DNA of 53,206 nucleotides. It comes from Ferruginibacter sp. (GTDB lineage: Bacteria > Bacteroidota > Bacteroidia > Chitinophagales > Chitinophagaceae). Below the pieces are notes generated by a model, which saw only the letters and a list, made by a program, of their open reading frames with translations, searched no databases and had not been told where the DNA came from. Where the stretch lies: the NCBI GenBank assembly GCA_036169975.1, contig JAVHOI010000121.1, positions 1 through 53,206 on the forward strand, in the 5' to 3' direction. Positions 1-53,206 of the stretch are shown here, piece after piece (positions within the stretch are counted from its first letter, which is position 1; every line of letters starts with the position of its first letter). The position numbers and the translations under genes were made by a program.

Positions 1-238
1 ATTTTACTCTACTAAGGTTTGAGCAAGTTCACTGTTTTACCCCTTGCGAAGTATAATTATCTGCCTTATCCATTTATTTGAATTACTATGGTTGTCTTGC
101 TAAAGTATGGAGAGACTTTCGGGCATTGAATTTACTCAACCCAACCTCCCGAAAAATCGCATTGGTGTTAAGTTAATTTTAATAAAATTTTCTTTAAACC
201 TTTGCTACTGTATATTATCTTCTTTCTACCAAAATATC

Positions 239-258
239 GCCCCGCTAACCAGCGGGGC
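239..258. repeat. GC-rich perfect hairpin, REP-like
   Basis: GCCCCGCT-AACC-AGCGGGGC, an 8-bp perfect stem in AT-rich intergenic DNA. Confidence 0.5.
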
Positions 259-372
259 TTCCTTAACTTGACGCCAATGCGAAAAATCGGGACAGGCTCT
301 CTTCAATGCCCGCCTGAACGGAACGGACAGGGATAGGGGCTATAACCCATAACCACAAAGGATTTCAGTAAA

Positions 373-392
373 TCCGGTTATTTTTAACCGGA
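373..392 (-). terminator. Possible terminator hairpin downstream of the GT2 fusion gene
   Basis: TCCGGTTA-TTTT-TAACCGGA perfect stem about 100 nt past the stop; only a weak U tract on the minus strand. Confidence 0.35.
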
Positions 393-463
393 CAAAAATG
401 GTACATACTATTTTTAAATCAGCAACTATTTACTTTCTTTCCCTGATAATTATTGATGTTTCA

Positions 464-498
464 CCATTCTTAATTCTTAATTTTTAATTCTTAATTTA
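464..498. repeat. Tandem heptamer array (TAATTCT-like)
   Basis: taattct taatttt taattct taattta at 471-498, overlapping the stop codon. Confidence 0.6.
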
Positions 499-3400
499 TC
501 TGGGATAATACGCCCGGTATATTGAATCGGGCATTAGGGTTTTTCCTTTTGATATAAGGTCATTTTTTTGCTTAAATCCTGCGAAAGCAGCCTTCAGCGT
601 AGCTTTCATTGCAGGATCGGAGTCAGGTTCCTCATCCATATTTTTTGCCAATTTAAATAATGTTTCGTCATTCAGGTGGTAATCGCCCATGATAAAATCA
701 ATAAGATTGCTTTTTGTTTGCTTCATGGCGGTTGCATGGATATTGCGGAAATTATGCGCTGTGTCCAATCCACTTCCTACCCAGCTTGCCAATGACGGCA
801 ACTTAAGATTGAAATTATTTTTCAGGTAAGTCAATAAACTCGGCGTTATATCAACATGCGAAGAAATGGATTCAAATTTTTCGGATCTTTTTAATAATGG
901 CGAGTAAATAATCAGTGGCACATGATACCGGTCTATTTTAGTTGACATGGGTATTTCGGGCATCCGGTGATCGCCTGTTATCAGGAAGATGGTATTTTTA
1001 AAACCAGGCTTAGCCCGGTAATTATTGATAAACGATCTTATGGCATCATCGGCATACAGGATAGATGCATATTGATGATCGTATTTTCTATGTTCGCTCT
1101 TTTGGTTTTCAGAAAAATTTAATTGGCTCATCCGTTGTTCAACCTGAGTCAGGTAATGTTGCTGCTCGTTTACCAGGAACGGGCTATGGGTTGCCACGGT
1201 AAGCACTACCTGTAAAGATGGCTTTCCACCTGTCTGTTCATCCTGCTTATCCAGTACATGCCTGAATAATTCCTTATCACCATATCCCCATGAAAAACCA
1301 TTGTTCTCCGGAAGCCTTGGATAATCCGGGGGAAAGGTTTTTATATCATAAATACCATCTATTTTTTGCTTTTGTAAAAACAGCGCCATGTTATCGAAGG
1401 TGGCATCTCCGCCATAATAAAAAGAAGTATGATAACCATTCGATTTTAAGGTACTCATCAGCGAAAGATGAGCAGGCATTTGATCACCAAACTCATTGAA
1501 CCCGCTGCTGCCAAAAGGCAATGAACCTAACAGCGATGGCAATACCGCAAAAGTGCGGCCTCCATTGCTTAAAAAATTCTCCCAATATAAACTATGCTTA
1601 CTTAGCGAATCGAGAAAGGGTGTAAAGCTGCCGAGGTAAGCATTATCGTTGGTAAAGGCACGGCCTAATCCTTCAACCAGCACTATCACAATATCAGGTG
1701 GGGTAGTATCCCTGTTAAAGAATGTAGTTAATACATCGGCAGTATTATCCCTGTGCAAAAAGGGATAGTTGGCTTCATCTACATAATCAAACCCCTTATT
1801 TTTTTCTACTGGCAGGTTTATTGTTTCGGTTGATTTTGGAAAAAAATGATCATAGGATGAAGCGATAAAATAATTGAGTTTGTTCTTTGCGAGGTTACCC
1901 GCATATTCATCATGGATGTTAAATGTGGTAGCGGAAAAAATACCAGTTATTATCCAGGTAACTGCTATGATGCAGGCAGTAAGATTTATCCATTTGGCGG
2001 CTGCTTTAAACCTGGGGCTAACCCAATTATAAATGGCGAGTAAGCCCAGCGTTACTACGCTGATACCCACCACAATACCAGTATTAATTCCTCCGGAAGC
2101 GCCAACTGTTTGACGGATGTCTTTCATTGAATACCCATACAGGTCGGCTCCAAGCGGTACAAAGGAAAGACTGAAATATTGCATCAGTGCAAGGGAAACG
2201 AGGGTAACAAAAATGCTAAGGCTAATGGTAACAATATCCGCCAGCCGTTTATTGGCCAAAAACAATATGGTGTATAAAATGGCAAATACCAGATTTATTT
2301 TTAGAAAAAATGCGAGGTCATTCAATAATGAAACCAGAAATATATAAGAAGGTTGCCCCGGATATTGGTGAACAACGCCGTTATAAATAAAATCCGCTAC
2401 CCTTAGCAATACAATCATCATCAACCAGCCTGCTGCAATGGACAGGTACGAATAAAAGCCAGTCTTTAGCTTTGTTGCAAGCGAAATGTTTTCTGTAACT
2501 TCTCCCTCCCGCTGTGCACTAAACCCAAGCCTTGTCATTTCGCCCCAGCTATTTTTTTTGAGCAGCAAATCAATGTTACCCCGTATGGCCGACCATACCA
2601 CAAAGGGATGAAAACAGAAGGGTTCAATTAATGCGGTTAATATCAGTTTAGGCACTTCGCCCTTTTTTTTATATTGATTGAAAGTAAGAACTTCCATCAA
2701 AATAGCGAACATGGAATATAACCAGCCAAAGGTTAAAACAAAGCCAAGTAATGCGAAGAAAAAAGGCCAGTTAACAACTCCGATTATGGCAAAAAAAACA
2801 AAACCTAACATGCCAATGAACTCAATAATGGGCGCCAGAAATTCGAAAAAGAACCAATAGGGATAGCTAAGCATTCCCAACAGGCCATACCGCGGATTGA
2901 AGAAAAGAATTCGGTGAATTTTTAATGTTTCAACTGTACCCCTTGTCCACCGGTTTCGTTGACGGCCTAAAATTTTATAGGTAGCGGGCGCTTCCGTCCA
3001 GCACAAAGGATCAGGAATATAGGCGACTTTATAGCGCATTTTATTTTCTTCCATGTAGCGGCGCATACGCACTATAAGTTCCATATCTTCTCCCACCGTA
3101 TTGTGATTATATCCACCGGCCTTAATGACGATCTCCCGGTCAAAAGCGCCAAAAGCGCCCGATATTATCAGTAACCCGTTTAATCTGCTCCAGGCCATGC
3201 GCCCCAGCAAAAAGGCCCGGATATATTCAAGTGTTTGTACGCGGGGTAAAAATTGCTTCGGTAAATTCACATCTAAAAGGCGGCCATTTTGAATGACGCA
3301 GGAATTGGCGATTCTAACTACTCCTCCGGTGGCGATAACCCTTTTATTAGTTTCTTCAATAAAAGGTTTTACCAGTTTTAACAAGGCATCCTGCTCCAAT

Positions 3401-3924
3401 ATACAATCTACATCTATGCAAACTAAATATTGGTTGCTTGCCAGGTTGATGCCGGTATTGAGGGCATCCGCCTTGCCACCATTAACCTTGTCTATTACAA
3501 TAAGTTTTTTGTAAACGGAATTTCTGCTTTTATAAATTGCTTTTATTTGTTTTGCGGGAATATGGACATAGTATAATAAGTGAACTTTTTCCAGATCGTA
3601 AGCCTCTATTAATTTTTGCATGGAATCATCCTTGCTGCCGTCATTAATTACTATCAGTTCAAGCTGGTTGTAATGGATACTTAATAATGACCGTACATTT
3701 TCAATAATATTGGCTCCTTCATTGTAAGCCGGCGCCAGTATGCTTACAGAAGGTGCGTAATTGGAAGATGCCAGCAGGTTATAATCAGTGAAACTGCTTT
3801 TACGCAGATATTTCCTTGTTTCACCAATTGAATAAAGGCCGATAAAAATGTAAGATGTAAGCAGGCTTACCGAATATATTAATATTCCGTAGCTGAAAAG
3901 GTCAAATAAAATTATTTTCCACAT
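496..3924 (-). CDS. Fusion of a processive GT2 glycosyltransferase (IcaA/PgaC-like) and an LtaS/sulfatase-like phosphotransferase
   Basis: N-terminal half has PAYNE, NDGSKD, GGKADALN, DVD, GED and QRNRW motifs plus TM helices. C-terminal half has about 5 TM helices, then VEGLG, GGRT, THSPF and TGDH motifs of the LtaS/alkaline phosphatase superfamily. Confidence 0.88.
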   Translation of the reverse strand: MWKIILFDLFSYGILIYSVSLLTSYIFIGLYSIGETRKYLRKSSFTDYNLLASSNYAPSVSILAPAYNEGANIIENVRSLLSIHYNQLELIVINDGSKDDSMQKLIEAYDLEKVHLLYYVHIPAKQIKAIYKSRNSVYKKLIVIDKVNGGKADALNTGINLASNQYLVCIDVDCILEQDALLKLVKPFIEETNKRVIATGGVVRIANSCVIQNGRLLDVNLPKQFLPRVQTLEYIRAFLLGRMAWSRLNGLLIISGAFGAFDREIVIKAGGYNHNTVGEDMELIVRMRRYMEENKMRYKVAYIPDPLCWTEAPATYKILGRQRNRWTRGTVETLKIHRILFFNPRYGLLGMLSYPYWFFFEFLAPIIEFIGMLGFVFFAIIGVVNWPFFFALLGFVLTFGWLYSMFAILMEVLTFNQYKKKGEVPKLILTALIEPFCFHPFVVWSAIRGNIDLLLKKNSWGEMTRLGFSAQREGEVTENISLATKLKTGFYSYLSIAAGWLMMIVLLRVADFIYNGVVHQYPGQPSYIFLVSLLNDLAFFLKINLVFAILYTILFLANKRLADIVTISLSIFVTLVSLALMQYFSLSFVPLGADLYGYSMKDIRQTVGASGGINTGIVVGISVVTLGLLAIYNWVSPRFKAAAKWINLTACIIAVTWIITGIFSATTFNIHDEYAGNLAKNKLNYFIASSYDHFFPKSTETINLPVEKNKGFDYVDEANYPFLHRDNTADVLTTFFNRDTTPPDIVIVLVEGLGRAFTNDNAYLGSFTPFLDSLSKHSLYWENFLSNGGRTFAVLPSLLGSLPFGSSGFNEFGDQMPAHLSLMSTLKSNGYHTSFYYGGDATFDNMALFLQKQKIDGIYDIKTFPPDYPRLPENNGFSWGYGDKELFRHVLDKQDEQTGGKPSLQVVLTVATHSPFLVNEQQHYLTQVEQRMSQLNFSENQKSEHRKYDHQYASILYADDAIRSFINNYRAKPGFKNTIFLITGDHRMPEIPMSTKIDRYHVPLIIYSPLLKRSEKFESISSHVDITPSLLTYLKNNFNLKLPSLASWVGSGLDTAHNFRNIHATAMKQTKSNLIDFIMGDYHLNDETLFKLAKNMDEEPDSDPAMKATLKAAFAGFKQKNDLISKGKTLMPDSIYRAYYPR

Positions 3925-3972
3925 TTATAGACTTGAATTTTGAGTTGGGTATTATTGAGTTGAAGTTACCTG

Positions 3973-5010
3973 TTAGCTATTATAAACCTTTTGAAGATAC
4001 AAAACAGTTTTGTTTGCAGCCAACTTTATATCTACATCTTTATCGTACTGTAGTGGCTTTAAAAAGGGGAGATCCTGATATGAGCCGGTTTGCATAAATT
4101 CCTTTATGATGCAAAGCCGGTTATTTTTATCAGGTTCACCGGCAAATTGCGAATTCAACTCCGTGGCAGCGGCATTGGAAGGTATTTGTCCCAGACATAA
4201 TATGGCTTCTTTTCGAACCATCTCATTGGGATGGCTCAGGCATTTTACCACATCATCATGAAATTCGATGGCATGTTGTTCACTTATCAGTTTTAACGAA
4301 AACTCCACTACGGAATCATTGGAAGAATTTAACCAGTTTATAATTCCGTTATCTCCGGTGATGGGCTGGTGGGCCAGAAGTTGTAATAAATTCAACTGAT
4401 GCCACCCGGAAAGCGGATAAGAAAGTGTTTTAAAAAAATAAAGGCCCTTATATCCCTGCAAACGAACCATAGCCGTTTGCGCTTCCATACGTACCTTATT
4501 ATCCTTATGGTTGGTAAGTTCTAATATTTTTTCAATGTGTGCAATCTGTTTCATAGCCGCTAACTCCTGTATTCCCTTTGCTTTAATATGCCATCTTTTG
4601 GCTGCTATGCGCTTCAATGATATCTTTTGAAGCTTTAACTGATTGTAAATCCTTTCCACGTTTTCACCTGATACTCCACTTAAACTTTTTTTAACTTTCA
4701 TCAGGCTGCTTAGCAATACTTTTTTTGCGAAATTGCTACGTAATAAAAGTTCAATCTTTGCTGGTAAAGGAAATTTGTGATAGGCTACATTGTTATTTTC
4801 AAGTATAATATCCATTATCCACTCTTCAAGTTTGCCCGCAATCACAATTTTTTTTCTACGAATACTTTTTTTATGCAATTTAATCACCAGCATGCTAATG
4901 ACAAGTATCAATCCGACAAAGGAAAAAAAAATTATCGCCGCATAAAGATACTCCGTTCGCAGAAAGGCGACTTTATTAAGAAAAAATAATTTGTAAGGAA
5001 GTATAGGCAC
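3973..5010 (-). CDS. HEAT-repeat protein with N-terminal TM helix
   Basis: Hydrophobic N-terminal helix; HEAT-like units (LTNHKDNKVRMEAQTAM, LSHPNEMVRKEAILCLGQI); GTG start uncertain. Confidence 0.8.
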   Translation of the reverse strand: MPILPYKLFFLNKVAFLRTEYLYAAIIFFSFVGLILVISMLVIKLHKKSIRRKKIVIAGKLEEWIMDIILENNNVAYHKFPLPAKIELLLRSNFAKKVLLSSLMKVKKSLSGVSGENVERIYNQLKLQKISLKRIAAKRWHIKAKGIQELAAMKQIAHIEKILELTNHKDNKVRMEAQTAMVRLQGYKGLYFFKTLSYPLSGWHQLNLLQLLAHQPITGDNGIINWLNSSNDSVVEFSLKLISEQHAIEFHDDVVKCLSHPNEMVRKEAILCLGQIPSNAAATELNSQFAGEPDKNNRLCIIKEFMQTGSYQDLPFLKPLQYDKDVDIKLAANKTVLYLQKVYNS

Positions 5011-5155
5011 CTTCAGGGGTTTATTTTCTGGTTATTGGGTTTATTTATCATAAAGAATAAAAGAAATCAGTTCCTGACTTAAAAAAATCCTGCTTCTTTA
5101 ATGAACCCAACAGGTTAATTAAAAAGCCAATCATCAGATTACCTGTTCAATGATA

Positions 5156-5524
5156 TTATGCAGCCACCAATGCGGCAAAACGCATTACTCGTAAAGACAA
5201 TTCATTTGGACTGAATGGCTTTGTGATGAAGTCATCCGCTCCAAGATTAAAAGCCTCTAAAACCACGTTTTCCTGCCCCATTGCTGATAATACAATAACG
5301 GATATTTTTTTTTCGAGTTGGTTTTTTATAAAACCAAGAATCTCAAGCCCGGATGTATAAGGCATCATAATATCGGTAATTACCAGGTCAATTTCATGGT
5401 CTTTTATGAGTTGTATCGCATCGCGGCCATTGCTGGCGGTAATTACATCATGGCCATCTCTTTTAAGTTTTAACTCCATTGTTTTTAACATGATGGGTTC
5501 ATCTTCCGCTAATAATATTTTCAT
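5156..5524 (-). CDS. Single-domain response regulator (receiver only)
   Basis: MKILLAEDE, ITDIMMP phospho-Asp, ITKPF; 122 aa with no output domain. Confidence 0.92.
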   Translation of the reverse strand: MKILLAEDEPIMLKTMELKLKRDGHDVITASNGRDAIQLIKDHEIDLVITDIMMPYTSGLEILGFIKNQLEKKISVIVLSAMGQENVVLEAFNLGADDFITKPFSPNELSLRVMRFAALVAA

Positions 5525-5563
5525 AGGTTAATGTTTTCAAGGATGAATAATAAAATATCAGTA

Positions 5564-5920
5564 TTAATTATCAATCTCTTTCAAATGCAATTCCAGGGCT
5601 GCTTTTAGCTGATCAAATTCATATCGTGCTTCCTGTACAAGCTGGTCAAGCCAGCTAATGCCCTCTCCTGATTTTGCTGTAATTTCTATTTTTTCCAAAA
5701 TGCTGAATAAGGTATTTGCCTGTAGCATGCCTGTACTGCTTTTTAATTTATGGGCCGTTTTATATACCGACTCCTGATCGCCCTCATCAAAGGATTGCTT
5801 CATTATTTCCAGGTCAATATGCGTGTCTTTAATGTATAAAACTATTACCTCAATTGTAAAATTATTATCATCCATCTGTTCCAGGAAGCTGAGGTCAAAC
5901 AATTTTTGTTCCGTAATCAT
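5564..5920 (-). CDS. Hpt phosphotransfer protein
   Basis: AHKLKSS Hpt motif, FDLSFL N-terminus, 118 aa helical. Confidence 0.88.
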   Translation of the reverse strand: MITEQKLFDLSFLEQMDDNNFTIEVIVLYIKDTHIDLEIMKQSFDEGDQESVYKTAHKLKSSTGMLQANTLFSILEKIEITAKSGEGISWLDQLVQEARYEFDQLKAALELHLKEIDN

Positions 5921-6303
5921 TGTGTCCGAAATTTTAATAAGGTTGATCGTTTAAATTAAAACTGTTGGTAAAACACCGGGCAGGATGGGAAAATAATTTT
6001 TTTTCAACCCGTTTATTTACTGATAATTTCAATTTGGTTTTCTATCGGTGATATAACTCAATTTCGATTAAATTATTGTATTATTAATAGTAGAAATATT
6101 ACTACACCTGTTCAACTCATACGTTTACATTTGAAAGTTTATAAAAAACTCATTTTTGTAATTACTCCGATTGATTTGAAAATCTATAAAATCCGGTAAC
6201 AATATATCCACCCAAGCGGAGATATTATTATTATTGAACCAACCTGACTTATCAAAGTAATCCTGGATTTTATTCGATATTCACCTTACTCAAATGAGCA
6301 TAA

Positions 6304-8280
6304 ATGGAACCATTGGAAAATAGTATTTCAATTCTCCTAATAGAAGATAATGCCGGCGATCAGGTATTGCTGGAAGCCCATCTGGCGAATACTAATTTGT
6401 CAATAGGGAAAATTACCATTTCATCCACACTCGCGGAGGGTATCAGCTATTTGCGCCGGGAGTCTTTCTCCTTAATATTTCTGGACTTCTTTTTAACAGA
6501 CAGTACTGGGTTGGAGGCTTACATCAAATTGTCTAAAATAAATTCAAAGGTCCCCGTAATTATTTTATCGGGCCTGTCAGATACCTCACTTTCACTAAAA
6601 GCTATTTCATTGGGTGCTCAGGATTTTTTATTGAAAGGAGGCTACGATGCACAATCACTCGAAAAATCCGTACGGTACAGCATTGAAAGAAAAAAGAATA
6701 TCGAATTACTGAAGGAAAACAATGAACGGTATGATATCATATCGAAAGCCACAAATGATATCATCTGGGACTGGAACCTGGTTACTGATAAAGTAAAATG
6801 GATAGGCCAGGGCTTAAAAAATTATTTACCCCCGGATATGGCAGCGGAAGATATCCGTGATGATTTCTGGGTGAGTGGTTTGCATGCCGATGAAAGAAAA
6901 AAAGTTGTTGACAGCCTTTACAAAACAATCGCTTCGGGAGCAAATTCCTGGGAAAGTGATTATCGCTTTTTGAGAAGCGATGGCGGGTACGCCCATATAA
7001 ATTCAAGGGCTTACGTTATTAAAAATGAGGATCAGAAAGCCATCCGCATGATTGGTTCCATGCAGGATATTACCGACAGGAAAAATGCGGAACTTGAAGC
7101 CCAAAAAGCAAGGCTTGAGGCTGAGGAAGCCAGGAAAACCCAGGAGCAATTCCTGGCAAATATGAGCCATGAAATAAGGACACCTATGAATGGCGTAATA
7201 GGCATGACCCAGCTATTAGCCGGTACGGAATTAAATAAAGAGCAAAGAGAATTTGTAGAAATTATTAAAGAATCGGCAGGCAACCTGTTGGTGATCATCA
7301 ATGATATACTTGACCTTACCAAAATGGTTTCGGGAAAAATAATCATTGATAAAGTAGATTATGTATTTGCTGATGTGGTAAAGAACAGCATTCAGATCAA
7401 CAGGTTTAAAGCTGAAGAAAAAGGCATTTTACTAAAAACAGCGATTGATAAAAATATACATCCTGTTTTGTCGGGAGACCCATTCAGATTGAACCAGATA
7501 TTGGTGAACCTGATTAGCAATGCCATTAAGTTCACGGAGAAAGGTGAAGTAAATGTAAGTGTGAATTTGCTGGAAGAAGATGAAGAAAGAGTAACCCTGG
7601 AATTTTGCATACAGGATACCGGAATTGGCATTGAAGAAGATAAGCTGGAAGACGTGTTTGAACGATTTATCCAGGCTTCAGGCGCCACTACAAGAAAGTA
7701 TGGAGGTACCGGGCTTGGCCTCACCATTACCAGGCAACTGATTGAACTCCAGGGAGGCTCGGTACAATTAAAAAGTAAATTAGGCATTGGAAGTACATTT
7801 ACATTTTTTCTGAAAATAATAAAAGGAAATGCCGGAACGCCTGTTTCTGTTATTATGAATGCGGCGGATAGCCAACAATTACAATCGCTTGCCGGAGTAA
7901 AAATTCTTTTGGTAGAAGATAATCTCATAAATCAAAAAGTCGCAGTAAAGATGTTGACAAATCAGGGCGCTAAAGTAGCGATAGCCAATAATGGTTTGGA
8001 AGCGATTGAGATGCTCAGGGAAAAGGAATATGATATTATTCTGATGGATATCCAGATGCCTGAAATGGATGGGTACCAAGCTACGAGGTTTATCAGGAAG
8101 GAGTTGGACGATCCAATCAGCAAAACCCCCATCATCGCCATGACAGCATCCGCCCTTACTTCCGAAAAAGACAAATGCCTGAATGCAGGCATGGATAATT
8201 ATATTACCAAGCCCTTTCAGGCAAAGGAATTATTTGAAAAAATATTATTGCAACTTGAAAAGCCAGCCACTTCAGTTTAA
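6304..8280 (+). CDS. Cytoplasmic hybrid histidine kinase (REC-PAS-HisKA-HATPase-REC)
   Basis: LLIEDN...FLD receiver; IIWDWN...DITDRK PAS/PAC; SHEIRTP H-box; NAIKFT, DTGIG and GGTGLGL boxes; C-terminal LMDIQMP receiver; no TM segment. Confidence 0.93.
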   Translation: MEPLENSISILLIEDNAGDQVLLEAHLANTNLSIGKITISSTLAEGISYLRRESFSLIFLDFFLTDSTGLEAYIKLSKINSKVPVIILSGLSDTSLSLKAISLGAQDFLLKGGYDAQSLEKSVRYSIERKKNIELLKENNERYDIISKATNDIIWDWNLVTDKVKWIGQGLKNYLPPDMAAEDIRDDFWVSGLHADERKKVVDSLYKTIASGANSWESDYRFLRSDGGYAHINSRAYVIKNEDQKAIRMIGSMQDITDRKNAELEAQKARLEAEEARKTQEQFLANMSHEIRTPMNGVIGMTQLLAGTELNKEQREFVEIIKESAGNLLVIINDILDLTKMVSGKIIIDKVDYVFADVVKNSIQINRFKAEEKGILLKTAIDKNIHPVLSGDPFRLNQILVNLISNAIKFTEKGEVNVSVNLLEEDEERVTLEFCIQDTGIGIEEDKLEDVFERFIQASGATTRKYGGTGLGLTITRQLIELQGGSVQLKSKLGIGSTFTFFLKIIKGNAGTPVSVIMNAADSQQLQSLAGVKILLVEDNLINQKVAVKMLTNQGAKVAIANNGLEAIEMLREKEYDIILMDIQMPEMDGYQATRFIRKELDDPISKTPIIAMTASALTSEKDKCLNAGMDNYITKPFQAKELFEKILLQLEKPATSV

Positions 8281-8365
8281 TATGCCGCCACATTTGTTTT
8301 CACATTAAGAAAGGATAGCCTGTTCGCATTTGTTTTAAAATTGCATAATTCATACAAATTTTTAT

Positions 8366-9739
8366 TCAGCATTTCTCTCCCCTGATATGGTAAGCTTTTG
8401 GCTGCACGAAAGCCCTGATGCCCTGATAAGATAAAGTGGTACCAAGCCCGGATTGCTTTCTTCCGGACCAGGGTAATGTTGCACTCACCCTATCGCAGCA
8501 ATTCCAGTAAACACTGCCGGTTTGCATCTGCTTCATTACTACTTCTGCCCGCTCAAAGCTTTTGGAAAACACTGCTGCCGTAAGTCCGTAAACCGTATCC
8601 TGCATTAATTGTATAGCTTCCGCATCATCCTTTACTTTTTGGATTCCAACAACGGGGCCAAATGATTCTTCCGTCATCAGCCTCATTGAATGATTTACAT
8701 TTACCAAAACGGTGGGTTCAAAAAAATACCCATTGCCTTCCGGAATTTTTCCTCCAAATAATATTGTGGCTCCTTTGCTTACCGCATCATTTACCTGGCT
8801 TAATAAAAACGCCTGTTGTTCTTTTCTGCTAAGCGGGCCAATATCCGTCATTTTATCAAGCGGGTTTCCGATAACCAATTTTCCGCATTGCGCTGCATAA
8901 GCTGCCACAAAAGAATCGTAAATATTTTCATGCACATAAATCCTTTCTACTGCGCAACAGCTTTGGCCGTTGTTATACACTACGCCTTCAAGCGCATCCG
9001 CCGCGGCCTTGTCAATATTATCCACATCATCCATTACATACAGCGGATCTTTGCCACCAAGTTCCAACTGGCAAGGCACCATTTTGCCGACAACTTTTTG
9101 AGCGATATATTTTCCCGTGCGGTAACTTCCCGTAAAAAAATATCCGTTCAAAGGCAGGAGCAGCAGCAGTTCACCTACATCCCCCCTGCCTATGGCTGTT
9201 TGAAAACAATTGGAGGGAATACCTGCTTTGTGCAAAAGATTTTGGATGTGCAGGCCGGTCAATGTTGCATATTCCGAAGGCTTATAGAAAACGGCATTGC
9301 CGGCTATCAATGCTGGAATAAAAACATTTACACCTACTAAGTAAGGATAATTCCAGGCAGAAATATTAGCGATTACGCCTAATGGTTCGTACACTATTTT
9401 TTCTTTTGTGGCTCCTTCCAAAGTAATCCATTCCTCTGATAAATATTTTTCGGAATGGTCAATAAAAAATTTGATACGCCCACGTGCGCCATTCAATTCA
9501 TTATAGGATTGTTGCAATGGCTTGCCCATTTCAGCGGTGAGCGTATTGGCCAGTTCATCTTTATGTTCTTCCAATAAATCATAAAAGTTTTGAATCGCTG
9601 CTAATCGTTTGTCCACACTAACCTTCGCCCAATCCCGCTGCCCATTTGTAAGCGCTTCATATTTTGCCGCGATTGTTTCAAGGGTATCTTCCGCTATTTC
9701 CCTGATGATTGTTTCCGTTGCCGGGTTGATAATTTTCAT
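8366..9739 (-). CDS. NAD(P)-dependent aldehyde dehydrogenase
   Basis: AWNYP, FTGS, LELGGKDP, GQSCC catalytic Cys, EESFGP. Confidence 0.93.
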   Translation of the reverse strand: MKIINPATETIIREIAEDTLETIAAKYEALTNGQRDWAKVSVDKRLAAIQNFYDLLEEHKDELANTLTAEMGKPLQQSYNELNGARGRIKFFIDHSEKYLSEEWITLEGATKEKIVYEPLGVIANISAWNYPYLVGVNVFIPALIAGNAVFYKPSEYATLTGLHIQNLLHKAGIPSNCFQTAIGRGDVGELLLLLPLNGYFFTGSYRTGKYIAQKVVGKMVPCQLELGGKDPLYVMDDVDNIDKAAADALEGVVYNNGQSCCAVERIYVHENIYDSFVAAYAAQCGKLVIGNPLDKMTDIGPLSRKEQQAFLLSQVNDAVSKGATILFGGKIPEGNGYFFEPTVLVNVNHSMRLMTEESFGPVVGIQKVKDDAEAIQLMQDTVYGLTAAVFSKSFERAEVVMKQMQTGSVYWNCCDRVSATLPWSGRKQSGLGTTLSYQGIRAFVQPKAYHIRGEKC

Positions 9740-10461
9740 GATAAACTTTCGATTGATTTTTTTATTTCCATAATAAACCGGTCCCTGATATTCTTTGTTA
9801 CCGGAGATTTCCCGAGATGAAATTTATACATTCTTTCCGGGTGCCATTGTACGCCAATAAAGAAAGGGTTACTTTCCTGATCCACCCATTCCACTCCTTC
9901 TATAATTCCATCATCAGAGGTACAATTAATGGATAGCCCCTTGCCTAATATTTTGATGGACTGGTGATGGGCGCTATTGGTTACACTCCTTTCAACTCCG
10001 GTAATTTCATTCAATAAAGTACCGGCTACAATATTTATTCCATGGGCTTTATCATTTATTTCATAGCGGTGAATGGCATTTGCAACCAATCCGATATCTT
10101 GTGTTAAAGTTCCGCCCAGTACGCAATTCACCAGTTGCATGCCCCTACAGATAGCTAATAAAGGAATATCATTTTGATGGCATATTTTAAATACCGCCAC
10201 TTCAAATTTATCCCTTATTTCATTAAAGTTTACGGGAGCATTTGGATAATCAGTTTTATCGCTTTGATAATAATTTGGGTGCATATCCAATCCACCAGAC
10301 AATACGATACCATCCAGATTTTTTATACTTTTCGGTTCAGTATTAACCGGTGATAAAATAATTATTTCAATGTTTTCATTCCCCCTGAGCCAGTGTTCAT
10401 AATTACCGTGTTTCTCCTCTGTTCCGGTATAGGTTACGCCAATTTTAATTACTGTTTTCAT
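9736..10461 (-). CDS. Gamma-glutamyl-gamma-aminobutyrate hydrolase family (peptidase C26, PuuD-like)
   Basis: LSGGLD, AICRGMQ nucleophile, NSAHHQ, VQWHPE; 4-bp overlap with the ALDH gene. Confidence 0.88.
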   Translation of the reverse strand: MKTVIKIGVTYTGTEEKHGNYEHWLRGNENIEIIILSPVNTEPKSIKNLDGIVLSGGLDMHPNYYQSDKTDYPNAPVNFNEIRDKFEVAVFKICHQNDIPLLAICRGMQLVNCVLGGTLTQDIGLVANAIHRYEINDKAHGINIVAGTLLNEITGVERSVTNSAHHQSIKILGKGLSINCTSDDGIIEGVEWVDQESNPFFIGVQWHPERMYKFHLGKSPVTKNIRDRFIMEIKKSIESLS

Positions 10462-10463
10462 TA

Positions 10464-11615
10464 TTATAAAGCTTCTGTATATAATTTTTTAAAATCATTT
10501 CTTGCAACAGGTTTTGGATTATTTGGATGGCAAAAATCGGCCAAAGCCAAATCCGACAAGGTCTCTATATGTTCTTCCCTTACACCGATATCCCTTAGCC
10601 TGACTGGCAATCCAATTTGTTGATTTAATTCAAACAAATGATTAACGACCGCTTCGCCGGTGGTGGTGGTTAATTCCATTGCAAGAGCCATTCTTTTAAA
10701 TTCACTTTCAAGCCCCGGGGCATTAAACCGCATGCCATAAGGAAGGTTCACCGCATTGGCCAAACCATGGTGCGTATCTAATAAGGAAGATAACGGATGT
10801 GCCAATGAATGCACTACGCCAAGCCCCTTTTGAAATGCTACCGCACCCATCAGCGAAGCGATCATCATCCTGCTTCTTGATTCCAGCCCTGGTTTGTTTA
10901 CCGCATCCACAATGGAATGATTGATCAAAAAAATCCCTTCCAGACCAATCCCTGCCGACAGGGGATGAAAATTTTTTGAAATATAGGCTTCCATATTATG
11001 GGTGAGTGCATCCATGCCTGTTGCCGCGGTTATGAATGGCGGCAGCTCCATCGTTAACAAAGGATCCGCGAATACTATCTTCGCCATCAGTTTAGGCGCA
11101 AACAAAATTCTTTTCCTGTGCGTATCATCTTCCGAAATAATAGCGCTTCTTCCCACCTCGCTGCCCGTACCGCTTGTGGTAGGCACCGTAATAAAATAAG
11201 GGACTTCTTCCGTTACATATTTATCGCCGCCAATCAGGTCATCATAATCAAACAGGTCGCGGTGATGGTTAACGCTTAATACAATGGCACGGGCTACATC
11301 CATAGCTGCGCCACCACCAATGCCAATGATGCAATCACGGACAGTTGCCTTAAACGCACCGCTACCTTTCAATACATCACTTTTCACTGGGTTTTTATGA
11401 ATGTTGGAAAACACTTCCGCTGAAATAGATTTTGCGACAAGGCTTTCTTTTATCTGTTTAAAAAAATCCAATCCACTTACCATCGGGTCTGTAACCAATA
11501 AAGGCCGGCTTAGTCCATTGGCCAATAAATGACCGGGTAATTCTTTTACAGCCCCAGCTCCAAAACGGATGGTGGTTGGAAAATTGTATTGTCTTATGAT
11601 TGTAAAATCAGGCAT
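10464..11615 (-). CDS. Iron-containing alcohol dehydrogenase
   Basis: GIGGGAAMD, PTTSGTGSE, DALTH, HSLAH and HHG metal ligands. Confidence 0.93.
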   Translation of the reverse strand: MPDFTIIRQYNFPTTIRFGAGAVKELPGHLLANGLSRPLLVTDPMVSGLDFFKQIKESLVAKSISAEVFSNIHKNPVKSDVLKGSGAFKATVRDCIIGIGGGAAMDVARAIVLSVNHHRDLFDYDDLIGGDKYVTEEVPYFITVPTTSGTGSEVGRSAIISEDDTHRKRILFAPKLMAKIVFADPLLTMELPPFITAATGMDALTHNMEAYISKNFHPLSAGIGLEGIFLINHSIVDAVNKPGLESRSRMMIASLMGAVAFQKGLGVVHSLAHPLSSLLDTHHGLANAVNLPYGMRFNAPGLESEFKRMALAMELTTTTGEAVVNHLFELNQQIGLPVRLRDIGVREEHIETLSDLALADFCHPNNPKPVARNDFKKLYTEAL

Positions 11616-11982
11616 ATTGATTATTGTTTTTTTTTTGTAAAAGGATTTAGAATATTAATCAGGCTCTGATGGCAGCCTATACCGGTTTTTAAAAGAATCA
11701 TACATTTAAACATTAGTTCATTTAAGTAACCTGGTACTTTCAATTTCCCGGGCTGCTTAATTTTTTCGTAAAAGGATTTTTCTTATTCACACTATTTTGA
11801 ATTGCTGATCGCACCGGTTTTTAAATTTTTCAGTCAGGAACCAAAGCTGATATCAGCCACTTTCAAAAAAGTATAGCTTTTATATTCCTGTATTAATACA
11901 CTTTTTGAAACCGGATTAACCTTTATAATTTTTTTATTGTCTTCAGTAATTTATGCTGTGTTTAATAAAAATTGAATTATTT

Positions 11983-11990
11983 CAAAGATA
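11983..11990 (-). promoter_or_regulatory. Bacteroidota -7 promoter element (TATCTTTG) for the ADH operon
   Basis: Matches TAnnTTTG on the minus strand about 370 nt upstream of the ATG. Confidence 0.45.
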
Positions 11991-12017
11991 ACAAATAGAC
12001 AGGTAAAACAGGGGCGG

Positions 12018-12058
12018 ATTTCAAATAGAGCTACATCCGATAGCTTCGTATTTGAAAT
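12018..12058. terminator. Hairpin downstream of the GNAT gene
   Basis: ATTTCAAATA-GAGCTA...TAGCTT-CG-TATTTGAAAT imperfect stem. Confidence 0.35.
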
Positions 12059-12160
12059 GTAACCTACAAGAATTATGGTATCCCGGGCAGATTAGCTTTT
12101 TAGGAGTGTAATAAAATTTTAGCTGATTCTTCGATTTCCATTTATAAGGTATTCCGGCAT

Positions 12161-12754
12161 TTAAAAATCCATAAAAATAGTTGACTTTATGGAAGGCCAT
12201 TCGTCATTGATGATGCTGTAATAAATGGTATCCCTAATCCTGCCTTCGGAAGTAACCTGGTGTTTACGGAAAATGCCTTCTTCTTTGGCGCCAATTTTTA
12301 ATATCGCTTTTCGTGACTGTTGGTTGATGGCATCCGTTTTAATTTCCACCCGGTTAAACAGGAGTGTTTCAAAGGCGAACCGCAACAACAAAAATTTACA
12401 GGCTTTATTAAGCCCTGTGCCCTGAAAATCAGGATGGAGCCACGTCCAGCCAATTTCAAGTTTTTTATTTTCAAAAGAAATATTACCAAACCGCGTTGAT
12501 CCGGCTACCCGGTTATTTTGTTTATCAAAAATTAAAAAAGGGTAGGAGAGGTGTTTTTCTTTTTCGGTAATTGCGGATTGGATATATGTTTTTAAGTGTA
12601 CCGGTTCTTTTAAATTACTCATTCCCGCACTCCATATATCAGGATGATAGGCTATGGCATCCAATGATTTGAAATCGTCTTTGCCAAGCGGTGCCAGACG
12701 AACCCTTTCATTTTCTAAAATAATGTTCTGTTCAAAAAAAAAGGCTTCATTCAT
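12161..12754 (-). CDS. GNAT N-acetyltransferase (RimJ/RimL-like)
   Basis: LEIGWTWL...QGTGLN, N..SRKAILKIGAKEEG, RDTIYYSI. Confidence 0.88.
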   Translation of the reverse strand: MNEAFFFEQNIILENERVRLAPLGKDDFKSLDAIAYHPDIWSAGMSNLKEPVHLKTYIQSAITEKEKHLSYPFLIFDKQNNRVAGSTRFGNISFENKKLEIGWTWLHPDFQGTGLNKACKFLLLRFAFETLLFNRVEIKTDAINQQSRKAILKIGAKEEGIFRKHQVTSEGRIRDTIYYSIINDEWPSIKSTIFMDF

Positions 12755-12757
12755 TTC

Positions 12758-13225
12758 TTAAAATTTTTCTTTTATCAAAGCGGCTACAATTTTATCTATC
12801 GGTAGTGTAAGCATTTCAGCGGAAAACTTTTCCCAGGCTATAAAGCGAAAAGCTTCTATTTGTTTGGTTTCGCTGTACTGTTGGAGCTGATGTTCATCAA
12901 AATCGAATTCTTTGTCCCTCAGGGGCACGGTAATTTGATCTAATGCTTTCACGGAATAATAAACGGAAAGTATCTGGTGCGCTGAATTAAACGCACTCTG
13001 TTGAAAAAAATCTGTCGTATAAATGTGATCACCAATGGCTACCTCCAGGTTCATTTCTTCTTTAAACTCTCTTTTCAAACAATCCCTTGTCCCTTCACCA
13101 ATCTCTAACCCCCCCCCCGGGAATTTTGTATAATACGATCCCCTGATAAATTCATCGCTTACCAATACCTGCCTGTCATCATTTATTAAAATGCCGTAAA
13201 CCCTTACGGATAATATAAGATCCAT
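12758..13225 (-). CDS. Nudix hydrolase
   Basis: Nudix box GGGLEIGEGTRDCLKREFKEEMNL. Confidence 0.9.
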   Translation of the reverse strand: MDLILSVRVYGILINDDRQVLVSDEFIRGSYYTKFPGGGLEIGEGTRDCLKREFKEEMNLEVAIGDHIYTTDFFQQSAFNSAHQILSVYYSVKALDQITVPLRDKEFDFDEHQLQQYSETKQIEAFRFIAWEKFSAEMLTLPIDKIVAALIKEKF

Positions 13226-13229
13226 ACTT

Positions 13230-14168
13230 TTATTTTTTTACGCGTTTCCAATAATTCCAGGCTACTACCGCAAGAATGATCAGTGAAATAATTACCGGAA
13301 TCCAAAAAGCATAAGGTGTATCCTTGTATGGAATGGGCACATTCATTCCATAAATACTGGCGATTAATATCGGTACGGTCAATACGATGGTAAGTGTGGT
13401 AAGCCGTTTTAATACTTCATTCTGGTTGTTGCTGATGATACTGGCAAATGCATCCAGCGTGCTGCTGAGTATGTTCGTGTAGGTATTGGCCATTTCCAAT
13501 GCCTGGCTGGTTTCCACAATTAAGTCATCCAAAAAATCCTTCTCGTCTTCGTTCAATTGTAAAAAATTGGTACGTACCATTTTCATCATCAAAAGTTCAT
13601 TGCTTCTTAAAGCCGTTAAAAAATAAACCAGGCTTTTTTGGATACGCATTAACTGTAGCAATTCTTCGTTCCGGTTGGCAACGTATAATTTATGTTCCAG
13701 CGTATTCCTCCGCAAATTTATTTCCTTAAGATAGTCCTGAAAGTTGTTGGTTATTTTCTCGAATATCTTCAACACCATCATATTCTTCTTATCCGGGTTG
13801 CGGTTTTGAAAAGTAGTTAAAAACTTTTTGATGGCTTCGTTTTCAAATGAGTTGACCGTTACAATCTGGTTATGGGTTAATATGATACAAATTGGAATGG
13901 TTATATAAAACGCATCGCTGTCATTGAAGGAATTATTTTCCGTTGGGGTTTTAATTACGATCAGTTTTACATTGTCATCAATTTCATAACGGCTGCGTTC
14001 GTCAATATCCAGGGAATCTTTTAAGAAGTCAATTGGTATTTCCAGCGATTCGCTCAATTCCGCGAATTCTTCCTGCCTTAGTGGCGGCAATACATTGATC
14101 CAGGTGCCGTCTTCCGCCTTATCAATCTCGATAGTCTGATGGGCTATGTTTTTAAAATATTGAATCAT
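13230..14168 (-). CDS. corA: CorA family Mg2+ transporter
   Basis: Two C-terminal TM helices with the YGMN signature. Confidence 0.88.
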   Translation of the reverse strand: MIQYFKNIAHQTIEIDKAEDGTWINVLPPLRQEEFAELSESLEIPIDFLKDSLDIDERSRYEIDDNVKLIVIKTPTENNSFNDSDAFYITIPICIILTHNQIVTVNSFENEAIKKFLTTFQNRNPDKKNMMVLKIFEKITNNFQDYLKEINLRRNTLEHKLYVANRNEELLQLMRIQKSLVYFLTALRSNELLMMKMVRTNFLQLNEDEKDFLDDLIVETSQALEMANTYTNILSSTLDAFASIISNNQNEVLKRLTTLTIVLTVPILIASIYGMNVPIPYKDTPYAFWIPVIISLIILAVVAWNYWKRVKK

Positions 14169-14190
14169 TTATCAGTGTCTTCTGTTTTAT

Positions 14191-14218
14191 GTTTATTGTT
14201 TGTTGTTTGTTGTTTATT
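14191..14218. repeat. Tandem heptamer array (GTTTRTT x4)
   Basis: gtttatt gtttgtt gtttgtt gtttatt. Confidence 0.6.
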
Positions 14219-14326
14219 TTCAAATAAAAAATAAATGGATAATCCTTATTTTTTATCCTTTCGTTTTTGCTTTATTTATTTTAAATGTCCCGTTTACGTT
14301 TTAAACGTAACCTGTTTTTGAATTAA

Positions 14327-15115
14327 CTATTCAGTTGTCCAGATCACACCTTTAAACACAAATTCAGCCGGACCGCAAAGCCATATATTTTCAAAATGCT
14401 GATCATCAATTTTATCATATTCCACACTTAACCGGCCCCCCGCGGTTTTTACTATCACCTCATTAAAACCATTTTCATTATGGGCGGATAACAAGGCTGC
14501 GGCAGTAACGCCTGTACCACAACTAAGTGTTTCATCTTCCACGCCGCGTTCGTAAGTGCGGACGAAAATCGTGTCTTCATTTATTGATTCAACAAAATCC
14601 ACATTGATGCCATCGGGTGCGAAGGCTTTACTATAACGGATTTCCTGGCCGGTTGATTTAACATCAATATCCTTCACCTCCGTATCGAATTTTACAAAAT
14701 GCGGTGATCCCGTATTGATCACCGCATAAGAATTATGGTATTCTACCGTACTTACATTTTGCATCTTTAACCTAACGGTCCCATGGCTGTCAATTTCGGC
14801 CAAATGTGCGCCATCAATGGCTATGAAGTGATAGGAGCTTTTTACTATTCCCCGGTGGTAAGCGAATTTCACCAGGCACCTTCCTCCATTTCCACACATG
14901 GTACTTACATTGCCATCCGAATTATAATAGGCCATTTCAAAATCGTACCCTTCTTTTTTACCTAACAGCATCAGCCCATCCGCACCAATCCCAAAGCGCC
15001 TGTCGCATATTTGCCTGATCTGCTTTGTAGTTAATAATGGGTATTCATTTCCCCTGTTATCCAATATTACAAAGTCGTTTCCGGTTCCCTGGTATTTATA
15101 AAATTCAACTTCCAT
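14327..15115 (-). CDS. dapF: Diaminopimelate epimerase
   Basis: KYQGTGNDF, MCGNGGRC, GSPHFV, ERGVEDETLSCGTG. Confidence 0.96.
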   Translation of the reverse strand: MEVEFYKYQGTGNDFVILDNRGNEYPLLTTKQIRQICDRRFGIGADGLMLLGKKEGYDFEMAYYNSDGNVSTMCGNGGRCLVKFAYHRGIVKSSYHFIAIDGAHLAEIDSHGTVRLKMQNVSTVEYHNSYAVINTGSPHFVKFDTEVKDIDVKSTGQEIRYSKAFAPDGINVDFVESINEDTIFVRTYERGVEDETLSCGTGVTAAALLSAHNENGFNEVIVKTAGGRLSVEYDKIDDQHFENIWLCGPAEFVFKGVIWTTE

Positions 15116-15118
15116 CTG

Positions 15119-16000
15119 TTATAAATTTGAATCAGCAATTACATTTAAAGATTGTTTAATTAAATTCTCCACCGCCAAAGCCCCATCCTTCGAAAATTCT
15201 TTTGTAATCCGGTTGGCAACTATTGCATTCAGGCTTAGGCAATGATGGCCTAATAATTTGCCCAGTCCATAAATAGCGGAAGTCTCCATTTCAAAATTAG
15301 TGATATGATAATTACCAAATTGAAAAGTTGTAAGGTTATCCGTCAATTGCGGATAGGCAAGCCCGAGGCGCAACACCCGTCCCTGTGGCCCGTAAAAACC
15401 AGGGCAGGTAACCGTAATGCCCTGGTGATAATTTTTGGTAAAATGTTTTAGCAAATAACCGCTTGCCATAAAGATATAAGGCGATACATTGCCCGATTCT
15501 AATTGGGTGTGTGTATTAAAAGCATGTAGCAATTGCTTTTCCTCCTCATTGTTTTCTTTACGGTAAAAATTCAGCAGGTTATCCAGGCCCAATCCATGGG
15601 TAGATGAGACAAAACTATCAACCGGGATTTCTTTCTGCAATGAACCGGAAGTGCCAAATCGAAGTATGTTTAAGGAAGTAAGTTTTTCTTTAATAGCCCT
15701 TGTTTCAAAATCAATATTTACCAATGCATCCAGTTCATTAAAAACAATATCAATATTATCCGGGCCGATGCCTGTGCTAACGCAGCTCAATCTTTTATTT
15801 CCAATATAACCCGTGTGTACAATAAATTCCCTGTGCTGGTTTTGGTATTCAATTTTGTCAAAATGTTTGCTCACTTCCTTCACCCTGCCGGGATCGCCAA
15901 CAGTAATAATGGTATCGGCAATTTCTTCGGGCCTGCAATTAATATGATATACGGCTCCGCGGTTATTGATGATTAGTTCCGATTCTGCTATACGGTTCAT
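15119..16000 (-). CDS. Nucleoside (uridine-type) phosphorylase
   Basis: VGDPGRV, STGIG, RFGTSG, GFYGPQGR, NFEMET. Confidence 0.9.
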   Translation of the reverse strand: MNRIAESELIINNRGAVYHINCRPEEIADTIITVGDPGRVKEVSKHFDKIEYQNQHREFIVHTGYIGNKRLSCVSTGIGPDNIDIVFNELDALVNIDFETRAIKEKLTSLNILRFGTSGSLQKEIPVDSFVSSTHGLGLDNLLNFYRKENNEEEKQLLHAFNTHTQLESGNVSPYIFMASGYLLKHFTKNYHQGITVTCPGFYGPQGRVLRLGLAYPQLTDNLTTFQFGNYHITNFEMETSAIYGLGKLLGHHCLSLNAIVANRITKEFSKDGALAVENLIKQSLNVIADSNL

Positions 16001-16024
16001 TGTTTTATTTTTTAGAATCCCGAA

Positions 16025-16052
16025 TTTCGTATTTACTATTTACAATTTCTAA
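16025..16052. repeat. Tandem heptamer array (TTTnnnA x4)
   Basis: tttcgta tttacta tttacaa tttctaa. Confidence 0.45.
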
Positions 16053-16214
16053 TAAAAAATTCCTATTTTCGCAGCGCAAATTAAAAAGCCTGTATCTGAT
16101 GGTTTACAGACAGACAAAAAAGAAATACTTTTCCGCGAATAAATTTTAAATAAACTTGTTTTTCGAAATGGTAGCCGTCAAAGTAAAACTTTAATTGCCA
16201 ATTTAGTATTTTAA

Positions 16215-16285
16215 GGTTCTGTGGCCGAGTGGCTAGGCAAAGCTCTGCAAAAGCTTCTACACCAGTTCGAATCTGGTCGGAACCT
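16215..16285 (+). tRNA. tRNA-Cys(GCA)
   Basis: Acceptor stem GGTTCTG/CGGAACC, D arm GCCGAGTGGCTAGGC, anticodon arm AAGCT-CTGCAAA-AGCTT, T arm ACCAG-TTCGAAT-CTGGT, discriminator U; CCA not encoded. Confidence 0.96.
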
Positions 16286-16299
16286 CTATCTATACAATA

Positions 16300-16328
16300 T
16301 CCCTCTCCCCAAGGAGAGGGAATTTTTT
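16300..16328 (+). terminator. Intrinsic terminator after tRNA-Cys
   Basis: TCCCTCTCC-CCAA-GGAGAGGGA followed by ATTTTTT. Confidence 0.75.
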
Positions 16329-16334
16329 AATATT

Positions 16335-16766
16335 ATGGTTCCAAAAATTTTGCACTGGATGGGCTTAACAGCCTGTGTTGTATTGATCGTTTCCTGCTTT
16401 TTGCCCTGGGCTTATTTCGCTGATGCGCATATTACCACCGAAGCGGAACGAACCTTTACCGGGTTTTACTCTTATGGAAATAATTATGGCAAACCTGGAA
16501 AAATGTTGGTAACAATTGGCGTAATCGTATTTACCCTGATGCTGTTGCCAAAAATATGGGCTAAGCGGACCAATCTTTTCGTTTGCGCCTTAGGTGTAGG
16601 GTACGCCGTTAAAACCTATATTTTATTTGTATCCTGTTACAATGCGTACTGCCCGGAAAAAAGGGCGGGGATTTATCTGATGTTAATAGCCACCATTGCA
16701 ATGTTGATATCATCAGCGTTTCCAAATGTTGCATTGAAAAACACTGATAGCGATAAGGAGGATTAA
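16335..16766 (+). CDS. Hypothetical membrane protein (about 4 TM helices)
   Basis: True start is likely the ATG at 16335, because the track start at 16221 lies inside the tRNA; hydrophobic segments, FLPW motif. Confidence 0.75.
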   Translation: MVPKILHWMGLTACVVLIVSCFLPWAYFADAHITTEAERTFTGFYSYGNNYGKPGKMLVTIGVIVFTLMLLPKIWAKRTNLFVCALGVGYAVKTYILFVSCYNAYCPEKRAGIYLMLIATIAMLISSAFPNVALKNTDSDKED

Positions 16767-16918
16767 AGCACGGATTGCTACTAACTAAAAATTACCTTCC
16801 ATCAATTGAAAATAAATTCTTTATTTGAAAAACTTTGAATTTGCTTAAGTTTTCAATTAATTATAAACAATCCATAAAAGCAGGGCTATGTGAAAGAAGC
16901 CTCAATAATCTTTTTCCA

Positions 16919-19744
16919 TTAATGCGTTACGGTAAAGATAAAACCGGGATTAACCGTAAATGTAGCGCCGGGATACACTTTGAAACTCCTGCATGAAGAA
17001 TTGGAATTTAATATTACATTTCCAGAGTTAATAACAACATCGGTATTGCCATCCGGTATTATTCCGCAACTCCAGTTACCAGGGTCTTCCCAAAGGTTAC
17101 TGACTGCTCCTGTCCACGAATCAGCCACCTGCAGGTAAAAGGTACTGCTCACTTTTGTATTATCTATTACACAACGATAGCGGTAACCATTAAAGGAAGA
17201 AGGTATATTGGTCAGGTGCAGAGTAGCTGTGGTGGTGCCGCTGTAATTAGCATCATTGCCTATGCTTAAAAAGTTGCTGCCGGTATTTACCTGCCACTGG
17301 TAAGTAGCTCCCGACACATCTGACACAAAGGAATTGCCTGCTGCACTGCACAAAGTAACGGTAGCTATTTTCTGCAAAAAGAAATTGCCCGTGCCGTTGG
17401 CTACCAGATTTACGAGGTAGCCGCCTGCAGGTACTGAATCCCAGGAAACAGGCGTCAGTAATTCTTCGCCGGCTACGGGTGTATAAGTAGCAGGTGCCCC
17501 AGCACCTGTACCGGGTTGTCGTATAACAGTTAAATAACCCGGATCGGCAATGGTATTATCAGCGGCTTTTAATGCGTTGAAATCTTCTTTTGTAAAGTAT
17601 AATTGTAAGCCGATGGCTGCACCTGGTGGAACACTGTCAGTTTTTATAGTAATGTTCCTGTTAAGGTAAGGCCGGCCATTGTACTTACGGATAACACCTG
17701 AATTTTGAAAAACACTTACCTGCACTTTGCCCAGGTAATTGTTATCATAAATATCCAGGGCAGGTGATACACCAGGATCAGTGCCATAAGAATCATATAC
17801 CTCAATATTGCTGAATTTTTTGCTGGTACCATACATCACAGCCGGGTTGCCATAAATAGGTCCATAAGGGTTGGGTAATAACCTAACCCGTTTTGCAGGA
17901 GGTGAATAATTAAATATATCTATCTTATCGAGATGACGCATATAAATATTATCGGATGATGTATTTCCGGGAATATACCTGGCGTCCTTCCAGGCAATGA
18001 GCCCGCTCTTGCCTAAAGAATCGAGTGCTGCGAAAGGTTGTTCCGGAGTATAATAGCTATTATTGAACACACCGCCACCAATGGGTCTGCCCATAGCGCC
18101 CCAGGTCAGGTCTATATCTCCACCTATCGGGCTTACTCTTGCATATTTATAATACTCCCGTATATAAAATAAAGCATTGCCATTTTTGCTAACGGTAATG
18201 AGAGGGAAATCATAAGTAATATCTGAGGCTTCACTGCCAATGGCTACCCCATTTTTTTGGGGTGGGCCGGCAATGCTTGTTTTATATTCTACAGCAAAAG
18301 AGTCCGGAGCTTTCCGGTTAACTGTAAGATGTTGTAAACGTACCTGCCTGTAGCCTGTAATACTCATTAATGACGCTGCAAAAATATTACTGCCGCCTGC
18401 TGCCAAAGAAAAATCGGGATAATAATTGGAAGATGCCAGTATAGTATCCCTGAAAAAATTTAATTTATCTGTCCCGAAAGGCTCCGTGTAATTAACTCCA
18501 ATATCGGGGTCACTGTAAGAAGTGCGTTGATAAGGAATGCTGTCGAATATTTCGGATTTTATTGCATAGCCCTGCACCGTAAAATTTGATAAAATATTAT
18601 TTGTATAAGTTCTTTTTGTATAAGCAACCAGGCTAACATTGATATTGCCTGTTGTAGAAACGGTAACGCCTTTTGGGAAATTATAATCGTAGCCCCCCTG
18701 GTCTATCAACTGGTAGCCATTGCTCCGTAGGCGGTAATTGGTGTAAGCATATACCGGCCCGCTACCACCCCCGCAAGCCACACTTTGATAATCTATGGAA
18801 AGGGTATATAAAAGATACACATCACCTTTTATATAGTTGGATATTCGTGGGCAGGCCGTCCCGGTGGTATTGCGGAAATAGGTCTTTGTTTGTGCATTTT
18901 TCTTTGCCCTGAACAGCCTGTTATAAGCAATCATTTGATATTGCGATCCGGTGTTGCCGTTCATCTTAATTATAACATTGCAGCCAGCCTGTCCATCAGG
19001 CCAGATATTATAATCAAAAACGGTAGTACCGGGATAATACACGTCTGTTTTGGTGCCGCAGGGAGTTATTGAACTTGTTTGTATAGCATTTTCATTTACC
19101 CTGCCGCCACCATAAAATTTCAACGTGCCGCTTTCGTCCCTGTAATCATACACATAGATATAATCGTTGCCACTGCTGTATTTATAAGAAATAAAAAAGC
19201 CCTTGATTCCATCTGCTATTAACTGGGGAGCAAAATTTAAATTGGCTACACCGGAACGGCCTATAATATAACCCGGGCTGGTAAATACCGGGCTGCCGTT
19301 ACTCCGGATGTGTTGTACCATCAGCCTTTCATAAACGTAGTTGGTAACACTGTCGTCTGAATAAGCAATATAAAACCCTCCGGCACTGTCGGTAGCGGCA
19401 TAAGAGCGGTTACGGTAATCCTGGTTGGCTGAAATAGTATAATGCTGCCTGTTAGGTCCATTACTCACCGGCACACCATCTGCAGCCCACAGGCGGTTGC
19501 CGGCGTTATCGTATTTCTGTGCATAGATATCTGTATTGGTACTTGCAATGGTTCTTTCATCTTCCCAGATTACAAAAAAGCCTCCATCGGGATAGCTGGT
19601 AAGAATGATGGGATTTTTTTGAACCTGCAATGCAGAACAGGTAGCCATATGCAGGCTATCTTCAAAATAATTACTGGTATTGCTCCATTGAGCTGAAGCG
19701 CTGAAAAAAGTTACCAGTAAAATAACGGTTAGTATTTTTTTCAT
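16919..19744 (-). CDS. Large secreted protein with W-x-D-x-R...DIY repeats, an Ig-like domain and a WTG...W...NW C-terminal domain
   Basis: Signal peptide MKKILTVILLVTFFSASAQ; WEDER..TDIYAQ and WKDAR..DNIYMR motifs; YQWQ...YRYRC Ig-like domain. Confidence 0.8.
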   Translation of the reverse strand: MKKILTVILLVTFFSASAQWSNTSNYFEDSLHMATCSALQVQKNPIILTSYPDGGFFVIWEDERTIASTNTDIYAQKYDNAGNRLWAADGVPVSNGPNRQHYTISANQDYRNRSYAATDSAGGFYIAYSDDSVTNYVYERLMVQHIRSNGSPVFTSPGYIIGRSGVANLNFAPQLIADGIKGFFISYKYSSGNDYIYVYDYRDESGTLKFYGGGRVNENAIQTSSITPCGTKTDVYYPGTTVFDYNIWPDGQAGCNVIIKMNGNTGSQYQMIAYNRLFRAKKNAQTKTYFRNTTGTACPRISNYIKGDVYLLYTLSIDYQSVACGGGSGPVYAYTNYRLRSNGYQLIDQGGYDYNFPKGVTVSTTGNINVSLVAYTKRTYTNNILSNFTVQGYAIKSEIFDSIPYQRTSYSDPDIGVNYTEPFGTDKLNFFRDTILASSNYYPDFSLAAGGSNIFAASLMSITGYRQVRLQHLTVNRKAPDSFAVEYKTSIAGPPQKNGVAIGSEASDITYDFPLITVSKNGNALFYIREYYKYARVSPIGGDIDLTWGAMGRPIGGGVFNNSYYTPEQPFAALDSLGKSGLIAWKDARYIPGNTSSDNIYMRHLDKIDIFNYSPPAKRVRLLPNPYGPIYGNPAVMYGTSKKFSNIEVYDSYGTDPGVSPALDIYDNNYLGKVQVSVFQNSGVIRKYNGRPYLNRNITIKTDSVPPGAAIGLQLYFTKEDFNALKAADNTIADPGYLTVIRQPGTGAGAPATYTPVAGEELLTPVSWDSVPAGGYLVNLVANGTGNFFLQKIATVTLCSAAGNSFVSDVSGATYQWQVNTGSNFLSIGNDANYSGTTTATLHLTNIPSSFNGYRYRCVIDNTKVSSTFYLQVADSWTGAVSNLWEDPGNWSCGIIPDGNTDVVINSGNVILNSNSSCRSFKVYPGATFTVNPGFIFTVTH

Positions 19745-21294
19745 CTCTTTATTTTAGAAGTAATGAAAAGAGTTCCGTTTATACCTGGTAGTTTCTCAGC
19801 AGACTTATTACCGGTTTGTTCGCCTGAACTACCGGTATATTTTAATCCGTTACTTTTTATATTAAAAGCCTGGGTATCATTATTACTTTTATTCAGCCAT
19901 CCAAAGCATTCTGAGCAGTTGAGGAGGCAGGCATTCTGGTCAATAAAATTCCTGATGGCATTGCCTGGTAATTTACCAAAGCCATTGTAATAATTTGTAT
20001 ACGCTCCACCACCTGCTATAGAACAATAGCTCATGATGGTTCCTCCGTTTGTTGGCCCTGGTCCCTTGGGGCAGCCCCCTTCTGTAGGAGCACAACTGTC
20101 AATTGCGCCATATACATCCGGGTTACTACTGAGTTTCCAACCACACCAATGCGTATGCCTTGATCCAAGTAAATGTCCCATTTCATGCATCACTAATGCA
20201 ACCTGGGTAGTAGTAGTATTTGGCCCTGTGGGGAAACCTCTTGCATCACCACCCTGATTCATATCATTGTAGCAACAGGCAGAAAATGTATTGGACCCAC
20301 CATAGTCGTAAGCCGGACAGGTATTGGTTGATACTGCTTTTACCCGGCCTATATCACCTGCGAGCCCTCCCTTACTGATGGTTTCAAAGTCCAATCCTAC
20401 ACAAATATTTCCCCAAAAATTATCCTTATAATAGCCAGCCAAATCTGCAAGTGAATTATTTTTTGTATCCCGTCTGATCGGAGTTGTAGTTGTCCATACA
20501 TTAACGGTAGTTATTTGTATATTGACGGAATCCTGAAAATATCCGGTAGCAACCGAATTGAATAGTTCATACACATAATTGATGGTTTTCTGTGTGTTGC
20601 TGCTTTGATTGATGAACATACTGTCAAAACAATCTACAAACACATTTATACATTTATCCTGCACGGCCAGTGGGCTGGCTTTGATACCGTTTAACAGAAT
20701 GCCGTTGTTGTCTGATTGCAGAGCTGGTTTTTCTTTTGTTCCGCACTCAAGTGGCACTACAGGAAATTGAACTTTTCTGCTGTTGTAAAGCCTGTAGGTT
20801 AACTTATCTTTTTCGTCCGCTTTTGTAACCTGGATGGCCTTGTCACTTAAAGTAGCTATTAGCGACAGGTAATCTTCATTAACCGTAAGCATTACATTAT
20901 TTTTATTTTGCTCACCAGATACAATTCCCCTATAGGTTACAGGTATTTTTACATTTTGAATTACCTCATTATTATTTTGAGTAAACTTTATATTGCCTAA
21001 ATCAAATCTTACCAATTCGCAATTAATGGTTTCGGTACTGCTTAAAGGAATGGAAATTTGTATAGCTTCTGGTTTTTGGTTAACCAATTGCTGAATGAAA
21101 GTAGCATTTATACCAAGCTCCTGGTAAGTTCCCTTTTGAAGCAATTGTTTATTTCCAATCAAAATAAAAGCAGGCACTTTTTCGAAAACTACTTGTTTGT
21201 TTTTTTTATCTGCTACCATTTTATTAACAGGCCAGTCCTGCGAAAAGGCATTTGAAGCGGTAGCTAATAAAATTAATGTAATCAGTTTTTTCAT
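19741..21294 (-). CDS. Secreted M12/reprolysin-like zinc metalloprotease (metzincin)
   Basis: Start at MKKLITLILL signal peptide (21294); prodomain with ECGT cysteine-switch-like motif; HEMGHLLGSRH zinc motif; TIMSY Met-turn. Confidence 0.85.
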   Translation of the reverse strand: MKKLITLILLATASNAFSQDWPVNKMVADKKNKQVVFEKVPAFILIGNKQLLQKGTYQELGINATFIQQLVNQKPEAIQISIPLSSTETINCELVRFDLGNIKFTQNNNEVIQNVKIPVTYRGIVSGEQNKNNVMLTVNEDYLSLIATLSDKAIQVTKADEKDKLTYRLYNSRKVQFPVVPLECGTKEKPALQSDNNGILLNGIKASPLAVQDKCINVFVDCFDSMFINQSSNTQKTINYVYELFNSVATGYFQDSVNIQITTVNVWTTTTPIRRDTKNNSLADLAGYYKDNFWGNICVGLDFETISKGGLAGDIGRVKAVSTNTCPAYDYGGSNTFSACCYNDMNQGGDARGFPTGPNTTTTQVALVMHEMGHLLGSRHTHWCGWKLSSNPDVYGAIDSCAPTEGGCPKGPGPTNGGTIMSYCSIAGGGAYTNYYNGFGKLPGNAIRNFIDQNACLLNCSECFGWLNKSNNDTQAFNIKSNGLKYTGSSGEQTGNKSAEKLPGINGTLFITSKIKR

Positions 21295-21890
21295 TTCATA
21301 TTTTATTGTTTTGTAGAAGTACAAATTATTAATTTAAATTTTTAATTTAAACCTCTTTTTTTCCCTTCTATTGAGTAACTGGTTGAATGATTCCTAATAA
21401 TGGCAAAAAGGCAGCTCAAAAACTAAAGGCTTGCAACCCCACTGACTATTTTAATCAGAAGTAATGATGCGGTATTTTTACCGGACTTTTTAAAAAGTAT
21501 GTAGTAACTTTTATTAAAGGAAACTATTTGGAAGCGCATCTCATTTGTAGCTAACTGGAAGGAATACCAAAGGCAAACAGCCGTGCCGTTCCGGTCAAAA
21601 TTGGGATTAACTGTTATGGTTTAAAAAAAGGAGTTAAGACAAATTTGGATTTGGAAATAGTATAAGATTAGCGGCGCTTTTGTTTATTTTTTATGGCGAT
21701 TTGAAACATTATTAATTTCAATAAAAAAGTATATTTTCTGGTTGATACACATCCTGAAATAAATCACCAACCAGCATACCCGGTACTATATCGTGTATTA
21801 AGGATATAGATATACTCAGATTAGCCGAAACGAAAGTATGGGGATTTTTAAATGATAGCTTTCCTGCTACATTGAAGTCTGCCAATTTTT

Positions 21891-22709
21891 TTAATAGGAT
21901 TCCTGTTCATTCGGAAAGTCTTTACTTTTTACATCGGTAATGTATTGTTTTATCGCAGCGGTAATCTGTTCATCAAGGTTTAAATATCTTCTTAAAAAAC
22001 GTGGTTTGAAATCCGTATTGATGCCGAGCATATCATGCATTACCAATACCTGCCCGTCGCAATCACCGCCGGCGCCAATGCCAATGGTAGGTATGGTAAG
22101 GCTTTCCGAAACTTCCTTGGCAAGCGCCGCCGGGATTTTTTCCAATACAATGGCGAAGCAGCCAGCATCCTGCAATAACAAGGCATCTTTCCTTAGTTTA
22201 TCCGCCTCCGCTTCTTCAGTTGCCCTTACCACATAAGTGCCAAATTTATTGATGGATTGCGGCGTCAGGCCAAGGTGCCCCATAACGGGAATGCCCGCAC
22301 TCACAATTCTTTTTACCGAATCAATCACTTCTTCCCCACCTTCGAGCTTTACGGTATGGCCACCGCTTTCTTTCATTATTTTAATGGCAGAGGCCAATGC
22401 GATTTCAGAATTGGATTGATAATAACCGAAGGGGATATCTACTACAATCAGGCTCCTTTCCCTTGCCCGTACCACGCTTTGCGCATGATAGATCATCTGA
22501 TCCAGGGTAATGGGCAGGGTTGTGGCATGGCCGGCCATTACATTGCTGGCGCTATCACCAACCAAAATAATGTCAATACCCGCCGCATCAAATAATTTGG
22601 CAAAGGAAAAATCGTAGGCTGTTATCATGGAGATTTTTTCCCCGGCAGCTTTCATTTTTTGTATGGTATTGGTGGTTACTTTTTTGTATTCTGTTTCTGT
22701 TGGTGGCAT
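21891..22709 (-). CDS. panB: 3-methyl-2-oxobutanoate hydroxymethyltransferase
   Basis: [40 protein letters not shown]. Confidence 0.97.
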
Positions 22710-23002
22710 TCAATTTGGTTTGAAAATTGGTTACTTAAAATTGATTTTTATTTCCTTAAATAGTACGACAAATATATCCCTCTTCTCCCTAAATTAAAAC
22801 CTTTCTTCTTTCTTTAATAAATCTTGCCGGATTATTGTCAAGAGGCCGGAATAGGTAGTGCTGTGCTTTATTCTTTTATTTTTTGCCGGGCATATTTATT
22901 TTATATTGAATTTTAAAGAATGGATATAAATATGACAATTCCGAACTTTCCAAATTTTTCCGAAGTTTATCCCTGTATTTTCGGGAGTGCATCCGGATTT
23001 TT

Positions 23003-23881
23003 TCATTTCACCTGTTCCCATAAATGTTTTATCAGGCCATCCGCCAATCCAATTTTTGGTACAAATATTTGTTCTGCCCCGGCCCAACGCATCACGTTGA
23101 TGTATATTTGTAAGGCGGGTACTATAACATCGGCCCTGTCTGCCCTTAAATTGTATTTTGAAATTCTTTCGGATAAAATAACACTGCTCAGTTCTTTATA
23201 ATAATCCCTTAATAGTTCTAATGAAAGCGGTTTCCCATCTTTGCGTTTGCTCATCGAAAAAACCTTGTTGATATTGCCCCCGCTTCCAATGGCCACTACT
23301 TCTTTCTGTCCTTTAATTACATTTCGTAAAATGTCTTTCATGTCTTCCCAATCCTTATCGGTTACCATATTTTTAAGTAACCTGATCGTTCCGATGTTGA
23401 AGGATTTTTTATAAATGAGAATGCCGTTTGTAAAAAATGAAAGTTCGGTGCTGCCACCACCTACATCAATATATAAATAACTGTGGTCCTTATCCATATT
23501 TTCGGCCACATGGTTTTCATATACCAGCCCGGCTTCAAAGTCGCCATTAATTACTTCTATTTCAATTTCAGTTTCCAGTTTTACTTTCCGTATGATATCC
23601 ACCGCGTTTTTGGCATCTCTCATCGCACTGGTGGCGCAGGCTTTAATATGCGAAACATCATAGGCATTGCATAAATGTTTGTAGGCCTTCATGGATTGCA
23701 ATATCATGCCAATTTTTGGCTTTGAAATTATACCTGATTCAAACACATCAAAACCAAGCCTCAATGGCACACGCACAAGATTCAATTTATTAAAGGAAGT
23801 GGCGCCTTTTTGATCCGTTGATACTTCGGTGATTAAAAGCCTTGCCGCGTTACTGCCGATATCAATTGCTGCTAATCTCAT
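23003..23881 (-). CDS. ppx: Exopolyphosphatase (Ppx/GppA family)
   Basis: AAIDIGSNA, ATSAMRDA, IDVGGGSTE, RADVI; adjacent to ppk1. Confidence 0.9.
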   Translation of the reverse strand: MRLAAIDIGSNAARLLITEVSTDQKGATSFNKLNLVRVPLRLGFDVFESGIISKPKIGMILQSMKAYKHLCNAYDVSHIKACATSAMRDAKNAVDIIRKVKLETEIEIEVINGDFEAGLVYENHVAENMDKDHSYLYIDVGGGSTELSFFTNGILIYKKSFNIGTIRLLKNMVTDKDWEDMKDILRNVIKGQKEVVAIGSGGNINKVFSMSKRKDGKPLSLELLRDYYKELSSVILSERISKYNLRADRADVIVPALQIYINVMRWAGAEQIFVPKIGLADGLIKHLWEQVK

Positions 23882-24033
23882 GTTTTTGATGCGTTAATGG
23901 GTGATCAGTAAATCCGTTTATCATGAAATCCATTTTTATAAATAATAGATTTGACTATTGAAGGATACCCTGCAAAGATATGCAGGAAGAACGCTATTGA
24001 ACTTTCTCAATTATTACATTTTCAATTAGCTTT

Positions 24034-26100
24034 CTATATACTTTGCTTCCGAAAAAGGTAATTATAGGTTTCCACCTGCGAGCGTATTTTTTTTGTATTG
24101 CGTGGATTGATGTATTGGTTATCCAGGTTATTGTTTAATCTCCTTGCCTTGATATTGTCCGACAACTGGATATGCATAATATCCTTTAATTCCTGTTGTA
24201 TATCCTTATTAAAAACCGGGCAGGCGGCTTCAATACGGTGATCAATATTCCTAACCATCCAATCGGCGGAAGAAATGTACACCTTTTCATTGCCGTCATT
24301 ATGAAATATCATCACCCTGGCATGTTCAAGGTATTCATCAACGATACTGATTGCCTGCACAGGATGCTTGATTTTTTTATTTTCGGTGAGCATACAAAAT
24401 ATACCCCTTACCACCATTTTTATTTCTACTCCCGCTTTTGCCGCTTCATACAATTTTTCAATCAATACCTCATCACTTAATGAATTTACTTTAAGCATGA
24501 TGGCGGCATGTTTCCCCGCTTTCGCCGATCTGATTTCTTTGGTGATGAATTGTATCAGTTGTTTCCTCATATTGGCAGGGCTTACCAATAAAGTTTTGCA
24601 GGCCCTTAAAAAACGGATCCTGGTTTTTGGTTGTTCCAGGTAATTAAAAATCCTGTTTATATCGGCCATGATATTTTTGTTGGAGGTAAGCAGGCAATGA
24701 TCCCCGTATATCTTTGCGGTGTGTTCATTCAAATTACCGGTACTTACAAATCCATAATGAATGGTGCGGTTATCCACTATTTTTTTTATGAGGCAAAGTT
24801 TACCATGTACTTTCATGTTGGGAACGCCAATCAGTACTTTCACGCCCGCTTCTTCCAGTTCTTCTTTCCATTCCAGGTTAGCCTCTTCATCAAACCGGGC
24901 ATTCAATTCTATTACCGCGGTCACCTGTTTTCCATTGCGAACCGCATTGGTGATCGCATTAACAATTTTGGAACGGGGAGCCAGCCGGTAGCAGGTAATT
25001 TTGATACCCGTAACTTCAGGATCAATCGCCGCTTCCCGTAAAAGGTCGGTTACACTATCGAATGAATGATAGGGAAAATTAAGCAGCACATCTTTTTTTA
25101 AAACAATGTCCGAAATCCTGTTTATATTCCTTAATTCAGGATGTACGAATGGTTTTTTACGGGTATTTTTTTGTACAAATACAGATTCGGGAAAATCAAT
25201 AAAATCTTTAAAATTATGGATGCGCCCACCCGGTATCAGGTTGTCTTTTTCCGTTAATCCTAATCTCTTTACAAGGTAAGTGAGCAATGAAGCGTCAATT
25301 TCTTTATCAAAGACAAACCGCACGGGCTTACCTTTTTTCCTGTTTTTTATTCCCTTCTCAATTTTCTCCATTAAGGAAGTGGCTATGTCATTATCAATAT
25401 CAATCTCCGCATCACGAGTTACTTTTATAATATGGGCTGAAAATACATCATAGCCAAAAAAAGAAAAAATAAAAGGCAGGCAAAAACGAATGACATCTTC
25501 CAATAAAATAATGTGTTTTTCATTTTGCCGGGATGGTAAAATAATAAATCTCGGTAACCGCCGGGCTGGCACCGATACCAAAGCAAACCGCTGGGGGATG
25601 CTCTCGTCTTCTTTTGATAATTTGCAGGCAAGGTAGATGGATTTATCACTAAGGGTAGGAAAAGCCTGGATGCTTTCTATCATCAGCGGAACAATATTGC
25701 TCCTGATTTCGTCATTAAAATAAGTGGTAATAAATTTCTTTTGTACCCGGTTGAGCTGGCGGTCGTTGATCAAAAAAATCTTTTGCTTTTTTAGGGCTCT
25801 CAATATTTCATTCCAGATACGGTCAAATTCCTTTTGTTGTTCCAATACCCTTTTCTGGATATCCTCCAATATCATACCAGGCGAAACTTCCAGGTGCATG
25901 TTGCCCCTATCGCCCACTTCTATCATGCGTTTGAGTGTGGCCACCCGTACCCGAAAAAACTCATCAAGGTTATTGGAAAAAATACCCAGGAAACGGATCC
26001 TTTCCCTTAATGGAACAGTTTCATCGGCAGCCTCCTGCAGTACCCTGCTATTAAATGATAACCAGCTAATATCCCGTACAATTACTTTTTGTTTTACCAA
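24034..26100 (-). CDS. ppk1: Polyphosphate kinase 1
   Basis: RDISWLSFNSRVLQEA, NLDEFFRVRVA, ARFDEEAN, KVHGK, STGNLNE, SSADWM; TTG start. Confidence 0.96.
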   Translation of the reverse strand: MVKQKVIVRDISWLSFNSRVLQEAADETVPLRERIRFLGIFSNNLDEFFRVRVATLKRMIEVGDRGNMHLEVSPGMILEDIQKRVLEQQKEFDRIWNEILRALKKQKIFLINDRQLNRVQKKFITTYFNDEIRSNIVPLMIESIQAFPTLSDKSIYLACKLSKEDESIPQRFALVSVPARRLPRFIILPSRQNEKHIILLEDVIRFCLPFIFSFFGYDVFSAHIIKVTRDAEIDIDNDIATSLMEKIEKGIKNRKKGKPVRFVFDKEIDASLLTYLVKRLGLTEKDNLIPGGRIHNFKDFIDFPESVFVQKNTRKKPFVHPELRNINRISDIVLKKDVLLNFPYHSFDSVTDLLREAAIDPEVTGIKITCYRLAPRSKIVNAITNAVRNGKQVTAVIELNARFDEEANLEWKEELEEAGVKVLIGVPNMKVHGKLCLIKKIVDNRTIHYGFVSTGNLNEHTAKIYGDHCLLTSNKNIMADINRIFNYLEQPKTRIRFLRACKTLLVSPANMRKQLIQFITKEIRSAKAGKHAAIMLKVNSLSDEVLIEKLYEAAKAGVEIKMVVRGIFCMLTENKKIKHPVQAISIVDEYLEHARVMIFHNDGNEKVYISSADWMVRNIDHRIEAACPVFNKDIQQELKDIMHIQLSDNIKARRLNNNLDNQYINPRNTKKIRSQVETYNYLFRKQSI

Positions 26101-26184
26101 GAATAAAATTTTTTAAAAATGATCCGGCGAAATTAAAGGGTTGCGCCTAAATAAAAATGAACGCAAAGTTAAGTTTTGATATTT

Positions 26185-27207
26185 TTAAATTTCAGGTGTG
26201 GTTATTTTAGCAGCCTGCCTGTTATAATAGGGCAAGGCTATCAACGAAATAAAACCTACCATTAGTATGATAAAAAACTGGCCGATCCATTGCAGCAGGC
26301 CGTTTGCATATCCATGGCCTTTATCTATGCCATACAATACCATTACTTCCATTATAAACCATGGGTAGGTACCAATTCCGCCCGGTGTAATGATCATGCC
26401 AATACTGGCAAAAGCCAACACGGGGAATGCTGCGGCAATGGGAAGCCCGGATGTTTCGGGTATTACAAAAAAACCTATGTAGGTTCCACCTGCATAACAG
26501 CACCAGATAAAAATACTGTGCAAAATAAATGCTGATTTATTTTGTAGATTTTTTATGCTGCTCAACCCGGCAACTACTCCGTTAAAAAGTATGTTTATTT
26601 TTTTTACAAAACCAATGCCGCTGTATTTTTTAAAAATAAATTTTAATAGAAAGTAGGCGGTAATAGCCATAATAACCAGTACAACCAATTTTATAATCAT
26701 TCCTTCTTTATTACCAATTAAAAAATTGGCACGGATAGTAGTCTTCGCATATTCACCAATAATATTCACCTGTGTAGCAATGGCAATGATAAATACGATA
26801 AACAGTGAAACCACATCTACGGCCCTTTCCACTAAAATAGTACCCACCAATTTATCCGCGGGTACTTTTTCATACTTTCCTAAAATAGTGCATTTTAAAA
26901 CTTCGCCCAGGCGGGGCACGGCAAGGTTAGCAAGGTAACCTACCATTACGGCGAAAAAAGTATTAACCAGGCCTGGATTATAACCCATTGGCTTCATCAG
27001 TATCTTCCATCGGATTGCCCTGCTGATATGACTTGCCACAAGAATAAAAAAAACGGGTATGAAAAGAATATACCTTGCCGACTGGAGTGCGGTTTTACAT
27101 TCCTCCCAGTTTTTGTCCCCCATTTTATGAATACTCCACCAAACCAGGAAGATGCCTAATCCTAAAAAAAATAAATATTTTAAAAAGGTAAGAACCGCTT
27201 TTTTCAT
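26185..27207 (-). CDS. Lysylphosphatidylglycerol synthase TM-domain (flippase-like) membrane protein
   Basis: RAIRWKIL, NLAVPRLGE, GTILVER.VD and TPGGIG motifs; many TM helices. Confidence 0.82.
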   Translation of the reverse strand: MKKAVLTFLKYLFFLGLGIFLVWWSIHKMGDKNWEECKTALQSARYILFIPVFFILVASHISRAIRWKILMKPMGYNPGLVNTFFAVMVGYLANLAVPRLGEVLKCTILGKYEKVPADKLVGTILVERAVDVVSLFIVFIIAIATQVNIIGEYAKTTIRANFLIGNKEGMIIKLVVLVIMAITAYFLLKFIFKKYSGIGFVKKINILFNGVVAGLSSIKNLQNKSAFILHSIFIWCCYAGGTYIGFFVIPETSGLPIAAAFPVLAFASIGMIITPGGIGTYPWFIMEVMVLYGIDKGHGYANGLLQWIGQFFIILMVGFISLIALPYYNRQAAKITTPEI

Positions 27208-27298
27208 AATGGGCTACAAATTACGAAGTTATGTTGAGAAAAGAATCTTAACCCTTTTAAGGAGTGACCCAGGGTTGATAATATTTTCTTTTCCCCAT

Positions 27299-28159
27299 TT
27301 AGGGGTTGGCTGTTTCATTTAAAATGATATTGTCAATTAACCTTACCTCATTCAGGTATGCGGCTGCTAAAGTTACCAGGGGAGTTTTACCATCCCATTT
27401 CTGTATAATTTCAAGTGTACCTGCAATAGCTATCTCAACATAATCAACTTTAAACCCATCTGCAATCAGTAACTGTTTTGCTTTTTCCTTTAACAGATTA
27501 ATATTACCTGGTTTAATATTTTTTTTTATTGAACTCAATACATCATATATAACAGGCGCTTTGTTCCTTTCGGTTTCGGTTAATCTAAGGTTACGGCTGC
27601 TCATTGCCAGTCCATCCGGTTCCCGTTTTGTAGGACAAATAATTATTTCCGTTTTAATTTCCAACAGCTCCACTAATTTTTTTATTACCATGCATTGCTG
27701 AAAATCTTTTTGTCCCAGGTATAATTTGTCAGGATTTACAATACCTAATATACGGTGCATTACCTGGCACACCCCCTGAAAATGCCCGGGACGATATTCG
27801 CCTTCGAGGATAGTTTCCAAAATTCCTAAATCATAATTAAGTGTGGATTTAAAACCATCGGGATAAATATCAGGTACAGTTGGTAAGAACAACACATCAC
27901 ATCCCGCCTTTTCCAATGCGAAAACATCCTTTTCAATTGTAGCAGGATATTTATCAAAATCTTTGGGATCATTAAACTGTGTTGGATTTACAAAAATGCT
28001 GCAAATAACAAATTGGGTATCATTACGGGCTTTTGTTACCAGGCTGATATGGCCACTGTGCAATGCACCCATCGTAGGCGCAAAACCTATGGTAATGCCA
28101 GATTTTTTTTTTGATAAAAGAAAAGAACAAATTTTTTCGGGTTGTTTAAATATGATCAT
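27299..28159 (-). CDS. panC: Pantoate-beta-alanine ligase
   Basis: PTMGALHSGH, SIFVNPTQF, RPGHFQGV, GQKDFQQ, GLAMSSRN, RLIDN. Confidence 0.97.
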   Translation of the reverse strand: MIIFKQPEKICSFLLSKKKSGITIGFAPTMGALHSGHISLVTKARNDTQFVICSIFVNPTQFNDPKDFDKYPATIEKDVFALEKAGCDVLFLPTVPDIYPDGFKSTLNYDLGILETILEGEYRPGHFQGVCQVMHRILGIVNPDKLYLGQKDFQQCMVIKKLVELLEIKTEIIICPTKREPDGLAMSSRNLRLTETERNKAPVIYDVLSSIKKNIKPGNINLLKEKAKQLLIADGFKVDYVEIAIAGTLEIIQKWDGKTPLVTLAAAYLNEVRLIDNIILNETANP

Positions 28160-28179
28160 TCGATGTAGGTATTATGCTT

Positions 28180-28224
28180 CAAATGTAGGTGTATATTGAT
28201 TGTAAGAAAATAATTGTAACTTCG
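28180..28224. promoter_or_regulatory. Divergent -7 elements for panC and the GT5-like gene
   Basis: TACATTTG on the minus strand (28180-28187) and TAACTTCG on the plus strand (28217-28224). Confidence 0.5.
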
Positions 28225-28267
28225 CCACCCTTAGGGAAACTTACAAGGACTCATTAATTAAGCACAA

Positions 28268-29080
28268 ATGTCAACAAAAAAAAGAATTTTATTTATTGCC
28301 AACGAAATGTCCCCTTACATAGAACTTACAGAGTTTGCGGAGATCATTAACAAACTGGCGATAAAATCGAATGATAGTGGAATGGAAGTAAGATGTATAA
28401 TGCCCCGCTTTGGAATCATTAATGAAAGGAGGCACCGCCTGCATGAAGTTGTTCGTTTATCCGGGATCAATGTCTCGATTGCCGGTGATGATTATCCCCT
28501 GATTATTAAAGTAGCTTCTTTACCTAATGCGAGATTGCAGGTATATTTTTTGGATAATGAAGATTTTTTTAAACGCAAATCCATTTTTACGGATGAAAAT
28601 GAAAAATGGTATGATGATAATGGTTTAAGAACCGCATTGTTTTGTAAAGGCACATTGGAAACAGTAAGGAAGTTTGGCTGGCCTCCTGACATTATTCATT
28701 GCAGTGGCTGGATGACCGGCCTGATACCAATGTTTATTAAAATAGCGTATAAAAAAGAACCCGTATTCAGTAATTGCAAAGTTATTTATACGATAGGTGA
28801 AAATACATTCAAAGAAAAGCTGGAAGCCGATTTTCCAAAACTTGCGGCCATTAATGATAATGTAACTAAAAAGGAACTGGACTATTTCAAGGATAATAAT
28901 AACACCGCGATGTTCAGGGGCGGCGCTGCTTATGCCGATGCTGTTACATTCGGTGCGGCCAATGTAGAAAAAAAACTGTTAGAGGAGTTCAGCAAGATAA
29001 AAGGTAAAAAGACCCTGCCCTTTAATATTGAAAGTGATTTAACAGACTATTTACAATTGTATGCCGATCTTGCCAAATAG
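28268..29080 (+). CDS. Glycogen/starch synthase N-terminal (GT5) domain protein, single domain
   Basis: RILFIANEMSPY, VRCIMPRFG, VYFLDNEDFF, PDIIHC..W; 270 aa. Confidence 0.85.
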   Translation: MSTKKRILFIANEMSPYIELTEFAEIINKLAIKSNDSGMEVRCIMPRFGIINERRHRLHEVVRLSGINVSIAGDDYPLIIKVASLPNARLQVYFLDNEDFFKRKSIFTDENEKWYDDNGLRTALFCKGTLETVRKFGWPPDIIHCSGWMTGLIPMFIKIAYKKEPVFSNCKVIYTIGENTFKEKLEADFPKLAAINDNVTKKELDYFKDNNNTAMFRGGAAYADAVTFGAANVEKKLLEEFSKIKGKKTLPFNIESDLTDYLQLYADLAK

Positions 29081-29118
29081 TAAATAAAACCAACCCACAT
29101 TTCTTAAATTCCGTTTTT

Positions 29119-30624
29119 GTGCAAAGAAAATTTTTATGTTTATTAGCCGGATTGGCTTGTGTTTCATTTTTTAACTGGGGTTGTACCAAAATTGATAGCA
29201 CCGTACTTGGTGCAGACCTGATTCCTGCCGTTGACAATGTCCTTACTTTCGCGGATACCCTTTTTATTGATGCCGCAAGGGAACAAAATGTTGACACGAC
29301 CAGGCTAAGCCGTACGGAAACCCATGTGTTGGGAAGCATTAACAATGACCCGGTTTTTGGTAAAACAAAAGCGGATATTTTTCTTGAGTTAAAGCCCTCA
29401 TTTTTCCCTTATTATTTTGGGCTTTCAAAAGATACGATCAATCCGGCTTTGAATGCAGCTACACATTTTGATTCTGTTTTTCTTTGCCTTTCTTATAATG
29501 GTTTTTATGGCGATACCACCAAACCGCAACATTTTAAGGTTTACCAGTTGGATCAGAATACAACCAATTTTGTAGATACTACTGCTCATCCGCTCAATTT
29601 TCAACCAGATAAACCGTACCTCGGTAACCTATTGGGTGAAGCAACTGTTTTTCAGCCCGATCTTAAAAATTATACCTTCTTAAAAACGAGTAAAAAAGAT
29701 TCGGTAACCAGGCAGATCCGTATTAAATTAAGTAGTTCGTTCATGGCTGCATTGGTAAGTGGCGACTCCGCAAGTAATAAACCTAACAATTTTTTTAATA
29801 CCGATTCGCTTTTCAAAGAGAAGTATAAAGGATTTGCAGTTGTAGCAGATGGCGGCAATGATGCGAATGGATTGTTTTATATCAGTTTAACGGATGCAGC
29901 TACAAGGCTGGAAGTACATTATGTAGCCACCAATACCGGTAAATTGGACACCGCGTTTTCTTCTTTTCCGTTATCTATTGGAACCTATCTTAACGTAACC
30001 GCTTCTGCCAGTGCTAATTCTTTGGTTAGGGATACATCATCCTCCGAATTTCCAAATGCACCGGATCCCACGGCATTGTATATTCAATCAGCGCCTGGTT
30101 CGGCTATCAGTTTAAAAATTCCTGGTTTAGCTTCATTATCCAATCGAATTATACATCGTGCCGAAATATTTTTAGAGCAGGTTCCCGGAAGCCCGGGTAA
30201 TGATGTGTTAACTGCTCCGGCATTTTTGTACCTCGACCTGATTGATGACACCGCCAATCCTAAAAAATACAAACCGTTGTATTATGACCTGAGTCCAAAC
30301 GCTTTTTATAACCCGGATAATACAACCACTTTCTTTCCAACAGCCGGCATAGACCACAATTATTATGGCGGGTTTTTAAGGACAACAACAGATGCTTTGG
30401 GCACCCGGTCTTTTTACACTTTTAATCTGACAAGATATGTACAGAACCTGGTAACCAAAGGTGGAACCAATTATAAATTCAGGGTAAGTGCGCCTTATAA
30501 TTTAACTTATTACGGATTAAATTTAAAGTATAGCAATAACCTTGCTTTTGGAAGAGTGAAAATCGGTAATGGCAATAATGCCAGCTATCGGCTTCGGATG
30601 CGGATTGTATGGTCAAAAATATAA
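29119..30624 (+). CDS. DUF4270-like lipoprotein
   Basis: Lipobox WGC; LGSINNDPVFGKT and FKEKYKGF motifs; position after the GT5-like gene, as I recall for other Bacteroidota; GTG start. Confidence 0.75.
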   Translation: MQRKFLCLLAGLACVSFFNWGCTKIDSTVLGADLIPAVDNVLTFADTLFIDAAREQNVDTTRLSRTETHVLGSINNDPVFGKTKADIFLELKPSFFPYYFGLSKDTINPALNAATHFDSVFLCLSYNGFYGDTTKPQHFKVYQLDQNTTNFVDTTAHPLNFQPDKPYLGNLLGEATVFQPDLKNYTFLKTSKKDSVTRQIRIKLSSSFMAALVSGDSASNKPNNFFNTDSLFKEKYKGFAVVADGGNDANGLFYISLTDAATRLEVHYVATNTGKLDTAFSSFPLSIGTYLNVTASASANSLVRDTSSSEFPNAPDPTALYIQSAPGSAISLKIPGLASLSNRIIHRAEIFLEQVPGSPGNDVLTAPAFLYLDLIDDTANPKKYKPLYYDLSPNAFYNPDNTTTFFPTAGIDHNYYGGFLRTTTDALGTRSFYTFNLTRYVQNLVTKGGTNYKFRVSAPYNLTYYGLNLKYSNNLAFGRVKIGNGNNASYRLRMRIVWSKI

Positions 30625-30643
30625 GCTCAAAAAAAATTTTTTT

Positions 30644-30673
30644 CAAAGCCTCTTTTAAAAAACGGAGGCTTTG
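30644..30673 (+). terminator. Hairpin terminator after the DUF4270 gene
   Basis: CAAAGCCTC...GAGGCTTTG stem followed by TTCTTT. Confidence 0.6.
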
Positions 30674-30700
30674 TTCTTTACATGCGTAACCTTATCTTTG
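30670..30700 (+). promoter_or_regulatory. metK promoter (-33 TTTG / -7 TATCTTTG)
   Basis: Both Bacteroidota elements with a 19-nt spacer, 22 nt before the ATG. Confidence 0.65.
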
Positions 30701-30722
30701 CAACTCAAAATTTAAAAACCTT

Positions 30723-31982
30723 ATGCCTTATTTATTTACATCTGAGTCCGTAAGTGAAGGACACCCGGATAAAGTAGCTGACCAGATCAGTGATGCTTTA
30801 ATTGATAATTTCCTGGCCTTTGACTCCAATAGTAAAGTAGCCTGCGAAACATTGGTAACTACAGGACAGGTGATGCTTGCCGGCGAGGTAAAAAGCAATA
30901 CCTACCTGGATGTGCAGGAAATAGCGAGAGGTGTGATCCGCAAAATCGGTTACACAAAAAGTGAGTATATGTTTGAGGCTAATTCATGCGGCATTCTTTC
31001 CGCCATACACGAACAATCAGCCGATATTAACCAGGGGGTGGATAGAAAGAAAAAAGAAGAACAAGGTGCAGGCGATCAGGGAATGATGTTTGGTTATGCA
31101 ACCAATGAAACTGAAAATTATATGCCCCTCGCATTGGATCTGGCACATTTTCTTTTAATTGAATTAGCCTCTATACGCAGAGAGAATAAAGAAATAAAAT
31201 ACCTGCGCCCCGATGCGAAAAGCCAGGTTACCCTGGAGTATGATGATAACAACCGCCCGGTTCGTATAGATGCTATTGTAATTTCCACACAGCATGATGA
31301 TTTTGGCAAAGAAGAAACCATGCTGGCCAAAATCAAAAAAGACATCATCAATTTATTGATACCAAGGGTAGTGGCAAAATATCCTAAATATGCGCATTTA
31401 TTCAACAACAAAATAAAATACCATATTAACCCAACCGGCAAATTTGTAATTGGCGGCCCACATGGCGATACGGGATTGACCGGCCGTAAAATAATCGTAG
31501 ATACTTATGGCGGTAAAGGCGCCCATGGTGGTGGCGCATTTAGCGGTAAAGATCCAAGTAAAGTTGACAGAAGTGCGGCTTATGCTACCCGTCATATCGC
31601 AAAAAACCTGGTGGCTGCAGGCTTATGTGATGAAGTTCTTGTGCAGGTTAGTTATGCAATAGGCGTGGCAAAACCAACAAGTATCAATGTGGTTACTTAC
31701 GGTACCTCTAAAGTAAATTTAACTGACGGTGAAATCGCCAAAAAAGTAATGGGCATGAAATGTTTTGATATGCGTCCTTACTTTATTGAACAAAGATTAA
31801 AATTACGTAACCCTATCTATAGCGAAACAGCAGCCTACGGGCACATGGGGCGCAAGAATGAAGTTGTAGAAAAAACATTTACTTCTCCTTATGGTAAAAC
31901 CGTCAAGAAAAAAGTAGAATTATTTACCTGGGAAAAATTAGATGCGGTAAAAGAGGTAAAAAAAGTATTTGGGTTGAAATAA
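30723..31982 (+). CDS. metK: S-adenosylmethionine synthetase
   Basis: [35 protein letters not shown]. Confidence 0.98.
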
Positions 31983-31997
31983 AGAGCCTCCGCAACC

Positions 31998-32012
31998 CCC
32001 TCCAAAGGAGGG
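31998..32012. repeat. Short GC hairpin, REP-like or terminator
   Basis: CCCTCC-AAA-GGAGGG just after the metK stop. Confidence 0.4.
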
Positions 32013-32136
32013 ATTTAAGAGACTTTTTATTTGTAAAAGTTTTTTTTGACATGGAAGTTACTGCAACCATAAGTTTGGAAAAGCTTATGGGTTTTTTATA
32101 GGCTGTTTTTATAGGCTTAATAACGCTTAATTTTGA

Positions 32137-32907
32137 ATGGTGAAAAATTTCAGACTGCAACAACACAGGCCAAAGAAAAACACATTGGTAATTGGCCGAA
32201 AAGCCATCATTGAAGCAATGTTATCCGGTAAACAACTGGAACGTATCTACATGCAAACTACCATACATGGCGAAGTGATAGATGAAATTAAAAAACTGGC
32301 GGAGCAATATCTTGTACCAATCAATAAGGTGCCGGTTGAAAAGCTGAACGGCTTCAACATTAGTAACCATGAAGGTTGCGTGGCGGTTATCAGTAAAATC
32401 CAGTACCAGGATTTGCAGGATGTCATTTCATTTATCGTAGAAAAAGGAGAGGTTCCTTTGTTTTTAATATTGGATGGCATAACAGATATCCGAAATATAG
32501 GCGCTATCGCAAGAAGCGCTTTTTGCTTTGGTGTAAATGCCATCATCATTCCTGATAAAGGCGTGGGCGCTTTAAATGAAGACGCTATTTTAACTTCAGC
32601 CGGCGCCCTTGAAAAAATCGCTGTATGCAGGGTAAACAGTTTAATGAAAGCGGTGGATGAACTGCACCTGAATGGAATAAAAGTTTTTGCGAGTGAAATG
32701 ACCGCTACAAAAAAATTGTTTGATCTGGAACTGATAGGACCTTGCGCCGTAGTGATGGGGGGCGAAGAGCATGGCGTATATCCTGCATTATTGAAAATAT
32801 GTGATGAACAATTTCAAATACCCATGATTGGCGATTTTGAATCTTTAAATGTATCGGTAGCTACCGGCATTATTTTATACGAAGCGATGAAGCAACGAAT
32901 GGTTTAG
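32137..32907 (+). CDS. rlmB: 23S rRNA (G2251-2'-O)-methyltransferase
   Basis: NHEGCVA, LDGITDIRNIGAIARSA, MGGEEHG and ESLNVSVA SPOUT motifs. Confidence 0.9.
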   Translation: MVKNFRLQQHRPKKNTLVIGRKAIIEAMLSGKQLERIYMQTTIHGEVIDEIKKLAEQYLVPINKVPVEKLNGFNISNHEGCVAVISKIQYQDLQDVISFIVEKGEVPLFLILDGITDIRNIGAIARSAFCFGVNAIIIPDKGVGALNEDAILTSAGALEKIAVCRVNSLMKAVDELHLNGIKVFASEMTATKKLFDLELIGPCAVVMGGEEHGVYPALLKICDEQFQIPMIGDFESLNVSVATGIILYEAMKQRMV

Positions 32908-32935
32908 CGTTTACGGTTAAAGGTTTAAGGTTTAG
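32901..32935. repeat. Tandem heptamer array (GGTTTAR-like x5)
   Basis: ggtttag cgtttac ggttaaa ggtttaa ggtttag, starting at the rlmB stop. Confidence 0.6.
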
Positions 32936-33078
32936 GGCATTTGTAATGAGCGGAGCCGAGGTATTCAATTAAACCTTGTTGTAATATTTTATTAGTACGG
33001 CATTTCATTTGACAATTTTAACCATCTTCAATTTGGGGTGCATCAATACCTGCCATCAACTATCCGCCATCTACAATT

Positions 33079-33828
33079 TTATTCCTGCATATCCGTATCA
33101 ATATAATTACTGCCATCCGCGGTTTTGCTGGAAGTTGCTACCAATGTTTCTATCGTTTTGATTTCAACCGGAGTAAAATAGCGCCATTTTCCAACCGGCA
33201 AATTAGCCAGCGTAATATTCATGATCCTTACCCGTTTTAGCGTGGTTACCTTGTAGCCCAATGCCAGGCACATTCTGCGGATCTGCCTGTTCAATCCCTG
33301 CGTGAGGATTATCCTGAAACGGTTTTTACCTTCCTGCTTTACAAAACATTTTTTAGTAACCGTATCCAGTATGCGGATACCGTTACTCATTTTATTCACG
33401 AAATCACCTGAAATAGGTTTATCCACGGTTACCAGGTATTCTTTTTCATGGTTGTTGCCGGCACGCAATATTTTATTTACAATGTCACCGTCATTGGTTA
33501 AAAATATCAAGCCTTCGGAAGGCTTATCCAACCTGCCTATCGGGAATATCCTGCTTTTTAAATTGATAAAAGAAATGATGTTGTGTTTGTCTTTCAGGTC
33601 TGTTGTACAGGTAATGCCAACGGGTTTATTAAAAACGATGTAAACCGTTTTATCTTTCTTTTTAACCGGCTCTCCATCTATCTCTACCACATCGCCGGGC
33701 ATTACCCGGTTGCCTTTGACGGCCACGTTATCATTGATCGTTACCCTTGCCTGTTCAATGTATTTATCTGCTTCCCGGCGGGAGCAGAAACCCGTTTCGC
33801 TGATATATTTATTTAGACTTTTATCCAT
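33079..33828 (-). CDS. rluF: 23S rRNA pseudouridine(2604) synthase
   Basis: S4 domain LNKYISETGFCSRREAD; GRLD catalytic Asp; LTQGLNRQIRRM. Confidence 0.9.
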   Translation of the reverse strand: MDKSLNKYISETGFCSRREADKYIEQARVTINDNVAVKGNRVMPGDVVEIDGEPVKKKDKTVYIVFNKPVGITCTTDLKDKHNIISFINLKSRIFPIGRLDKPSEGLIFLTNDGDIVNKILRAGNNHEKEYLVTVDKPISGDFVNKMSNGIRILDTVTKKCFVKQEGKNRFRIILTQGLNRQIRRMCLALGYKVTTLKRVRIMNITLANLPVGKWRYFTPVEIKTIETLVATSSKTADGSNYIDTDMQE

Positions 33829-34092
33829 GGAAAATATAAAATTAAAGGATTATCTACAAGGTAAAACTTTAACCGGGCCTTTGTGAATAATATGAATTTG
33901 TCTATTGAAATAATTTATCGCATAGGGAGTATTGATGGGTAGAAAAAATAGTGATAATTCCATGTAATCTGTTTCCTGCCTTGCCGTAGTATATTATTTA
34001 ATTACAGTTTTTTTAGAAGTAAACTTTTGTATAAGGACTGGCTTTTGTAATCCCTCTTTATATCAATCTAAATAATTTGTTGGTGGTTGTAG

Positions 34093-35502
34093 TTAATACT
34101 GCCTATTGCTTTTCCAATAAAAAATTAAGCCAATGCTAATTATTATCCCGGTTAAAATAAACACCACAATGAGTGAAGTGGCACTGCTGAAATATTGCTT
34201 TACATAATACAATACCCCATATACCGCTGCAAGCGACATCATTAACTTTAGCAAAAAAAAGCCAGGTACCAATGCCCTTATGCTAATCTTCATAAGGCTT
34301 GCCGATTGCCAAAGGTAATAACCAGCCTGCAGATAAGTGGAAACTACAATTGCCAAAGCCACGCCGGGCGTACCCATTAATGGATATAAAATAAACATCA
34401 GCAATAACGAAAAGCCAATATCCATTACAGATCCAAAGGCGATTTTTTTGGATTGCCCGTAGCATTGAAGGATAACACCGTAATGGGTGATGCGCATGGG
34501 GATAATAAAAATGCTGATCAAAAAAACCGGTATGGAAGCGCTGTATTTATTTTTAAAAATGATGGCAAAGGCTTCCGCATGCATGGTCAGCAAAAAGAAA
34601 AACAATGGAAATGCAATGAGGGATAAAATCTTAAAACTTTCATTGAAAATATTTTTAGCGGCGATTTTATTCGAAACGTCCGCGGATATATTGGTGAGCA
34701 TGATATACTCCATCGTACTGATCAAAATACCAAACAAGGGGATTTCAAAGGCGCCGTTAAAGAATACCGCAAACGCTGCGGGAGAGAGCAGGTAAAGTAA
34801 AAATATTTTATCTAACCATTTGGCTATGATGCCTGCAATTTCATTGAGGCCGATAAAAACCCAGTTGCCAATAAAATTTGCAGGAGCCAATAAGCTTACA
34901 GGGGATGTGTTATTTTTCGCAACAACAAAGATGAATGCCGCTTTAAATACCGATAAACAAATGATACCAGTGATTAACTGGTTCAAAACAAAACTTTGAT
35001 AAAAAAAATAAAGGTGGATGGAAAAGAACAATAGGGTGTAAACAAAATTTATCCATAAATAAATTTTGAGCAGGTTATTCTTTATCAATAATGTGTCGGT
35101 TAAAGTGCATAAACCCTGAAAAAAAATAAAGGCTATAAGTAATAGTTTTGTATAGGAAGAAAAATGATTGGTGGTAAAATAGAAAATGGCAAAGGTGATG
35201 AGTGAACCAAATGCATATAACAACGATAAAATACGCCAGTTGCTTTTAATAAAGCCAGTAAAATAATTAAAGGCGGTGGAAAGTATAATGGATGATAACC
35301 CAAAACTGATGATGACACTAATGATGTTGCAGTAAATCCATATTGTTTGAAACTGTCCGTAATCATAGTACGAAAGTTTGCGGGAATACAACACCATGAT
35401 GATGGTGAGAAAAAGGATGGGTAATAATTTGCCAATAAAAACTGGAAGCAGTTTATTGCTTATGCGGTTAAAGGTAGTAGTATCAATTGCGTTGGCAGCC
35501 AA
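34093..35502 (-). CDS. Wzx/MOP-family oligosaccharide flippase
   Basis: Multi-TM protein; SRKLS..DYGQF and DK.....LSPAAFAVFFNGA patterns; TTG start. Confidence 0.75.
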   Translation of the reverse strand: MAANAIDTTTFNRISNKLLPVFIGKLLPILFLTIIMVLYSRKLSYYDYGQFQTIWIYCNIISVIISFGLSSIILSTAFNYFTGFIKSNWRILSLLYAFGSLITFAIFYFTTNHFSSYTKLLLIAFIFFQGLCTLTDTLLIKNNLLKIYLWINFVYTLLFFSIHLYFFYQSFVLNQLITGIICLSVFKAAFIFVVAKNNTSPVSLLAPANFIGNWVFIGLNEIAGIIAKWLDKIFLLYLLSPAAFAVFFNGAFEIPLFGILISTMEYIMLTNISADVSNKIAAKNIFNESFKILSLIAFPLFFFLLTMHAEAFAIIFKNKYSASIPVFLISIFIIPMRITHYGVILQCYGQSKKIAFGSVMDIGFSLLLMFILYPLMGTPGVALAIVVSTYLQAGYYLWQSASLMKISIRALVPGFFLLKLMMSLAAVYGVLYYVKQYFSSATSLIVVFILTGIIISIGLIFYWKSNRQY

Positions 35503-35512
35503 TTAAAATGAT

Positions 35513-36040
35513 TTATGGATATTTTATTTTTTTAAATTGGTCACAAGCCGTTTTATCCAATTGCTTTATTACAACAGCAGGGTTGCCGGCTATTACCACA
35601 TAGCCCTCTTCATAAGAATGGGTAACAACAGCGCCTGCGCCTACAATGGTAAAATCGCCCAAAACGATACCGGGTAATACTACGGCATTCATTCCGATCC
35701 AGCAAAACCTGCCAATCCTTATGGATGGCGCCGGGGTATGTTTTGAATTATCAATTAAGTTATGATTGGCTGATATTAAACCCACATTGGGCCCAATATT
35801 GGTGTAGTCACCTATAAAAATACCGTTTGATGCTTCAATATAATTACCGGGCGAATCACCGGGGTAAACATTGATGCCCCTGGTAATATTTTCTGGTGCG
35901 ATCACCCTGCTAGTATGGTGCAGCGCCCAGGGCGTATCCCCATTCAGTTGCAATATTTTTCTAAAAATAAAATCCGCTAAATAAAAATTAAGCCCTACAT
36001 CTGTTCTCAGCCCTAATATTTTTTGGATCATTTTTTTCAT
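35513..36040 (-). CDS. Hexapeptide-repeat O-acyltransferase
   Basis: IGDYTNIGPNV, ISANH, IGRFCWIGMNAVVLPG, IAGNPA. Confidence 0.88.
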   Translation of the reverse strand: MKKMIQKILGLRTDVGLNFYLADFIFRKILQLNGDTPWALHHTSRVIAPENITRGINVYPGDSPGNYIEASNGIFIGDYTNIGPNVGLISANHNLIDNSKHTPAPSIRIGRFCWIGMNAVVLPGIVLGDFTIVGAGAVVTHSYEEGYVVIAGNPAVVIKQLDKTACDQFKKIKYP

Positions 36041-36205
36041 CCTTATAAAATCGCTTAATTTAAATATGACATGCTAAATTATAATTCAATTTCGATAATG
36101 GAATAAAATACGCCTCCCATGTTAACAGTAATATTTCAGGAGTGGCAGTTGAATTAGGGCAGGCTAATTCAAAGTGAAACCGAAAACCATTTAAAGCGCT
36201 CCATA

Positions 36206-36613
36206 TTATTTGGCATTTAGTTTTACTACATCCCAGTATTCTTTACCATAATCTACTAATATTTCGCTTCCCTCTCTGATATCCTTTATGGCTTCAATGA
36301 ATATTTTCAGCCCATCTTCCACATACCGGCAATTATTCGTGATGCCCTTTACCCTCGTTAAACCACGGGCATCATTCGCATAACGGGCCATTACTTTTGT
36401 AAAAGGCAGCCCATCAATTACATGATCTTTTGTTACAAAATAAATATAGCTGTTGGTGCCATCCTGGTGGTCGGCGTCCTTCCATGTAGTGATTTTCCCT
36501 TTATATTCGGTAATCCGGGTTCCTTTGGGAATAAAGATTTTTGTAAATAAACCTTTGCCGGAGCAGGGTAGGGTAGATTCCTTTACAATCAATTGCTTTT
36601 CCTCTGATACCAT
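36206..36613 (-). CDS. SET-domain protein
   Basis: GKGLFT, EYKG, ARYAND, AIKDIREGSEILVDYG..YW. Confidence 0.85.
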   Translation of the reverse strand: MVSEEKQLIVKESTLPCSGKGLFTKIFIPKGTRITEYKGKITTWKDADHQDGTNSYIYFVTKDHVIDGLPFTKVMARYANDARGLTRVKGITNNCRYVEDGLKIFIEAIKDIREGSEILVDYGKEYWDVVKLNAK

Positions 36614-36946
36614 ATATTGAAATTATATTTTTTGCAGACAATTGAAGGTAACAAACAAATTACTTCCATCCACCATTGTATTTTACTTATTATATTTTAC
36701 AGTTGCCAACTCGCCTTCATTTTATAAAACAAATAATCAGGTCAATTGGGACTACTCAAAAAATGAAGAATTTAAACCGCATTTTAAACAAAGGAATAGA
36801 ATACCTGGGTTTGGCAGGCTTTATCCGAAATTAAAATGCCCCATTGCTAAATTCACGGATTTATTATGTTATCCGGTGCTTTCCTTGTTGATAGATTGTT
36901 GAAGTTTATAAGTTGATTTTTTTTTAAATCACCTTGCCTGCATATT

Positions 36947-36962
36947 TGGCGCACGACTTGTA
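36947..36962 (+). promoter_or_regulatory. Candidate sigma54-type -24/-12 promoter
   Basis: TGGCGC-ACGAC-TTGTA with canonical spacing, about 160 nt upstream of the receiver gene. Confidence 0.4.
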
Positions 36963-37123
36963 ACTAATGATTATAATTAAACCTATTTTATAAAACAATT
37001 GTTGTTCATTTTTATTAGAATAAACGCGTAATTAAATCGTTACTTATTGGAAGTATCAAAATAAAATTTATATTTTAAAAAAAAATCAACACGCTGCACC
37101 CGGATGCACTATCTTTTAAAAAC

Positions 37124-37462
37124 ATGAAAAGAATACTAATAGTAGATGACGAAGTTGATCTGTGTTTATTGATTAAGCAATTTCTTACCAAAAGAAATTA
37201 TGAGGTTTATATAGCGCATACGCTTACTGATGGGTTGAATATACTCAATGCCATTAAGCCAAATGCATTGATGCTGGATAATAATTTACCTGATGGGATG
37301 GGCTGGGATATGGCTGATGATATTCGTAAAAAATACCCCTCCATGATCATCACGCTGATTAGCGCCTACCAGTTTGTCAAAGATTTTAAACATAATCCGG
37401 ATACCTCCTTCAATTTTATGGAGAAGCCCATCTCACTTTCAGATATTGAAAAATATATCTGA
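37124..37462 (+). CDS. Single-domain response regulator
   Basis: ILIVDDE, MLDNNLPDG, MEKP; 112 aa. Confidence 0.88.
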   Translation: MKRILIVDDEVDLCLLIKQFLTKRNYEVYIAHTLTDGLNILNAIKPNALMLDNNLPDGMGWDMADDIRKKYPSMIITLISAYQFVKDFKHNPDTSFNFMEKPISLSDIEKYI

Positions 37463-37619
37463 TACCCATTTCAAATTCCTCTTTAATTAAAATACCTGTC
37501 TATAAAATTTGGGAAACAATTATCCCACTTCCCCACAATTATAACCCGAATGTTGATTTTATTTCCCAACCGGATAATTTTTTATAGTTAAAATTGATGG
37601 CATGGTTTTAATATAGAAG

Positions 37620-37687
37620 GTAGTAGGTTTTTCATAGGATATTGGATAAAAACGGGGAAAGATTTCTATCTTACCCCTCTTTTTTTT
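37620..37687 (+). ncRNA. Candidate small RNA ending in an intrinsic terminator
   Basis: GGGG-A-AAGAT-TTCT-ATCTT-A-CCCC plus TCTTTTTTTT, about 190 nt after the preceding stop; TGGCATGG motif at 37598. Confidence 0.35.
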
Positions 37688-37966
37688 GCCAATTCTTTAA
37701 TTTTATTTTCGGTGAAATGGAACAGTGAAAACATTTGCCCGCTATTATAATCTCATAAGCGAAGCTGATTGGGCAAGAGTTAACCAGATAAATCTTCAAA
37801 ATTTTATGGAAATCCGTAAGTGTGTAAATCATTCATGCATTATTTCAAAGGCCGGGCGTATAAGTTTTGTTGTACGGTATAAAAATGAACCAGTGTTAAA
37901 TTGAGGTTAACTCCATTATAAGGATTTGTAAGATGGCAAATTGAATTTCATTAAAATAAATAAACA

Positions 37967-38953
37967 ATGCAATTTAGAAAACTTGGGAAAACCGGAATTA
38001 CTGTATCCGCTATAAGTATCGGTACCTGGCAGGTAGGGGGTAAATGGGGTGCTGAATTTAGTGATATCAATGCAAACAGCATTTTAAATAAAGCTGTTGA
38101 CGAAGGTGTTAATTTTATAGACACTGCAGATGTATATAGCAATGGCGAAAGTGAAAAAGCTGTAGGAAGATTAGTACATACCCGGAAAGAAAAAATTTAT
38201 GTGGCAACCAAATGCGGCAGGCAGTTATCGCCTCATGTAAATGAAGCCTACCAAGTGCGCATATTGAGAAAGTTCATTGAATCAAGTTTATCCAACATGG
38301 GATTAGAAACCATTGATCTGATTCAACTGCATTGCCCGCCATCCGCGGTTTACTACAGGCCGGAAATATTTGAATTATTTGAACGGTTAAAAGAAGAAGG
38401 CAAAATACAAAACCTGGGTGTAAGTGTTGAAAGAGTTGAAGAGGCATTAAAGGCTATTGAATATGAGAATGTATCTACCGTGCAAATTATTTTCAATATG
38501 TTCAGGCAAAGGCCCGCGGAATTATTTTTTAAAGAGGCAAAGAAAAAAAATATTGGCATTATTGCCAGGGTGCCGCTTGCAAGTGGGTTGCTAACGGGAA
38601 AATTTACAGCCAGCTCCGCATTTAATGAAGGTGACCACAGAAGGTTTAACCGAAATGGCGAAGCATTTGATAAAGGTGAAACGTTTTCAGGTATTGATTA
38701 TAAAACCGGGCTTGCGGCTGTAGAAGCTATAAAGCAAATTTTTCCGGAACAAATCAATCTTGCGCCAATTGCTTTAAAATGGATATTACAGTTTGATGAG
38801 GTAAGTTGTATTATACCCGGTGCATCTGATATTATTCAGGTTGATTCAAATATCAGTGCATTTAATATTCCTGATTTTACAGAGGCACAATTATATGCGG
38901 TACAGCAGGTTTATGAAAAGTATATAAAAAAATCTGTACACCAATTATGGTAA
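37967..38953 (+). CDS. Aldo/keto reductase
   Basis: RKLGKTG, FIDTADVY, VATK, DLIQLH, VPLASGLLTGK, IIPGA. Confidence 0.93.
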   Translation: MQFRKLGKTGITVSAISIGTWQVGGKWGAEFSDINANSILNKAVDEGVNFIDTADVYSNGESEKAVGRLVHTRKEKIYVATKCGRQLSPHVNEAYQVRILRKFIESSLSNMGLETIDLIQLHCPPSAVYYRPEIFELFERLKEEGKIQNLGVSVERVEEALKAIEYENVSTVQIIFNMFRQRPAELFFKEAKKKNIGIIARVPLASGLLTGKFTASSAFNEGDHRRFNRNGEAFDKGETFSGIDYKTGLAAVEAIKQIFPEQINLAPIALKWILQFDEVSCIIPGASDIIQVDSNISAFNIPDFTEAQLYAVQQVYEKYIKKSVHQLW

Positions 38954-39472
38954 AAACAAATATGATTGCTCAGAAAAATAATCTTTAAACGCTTCACCAA
39001 ATTTATTTACCGGCTAAATTTATTTTGACTTGGACTATAAAGCCATTTCTGCACAATAACCAAATCAATGGTATTTTGTTGTCTAAACCAATGATGGTTT
39101 TTCTTATTTTACAATATTGCTGCATTAGTGTGGGGAATATAATGAAGCGGGTAACATGTTTGCAAAAGGATGATCAATATTTGTTAAATGAAAAAATAAC
39201 GAATACGCTCTATCTGTATAGCAGGTGGATTGATTTTACTGAATGCTTTCAGGGTAATTTTTTTTGTTGGCCGCCTTCAAATCATTGTATTACTTCATTT
39301 GCTGAAATTAAATGCAGTACTTTAATCATGATATTGTTATGCAGTTGATTTTTGAAAAGTTTAATTGATGTGCCGGATTGATTATAAAAAATTAAACCTC
39401 TGGATTTGAAGTTTTTTTTATTTAAAATCATGAATAGCCAGCCGCGTAACCATTGAGAGCAAACATTTTACA

Positions 39473-40501
39473 TTACAATGAATTCCTGAGCGTTAAATAA
39501 AACCTGGCTTCAATATGTTCTGTTGATCTGGATAGAATGAGTTCCGCGGCTTTTTCACCCATCATTTTAAAATCGGTTGAAATAGTGGTAATGCCATTCA
39601 GTATTATTTTTTTTATGGCGGTTTCATTGTAAGATATAACACCTACATCCTTACCTAACTCTAAATTTTGATCTACTATTTTTTCTATGAGTGTTACCAG
39701 GTCGGCTTCCATCAGGCTGATATATACTTCACCTTTGTTAATCACCTCTTTGCCGATATTATGTACTATTTTATAATTGAAGGCATATTCCTGGCAAAAT
39801 TTACAAAAGCCTGAAGTGATTTCAATTGGATGATAGGTATATTCAGGCAGAATGATGTTTAGGGTACTATACTTGCTTAATTGAGGAAGCGCCTCTTCCA
39901 ATGCATGATAAATATCCTTTTCAAAATTTTCATAGATAGCGCCATAATCACCCGTAACTCCCGGAAGTAGTTTATCAAGTAATATCAGTTTGTCTTTTGG
40001 TATTGTATTAATAATTTTATCAGCATGTTCCGTTCCTTCCATAAAATGTGGAATGATGACAAAATAGTTATAATCTTCTTTTGAATTTAGCAATAGTTTC
40101 TTAAACAATGAAAAGTTGTTGTTGTAAATATAAAAGTCAATAGTTGCGGCATCACCTAAAGTGCTTACAAATGAATCATAAATAATTTTTTTATGTGCAC
40201 TCAGTTTGTTGAAAAGCAGAAAAACTTTTACCTTTCTTTCTATATTATTGCTTTTTATGTAATATCCTTTTCCCGGCACAGAACCAATGATGCCCGTTTT
40301 CTTTAAGTACCTGTATCCTTTTTCAGCAGTATCTCTTGAAATTTCAAATTCAAAACTTAATTCGTTTATTGAAGGAAGCAGATCATCTAATTGTAGCTTA
40401 TTTGTTTCTATAGCTTTTATTATACAATTGGCGAGTTGCTGATACTTTGGTGTAGCAGAAAATTCATCAATATAGATGAGTTTGTTAAAGGGAGACATCA
40501 T
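39473..40501 (-). CDS. GntR-HTH regulator with C-terminal sugar-binding (LacI/PBP-like) domain
   Basis: PKYQQL...LPSINELS....SRDTAEKGY...GKGYY HTH; GKDVGVISYNE...ITTISTDF C-terminus. Confidence 0.88.
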   Translation of the reverse strand: MMSPFNKLIYIDEFSATPKYQQLANCIIKAIETNKLQLDDLLPSINELSFEFEISRDTAEKGYRYLKKTGIIGSVPGKGYYIKSNNIERKVKVFLLFNKLSAHKKIIYDSFVSTLGDAATIDFYIYNNNFSLFKKLLLNSKEDYNYFVIIPHFMEGTEHADKIINTIPKDKLILLDKLLPGVTGDYGAIYENFEKDIYHALEEALPQLSKYSTLNIILPEYTYHPIEITSGFCKFCQEYAFNYKIVHNIGKEVINKGEVYISLMEADLVTLIEKIVDQNLELGKDVGVISYNETAIKKIILNGITTISTDFKMMGEKAAELILSRSTEHIEARFYLTLRNSL

Positions 40502-40747
40502 ATAGAATCGAATTGTGAACGCTTAATTTTTTAGTGCCTGATCAAAAATAACTATTTAAACCGTAAACAATTTGTTGAAGCTTTAATTTTATACCTTATC
40601 CCGCTGCATGAAAAATGATAATAAAGCTTAAATAGAAATACCCACCCGGTTATTTTGAAAGACTTAACTGGTTTTACTTATGTTTAAAGATATAGGTAAT
40701 ATAATCAGGGTACTTCATTTGCTCACCCGGTTATGAGGAATGGCAGT

Positions 40748-40782
40748 AAAAAAAAATACTATTTGCCTAAACAAATAGTATT
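40748..40782 (-). terminator. Intrinsic terminator downstream of the UpxY gene
   Basis: AATACTATTTG-CCTAAA-CAAATAGTATT with an A run on the plus strand (U tract on minus). Confidence 0.6.
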
Positions 40783-40997
40783 CAATTTTATCCAATAATT
40801 TGTAATTGGAAAACAGGTTTCTCTATGATAATTGTTAAAACGGAAATGGATCCAATAATAATTAATTCCTGGTTTAAAGTCGTTTGCTTAGTAAATTTTT
40901 ATTCCCTTGTTCCAATTCAACTGAGTAAACTTCATTCGGTTGCAAATCCTTACTTTAAGTTAAGGAAAAAATCGCATTTAGCAGATGAAACCTGGCG

Positions 40998-41549
40998 CTA
41001 ATTTGAGAAAAAAGAATTTAATCTTTTAGGAAAAAAACCTGCCTGTGCCAATTCATTATGTAATATTTCTTCTGTTACATTATCACGCTCAGCTATCATT
41101 GTATATCCAAGCGATGGCAATACAATCTTAAGTGTTTGAAACTTTACCGATGCTGAATTTTCCTTGAATGAAATAACCGGCTCATCAATTATTCGAACAG
41201 TATCAAACATATTAACGGCTGATTTTTCCAATTTAATATTGTGATAAGCCGAAGTTAATTGCTTTACTGCTTCTATTTCTTCCACTTTGATAATCGCAGG
41301 CTTGGACTTCCAATAAAGAAAGTTGACCATTCCGGAAATATTCCTTACCGATTGCATCTCAGATTCGGTGATATAAACGAAAATGTAAGAACTAAATAAT
41401 GCTTCCTTACAAGTCTTTTTATTATTGGCATTTAATCCAATAAGATTATTTAGCGGTAAATAGGTTTCAATCCCTTTTTTAGTGAGTATTGAAGCTACTT
41501 TTTTTTCCCGTTGAGGGCGTGTGTAAACTGCATACCAATTGTGTTTCAT
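40998..41549 (-). CDS. UpxY/NusG-family transcription antiterminator
   Basis: NWYAVYTRPQREKKV, ETYLPL, LFSSYIFV and PAII..EEIEAVK NGN motifs; ATG at 41549 preferred as start. Confidence 0.85.
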   Translation of the reverse strand: MKHNWYAVYTRPQREKKVASILTKKGIETYLPLNNLIGLNANNKKTCKEALFSSYIFVYITESEMQSVRNISGMVNFLYWKSKPAIIKVEEIEAVKQLTSAYHNIKLEKSAVNMFDTVRIIDEPVISFKENSASVKFQTLKIVLPSLGYTMIAERDNVTEEILHNELAQAGFFPKRLNSFFSN

Positions 41550-41684
41550 TCCTGTGGTGTTTTGGTTTGTAAACAATACAGCTCTTCACTATATTAGATA
41601 TATAGCTTTTTCAGGGAAATTTGGTTGTGTAAAATTGGAGGTATGGTAAACGAAGGGATATTTGATTCTTTTACTGTGGTGAGA

Positions 41685-41714
41685 CAAATGTACAATGCAA
41701 AAATGAAAAACAAA
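41685..41714 (-). promoter_or_regulatory. Promoter for the UpxY gene
   Basis: TTTG (-33) and TACATTTG (-7) on the minus strand, 18-nt spacer. Confidence 0.5.
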
Positions 41715-41946
41715 AAAAAATATTATTTTTTATTTTTCCAATGGAAAAGAATAATATTATTTGGGCTATAGAACCCTTACTGCACCTACATATCACTGTT
41801 ATAAATTTAAAAATAATTTCTTGAAAATAAAATAAAAACAAGCGGAATTGAATCAAAATTTAATTAAAATCATTGAATGCGGAGAAAAGCATCCATTCGT
41901 TTTTAAAGCAGTTTGAATCAAAAACAATGATTATACTGCCAGCAAC

Positions 41947-42088
41947 ATAAATTTGTGCAGTGTGTTCCGATTAATAGATATTCAAATATTCAATGGAGTC
42001 CCGATTAAAATACGGGATAGACTGTCGCCACTAATGCCCAATCAGGGTGTTGAAGCTGGTTTCACAAAAAAACACTGCACATTTTTAT
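41947..42088. repeat. 20-bp imperfect inverted repeat enclosing about 100 bp
   Basis: ATAAATTTGTGCAGTGTGTT (41947-41966) vs AAAACACTGCACATTTTTAT (42069-42088), 17/20 complementary. Confidence 0.55.
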
Positions 42089-42305
42089 CCTGCGTGGAGT
42101 ATAGAATAAAGTGCTGCCAATAAATCAAATCATTTATTACTGAATTGTCAAATTGCATGCTATCTTAAAGTTTTTATAAGGCGGTAACACCTCTGTCTTC
42201 TAAATTGGAATTTATTAGGTCTGTTTGCGATAACGTGCGTCAACGATGGGAGGAAAATCCAAAATCTCCATCATTAATATTGATCCTTAAATGAGTAAAT
42301 GATAA

Positions 42306-42403
42306 ATAGCATGACATAGGTAACACTTTTTTGACCTAAACTTTTCGACTATATTTTTTAACAGTAAAATGACTATAAAAAATTGTTGCCTATGTTGTGC
42401 TAT
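42306..42403. repeat. 27-bp imperfect inverted repeat with 44-nt spacer
   Basis: ATAGCATGACATAGGTAACACTTTTTT vs AAAAAATTGTTGCCTATGTTGTGCTAT, 23/27 Watson-Crick. Confidence 0.65.
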
Positions 42404-42419
42404 ACGACAAGTAAAGATT

Positions 42420-42945
42420 ATTCAGTGTAACAAAATCCATTATACCAGCCTGGTTCAATTGCTAAGTAAATAACCATTTACCCCAACAATTGAGTTTCGA
42501 AACACGGCGTCAAAAGCGATAGAAATGGTTTTACCTAAATCAGTTTTCGGAACCGAAAATGGTTTTCTATACTAACCAATACTCGCCTCCTGAAAGTTGC
42601 GGCCAATAGCTTTAAACCCATGACTCAAACTTGCTTTACTGTCAAAATCAGGTTCTACTGCCCCCGGTCATGCGGCAGATTTTTTTTCGCCAGGAGCGGT
42701 CATCAAAATTTTGTGCTGCGTCGCCATCACTATAAGCCTCTTTTGCAAAGCAGGAGAATACCCAATGCCGTTATTGAAGTCTTTTTTAGTATCAAAAAGA
42801 TGCCCGAATGTGAAACGTCGGTTATCATCCAAGAGTATATGCTGCCGCACTGAAGATGTTAATTGCGTTTGAGAAAAAGCAAGAGAGCCAGATGATAAAA
42901 ATATAATGATGCTGTAAAGGATATTTTTTTGTTTTGATAAATCAT
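42420..42945 (-). pseudogene. Truncated, multiply frameshifted GH2 beta-galactosidase (N-terminal sugar-binding domain)
   Basis: Joining frames by hand gives a signal peptide, then RQHILLDDNRRFTFGHLFDTKKDFNNGIGY / FAKEAYSDGDAAQNFDDRSWRK / LPHD / AVEPDFDSKASLSHGFKAIGRNFQEASIG*YRKPFSVPKTDLGKTISIAFDAVFRNSIVGVNG, matching GH2 FDD..W...LPHDW, GWYRK and FDGV...VWVNG motifs. Confidence 0.82.
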
Positions 42946-43123
42946 TTTAAATATTTATTTAGAATACTGGGTGAAAACCGGATCTTTTACCAAAGGTTTT
43001 GATTTTTTATTTTACAACAAATCTATTTTAAGCAGGTAGCTTTTAGTAAGATATAAAAACCTAGTTATTTTATTTTCATCAAAAAAAATAGCTGTCTTTT
43101 TTTCTTAAGAAATATTCAAATTT

Positions 43124-43171
43124 AAAACATCCACCAACCCAATAAAAATATTGAGCCGGTGGATGCTTTTT
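43124..43171. terminator. Bidirectional terminator at the end of the PUL
   Basis: AAAA-CATCCACC...GGTGGATG-CTTTTT. Confidence 0.65.
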
Positions 43172-43196
43172 GGTACTTACCTGTTTAATAAAAGTG

Positions 43197-44744
43197 CTAT
43201 CTTAATCCTACATGATCAACATATACCACACCTGAAAACCCTGCAGATTGAAGAACAATTTCTTTTAAAGGATTTGGGCTTCCAAGAGCTGATAAATTCA
43301 GGCTGTACGTAGTCCATTCTCCGCCTACGATGGTTACTGGATATGCACTACCCCAACCACCATTGATTACCACATTTAATTTTTTACCGGCTGTAGCGAG
43401 CATGCCAAATACGGAAAATTCAAGTTTAGTATAACTTCCTGTGGCAGGTCCTCCATCATTGTGAAAGGTGATACCTTCGTAGCCACCAACACCATAAGTA
43501 ACTTTAATTGATTTATTGCCCTGGCGAACATTTTCGGTACTGTTGAAATCCCTTGTTGCCCATGACCAATCCTGAAACCCATTTTGTAAAGCATCGGTAT
43601 ATATGGCATAAGGAAAATCAGCCAATGGCGGAAGGCCGCCAATAAAATCTAACACCTGTGTTGATTCTACAGTGAGCGTGGAATTGGCTACCGATAATAT
43701 TATTTTTCCTTTTAGTGCACCAGCCGGAGCTTTTACTACAATTTGAGTAGCGGACTGGCTTACGAAGGCAGTGACTGGCGCAACAATCCCTGTGAAGGAC
43801 ACGCCGGTTACAAGGTTAAGATTAGTACCTGTAATGGTAAGGTTACCTTCCTGTGCAATAGGGTTGGGGGCAAGTGCCGTAACGGCGGGCAAGCTCAATA
43901 CTAAATCCTGTGTTGATTGTGTTTTAACCTGTGAAGCCGCAATCAAGGTTATTTTTCCCATACTTGCTGCTGCAGGAACCTTCACTACAATTTGTGTAGC
44001 AGACTGGCTTACAAATAAAGTAACAGGTGTGGCCTGACCCTGAAATAATAAGCCAGTTGCCAGGTCGAGATCTGTTCCGGTAAGGGTGAGGTTAGCAGCA
44101 TGCAATACCGGATTAGGAGTCATACCGGTTATCATTGGCAATGTAACATTCAGGGTGCTATCAGTTTCTATTACCAGGGGTTTTGTTCCAGTGGTTGACA
44201 GAAATAGTGTTCCGCTTTGGGCTGTTAAAGGTACTTTTACTACCAGTTCGGTTAATGATTGACTTACAAAAGTTGTTTCCGCTAAATTTTTGGCAAATGT
44301 TACAACTTTTACCCAATTCATAAACTGTCCTTTGATGGTAATGTTTTCACCAGGACGGGCTTTTGAAGTGATGGAAGTGATTATTACCGGGACCAGAAAA
44401 TTAATTTTAGTTTTGGATTTGATATCCCCATCCGGCGTTTTCAATGTTACATATCCTTCCTGTGTGGATTGAGGAACAATGATTAAAATCAACTCGGCAG
44501 TTTTAGAAATAAATGCTGAAGCCGGAACGATGGCTCCTGTCAAATCAATTTCGGTAACCTTATCCAGGTTGTTTCCAAAAAAACGGAGGGTATCTCCATG
44601 TTTGGCCCCTGTAGGACCAAAATTTAATAATTCCACTTTGCCCGAATTCGCAACAGTGTTTTTTTTACAGGAGGTCAATTGCCCGATAGCCAATACAAAG
44701 CACATCAGATAAAGTAATGGTTTATTAAATATTATTTTTGTCAT
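43197..44744 (-). CDS. PUL surface lipoprotein with 4 IPT/TIG-like repeats and a C-terminal CBM-like domain
   Basis: Lipobox LTSC-KK; repeated FVSQSATQIVVK units; IYTDALQNGFQDWSW...VYVDHV beta-sandwich. Confidence 0.8.
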   Translation of the reverse strand: MTKIIFNKPLLYLMCFVLAIGQLTSCKKNTVANSGKVELLNFGPTGAKHGDTLRFFGNNLDKVTEIDLTGAIVPASAFISKTAELILIIVPQSTQEGYVTLKTPDGDIKSKTKINFLVPVIITSITSKARPGENITIKGQFMNWVKVVTFAKNLAETTFVSQSLTELVVKVPLTAQSGTLFLSTTGTKPLVIETDSTLNVTLPMITGMTPNPVLHAANLTLTGTDLDLATGLLFQGQATPVTLFVSQSATQIVVKVPAAASMGKITLIAASQVKTQSTQDLVLSLPAVTALAPNPIAQEGNLTITGTNLNLVTGVSFTGIVAPVTAFVSQSATQIVVKAPAGALKGKIILSVANSTLTVESTQVLDFIGGLPPLADFPYAIYTDALQNGFQDWSWATRDFNSTENVRQGNKSIKVTYGVGGYEGITFHNDGGPATGSYTKLEFSVFGMLATAGKKLNVVINGGWGSAYPVTIVGGEWTTYSLNLSALGSPNPLKEIVLQSAGFSGVVYVDHVGLR

Positions 44745-44786
44745 TGTGTTTATTTTTATAGTGTAACAACTTTGAAATCTGGTGCC

Positions 44787-45935
44787 TTACTTCTTGATAA
44801 ATTTTGGAACAACCCTGAAATTATCAAAAGACATATCACAATCAAGCGCACCATCTCCATGAAATAACAACCTGCACCAATATCCGGTTGAGCTTAAAAC
44901 AAGTGGGGCTCCATAGCTGGCTGCCACTTCTTCAAATGGAATTACTATTGTTTGCCATTTTCCTTTTGTATCGTAGGGTGGTTTCCATTGATATGCATTG
45001 TTATTTTCTGCCAGTAAGCCAACATTAATTTTCAGTACATTGGCGTTGTATGGTTTCATGGTATTCAATTCAAATTTTAGATTGTAATCAGCCGGTTTTA
45101 AGATAGCTTCATCCGGTACATTCTTGCTGATAGCACCCATGGCACTAGCAGGTCCGCCTGCTACTTCTGTCCACTGCCATCCGCCAATTTCTTTTTTAAC
45201 CCTGATATAATTTCCATTGATTGAAGGAGGGTCTCCGGCACCCGGATTGCTAACTACAAAAGATGCATTCCACCAACCGGTAAACGGATCGCTGCTAATA
45301 AATATATTGCGGTTATCCCTAAACCAAAAATCAGATTTAGTTTCACCAAAATTTGTTTTAACGGTAACTTGTCCGGGCTGTACACCGACGGGTATCCTCA
45401 CTTCGATAATCTTATCCTTTACCGTTACCAGTTCTCCAACTACGCCACCAGCAAAGGTTACAGTAAGCGGCATGTAAAAGAAGTCACCTCTTATAGTAGC
45501 AACATCCCCCGTAAGCACATACTCACTTGCCATGCCGGTTACAACAGGTTCGCTTATCTGAACCTTGAAATCGTATAACAAGGAATCGCCACTGGAAAAA
45601 TAAATCTTTAGTTTATTGGTGATGGTTAAAGGAATTGGTGTAGGAACACTTACCAGGATGGAATTATTGGTAATATAGGTTGACGTTAAATTAGCACGTT
45701 GATCATTAAACCAAATATCTACTGCATTCTGAAGATTTTCTCCAACGATTGCTATTAACTGTCCCTGGTGGGCAGCTACCAATAATGAATCGGAAGATTC
45801 AGGGCTGGTTATCCGCACATATTTAATTCGTGGCACACCATTGTTCGGAAGGCTGTCTTTCTTACAGGATGCAAACATACCAATCATGGCTATCGCCATC
45901 ATCAGTAATAATCCATTTATATATTTTGCTTTCAT
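44787..45935 (-). CDS. Surface glycan-binding lipoprotein (SGBP-B-like)
   Basis: Lipobox FASC-KKD; Ig-like domains; Trp-rich C-terminal domain ending FDNFRVVP; directly after susD. Confidence 0.8.
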   Translation of the reverse strand: MKAKYINGLLLMMAIAMIGMFASCKKDSLPNNGVPRIKYVRITSPESSDSLLVAAHQGQLIAIVGENLQNAVDIWFNDQRANLTSTYITNNSILVSVPTPIPLTITNKLKIYFSSGDSLLYDFKVQISEPVVTGMASEYVLTGDVATIRGDFFYMPLTVTFAGGVVGELVTVKDKIIEVRIPVGVQPGQVTVKTNFGETKSDFWFRDNRNIFISSDPFTGWWNASFVVSNPGAGDPPSINGNYIRVKKEIGGWQWTEVAGGPASAMGAISKNVPDEAILKPADYNLKFELNTMKPYNANVLKINVGLLAENNNAYQWKPPYDTKGKWQTIVIPFEEVAASYGAPLVLSSTGYWCRLLFHGDGALDCDMSFDNFRVVPKFIKK

Positions 45936-45971
45936 TTTATTTTAAATAAAGTGTATGAAATATGGTTTGGC

Positions 45972-47693
45972 TTATGGATAGTCCACAGCAGGTTTAGACA
46001 AGTTAGGAGCCTGGCTTTTTTCCTGTGCAGGTATTGGGAGTAAAAAGTTTCCTGAACTGGCATTTATTTTTCTGTTGGTTGTTGCCCAGGTTGTTTTCTT
46101 AATTGTCCAGAAGGTAGGGTTAGGAAAAGCATCCGGAGCGATATTATATAAACCCCTGTCCTGTGAATTTAAAATGGAATAAGCCTTTTGAGGATTGTAA
46201 TAATGAAGGCTTACCAAATCGTACCAACCCATTCCTTCCATGGCAAACTCGATAAATCTTTCTTTCAAAATAACATCCAGCGTAATCGGATGTGGAACAC
46301 CAGTAACAGGATCGGTAATTAAGTAAGGTGCTAAGCCACATCTGGTATGTACTTTATTGAAATATTCCAATGCTGTTGCATCACTTGTAGAAGTATTATT
46401 ACCAAGCGATGCTTCAGTATAAATAAGGTACATCTCCGCTAATCTTAACATGTAGGTATTATTAGGATAACGTTGTGCTTCAACAGTAAATCCCAAATCT
46501 TCAGACTTGCCAACTACGTATTTTTTTATACTTGCAAAATTTACATCACCAGCGTTATAAGGAAAAATCAATTTTTGATTTACCCCATTCAGTTTTTGTG
46601 TTATCTCAGGATAACTTGCGCCTGGTAACATAAACGTTGCTTTTAGTCTTTGGTCAAGTGTGCGGCCTTTTAACATGGTGTCACCAAATGCCTCCATACC
46701 ATCGTATTGACTAAGCATCCACCAGGTAGCGCCTTTATCGCCGCCCCATCCTTCAACACTGATATCGGGGCTGTAATTCAAATAAGATGGAGTGCTGTTT
46801 CCTACGCCATAACCAGGATTTCCAGGCAATGCCACCCATTGCAATTCAAATAAAGATTCAGCGCCATTGTCGTAAGGATATTTAAACAAGTCAGCATAAT
46901 TTGCTAATAAACTACGGCCACTATTAACTATTACCCGTTGTGCATAATATTTGGCACTATCTAAATAAACCTGATTTCTAACACCACCTGTAGATTCGAC
47001 CCCGGCTCTTGTCAGGTAAAAGCGGGCTAACATTCCTTCTGCACTCCATTTAGAAATCCTTCCGGTTGCGAGGGGCGTTTCAGGAAGGTCTGCCGCTACG
47101 GCACGCATTTCTCTTGTTATAAAACGCCAAACACTTTTTGAGGTGTTTTTATTAATGGAAGTATCATTCAATAAGGCGATATTATTTTCTATTATTGGCA
47201 CATCACCCCAATTCATCGTTAAATAACGATAAGCTACTGCTCTCATGAACCTTGCCTCAGCGATAGCTATTTTTTTTACCTGCGGTGAAACTGCCGGACC
47301 TGCATATTTGTTTATATTGAAAATAGTAAGGTTAGACTGACCTACCACAATAAAGAATGAACGCCAGGCAGCGCCATTTTCGCCTGTAACATCTGTTGTA
47401 TTAAATAGTACATTCCCCCGGTCATTGTAGGCCGAAAACGCTGTCCCTGCCCTAAAATCACCCAGGTTATAAGAGGCTTTGTCATTGTAATCGAACCATA
47501 CTTTGCTATACAACAAACTGGTAGCAGACAACACCTGTTCATCTGATTGATAAAAACTTGCATCAACTATTGAATCCGTTGGTGGCTTTTCCAAAAAATT
47601 CTTTTTACAGCCAGATGACAGAATCGCAATTGGAATAATAAATCCAAGCAAAAAAATCAGGCTGTTTCTTTTTATGTTCTTTATATTCTTCAT
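45972..47693 (-). CDS. susD: SusD/RagB family lipoprotein
   Basis: Lipobox SSGC-KK; AEARFMRA..Y, RLAEMYLIYTEA, ERFIEFAMEG..WYDL, LPIP. Confidence 0.93.
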   Translation of the reverse strand: MKNIKNIKRNSLIFLLGFIIPIAILSSGCKKNFLEKPPTDSIVDASFYQSDEQVLSATSLLYSKVWFDYNDKASYNLGDFRAGTAFSAYNDRGNVLFNTTDVTGENGAAWRSFFIVVGQSNLTIFNINKYAGPAVSPQVKKIAIAEARFMRAVAYRYLTMNWGDVPIIENNIALLNDTSINKNTSKSVWRFITREMRAVAADLPETPLATGRISKWSAEGMLARFYLTRAGVESTGGVRNQVYLDSAKYYAQRVIVNSGRSLLANYADLFKYPYDNGAESLFELQWVALPGNPGYGVGNSTPSYLNYSPDISVEGWGGDKGATWWMLSQYDGMEAFGDTMLKGRTLDQRLKATFMLPGASYPEITQKLNGVNQKLIFPYNAGDVNFASIKKYVVGKSEDLGFTVEAQRYPNNTYMLRLAEMYLIYTEASLGNNTSTSDATALEYFNKVHTRCGLAPYLITDPVTGVPHPITLDVILKERFIEFAMEGMGWYDLVSLHYYNPQKAYSILNSQDRGLYNIAPDAFPNPTFWTIKKTTWATTNRKINASSGNFLLPIPAQEKSQAPNLSKPAVDYP

Positions 47694-47703
47694 TTTCTGA
47701 TTT

Positions 47704-50700
47704 TTAAAAATTTACATTTAAGCTAAAGGTGTAAATAGGAGTTAAAGGGTAACGGCCATTATCCAGACCAATGGCCTGGTTGCCAGTATTTGCATTCTGA
47801 CCTACATACGATCCAACCTCAGGATCAAATCCTTTGTAACCTGTAATGGTAGCAGCATTCTGTGCGCCGATGGTGGCTCTTACTCCCCTCACTAATTTTT
47901 GCCTTGCCATTAGTGAGGCAGGAAGGTTATAAGACAGAGAGATGTTTTTAAGCCTTAAAAAGGATCCTTTTTCTACCCATTTACTGCTGGTGGTTCCATA
48001 ATTATTATCATTGGCTATTTGCGAATTGGATAAGCGGGGAACATCAGTACCCGCATTTATAATCATTGGCATCCCGTTTTTATCAAGTCCTAATTTGGCA
48101 TAGTCCATGGCGGTAACCAATAAATTGCGACTGGTATAAATAGTAGAAGATTTATTGTTGATTTTAGCGATATGGTTATAAATATCATTACCAAAAGTAC
48201 CGGTAATCAATATGCTTAAATCAAAACCTTTGTAGGAAAAATTGTTGGTGAACCCGCCAAAAAGTTTTGGCCAGGGGTTACCAATATTTGTTTCATCGTA
48301 AAAGTTAATAATGCCATCAGGTACACCGTTCGGGCCACTGATATCTTTATATTTTACATCACCAATCCATACTCCTGCTGCTTCGTCCGTTGGTAGCCGA
48401 TTACCGTTATTATCAACACGTACGGCGCTTTTATTAATTTCATCCACGGATTGAAACAATCCTTCCGCAATATAACCACGAAATAACCAGGGCGCCTGTC
48501 CTACAGCAGAACGTTGTGTCCAGTTATCTAACCACCAGGAAGTTCGTTCAACAAAGGCGGCATCAGAATAAAATTTCTTGATTTTAGTATCAAACCTTGA
48601 GAGATTTAAACTCGATTCCCATTTAAAATCTTTAGTTCGAACATTGGTAGTATTTATTGTAATGCCCCAGCCTTTGGTTTGTAAGGCTCCAATATTTACT
48701 ACGGGGTTTCCAACTGCACCTACACCACTTGTTCCCATATACCATGCTAAAGGATTATCCATTAGTAAATTGTTGCTGTTTTTAATATAGTAATCAGCAT
48801 CAATTGAAATTCTGTTTTTTAGAAACCCAATGTTCAGACCTATATTATTGGTTTTGGTTTCTTCCCATTTTAATGCCGGGTTACCATATCTGCCCGGCAG
48901 GAAACCAGTACCTAAATCTGAGGGATCCGAATTCAATGGGGAATAAATGCCTCCGCTTCCCTGGTTACCGGTAAGCCCGGTTTCAAACCGCAATTTTAGT
49001 TCGCTTATAGCTGGTACCTGAAAGAATTTTTCCTGCGAAACTCTCCATGCCGCTGATGCGGAAGGAAATGTGCCCCATCTGTTTTCTGATCCAAAATTGG
49101 ATGAACCATCTTTTCTGATAGTACCCGTAACTATATACCGATTGTCGTAATTATAGTTAATCCTGCCCAAATACGATTCCATTGCCCATGGACCCGAACC
49201 ACCACCATTAGTACCGCTAAGGGCGGCACCTGCATTGATATCAAAAATATTGTTGGTAAGATAACCGGATCTCCTTGCACTGATATTTTGCCATTTTGAT
49301 TCCTGAGATTCATGGCTTGCCATTGCACCGAAATTGTGTTTTCCAATTTGTTTGTTATACTCTAATAGCTGATTCCAGTTCCAATAAGTGCTCATACCAA
49401 CATTGTTACTTAACGTGGCGGAGGTATTGATAGCCCAACCTATAGCATAAGTAGGATTGAAGTACAAAGAATTGGAGTAATTAATATCGGTATTAAATGA
49501 GGTTCTTAAGGTAAGTCCCTTTGCCAGATTCAATCCAACATTTAATCCACCTAAAAATTGTCTTCTTCTGTTGGTATTTGTTCTTAAACTGGCTATCGCT
49601 ATTGGATTTACGGGTGCATATACGTTTGCGCCATTGATGATATCACCTCCACCCCAGGTGCCATTCAAATTTTTAACAGGCACCTGCGGCGTTAATTGTA
49701 AGGCATCTGATATTACACCTTCTGAGCTGGTGGTCAGTTTTTCATTGGTTTGATTAAAACTAAGGTTGGCGCCAATAGTGATCCATTCTCTTGGCTTATT
49801 ATCAAGGTTTATCCTAAAGCCATACCTGTCAAACCCTGAACCAAGTGCAACTCCATCCTGTTTTAAGTATTCGCCCGACATATAATAAGTGGTAGTATTG
49901 CTGCCGCCACTCAAACTAAGCTGGTGTTTTTGCATGGCGGCATTGCTAAATAATTCATTCTGCCAGTCCGTACCTTGTCCTAATAATGAAGGGTCTAAAA
50001 ATTCAATTGGCGTTGTTCCTCCAGCTAATGCATGGTATTCTTTCACCATTTGTGCATATTGAGGTAAATTCATAACACTCAAATGTTTTGGAGGCGTCTG
50101 GATATTATATTGGAAACCATAATTAAATTTTGTTTCTCCCGCTTTACCACGTTTTGTGGTAATTAAAAGAACTCCATTGGTGGCACGTGATCCATAAATA
50201 GCGGTAGCGGAAGGCCCCTGCAACACCTGTATATCTTCAATATCAGCAGGATTTAACCCGGCTAAAGGATTTGAAGAATTTGTAGTACCACCACCAAATA
50301 CCTGAACGCCATCAATAACATAAAGCGGTTCCGTATTTCCATTAATAGAACTGATACCACGAATGGCTACAGAAATGCCACCTCCCGGCTGCCCCGAGTT
50401 TTGGGTAACATAAACACCTGCCGCCCTTCCCTGGAACGCTTGCTCAATCGTGGTGTTCACCGTTTTTTCCATATCCTTGGCTGATACGGATGTTTGGGCA
50501 GTGGTAAGGTTAACCTTCCTGGCTTTACCATATCCAATTACTACCACATCGTCCAGTTTTGATTGCTCCTCGGTAATTGCAATATTCATGAAATTTGAAG
50601 TGCCTACTTTAATTTCCCTTTTCTGGTAACCTATATAAGAAACAACAAGCACATCACCTGTTTTAGCCTCTATATTAAAGGCGCCCTCATTATCGGCAAG

Positions 50701-50895
50701 TGTTCCAATATTGGTTCTTTTATTGATTATGGATGCTGAAGGCAGCGGTTTCCCTGTTTCAGAAGAAACCTTACCATTTATCTTTCGGTCCACCGCCTGC
50801 GCATAAACACCATTGCAGGCCAAAAGGCTGCCAAAGATTGCCCATAAAAACAGGGCTTTGAGGTTCATTTTTTGTTTATTTTTTTTCATATACAA
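47704..50895 (-). CDS. susC: SusC/RagA TonB-dependent transporter
   Basis: LDDVVVIGYG, PLYVIDG, NPADIEDIQVL, AIYGSRATNGVLLITTKRG, LKWEET, terminal VNF; start may be a few codons later. Confidence 0.95.
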   Translation of the reverse strand: MYMKKNKQKMNLKALFLWAIFGSLLACNGVYAQAVDRKINGKVSSETGKPLPSASIINKRTNIGTLADNEGAFNIEAKTGDVLVVSYIGYQKREIKVGTSNFMNIAITEEQSKLDDVVVIGYGKARKVNLTTAQTSVSAKDMEKTVNTTIEQAFQGRAAGVYVTQNSGQPGGGISVAIRGISSINGNTEPLYVIDGVQVFGGGTTNSSNPLAGLNPADIEDIQVLQGPSATAIYGSRATNGVLLITTKRGKAGETKFNYGFQYNIQTPPKHLSVMNLPQYAQMVKEYHALAGGTTPIEFLDPSLLGQGTDWQNELFSNAAMQKHQLSLSGGSNTTTYYMSGEYLKQDGVALGSGFDRYGFRINLDNKPREWITIGANLSFNQTNEKLTTSSEGVISDALQLTPQVPVKNLNGTWGGGDIINGANVYAPVNPIAIASLRTNTNRRRQFLGGLNVGLNLAKGLTLRTSFNTDINYSNSLYFNPTYAIGWAINTSATLSNNVGMSTYWNWNQLLEYNKQIGKHNFGAMASHESQESKWQNISARRSGYLTNNIFDINAGAALSGTNGGGSGPWAMESYLGRINYNYDNRYIVTGTIRKDGSSNFGSENRWGTFPSASAAWRVSQEKFFQVPAISELKLRFETGLTGNQGSGGIYSPLNSDPSDLGTGFLPGRYGNPALKWEETKTNNIGLNIGFLKNRISIDADYYIKNSNNLLMDNPLAWYMGTSGVGAVGNPVVNIGALQTKGWGITINTTNVRTKDFKWESSLNLSRFDTKIKKFYSDAAFVERTSWWLDNWTQRSAVGQAPWLFRGYIAEGLFQSVDEINKSAVRVDNNGNRLPTDEAAGVWIGDVKYKDISGPNGVPDGIINFYDETNIGNPWPKLFGGFTNNFSYKGFDLSILITGTFGNDIYNHIAKINNKSSTIYTSRNLLVTAMDYAKLGLDKNGMPMIINAGTDVPRLSNSQIANDNNYGTTSSKWVEKGSFLRLKNISLSYNLPASLMARQKLVRGVRATIGAQNAATITGYKGFDPEVGSYVGQNANTGNQAIGLDNGRYPLTPIYTFSLNVNF

Positions 50896-51202
50896 TCATC
50901 ATTATTGGTTTAGAATTAGAAATATGCAGTAAAAACTAATTATCTTATTTTTATTTTTTCTCTTATGCAGGTTCGGATTTGCTTTATTAAACGATCTGAA
51001 CAATTAGATTTTCGAGCTAATTAATTAATAAATTATTCTGAATTAAAATTGAAATAACCAAATGGTTTAAAGGCAGTAAAAAATGAATTATTATAATAAT
51101 GGTCATTTGGAAAAAAACAGCAATTCTTCGGCATAGTAACTATTTTTATATACCGCATTCCAAGAGCGGCACGGCTTCTAAAGCATCATTAATTTTGAAG
51201 TA

Positions 51203-51246
51203 CAAAGCTAATTTTAAGATGCATAAATTAATAATACTATTTTATC
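51203..51246 (-). promoter_or_regulatory. susC promoter: -7 TAGCTTTG plus candidate activator box GATAAAATAGTATTA
   Basis: -7 element at 51203-51210, box at 51232-51246, 21-nt spacer. Confidence 0.5.
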
Positions 51247-51509
51247 TGATAACAGTTGTTTTTTTATGGAAAATAAATGGGTACCTAAAAATTCTTTTAA
51301 AAACATTACTTATGGATAGTTGAATTTTTATATAATAAATTAAATTGTTACTCATTTATTTGATACTATTTTTTCCAATAAGCTATAATAAGTCAATTAT
51401 CTTTTTATTTAAGTGTTTAATGGATAAAAATCCAATTGATAATAAAATGATGGTGGGTGGGGCTTTTTGTTTTATGAATAATGTATATAACAGATTGGTA
51501 AAAACCGAA

Positions 51510-52388
51510 TTAAATAAATTTTCGGGTACCGGAAAAATTCTCCCTGAATTCTTTTGGTGTGCAGCCTTTTTTCTTTTTAAACAACCGGTTAAAGTTGGAA
51601 ATATTATTGAACCCGCAACTATACGAAACTTCCGCCACGGAGTTGGTAGTATCAATTAATATACGGGATGCGTGCCCTAGCCTTATCTCATTTAAACTAT
51701 CAATAAACGTGATGCCTGTACGCTTTTTTATGAACCGGCTAAACGATACTTCCGTCATATTTACCAGCCGGGCAATATCGCCCAATGCAATAACCTTGTC
51801 ATAATTTTTATTCATGTATTCAAATGCCTTTTCAATTCGCCTGCTGTTGAAATTAAGCTGTGAATCACTGTTGAAGCCGGTTTCGGATAAAGTACGCATG
51901 TTGCGTGAAGTAGAAAGGTCATGTAATATATTAATGAGCGCCATTACCGAATCGAACCCGCTTTCCTTATCAAGGGATAAAATGCGGGGATAAATATTTT
52001 GAATGGTTTCTTTGGAAAAAAGGATCCCCTTTGCGGAAAGATCAAACATCTTCCTGATAAAACTCAACTGGTTTCTCCGCAGGAATTTTTCATCCAGCAA
52101 ATCCTTATGCCATTGTATGGTGAATTCTTTTATATCGCCTGTTTTGCATTGATGGGTAAACCAGGCATGCGCCAAATTTGAACCAACCAGCACCAGTTCA
52201 AGTTCATCTATCTGTCCTATATGGTCCCCTACAATCCGTTTGGCTCCTTTGCCATTAATGATCAGGTTCAACTCAAACTCTTCATGATAATGCAACGGAA
52301 AATTAAATTCTTTCTTGACCCTCGAAAAAATGGTAAAGCAATCATTTTGGGTTAAAGGTGTTATCTCCCTTACAATATTTTTATTCAT
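51510..52388 (-). CDS. AraC-family regulator (cupin plus double HTH)
   Basis: PLHYHEEFEL cupin; SFSRFIKKRTG...EVSYSCGFNNISNFNRLFKK HTH; ATG at 52388 preferred. Confidence 0.92.
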   Translation of the reverse strand: MNKNIVREITPLTQNDCFTIFSRVKKEFNFPLHYHEEFELNLIINGKGAKRIVGDHIGQIDELELVLVGSNLAHAWFTHQCKTGDIKEFTIQWHKDLLDEKFLRRNQLSFIRKMFDLSAKGILFSKETIQNIYPRILSLDKESGFDSVMALINILHDLSTSRNMRTLSETGFNSDSQLNFNSRRIEKAFEYMNKNYDKVIALGDIARLVNMTEVSFSRFIKKRTGITFIDSLNEIRLGHASRILIDTTNSVAEVSYSCGFNNISNFNRLFKKKKGCTPKEFRENFSGTRKFI

Positions 52389-52569
52389 TTTAATAAGCAG
52401 CTTTAATCGTTTACATTGATAAAAAACAATGTGAAAGTACAAATTTTTTCACTAAAATAGTACCACATAATATTTTTGTATTTGAGAATAAATACCCGTG
52501 TTTTGTACTGCTACATCCACTTTAAGTGGAATGTATTAGCATTTTATCATTCGGAAAAATCAATGATAA

Positions 52570-52614
52570 GATAATAAAGTATTAGTATAAAGATAAGGTA
52601 TAGCGCTAATTTTG
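52570..52614 (+). promoter_or_regulatory. GH26 promoter: candidate activator box GATAATAAAGTATTA plus -7 TAATTTTG
   Basis: Box at 52570-52584, -7 element at 52607-52614, 22-nt spacer. Confidence 0.5.
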
Positions 52615-52657
52615 TAGCAATCAAAGTAGAAATTTAAAACCGATAAAAAATTGCCAT

Positions 52658-53206
52658 TTGAAAAAAATTGCCATTTGTTTTTATGTGCTTGCTGGTTTAA
52701 TTATTTATAATAATGCTATTGCGCAAACCGCGGATAAAAACGCTACCAAAGAGACTAAATACCTATTTCAAAATTTAAAAAAACTTTTAAACAAGGGTGT
52801 TATGTTTGGTCACCAGGACGACCTTGCTTATGGTGTGGGTTGGAAATATGAAAGTGGCAGAAGTGATGTAAAAGAAGTAACAGGTGAATACCCCGCGGTA
52901 TATGGCTGGGAACTTGGGCACCTCGAAACAGATTCCCCGGTAAACCTTGATAGTGTGCCATTTGACCGGATGAAAAAATATATTGCGGAAGCTTATGCAC
53001 GGGGTGGTGTAATAACAATTAGCTGGCACCTCAATAATCCATTAACAGGTAAGTCTGCATGGGATCCGGCTCCGGGTACAGTTGAATCCGTTTTGCCGGG
53101 TGGTAATAAAAATGAATTGTATAAGACCTGGCTCGATAAAGTGGCGGCTTTCCTGCATGATTTAAAAGGTAGTAAAGGTGAATACATACCTGTAATATTC
53201 CGCCCC
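52658..53206 (+). CDS. GH26 beta-mannanase, partial (runs off the window; absent from the ORF track)
   Basis: TTG start; translation MKKIAICFYVLAGLIIYNNAIAQTADKNATKET...MFGHQDDLAYGVGW...SDVKEVTGEYPAVYGWELG...GGVITISWH...IPVIFRP, open to the window end. Confidence 0.88.
   Translation, partial: MKKIAICFYVLAGLIIYNNAIAQTADKNATKETKYLFQNLKKLLNKGVMFGHQDDLAYGVGWKYESGRSDVKEVTGEYPAVYGWELGHLETDSPVNLDSVPFDRMKKYIAEAYARGGVITISWHLNNPLTGKSAWDPAPGTVESVLPGGNKNELYKTWLDKVAAFLHDLKGSKGEYIPVIFRP

Follow-up and report, generated by a model that had tools for sequence, protein, structure and literature searches.

A Candidate Polymerize-and-Decorate Enzyme Joining a GT2 Glycan Synthase to an LtaS-Like Transferase in Bacteroidota

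INTRODUCTION

In the E. coli BcsA-BcsG system, a GT2 synthase is physically coupled to a headgroup transferase with five transmembrane (TM) helices and an alkaline-phosphatase fold, export proceeds via a TPR/β-barrel protein, and the N-terminal domain of BcsA recruits three copies of BcsG (PMC8892547, PMC11379886). The BcsG nucleophile is given as Ser278, with Glu442/His443 (PMC8892547), and tethering of BcsG to a synthase is reported to greatly raise phosphoethanolamine (pEtN) modification (PMC11379886). A five-TM domain joined to an outward-facing catalytic domain is likewise found in LtaS, LtaP and Vibrio VP1736 (3LXQ); in LtaS, the glycerophosphate is contacted by H347 and R356 (PMC9131456).

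Here, we analyzed a 53,206-nt stretch of DNA from Ferruginibacter sp. (contig JAVHOI010000121.1 of assembly GCA_036169975.1; hereafter, the window), in which one gene encodes both a GT2 synthase and an LtaS-like transferase. The fused protein has the coupling and the export genes of BcsA-BcsG as well as the domain order of LtaS, LtaP and VP1736, and by analogy may work like BcsA-BcsG, yet it belongs neither to the BcsA nor to the BcsG family. In contrast to the three recruited BcsG copies, its link is covalent (1:1); its nucleophile is a Thr with Glu/Asp/His ligands of the LtaS type instead of Ser; and its partners are HEAT, REC and YaiO proteins instead of BcsB/C/E/F, with no match to a GGDEF domain found in the genome. 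Unlike LtaS, it belongs to a diderm host in which no pgsA was found, and its GT2 is fused or, in relatives, adjacent. The first-pass annotation knew of no characterized example of this architecture, and our literature searches, mainly of open-access papers, likewise found no published description of the fusion or its cassette: among the matches listed for YaiO, no title or abstract beginning dealt with this system, and YaiO combined with glycosyltransferase returned only unrelated work.

RESULTS

The minus strand of the window, read from 3924 to 496, carries one unbroken 1142-aa ORF (P0001), confirming the uninterrupted ORF that had been reported without a strand; stops interrupt the (+) strand frame throughout. 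Its assignment as a fused GT2 synthase/LtaS-like transferase gene (496..3924, minus strand) draws on the ORF, Pfam, an AlphaFold model and spanning contigs. Specifically, a GT2 synthase module (aa 1–468; 2521..3924, minus strand; identified by Pfam, motifs, the model and fold matches) is followed by a linker (about aa 469–481; 2482..2520, minus strand; from the model and homologue alignment), a membrane domain of five TM helices (aa 482–694; 1843..2481, minus strand) and a catalytic domain of the alkaline-phosphatase superfamily that is predicted to be periplasmic (about aa 715–1142; 499..1782, minus strand). Domain search and structure prediction, both proposed earlier as checks, agree on this layout: Pfam places GT2 families at residues 58–393 and Sulfatase (PF00884) at 743–1034 (113 bits), and in the AlphaFold model (pLDDT 88.7, pTM 0.64) the C-terminal domain has an LtaS/LtaP fold and five long helices occupy residues 482–663, as the earlier count of about five TM helices after the GT2 had it. 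Residues 471–478 of the linker, which is predicted to be cytoplasmic and is very variable in length across homologues, are of low confidence, and the relative placement of the two halves is loosely modelled, as the pTM indicates. Since WGEMTRLGF (residues 460–468) ends at nt 2521, the junction does lie near 2520, as claimed. Gap-free contigs bridge it in runs X2 and X4 of study P1 and in run X5 of study P2. One difference is listed there, at nt 2520 in X5; it affects the first position of the codon for Ser469 and creates no stop. The spanning contigs of two studies together with fused homologues rule out an assembly artefact or a single-assembly stop-loss, and the motifs of both halves occur in 115 of 119 homologues among the matches listed.

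The GT2 module runs from an N-terminal TM helix through a GT-A domain to a further pair of TM helices, an interface helix and a W460-G-x-x-x-R465 loop. It carries the motifs of processive GT2 enzymes of the BcsA/HAS/CHS/PgaC type, namely NDG (D95), DVD (171–173), GED (278–280) and QRNRW (322–326), together with the gating loop in WGEMTRLGF and a Q230xxE233Y234 motif. Residues D95, D171, D173, D280, Q322, R323 and W326 are invariant in 79/79 GT2 rows, and the gating loop is nearly so (W460 in 78/79, G461 in 79/79 and R465 in 76/79). The motif part of the earlier description as a complete processive GT2 thus stands, but in the model this half crosses the membrane with no more than about three helices and has interface helices besides, so that a complete translocation channel formed by it alone is only a possibility. 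By fold, PcManGT, a small mannosyltransferase, matches best (Z 29.7). Tied with it to within 1 Z unit is a hyaluronan synthase of viral origin (Z 28.9; rmsd 3.1, 390 aligned), the best processive-synthase match and one of the class I hyaluronan synthases (CvHAS, XlHAS1); BcsA reaches 25.4. The W-G-x-x-x-R loop is spaced like the WGTSGR of HAS (PMC11750622); relative to HAS, however, the module has GEDM for GDDR, lacks helices after the loop and is only about 20% identical. Compared with BcsA, it is nearer HAS by fold and ends at the gating loop, leaving no room for a PilZ domain; a Pfam search of the protein found no PilZ, and the BcsA model TIGR03030 scored 29 bits against a cut-off of 699. 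The best NCBIfam match of this half is PgaC/IcaA (TIGR03937, E = 4e-38), at 131 bits against an equivalog cut-off of 422. We take its compact build, ending just after the W...R loop, and its QxxEY motif to be PgaC/IcaA-like. Given the few TM helices and the 131 bits versus 422, both processivity and the suggested sugar, a HexNAc, are tentative.

For the C-terminal domain, the closest folds were VP1736 (Z 36.3; rmsd 3.3, 388 aligned), LtaP (34.2) and LtaS (33–34), followed by YejM/PbgA (30–31), while sulfatase folds reached 28.0 or less (25–28), 5–8 Z units below the LtaS-type folds. The catalytic set named in the first-pass annotation was located at E751 (VEGLG), T791 (GGRT), H913 (THSPF) and D985/H986 (GDH), corresponding to LtaS E255, T300, H416, D475 and H476. 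All five residues are invariant in 36/36 fused rows, and among split rows (n = 34) E751 is kept in 32, T791 in 28 (plus 6 Ser), H913 in 32, D985 in 32 and H986 in 34. The five-TM domain with an alkaline-phosphatase fold, the Thr nucleophile, the Glu/Asp/His ligands and the second His place the protein in the LtaS/OpgB-like headgroup-transferase class, and a conserved YF-x5-PLGAD-x3-Y loop lies between TM3 and TM4 of its membrane domain. Formylglycine-dependent sulfatases carry the signature C/S-x-P-x-R. The corresponding nucleophile-x-P-x-R motif was found in 0/70 rows, the nucleophile position being Thr in 64/70, which supports the claim of an LtaS-type domain over a plain sulfatase. Scores fell far below the family cut-offs for LtaS (NF053595, 42 bits versus 970) and OpgB (NF009027, 43 versus 572; NF003000, 35 versus 574), and the domain differs from BcsG in its Thr (64/70 rows) in place of Ser and its HEAT/REC/YaiO context in place of a bcs operon. 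Taking fold and sequence together, it is nearer the phosphoglycerol transferases LtaS/LtaP than EptA or BcsG. A sister clade of LtaS-like proteins (about 810 aa, about 33% identity) occurs in 5/5 tested genomes without this GT2, and the LtaS-like lineage can therefore function without this synthase.

Regarding the lipid donor, phosphoglycerol and pEtN had both been proposed. LtaS H347 and R356 align to Y837 and M846 of the fused protein, so that neither contact is kept. Searches of this genome (93% complete) revealed no pgsA, none scored over the cut-off in five fusion-bearing genomes, and none appeared at E ≤ 1e-20 in 101 family genomes; the model also fails at 1e-20 in a Bacteroides control, so a divergent PG route is conceivable. 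Only two CDP-alcohol transferases are encoded here, one PssA-like (101 bits, cut-off 107) and the other a PIP synthase of the BT1523 type (397 bits, cut-off 350); the genome also has Psd matches, and in two cultured relatives PE is the main polar lipid. Because pgsA was not found and the glycerol-binding residues of LtaS are lost, phosphoglycerol becomes the less likely of the two proposals, and pEtN is predicted from sequence to be the likelier donated group. The inositol-lipid synthase offers another possible donor.

Directly upstream of the fused gene lies a gene for a 345-aa HEAT-repeat protein with an N-terminal hydrophobic segment (3973..5010, minus strand), and then genes for a stand-alone receiver (REC) protein of 122 aa (5156..5524, minus strand), an Hpt phosphotransfer protein of 118 aa (5564..5920, minus strand) and a divergent hybrid histidine kinase (REC-PAS-HisKA-HATPase-REC) of 658 aa (6304..8280, plus strand), the probable signal input. 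A promoter scan gave chance-level counts (26 versus 22.6 ± 4.9), and no RNA data set was listed as a holder, a result that tells neither for nor against. Positions 1..55 of the window overlap exactly, over 55 nt, with the end of contig C191 of the same genome (G000), which holds the genome's only YaiO-type TPR/β-barrel gene (C191:1195-2445, plus strand), convergent with the fusion gene; this convergent layout is repeated in loci L093, L094, L095 and L097. The HEAT partner is present in 51/52 full-length loci and a YaiO/TPR match in 48/52, defining a receiver-HEAT-GT2-YaiO (TPR barrel) cassette that contains the GT2, TPR scaffold and outer-membrane β-barrel genes of synthase-dependent exopolysaccharide secretion. 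The TPR/barrel exporter is presumably analogous to PgaA. In contrast to PgaC/IcaA, there is an LtaS-like module here and no recurrent deacetylase or PgaD-like gene in 60 clustered neighbourhoods (ORFs of 90 aa or more). Cassettes also occur without the LtaS-like gene: 10/10 near-complete genomes with such a cassette had no close subfamily member (best 89 bits, 25–32% identity). The LtaS-like part is thus optional in the cassette, as expected of a decorating enzyme.

To survey fused and split forms, GTDB was searched with the LtaS-like half alone and the best 80 loci were taken, of which 6 were truncated and 74 informative. Of these best 80, 36 were fused, and in another 37 the LtaS-like gene was separate but neighboured the same GT2; the GT2 was fused or within 7 kb in 73/74 informative loci, including rearranged loci with the genes on opposite strands. 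Cultured strains represent both states: Paradesertivirga mongoliensis KCTC 52859 (L100) and Mucilaginibacter sp. UYCu711 (L132) carry the fused gene, and Terrimonas ginsenosidimutans (L099) the split form. The idea that all close relatives are split, which would have made the fusion suspect, fails: each of the 5 informative loci from Ferruginibacter has the fused form. The one-chain architecture is real and recurrent, split forms are about equally common, and the cassette is broader, with fusion as one of its states. Across 36 genomes that share the window's genus code, no close match to the fusion was found (best E = 4e-44, paralogues), so the cassette is patchy in the genus.

Fused and split states changed 10 times on the GT2 tree (79 rows, quick tree), at least 4 of these being forced by starred branches; the tree of the LtaS half (70 rows, FastTree) showed 7 changes, 6 of them forced. 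A single fused clade was rejected by an AU test (p = 0.0003; LtaS-half tree, 38 hand-picked of 70 rows). As the trees are unrooted, fusions and fissions are indistinguishable; repeated, long-kept fusions are seen in several families. Between loci, pairwise identity in one half tracks that in the other (Spearman 0.78 over 67 loci, with non-independent pairs), and halves have been exchanged between lineages in P0020, P0078 and P0120. The gap in adjacent split pairs runs from −29 to +32 nt (20 pairs), which makes fusion mutationally cheap. Read-through or recent stop-loss was rejected as a general link from split to fused, with 5 of the 20 adjacent pairs in frame and no excess over one third. The accessory gene c5, for which Pfam gave no match (one member scanned) and sequence comparison with NCBIfam and the PDB nothing meaningful, is missing in 17/38 fused and 13/55 split loci (Fisher p 0.04); the idea that fusion makes c5 dispensable is unsupported, with 4 independent pairs only and a non-significant sign test.

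DISCUSSION

We consider it probable (about 0.6) that this single chain, a GT2 synthase plus a five-helix LtaS-fold enzyme, polymerizes a UDP-sugar, moves the product across the inner membrane and adds to it a lipid-derived phospho-headgroup, predicted to be pEtN; both the polymer and its modification are what we infer. The gene context thus favors the polymerize-and-decorate role on an exported glycan put forward in the first-pass annotation, with phosphoglycerol as the less likely group. Under this model, the GT2 would elongate a glycan processively in the cytoplasm, most likely from UDP-HexNAc, with the TM-HEAT partner possibly completing or switching on its channel, and the chain would pass across the inner membrane. 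With the metal site E751/D985/H986 activating it, T791 would then attack a lipid, probably phosphatidylethanolamine, releasing diacylglycerol and handing the headgroup to the emerging chain in the periplasm, before export via the TPR/YaiO barrel. Control would come from the kinase-Hpt-receiver relay, not from c-di-GMP, and the fusion would stand in for the non-covalent BcsG-BcsA tether by fixing a 1:1 ratio. The narrower version, in which an LtaS-lineage enzyme of bacteria that apparently lack PG synthesis switched its donor to PE and places pEtN on a HexNAc polymer, with YaiO export, phosphorelay control and a re-invented fusion, is put forward only tentatively.

A lipid-anchored product is an unlikely alternative: the GT2 may make a glycolipid or short lipid-linked oligosaccharide to which the LtaS-like domain adds or on which it polymerizes phospho-headgroups, giving an LTA- or OPG-like envelope molecule in place of free exopolysaccharide. 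PcManGT as the best Z match, the few GT2 TM helices and the weak OpgB matches (43 and 35 bits) point this way, as does the action of the closest characterized folds, LtaS and LtaP, on a glycolipid anchor (PMC4192460). However, none of the processive motifs is lost, the WGxxxR loop that is essential in HAS among them (PMC11750622), the TPR/barrel exporter is there in 48/52 loci, and cassettes are retained even where the LtaS-like gene is missing. Slightly less likely again, the LtaS-like enzyme might act on lipid A, LPS core, a sphingolipid or a protein glycan, or be a scaffold, being merely co-regulated with the GT2 and fused as a by-product of gene spacing. The cheapness of fusion at −29 to +32 nt, the closeness of YejM/PbgA in fold, the stand-alone sister clade and the swapped halves are consistent with this; linkage in 73/74 loci, opposite-strand rearrangements included, and the recurring, long-retained fusions in several families argue against it, and the intact catalytic set disfavors a pure scaffold. 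We regard it as improbable that the C-terminal domain is a sulfatase or phosphodiesterase, trimming substrates or polymer by hydrolysis without headgroup transfer: this would suit the Pfam label, database names such as "sulfatase-like hydrolase/transferase" and the sulfatase fold matches, but it is at odds with the 0/70 count for the sulfatase motif, the Thr in 64/70 rows, the five-TM lipid-facing domain and the higher scores of LtaS-type folds.

If the polymerize-and-decorate model is true, soil and freshwater Bacteroidota would have a widespread, chemically undescribed surface polymer, and, in the donor-switch, HexNAc-polymer version, an undescribed zwitterionic surface glycan. The fused enzyme would offer a single polypeptide for reconstituting and imaging the coupling of synthesis to modification, for which E. 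coli needs the multi-subunit Bcs complex, and fused and split pairs within Pedobacter, Mucilaginibacter, Puia and Ginsengibacter allow a direct test of tethering versus degree of substitution. It would also provide a test of how an LtaS-type site changes its headgroup donor, a cargo for the YaiO barrel family and a first substrate for this clade of Gram-negative "LTA synthase family" proteins.

Identification of an intact GT2-LtaS-like fusion

The fusion gene runs on the minus strand from an ATG at 3924 to a stop codon ending at 496 and encodes 1,142 aa, and ORF calling and a motif search recovered it, along with every named motif, at the positions reported in the first-pass annotation. The junction had been placed near 2520 and indeed falls there, with the GT2 half ending in WGEMTRLGF at residue 468 (nt 2521). 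Pfam assigned GT2 families to residues 58–393 and Sulfatase (PF00884) to residues 743–1034. Contigs from three of four runs (X2, X4, and X5, representing two studies) crossed the junction without gaps. Furthermore, 115 of 119 non-self protein matches (from the best 120 of 3,108) carried the exact motifs of both halves, while the remaining four comprised two full-length proteins without the exact TGDH pattern and two partial ones. Among the matches listed, identity ranged from 54 to 83% and sources included Ferruginibacter, Puia, Hanamia, Ginsengibacter, and Paradesertivirga. The GT2-LtaS-like fusion is a real, recurrent architecture.

The protein scored below the cut-off of every NCBIfam equivalog, the best being PgaC_IcaA (131/422), OpgB (43/572), and LtaS (42/970), and membership of BcsA, BcsG, PgaC/IcaA, LtaS, OpgB, and sulfatases was rejected in each case. 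A literature search returned no description of the gene cassette or of a GT2-LtaS fusion in the portions of the papers available, including those of PMC8892547, PMC13721041, and bioRxiv 2021.03.08.434280; the fused architecture is apparently undescribed. A short AT-rich heptamer-like repeat (ttctaat/ttttaat; 459–496) lies immediately after the stop codon and matches many other contigs and many unrelated metagenome contigs.

Predicted structure and active sites

In an AlphaFold model built from 95 fused sequences (pLDDT 88.7, pTM 0.64), the GT2 module has one TM helix at its N-terminus, a GT-A domain, interface helices, and a further pair of TM helices; it is followed by a disordered linker (residues 471–478) and an LtaS-like module. 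The latter contains five TM helices, as the first-pass annotation had approximately counted, the third and fourth of them separated by two short helices, and then an alkaline-phosphatase-fold domain. The best GT2 fold matches were PcManGT (Z 29.7) and viral hyaluronan synthase (28.9), both above BcsA (25.4). The gating loop of hyaluronan synthase is cytosolic, and activity depends on its Trp and Arg, according to the available part of PMC11750622; the W-G-x-x-x-R loop of the fusion has the same spacing. This likeness would make the GT2/LtaS-like junction cytoplasmic and, given the five helices, the second active site periplasmic, so that the fusion would be topologically coherent.

The proposed LtaS-type catalytic set was also recovered, since E751, T791, H913, D985, and H986 align with LtaS E255, T300, H416, D475, and H476 (residue roles and LtaS/LtaP background as given in the parts seen of PMC9131456 and PMC4192460, respectively). 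In the alignment, all 36 fused rows keep these five residues unchanged, and the 34 split rows do so almost throughout. On the synthase side, a QxxEY motif was invariant in all 79 GT2 rows. This motif is linked to HexNAc synthases and, with the PgaC/IcaA best match and the hyaluronan synthase-type loop, tentatively suggests a HexNAc backbone. The genome encodes a second, multidomain GT2 of 1,163 aa (contig C304, 3311–6802, + strand), with 32% identity across its GT2 portion; judged by eye, it fuses GH18-like, polysaccharide-deacetylase, and GT2 domains, and the assembled 3′ end of its gene may be disturbed.

Gene context

Genes for an Hpt protein, a stand-alone receiver, and a TM-HEAT protein lie upstream of the fusion gene on the same strand, with a hybrid kinase gene divergent from them; a genome search found no GGDEF domain. 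Contig C191 carries the single YaiO-type TPR/barrel gene of the genome, and the final 55 nt of this contig match the first 55 nt of the window exactly; this stretch has ~90% look-alikes elsewhere and an exact match only at the C191 end. Convergent fusion and YaiO genes are directly visible in four Ferruginibacter loci (L093–L095 and L097). From 60 hand-picked neighborhoods (family and phylum searches) and the top 80 GTDB loci, out of at least 592 retrieved using the LtaS-like half alone, we defined a cassette of receiver, HEAT, GT2, LtaS-like enzyme, often a 390-aa protein (c5), and YaiO. Among 52 full-length loci, HEAT occurred in 51, a YaiO/TPR match in 48, and c5 in 42. The distribution of the cassette is patchy; none of the 36 genomes sharing the genus code of the window had a close match. 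Two cassette loci (L101 and L149), with Bacteroidota-like proteins, come from MAG records under the titles Citrobacter freundii and Beijerinckiaceae; mislabeled or contaminated bins are a likelier explanation than transfer. Elsewhere in the window (43197–50895, − strand), a SusC/SusD-like pair, two IPT/lipoprotein-like genes, and an upstream AraC-type regulator form, by eye, an ordinary-looking polysaccharide utilization locus.

The c5 proteins (e.g., L038:6843–8030, + strand; cluster also present in 25 other loci) are conserved, TM-anchored, and ~390 aa long, and the one member scanned had no Pfam match. Their fold resembles class I glutamine-amidotransferase-like domains, as in GH42 enzymes, Agd3, PelA, and NDST1 (Z 11–15). 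Since c5 was present in 64 of 95 YaiO-visible loci with an LtaS-like gene versus 1 of 10 without one, it may be a partner of the transferase; c5 was not found in the 93%-complete genome of the window.

Fused and split forms

Of the 80 best GTDB loci, 36 were fused and 37 split with the GT2 in the locus, L124 among the latter being a broken fusion; 6 were truncated, and in 1 the GT2 was not in view. On our reading of the family survey, in which two candidates were scored per genome, the fused state occurred in 13 or more of 300 genomes of the family; it also occurred in four genomes of two other families. On unrooted trees, fused/split changes numbered 10 (4 forced) for the GT2 and 7 (6 forced) for the LtaS half. 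A single fused clade was rejected (AU p = 0.0003) using 38 of 70 rows, hand-chosen after viewing the tree. Linker length varies widely, and some fused proteins (P0020, P0078, and P0120) join halves of unlike ancestry. Although the trees are unrooted, the split state of the most distant lineages in the sample suggests that fusion arose repeatedly, with possible reversals; adjacent split genes are separated by only −29 to +32 nt, so fusion would be easy. A 1,260-aa GT2-LtaS-like protein (L056) has a C-terminal extension similar to that of LtaS-like relatives (~810–830 aa) bearing C-terminal TPR repeats in more distant families (L055–L058, L064–L070, and L088).

The LtaS-like gene is optional in the cassette: in 10 of 10 near-complete genomes with a cassette missing this gene, only distant paralogues or none were recovered. 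Some cassettes of this kind combine a tandem pair of GT2 paralogues with a long TPR-YaiO protein and a DUF4838 protein (L084:7692–10666, − strand, and several family-survey rows), which suggests use of a different polymer or modification route.

Candidate functions and lipid donor

The C-terminal domain is very unlikely to be a hydrolase: x-P-x-R after the nucleophile, a sulfatase-type motif, was found in 0 of 70 rows, and sulfatase folds (Z ≤28.0) matched below Vibrio VP1736 (36.3), LtaP (34.2), LtaS (33–34), and YejM (30–31). A lipid-anchored, LTA/OPG-like product is rather unlikely, and it is marginally less likely that the decorating enzyme acts on an unrelated envelope target, the fusion being incidental. 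Stand-alone ~810-aa LtaS-like proteins whose C-terminal extension is not TPR form a sister clade; its presence in 5 of 5 tested genomes lacking the cassette GT2 counts against exclusive pairing of LtaS-like enzymes with that GT2. In two of these five, the gene adjoins, divergently, one for a different ~1,155-aa GT2 protein (L091:7562–13577 and G139:C6:149804–155071), possibly a second synthase-transferase pairing.

Of the two CDP-alcohol phosphotransferases encoded by the genome of the window, one is PssA-like and the other a BT1523-type PIP synthase; Psd matches are also present. For pgsA, this genome and 5 of 5 fusion-bearing genomes fell below cut-off, with a single weak match in four of the five; at E ≤1e−20, pgsA was found in 0 of 101 family genomes, a threshold that the Bacteroides control also fails. 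Moreover, LtaS contacts glycerophosphate through H347 and R356 (part of PMC9131456), whereas a pairwise alignment places Y837 and M846 there in the fusion. Based on this survey and the two lost residues, we judge PE, supplying pEtN, the probable headgroup donor, with inositol lipids, serine lipids, or sphingolipids a less likely alternative and PG unlikely. On contig C98 (L173:57–1971), the BT1523-type synthase gene lies near a fatty-acid-hydroxylase-like ORF, suggesting that the organism makes inositol (sphingo)lipids.

Although it lies outside the BcsA and BcsG families, the fusion would work like the pEtN-cellulose machine, in which BcsA, through its N-terminal domain, positions three copies of BcsG and close association with the synthase greatly raises modification (parts seen of PMC11379886 and PMC8892547). 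We favor (probability of roughly 0.6) a processively made exported glycan with lipid-derived decoration: the GT2 half would synthesize the glycan for export, and the LtaS-like half would add a lipid-derived phospho-group to it in the periplasm.
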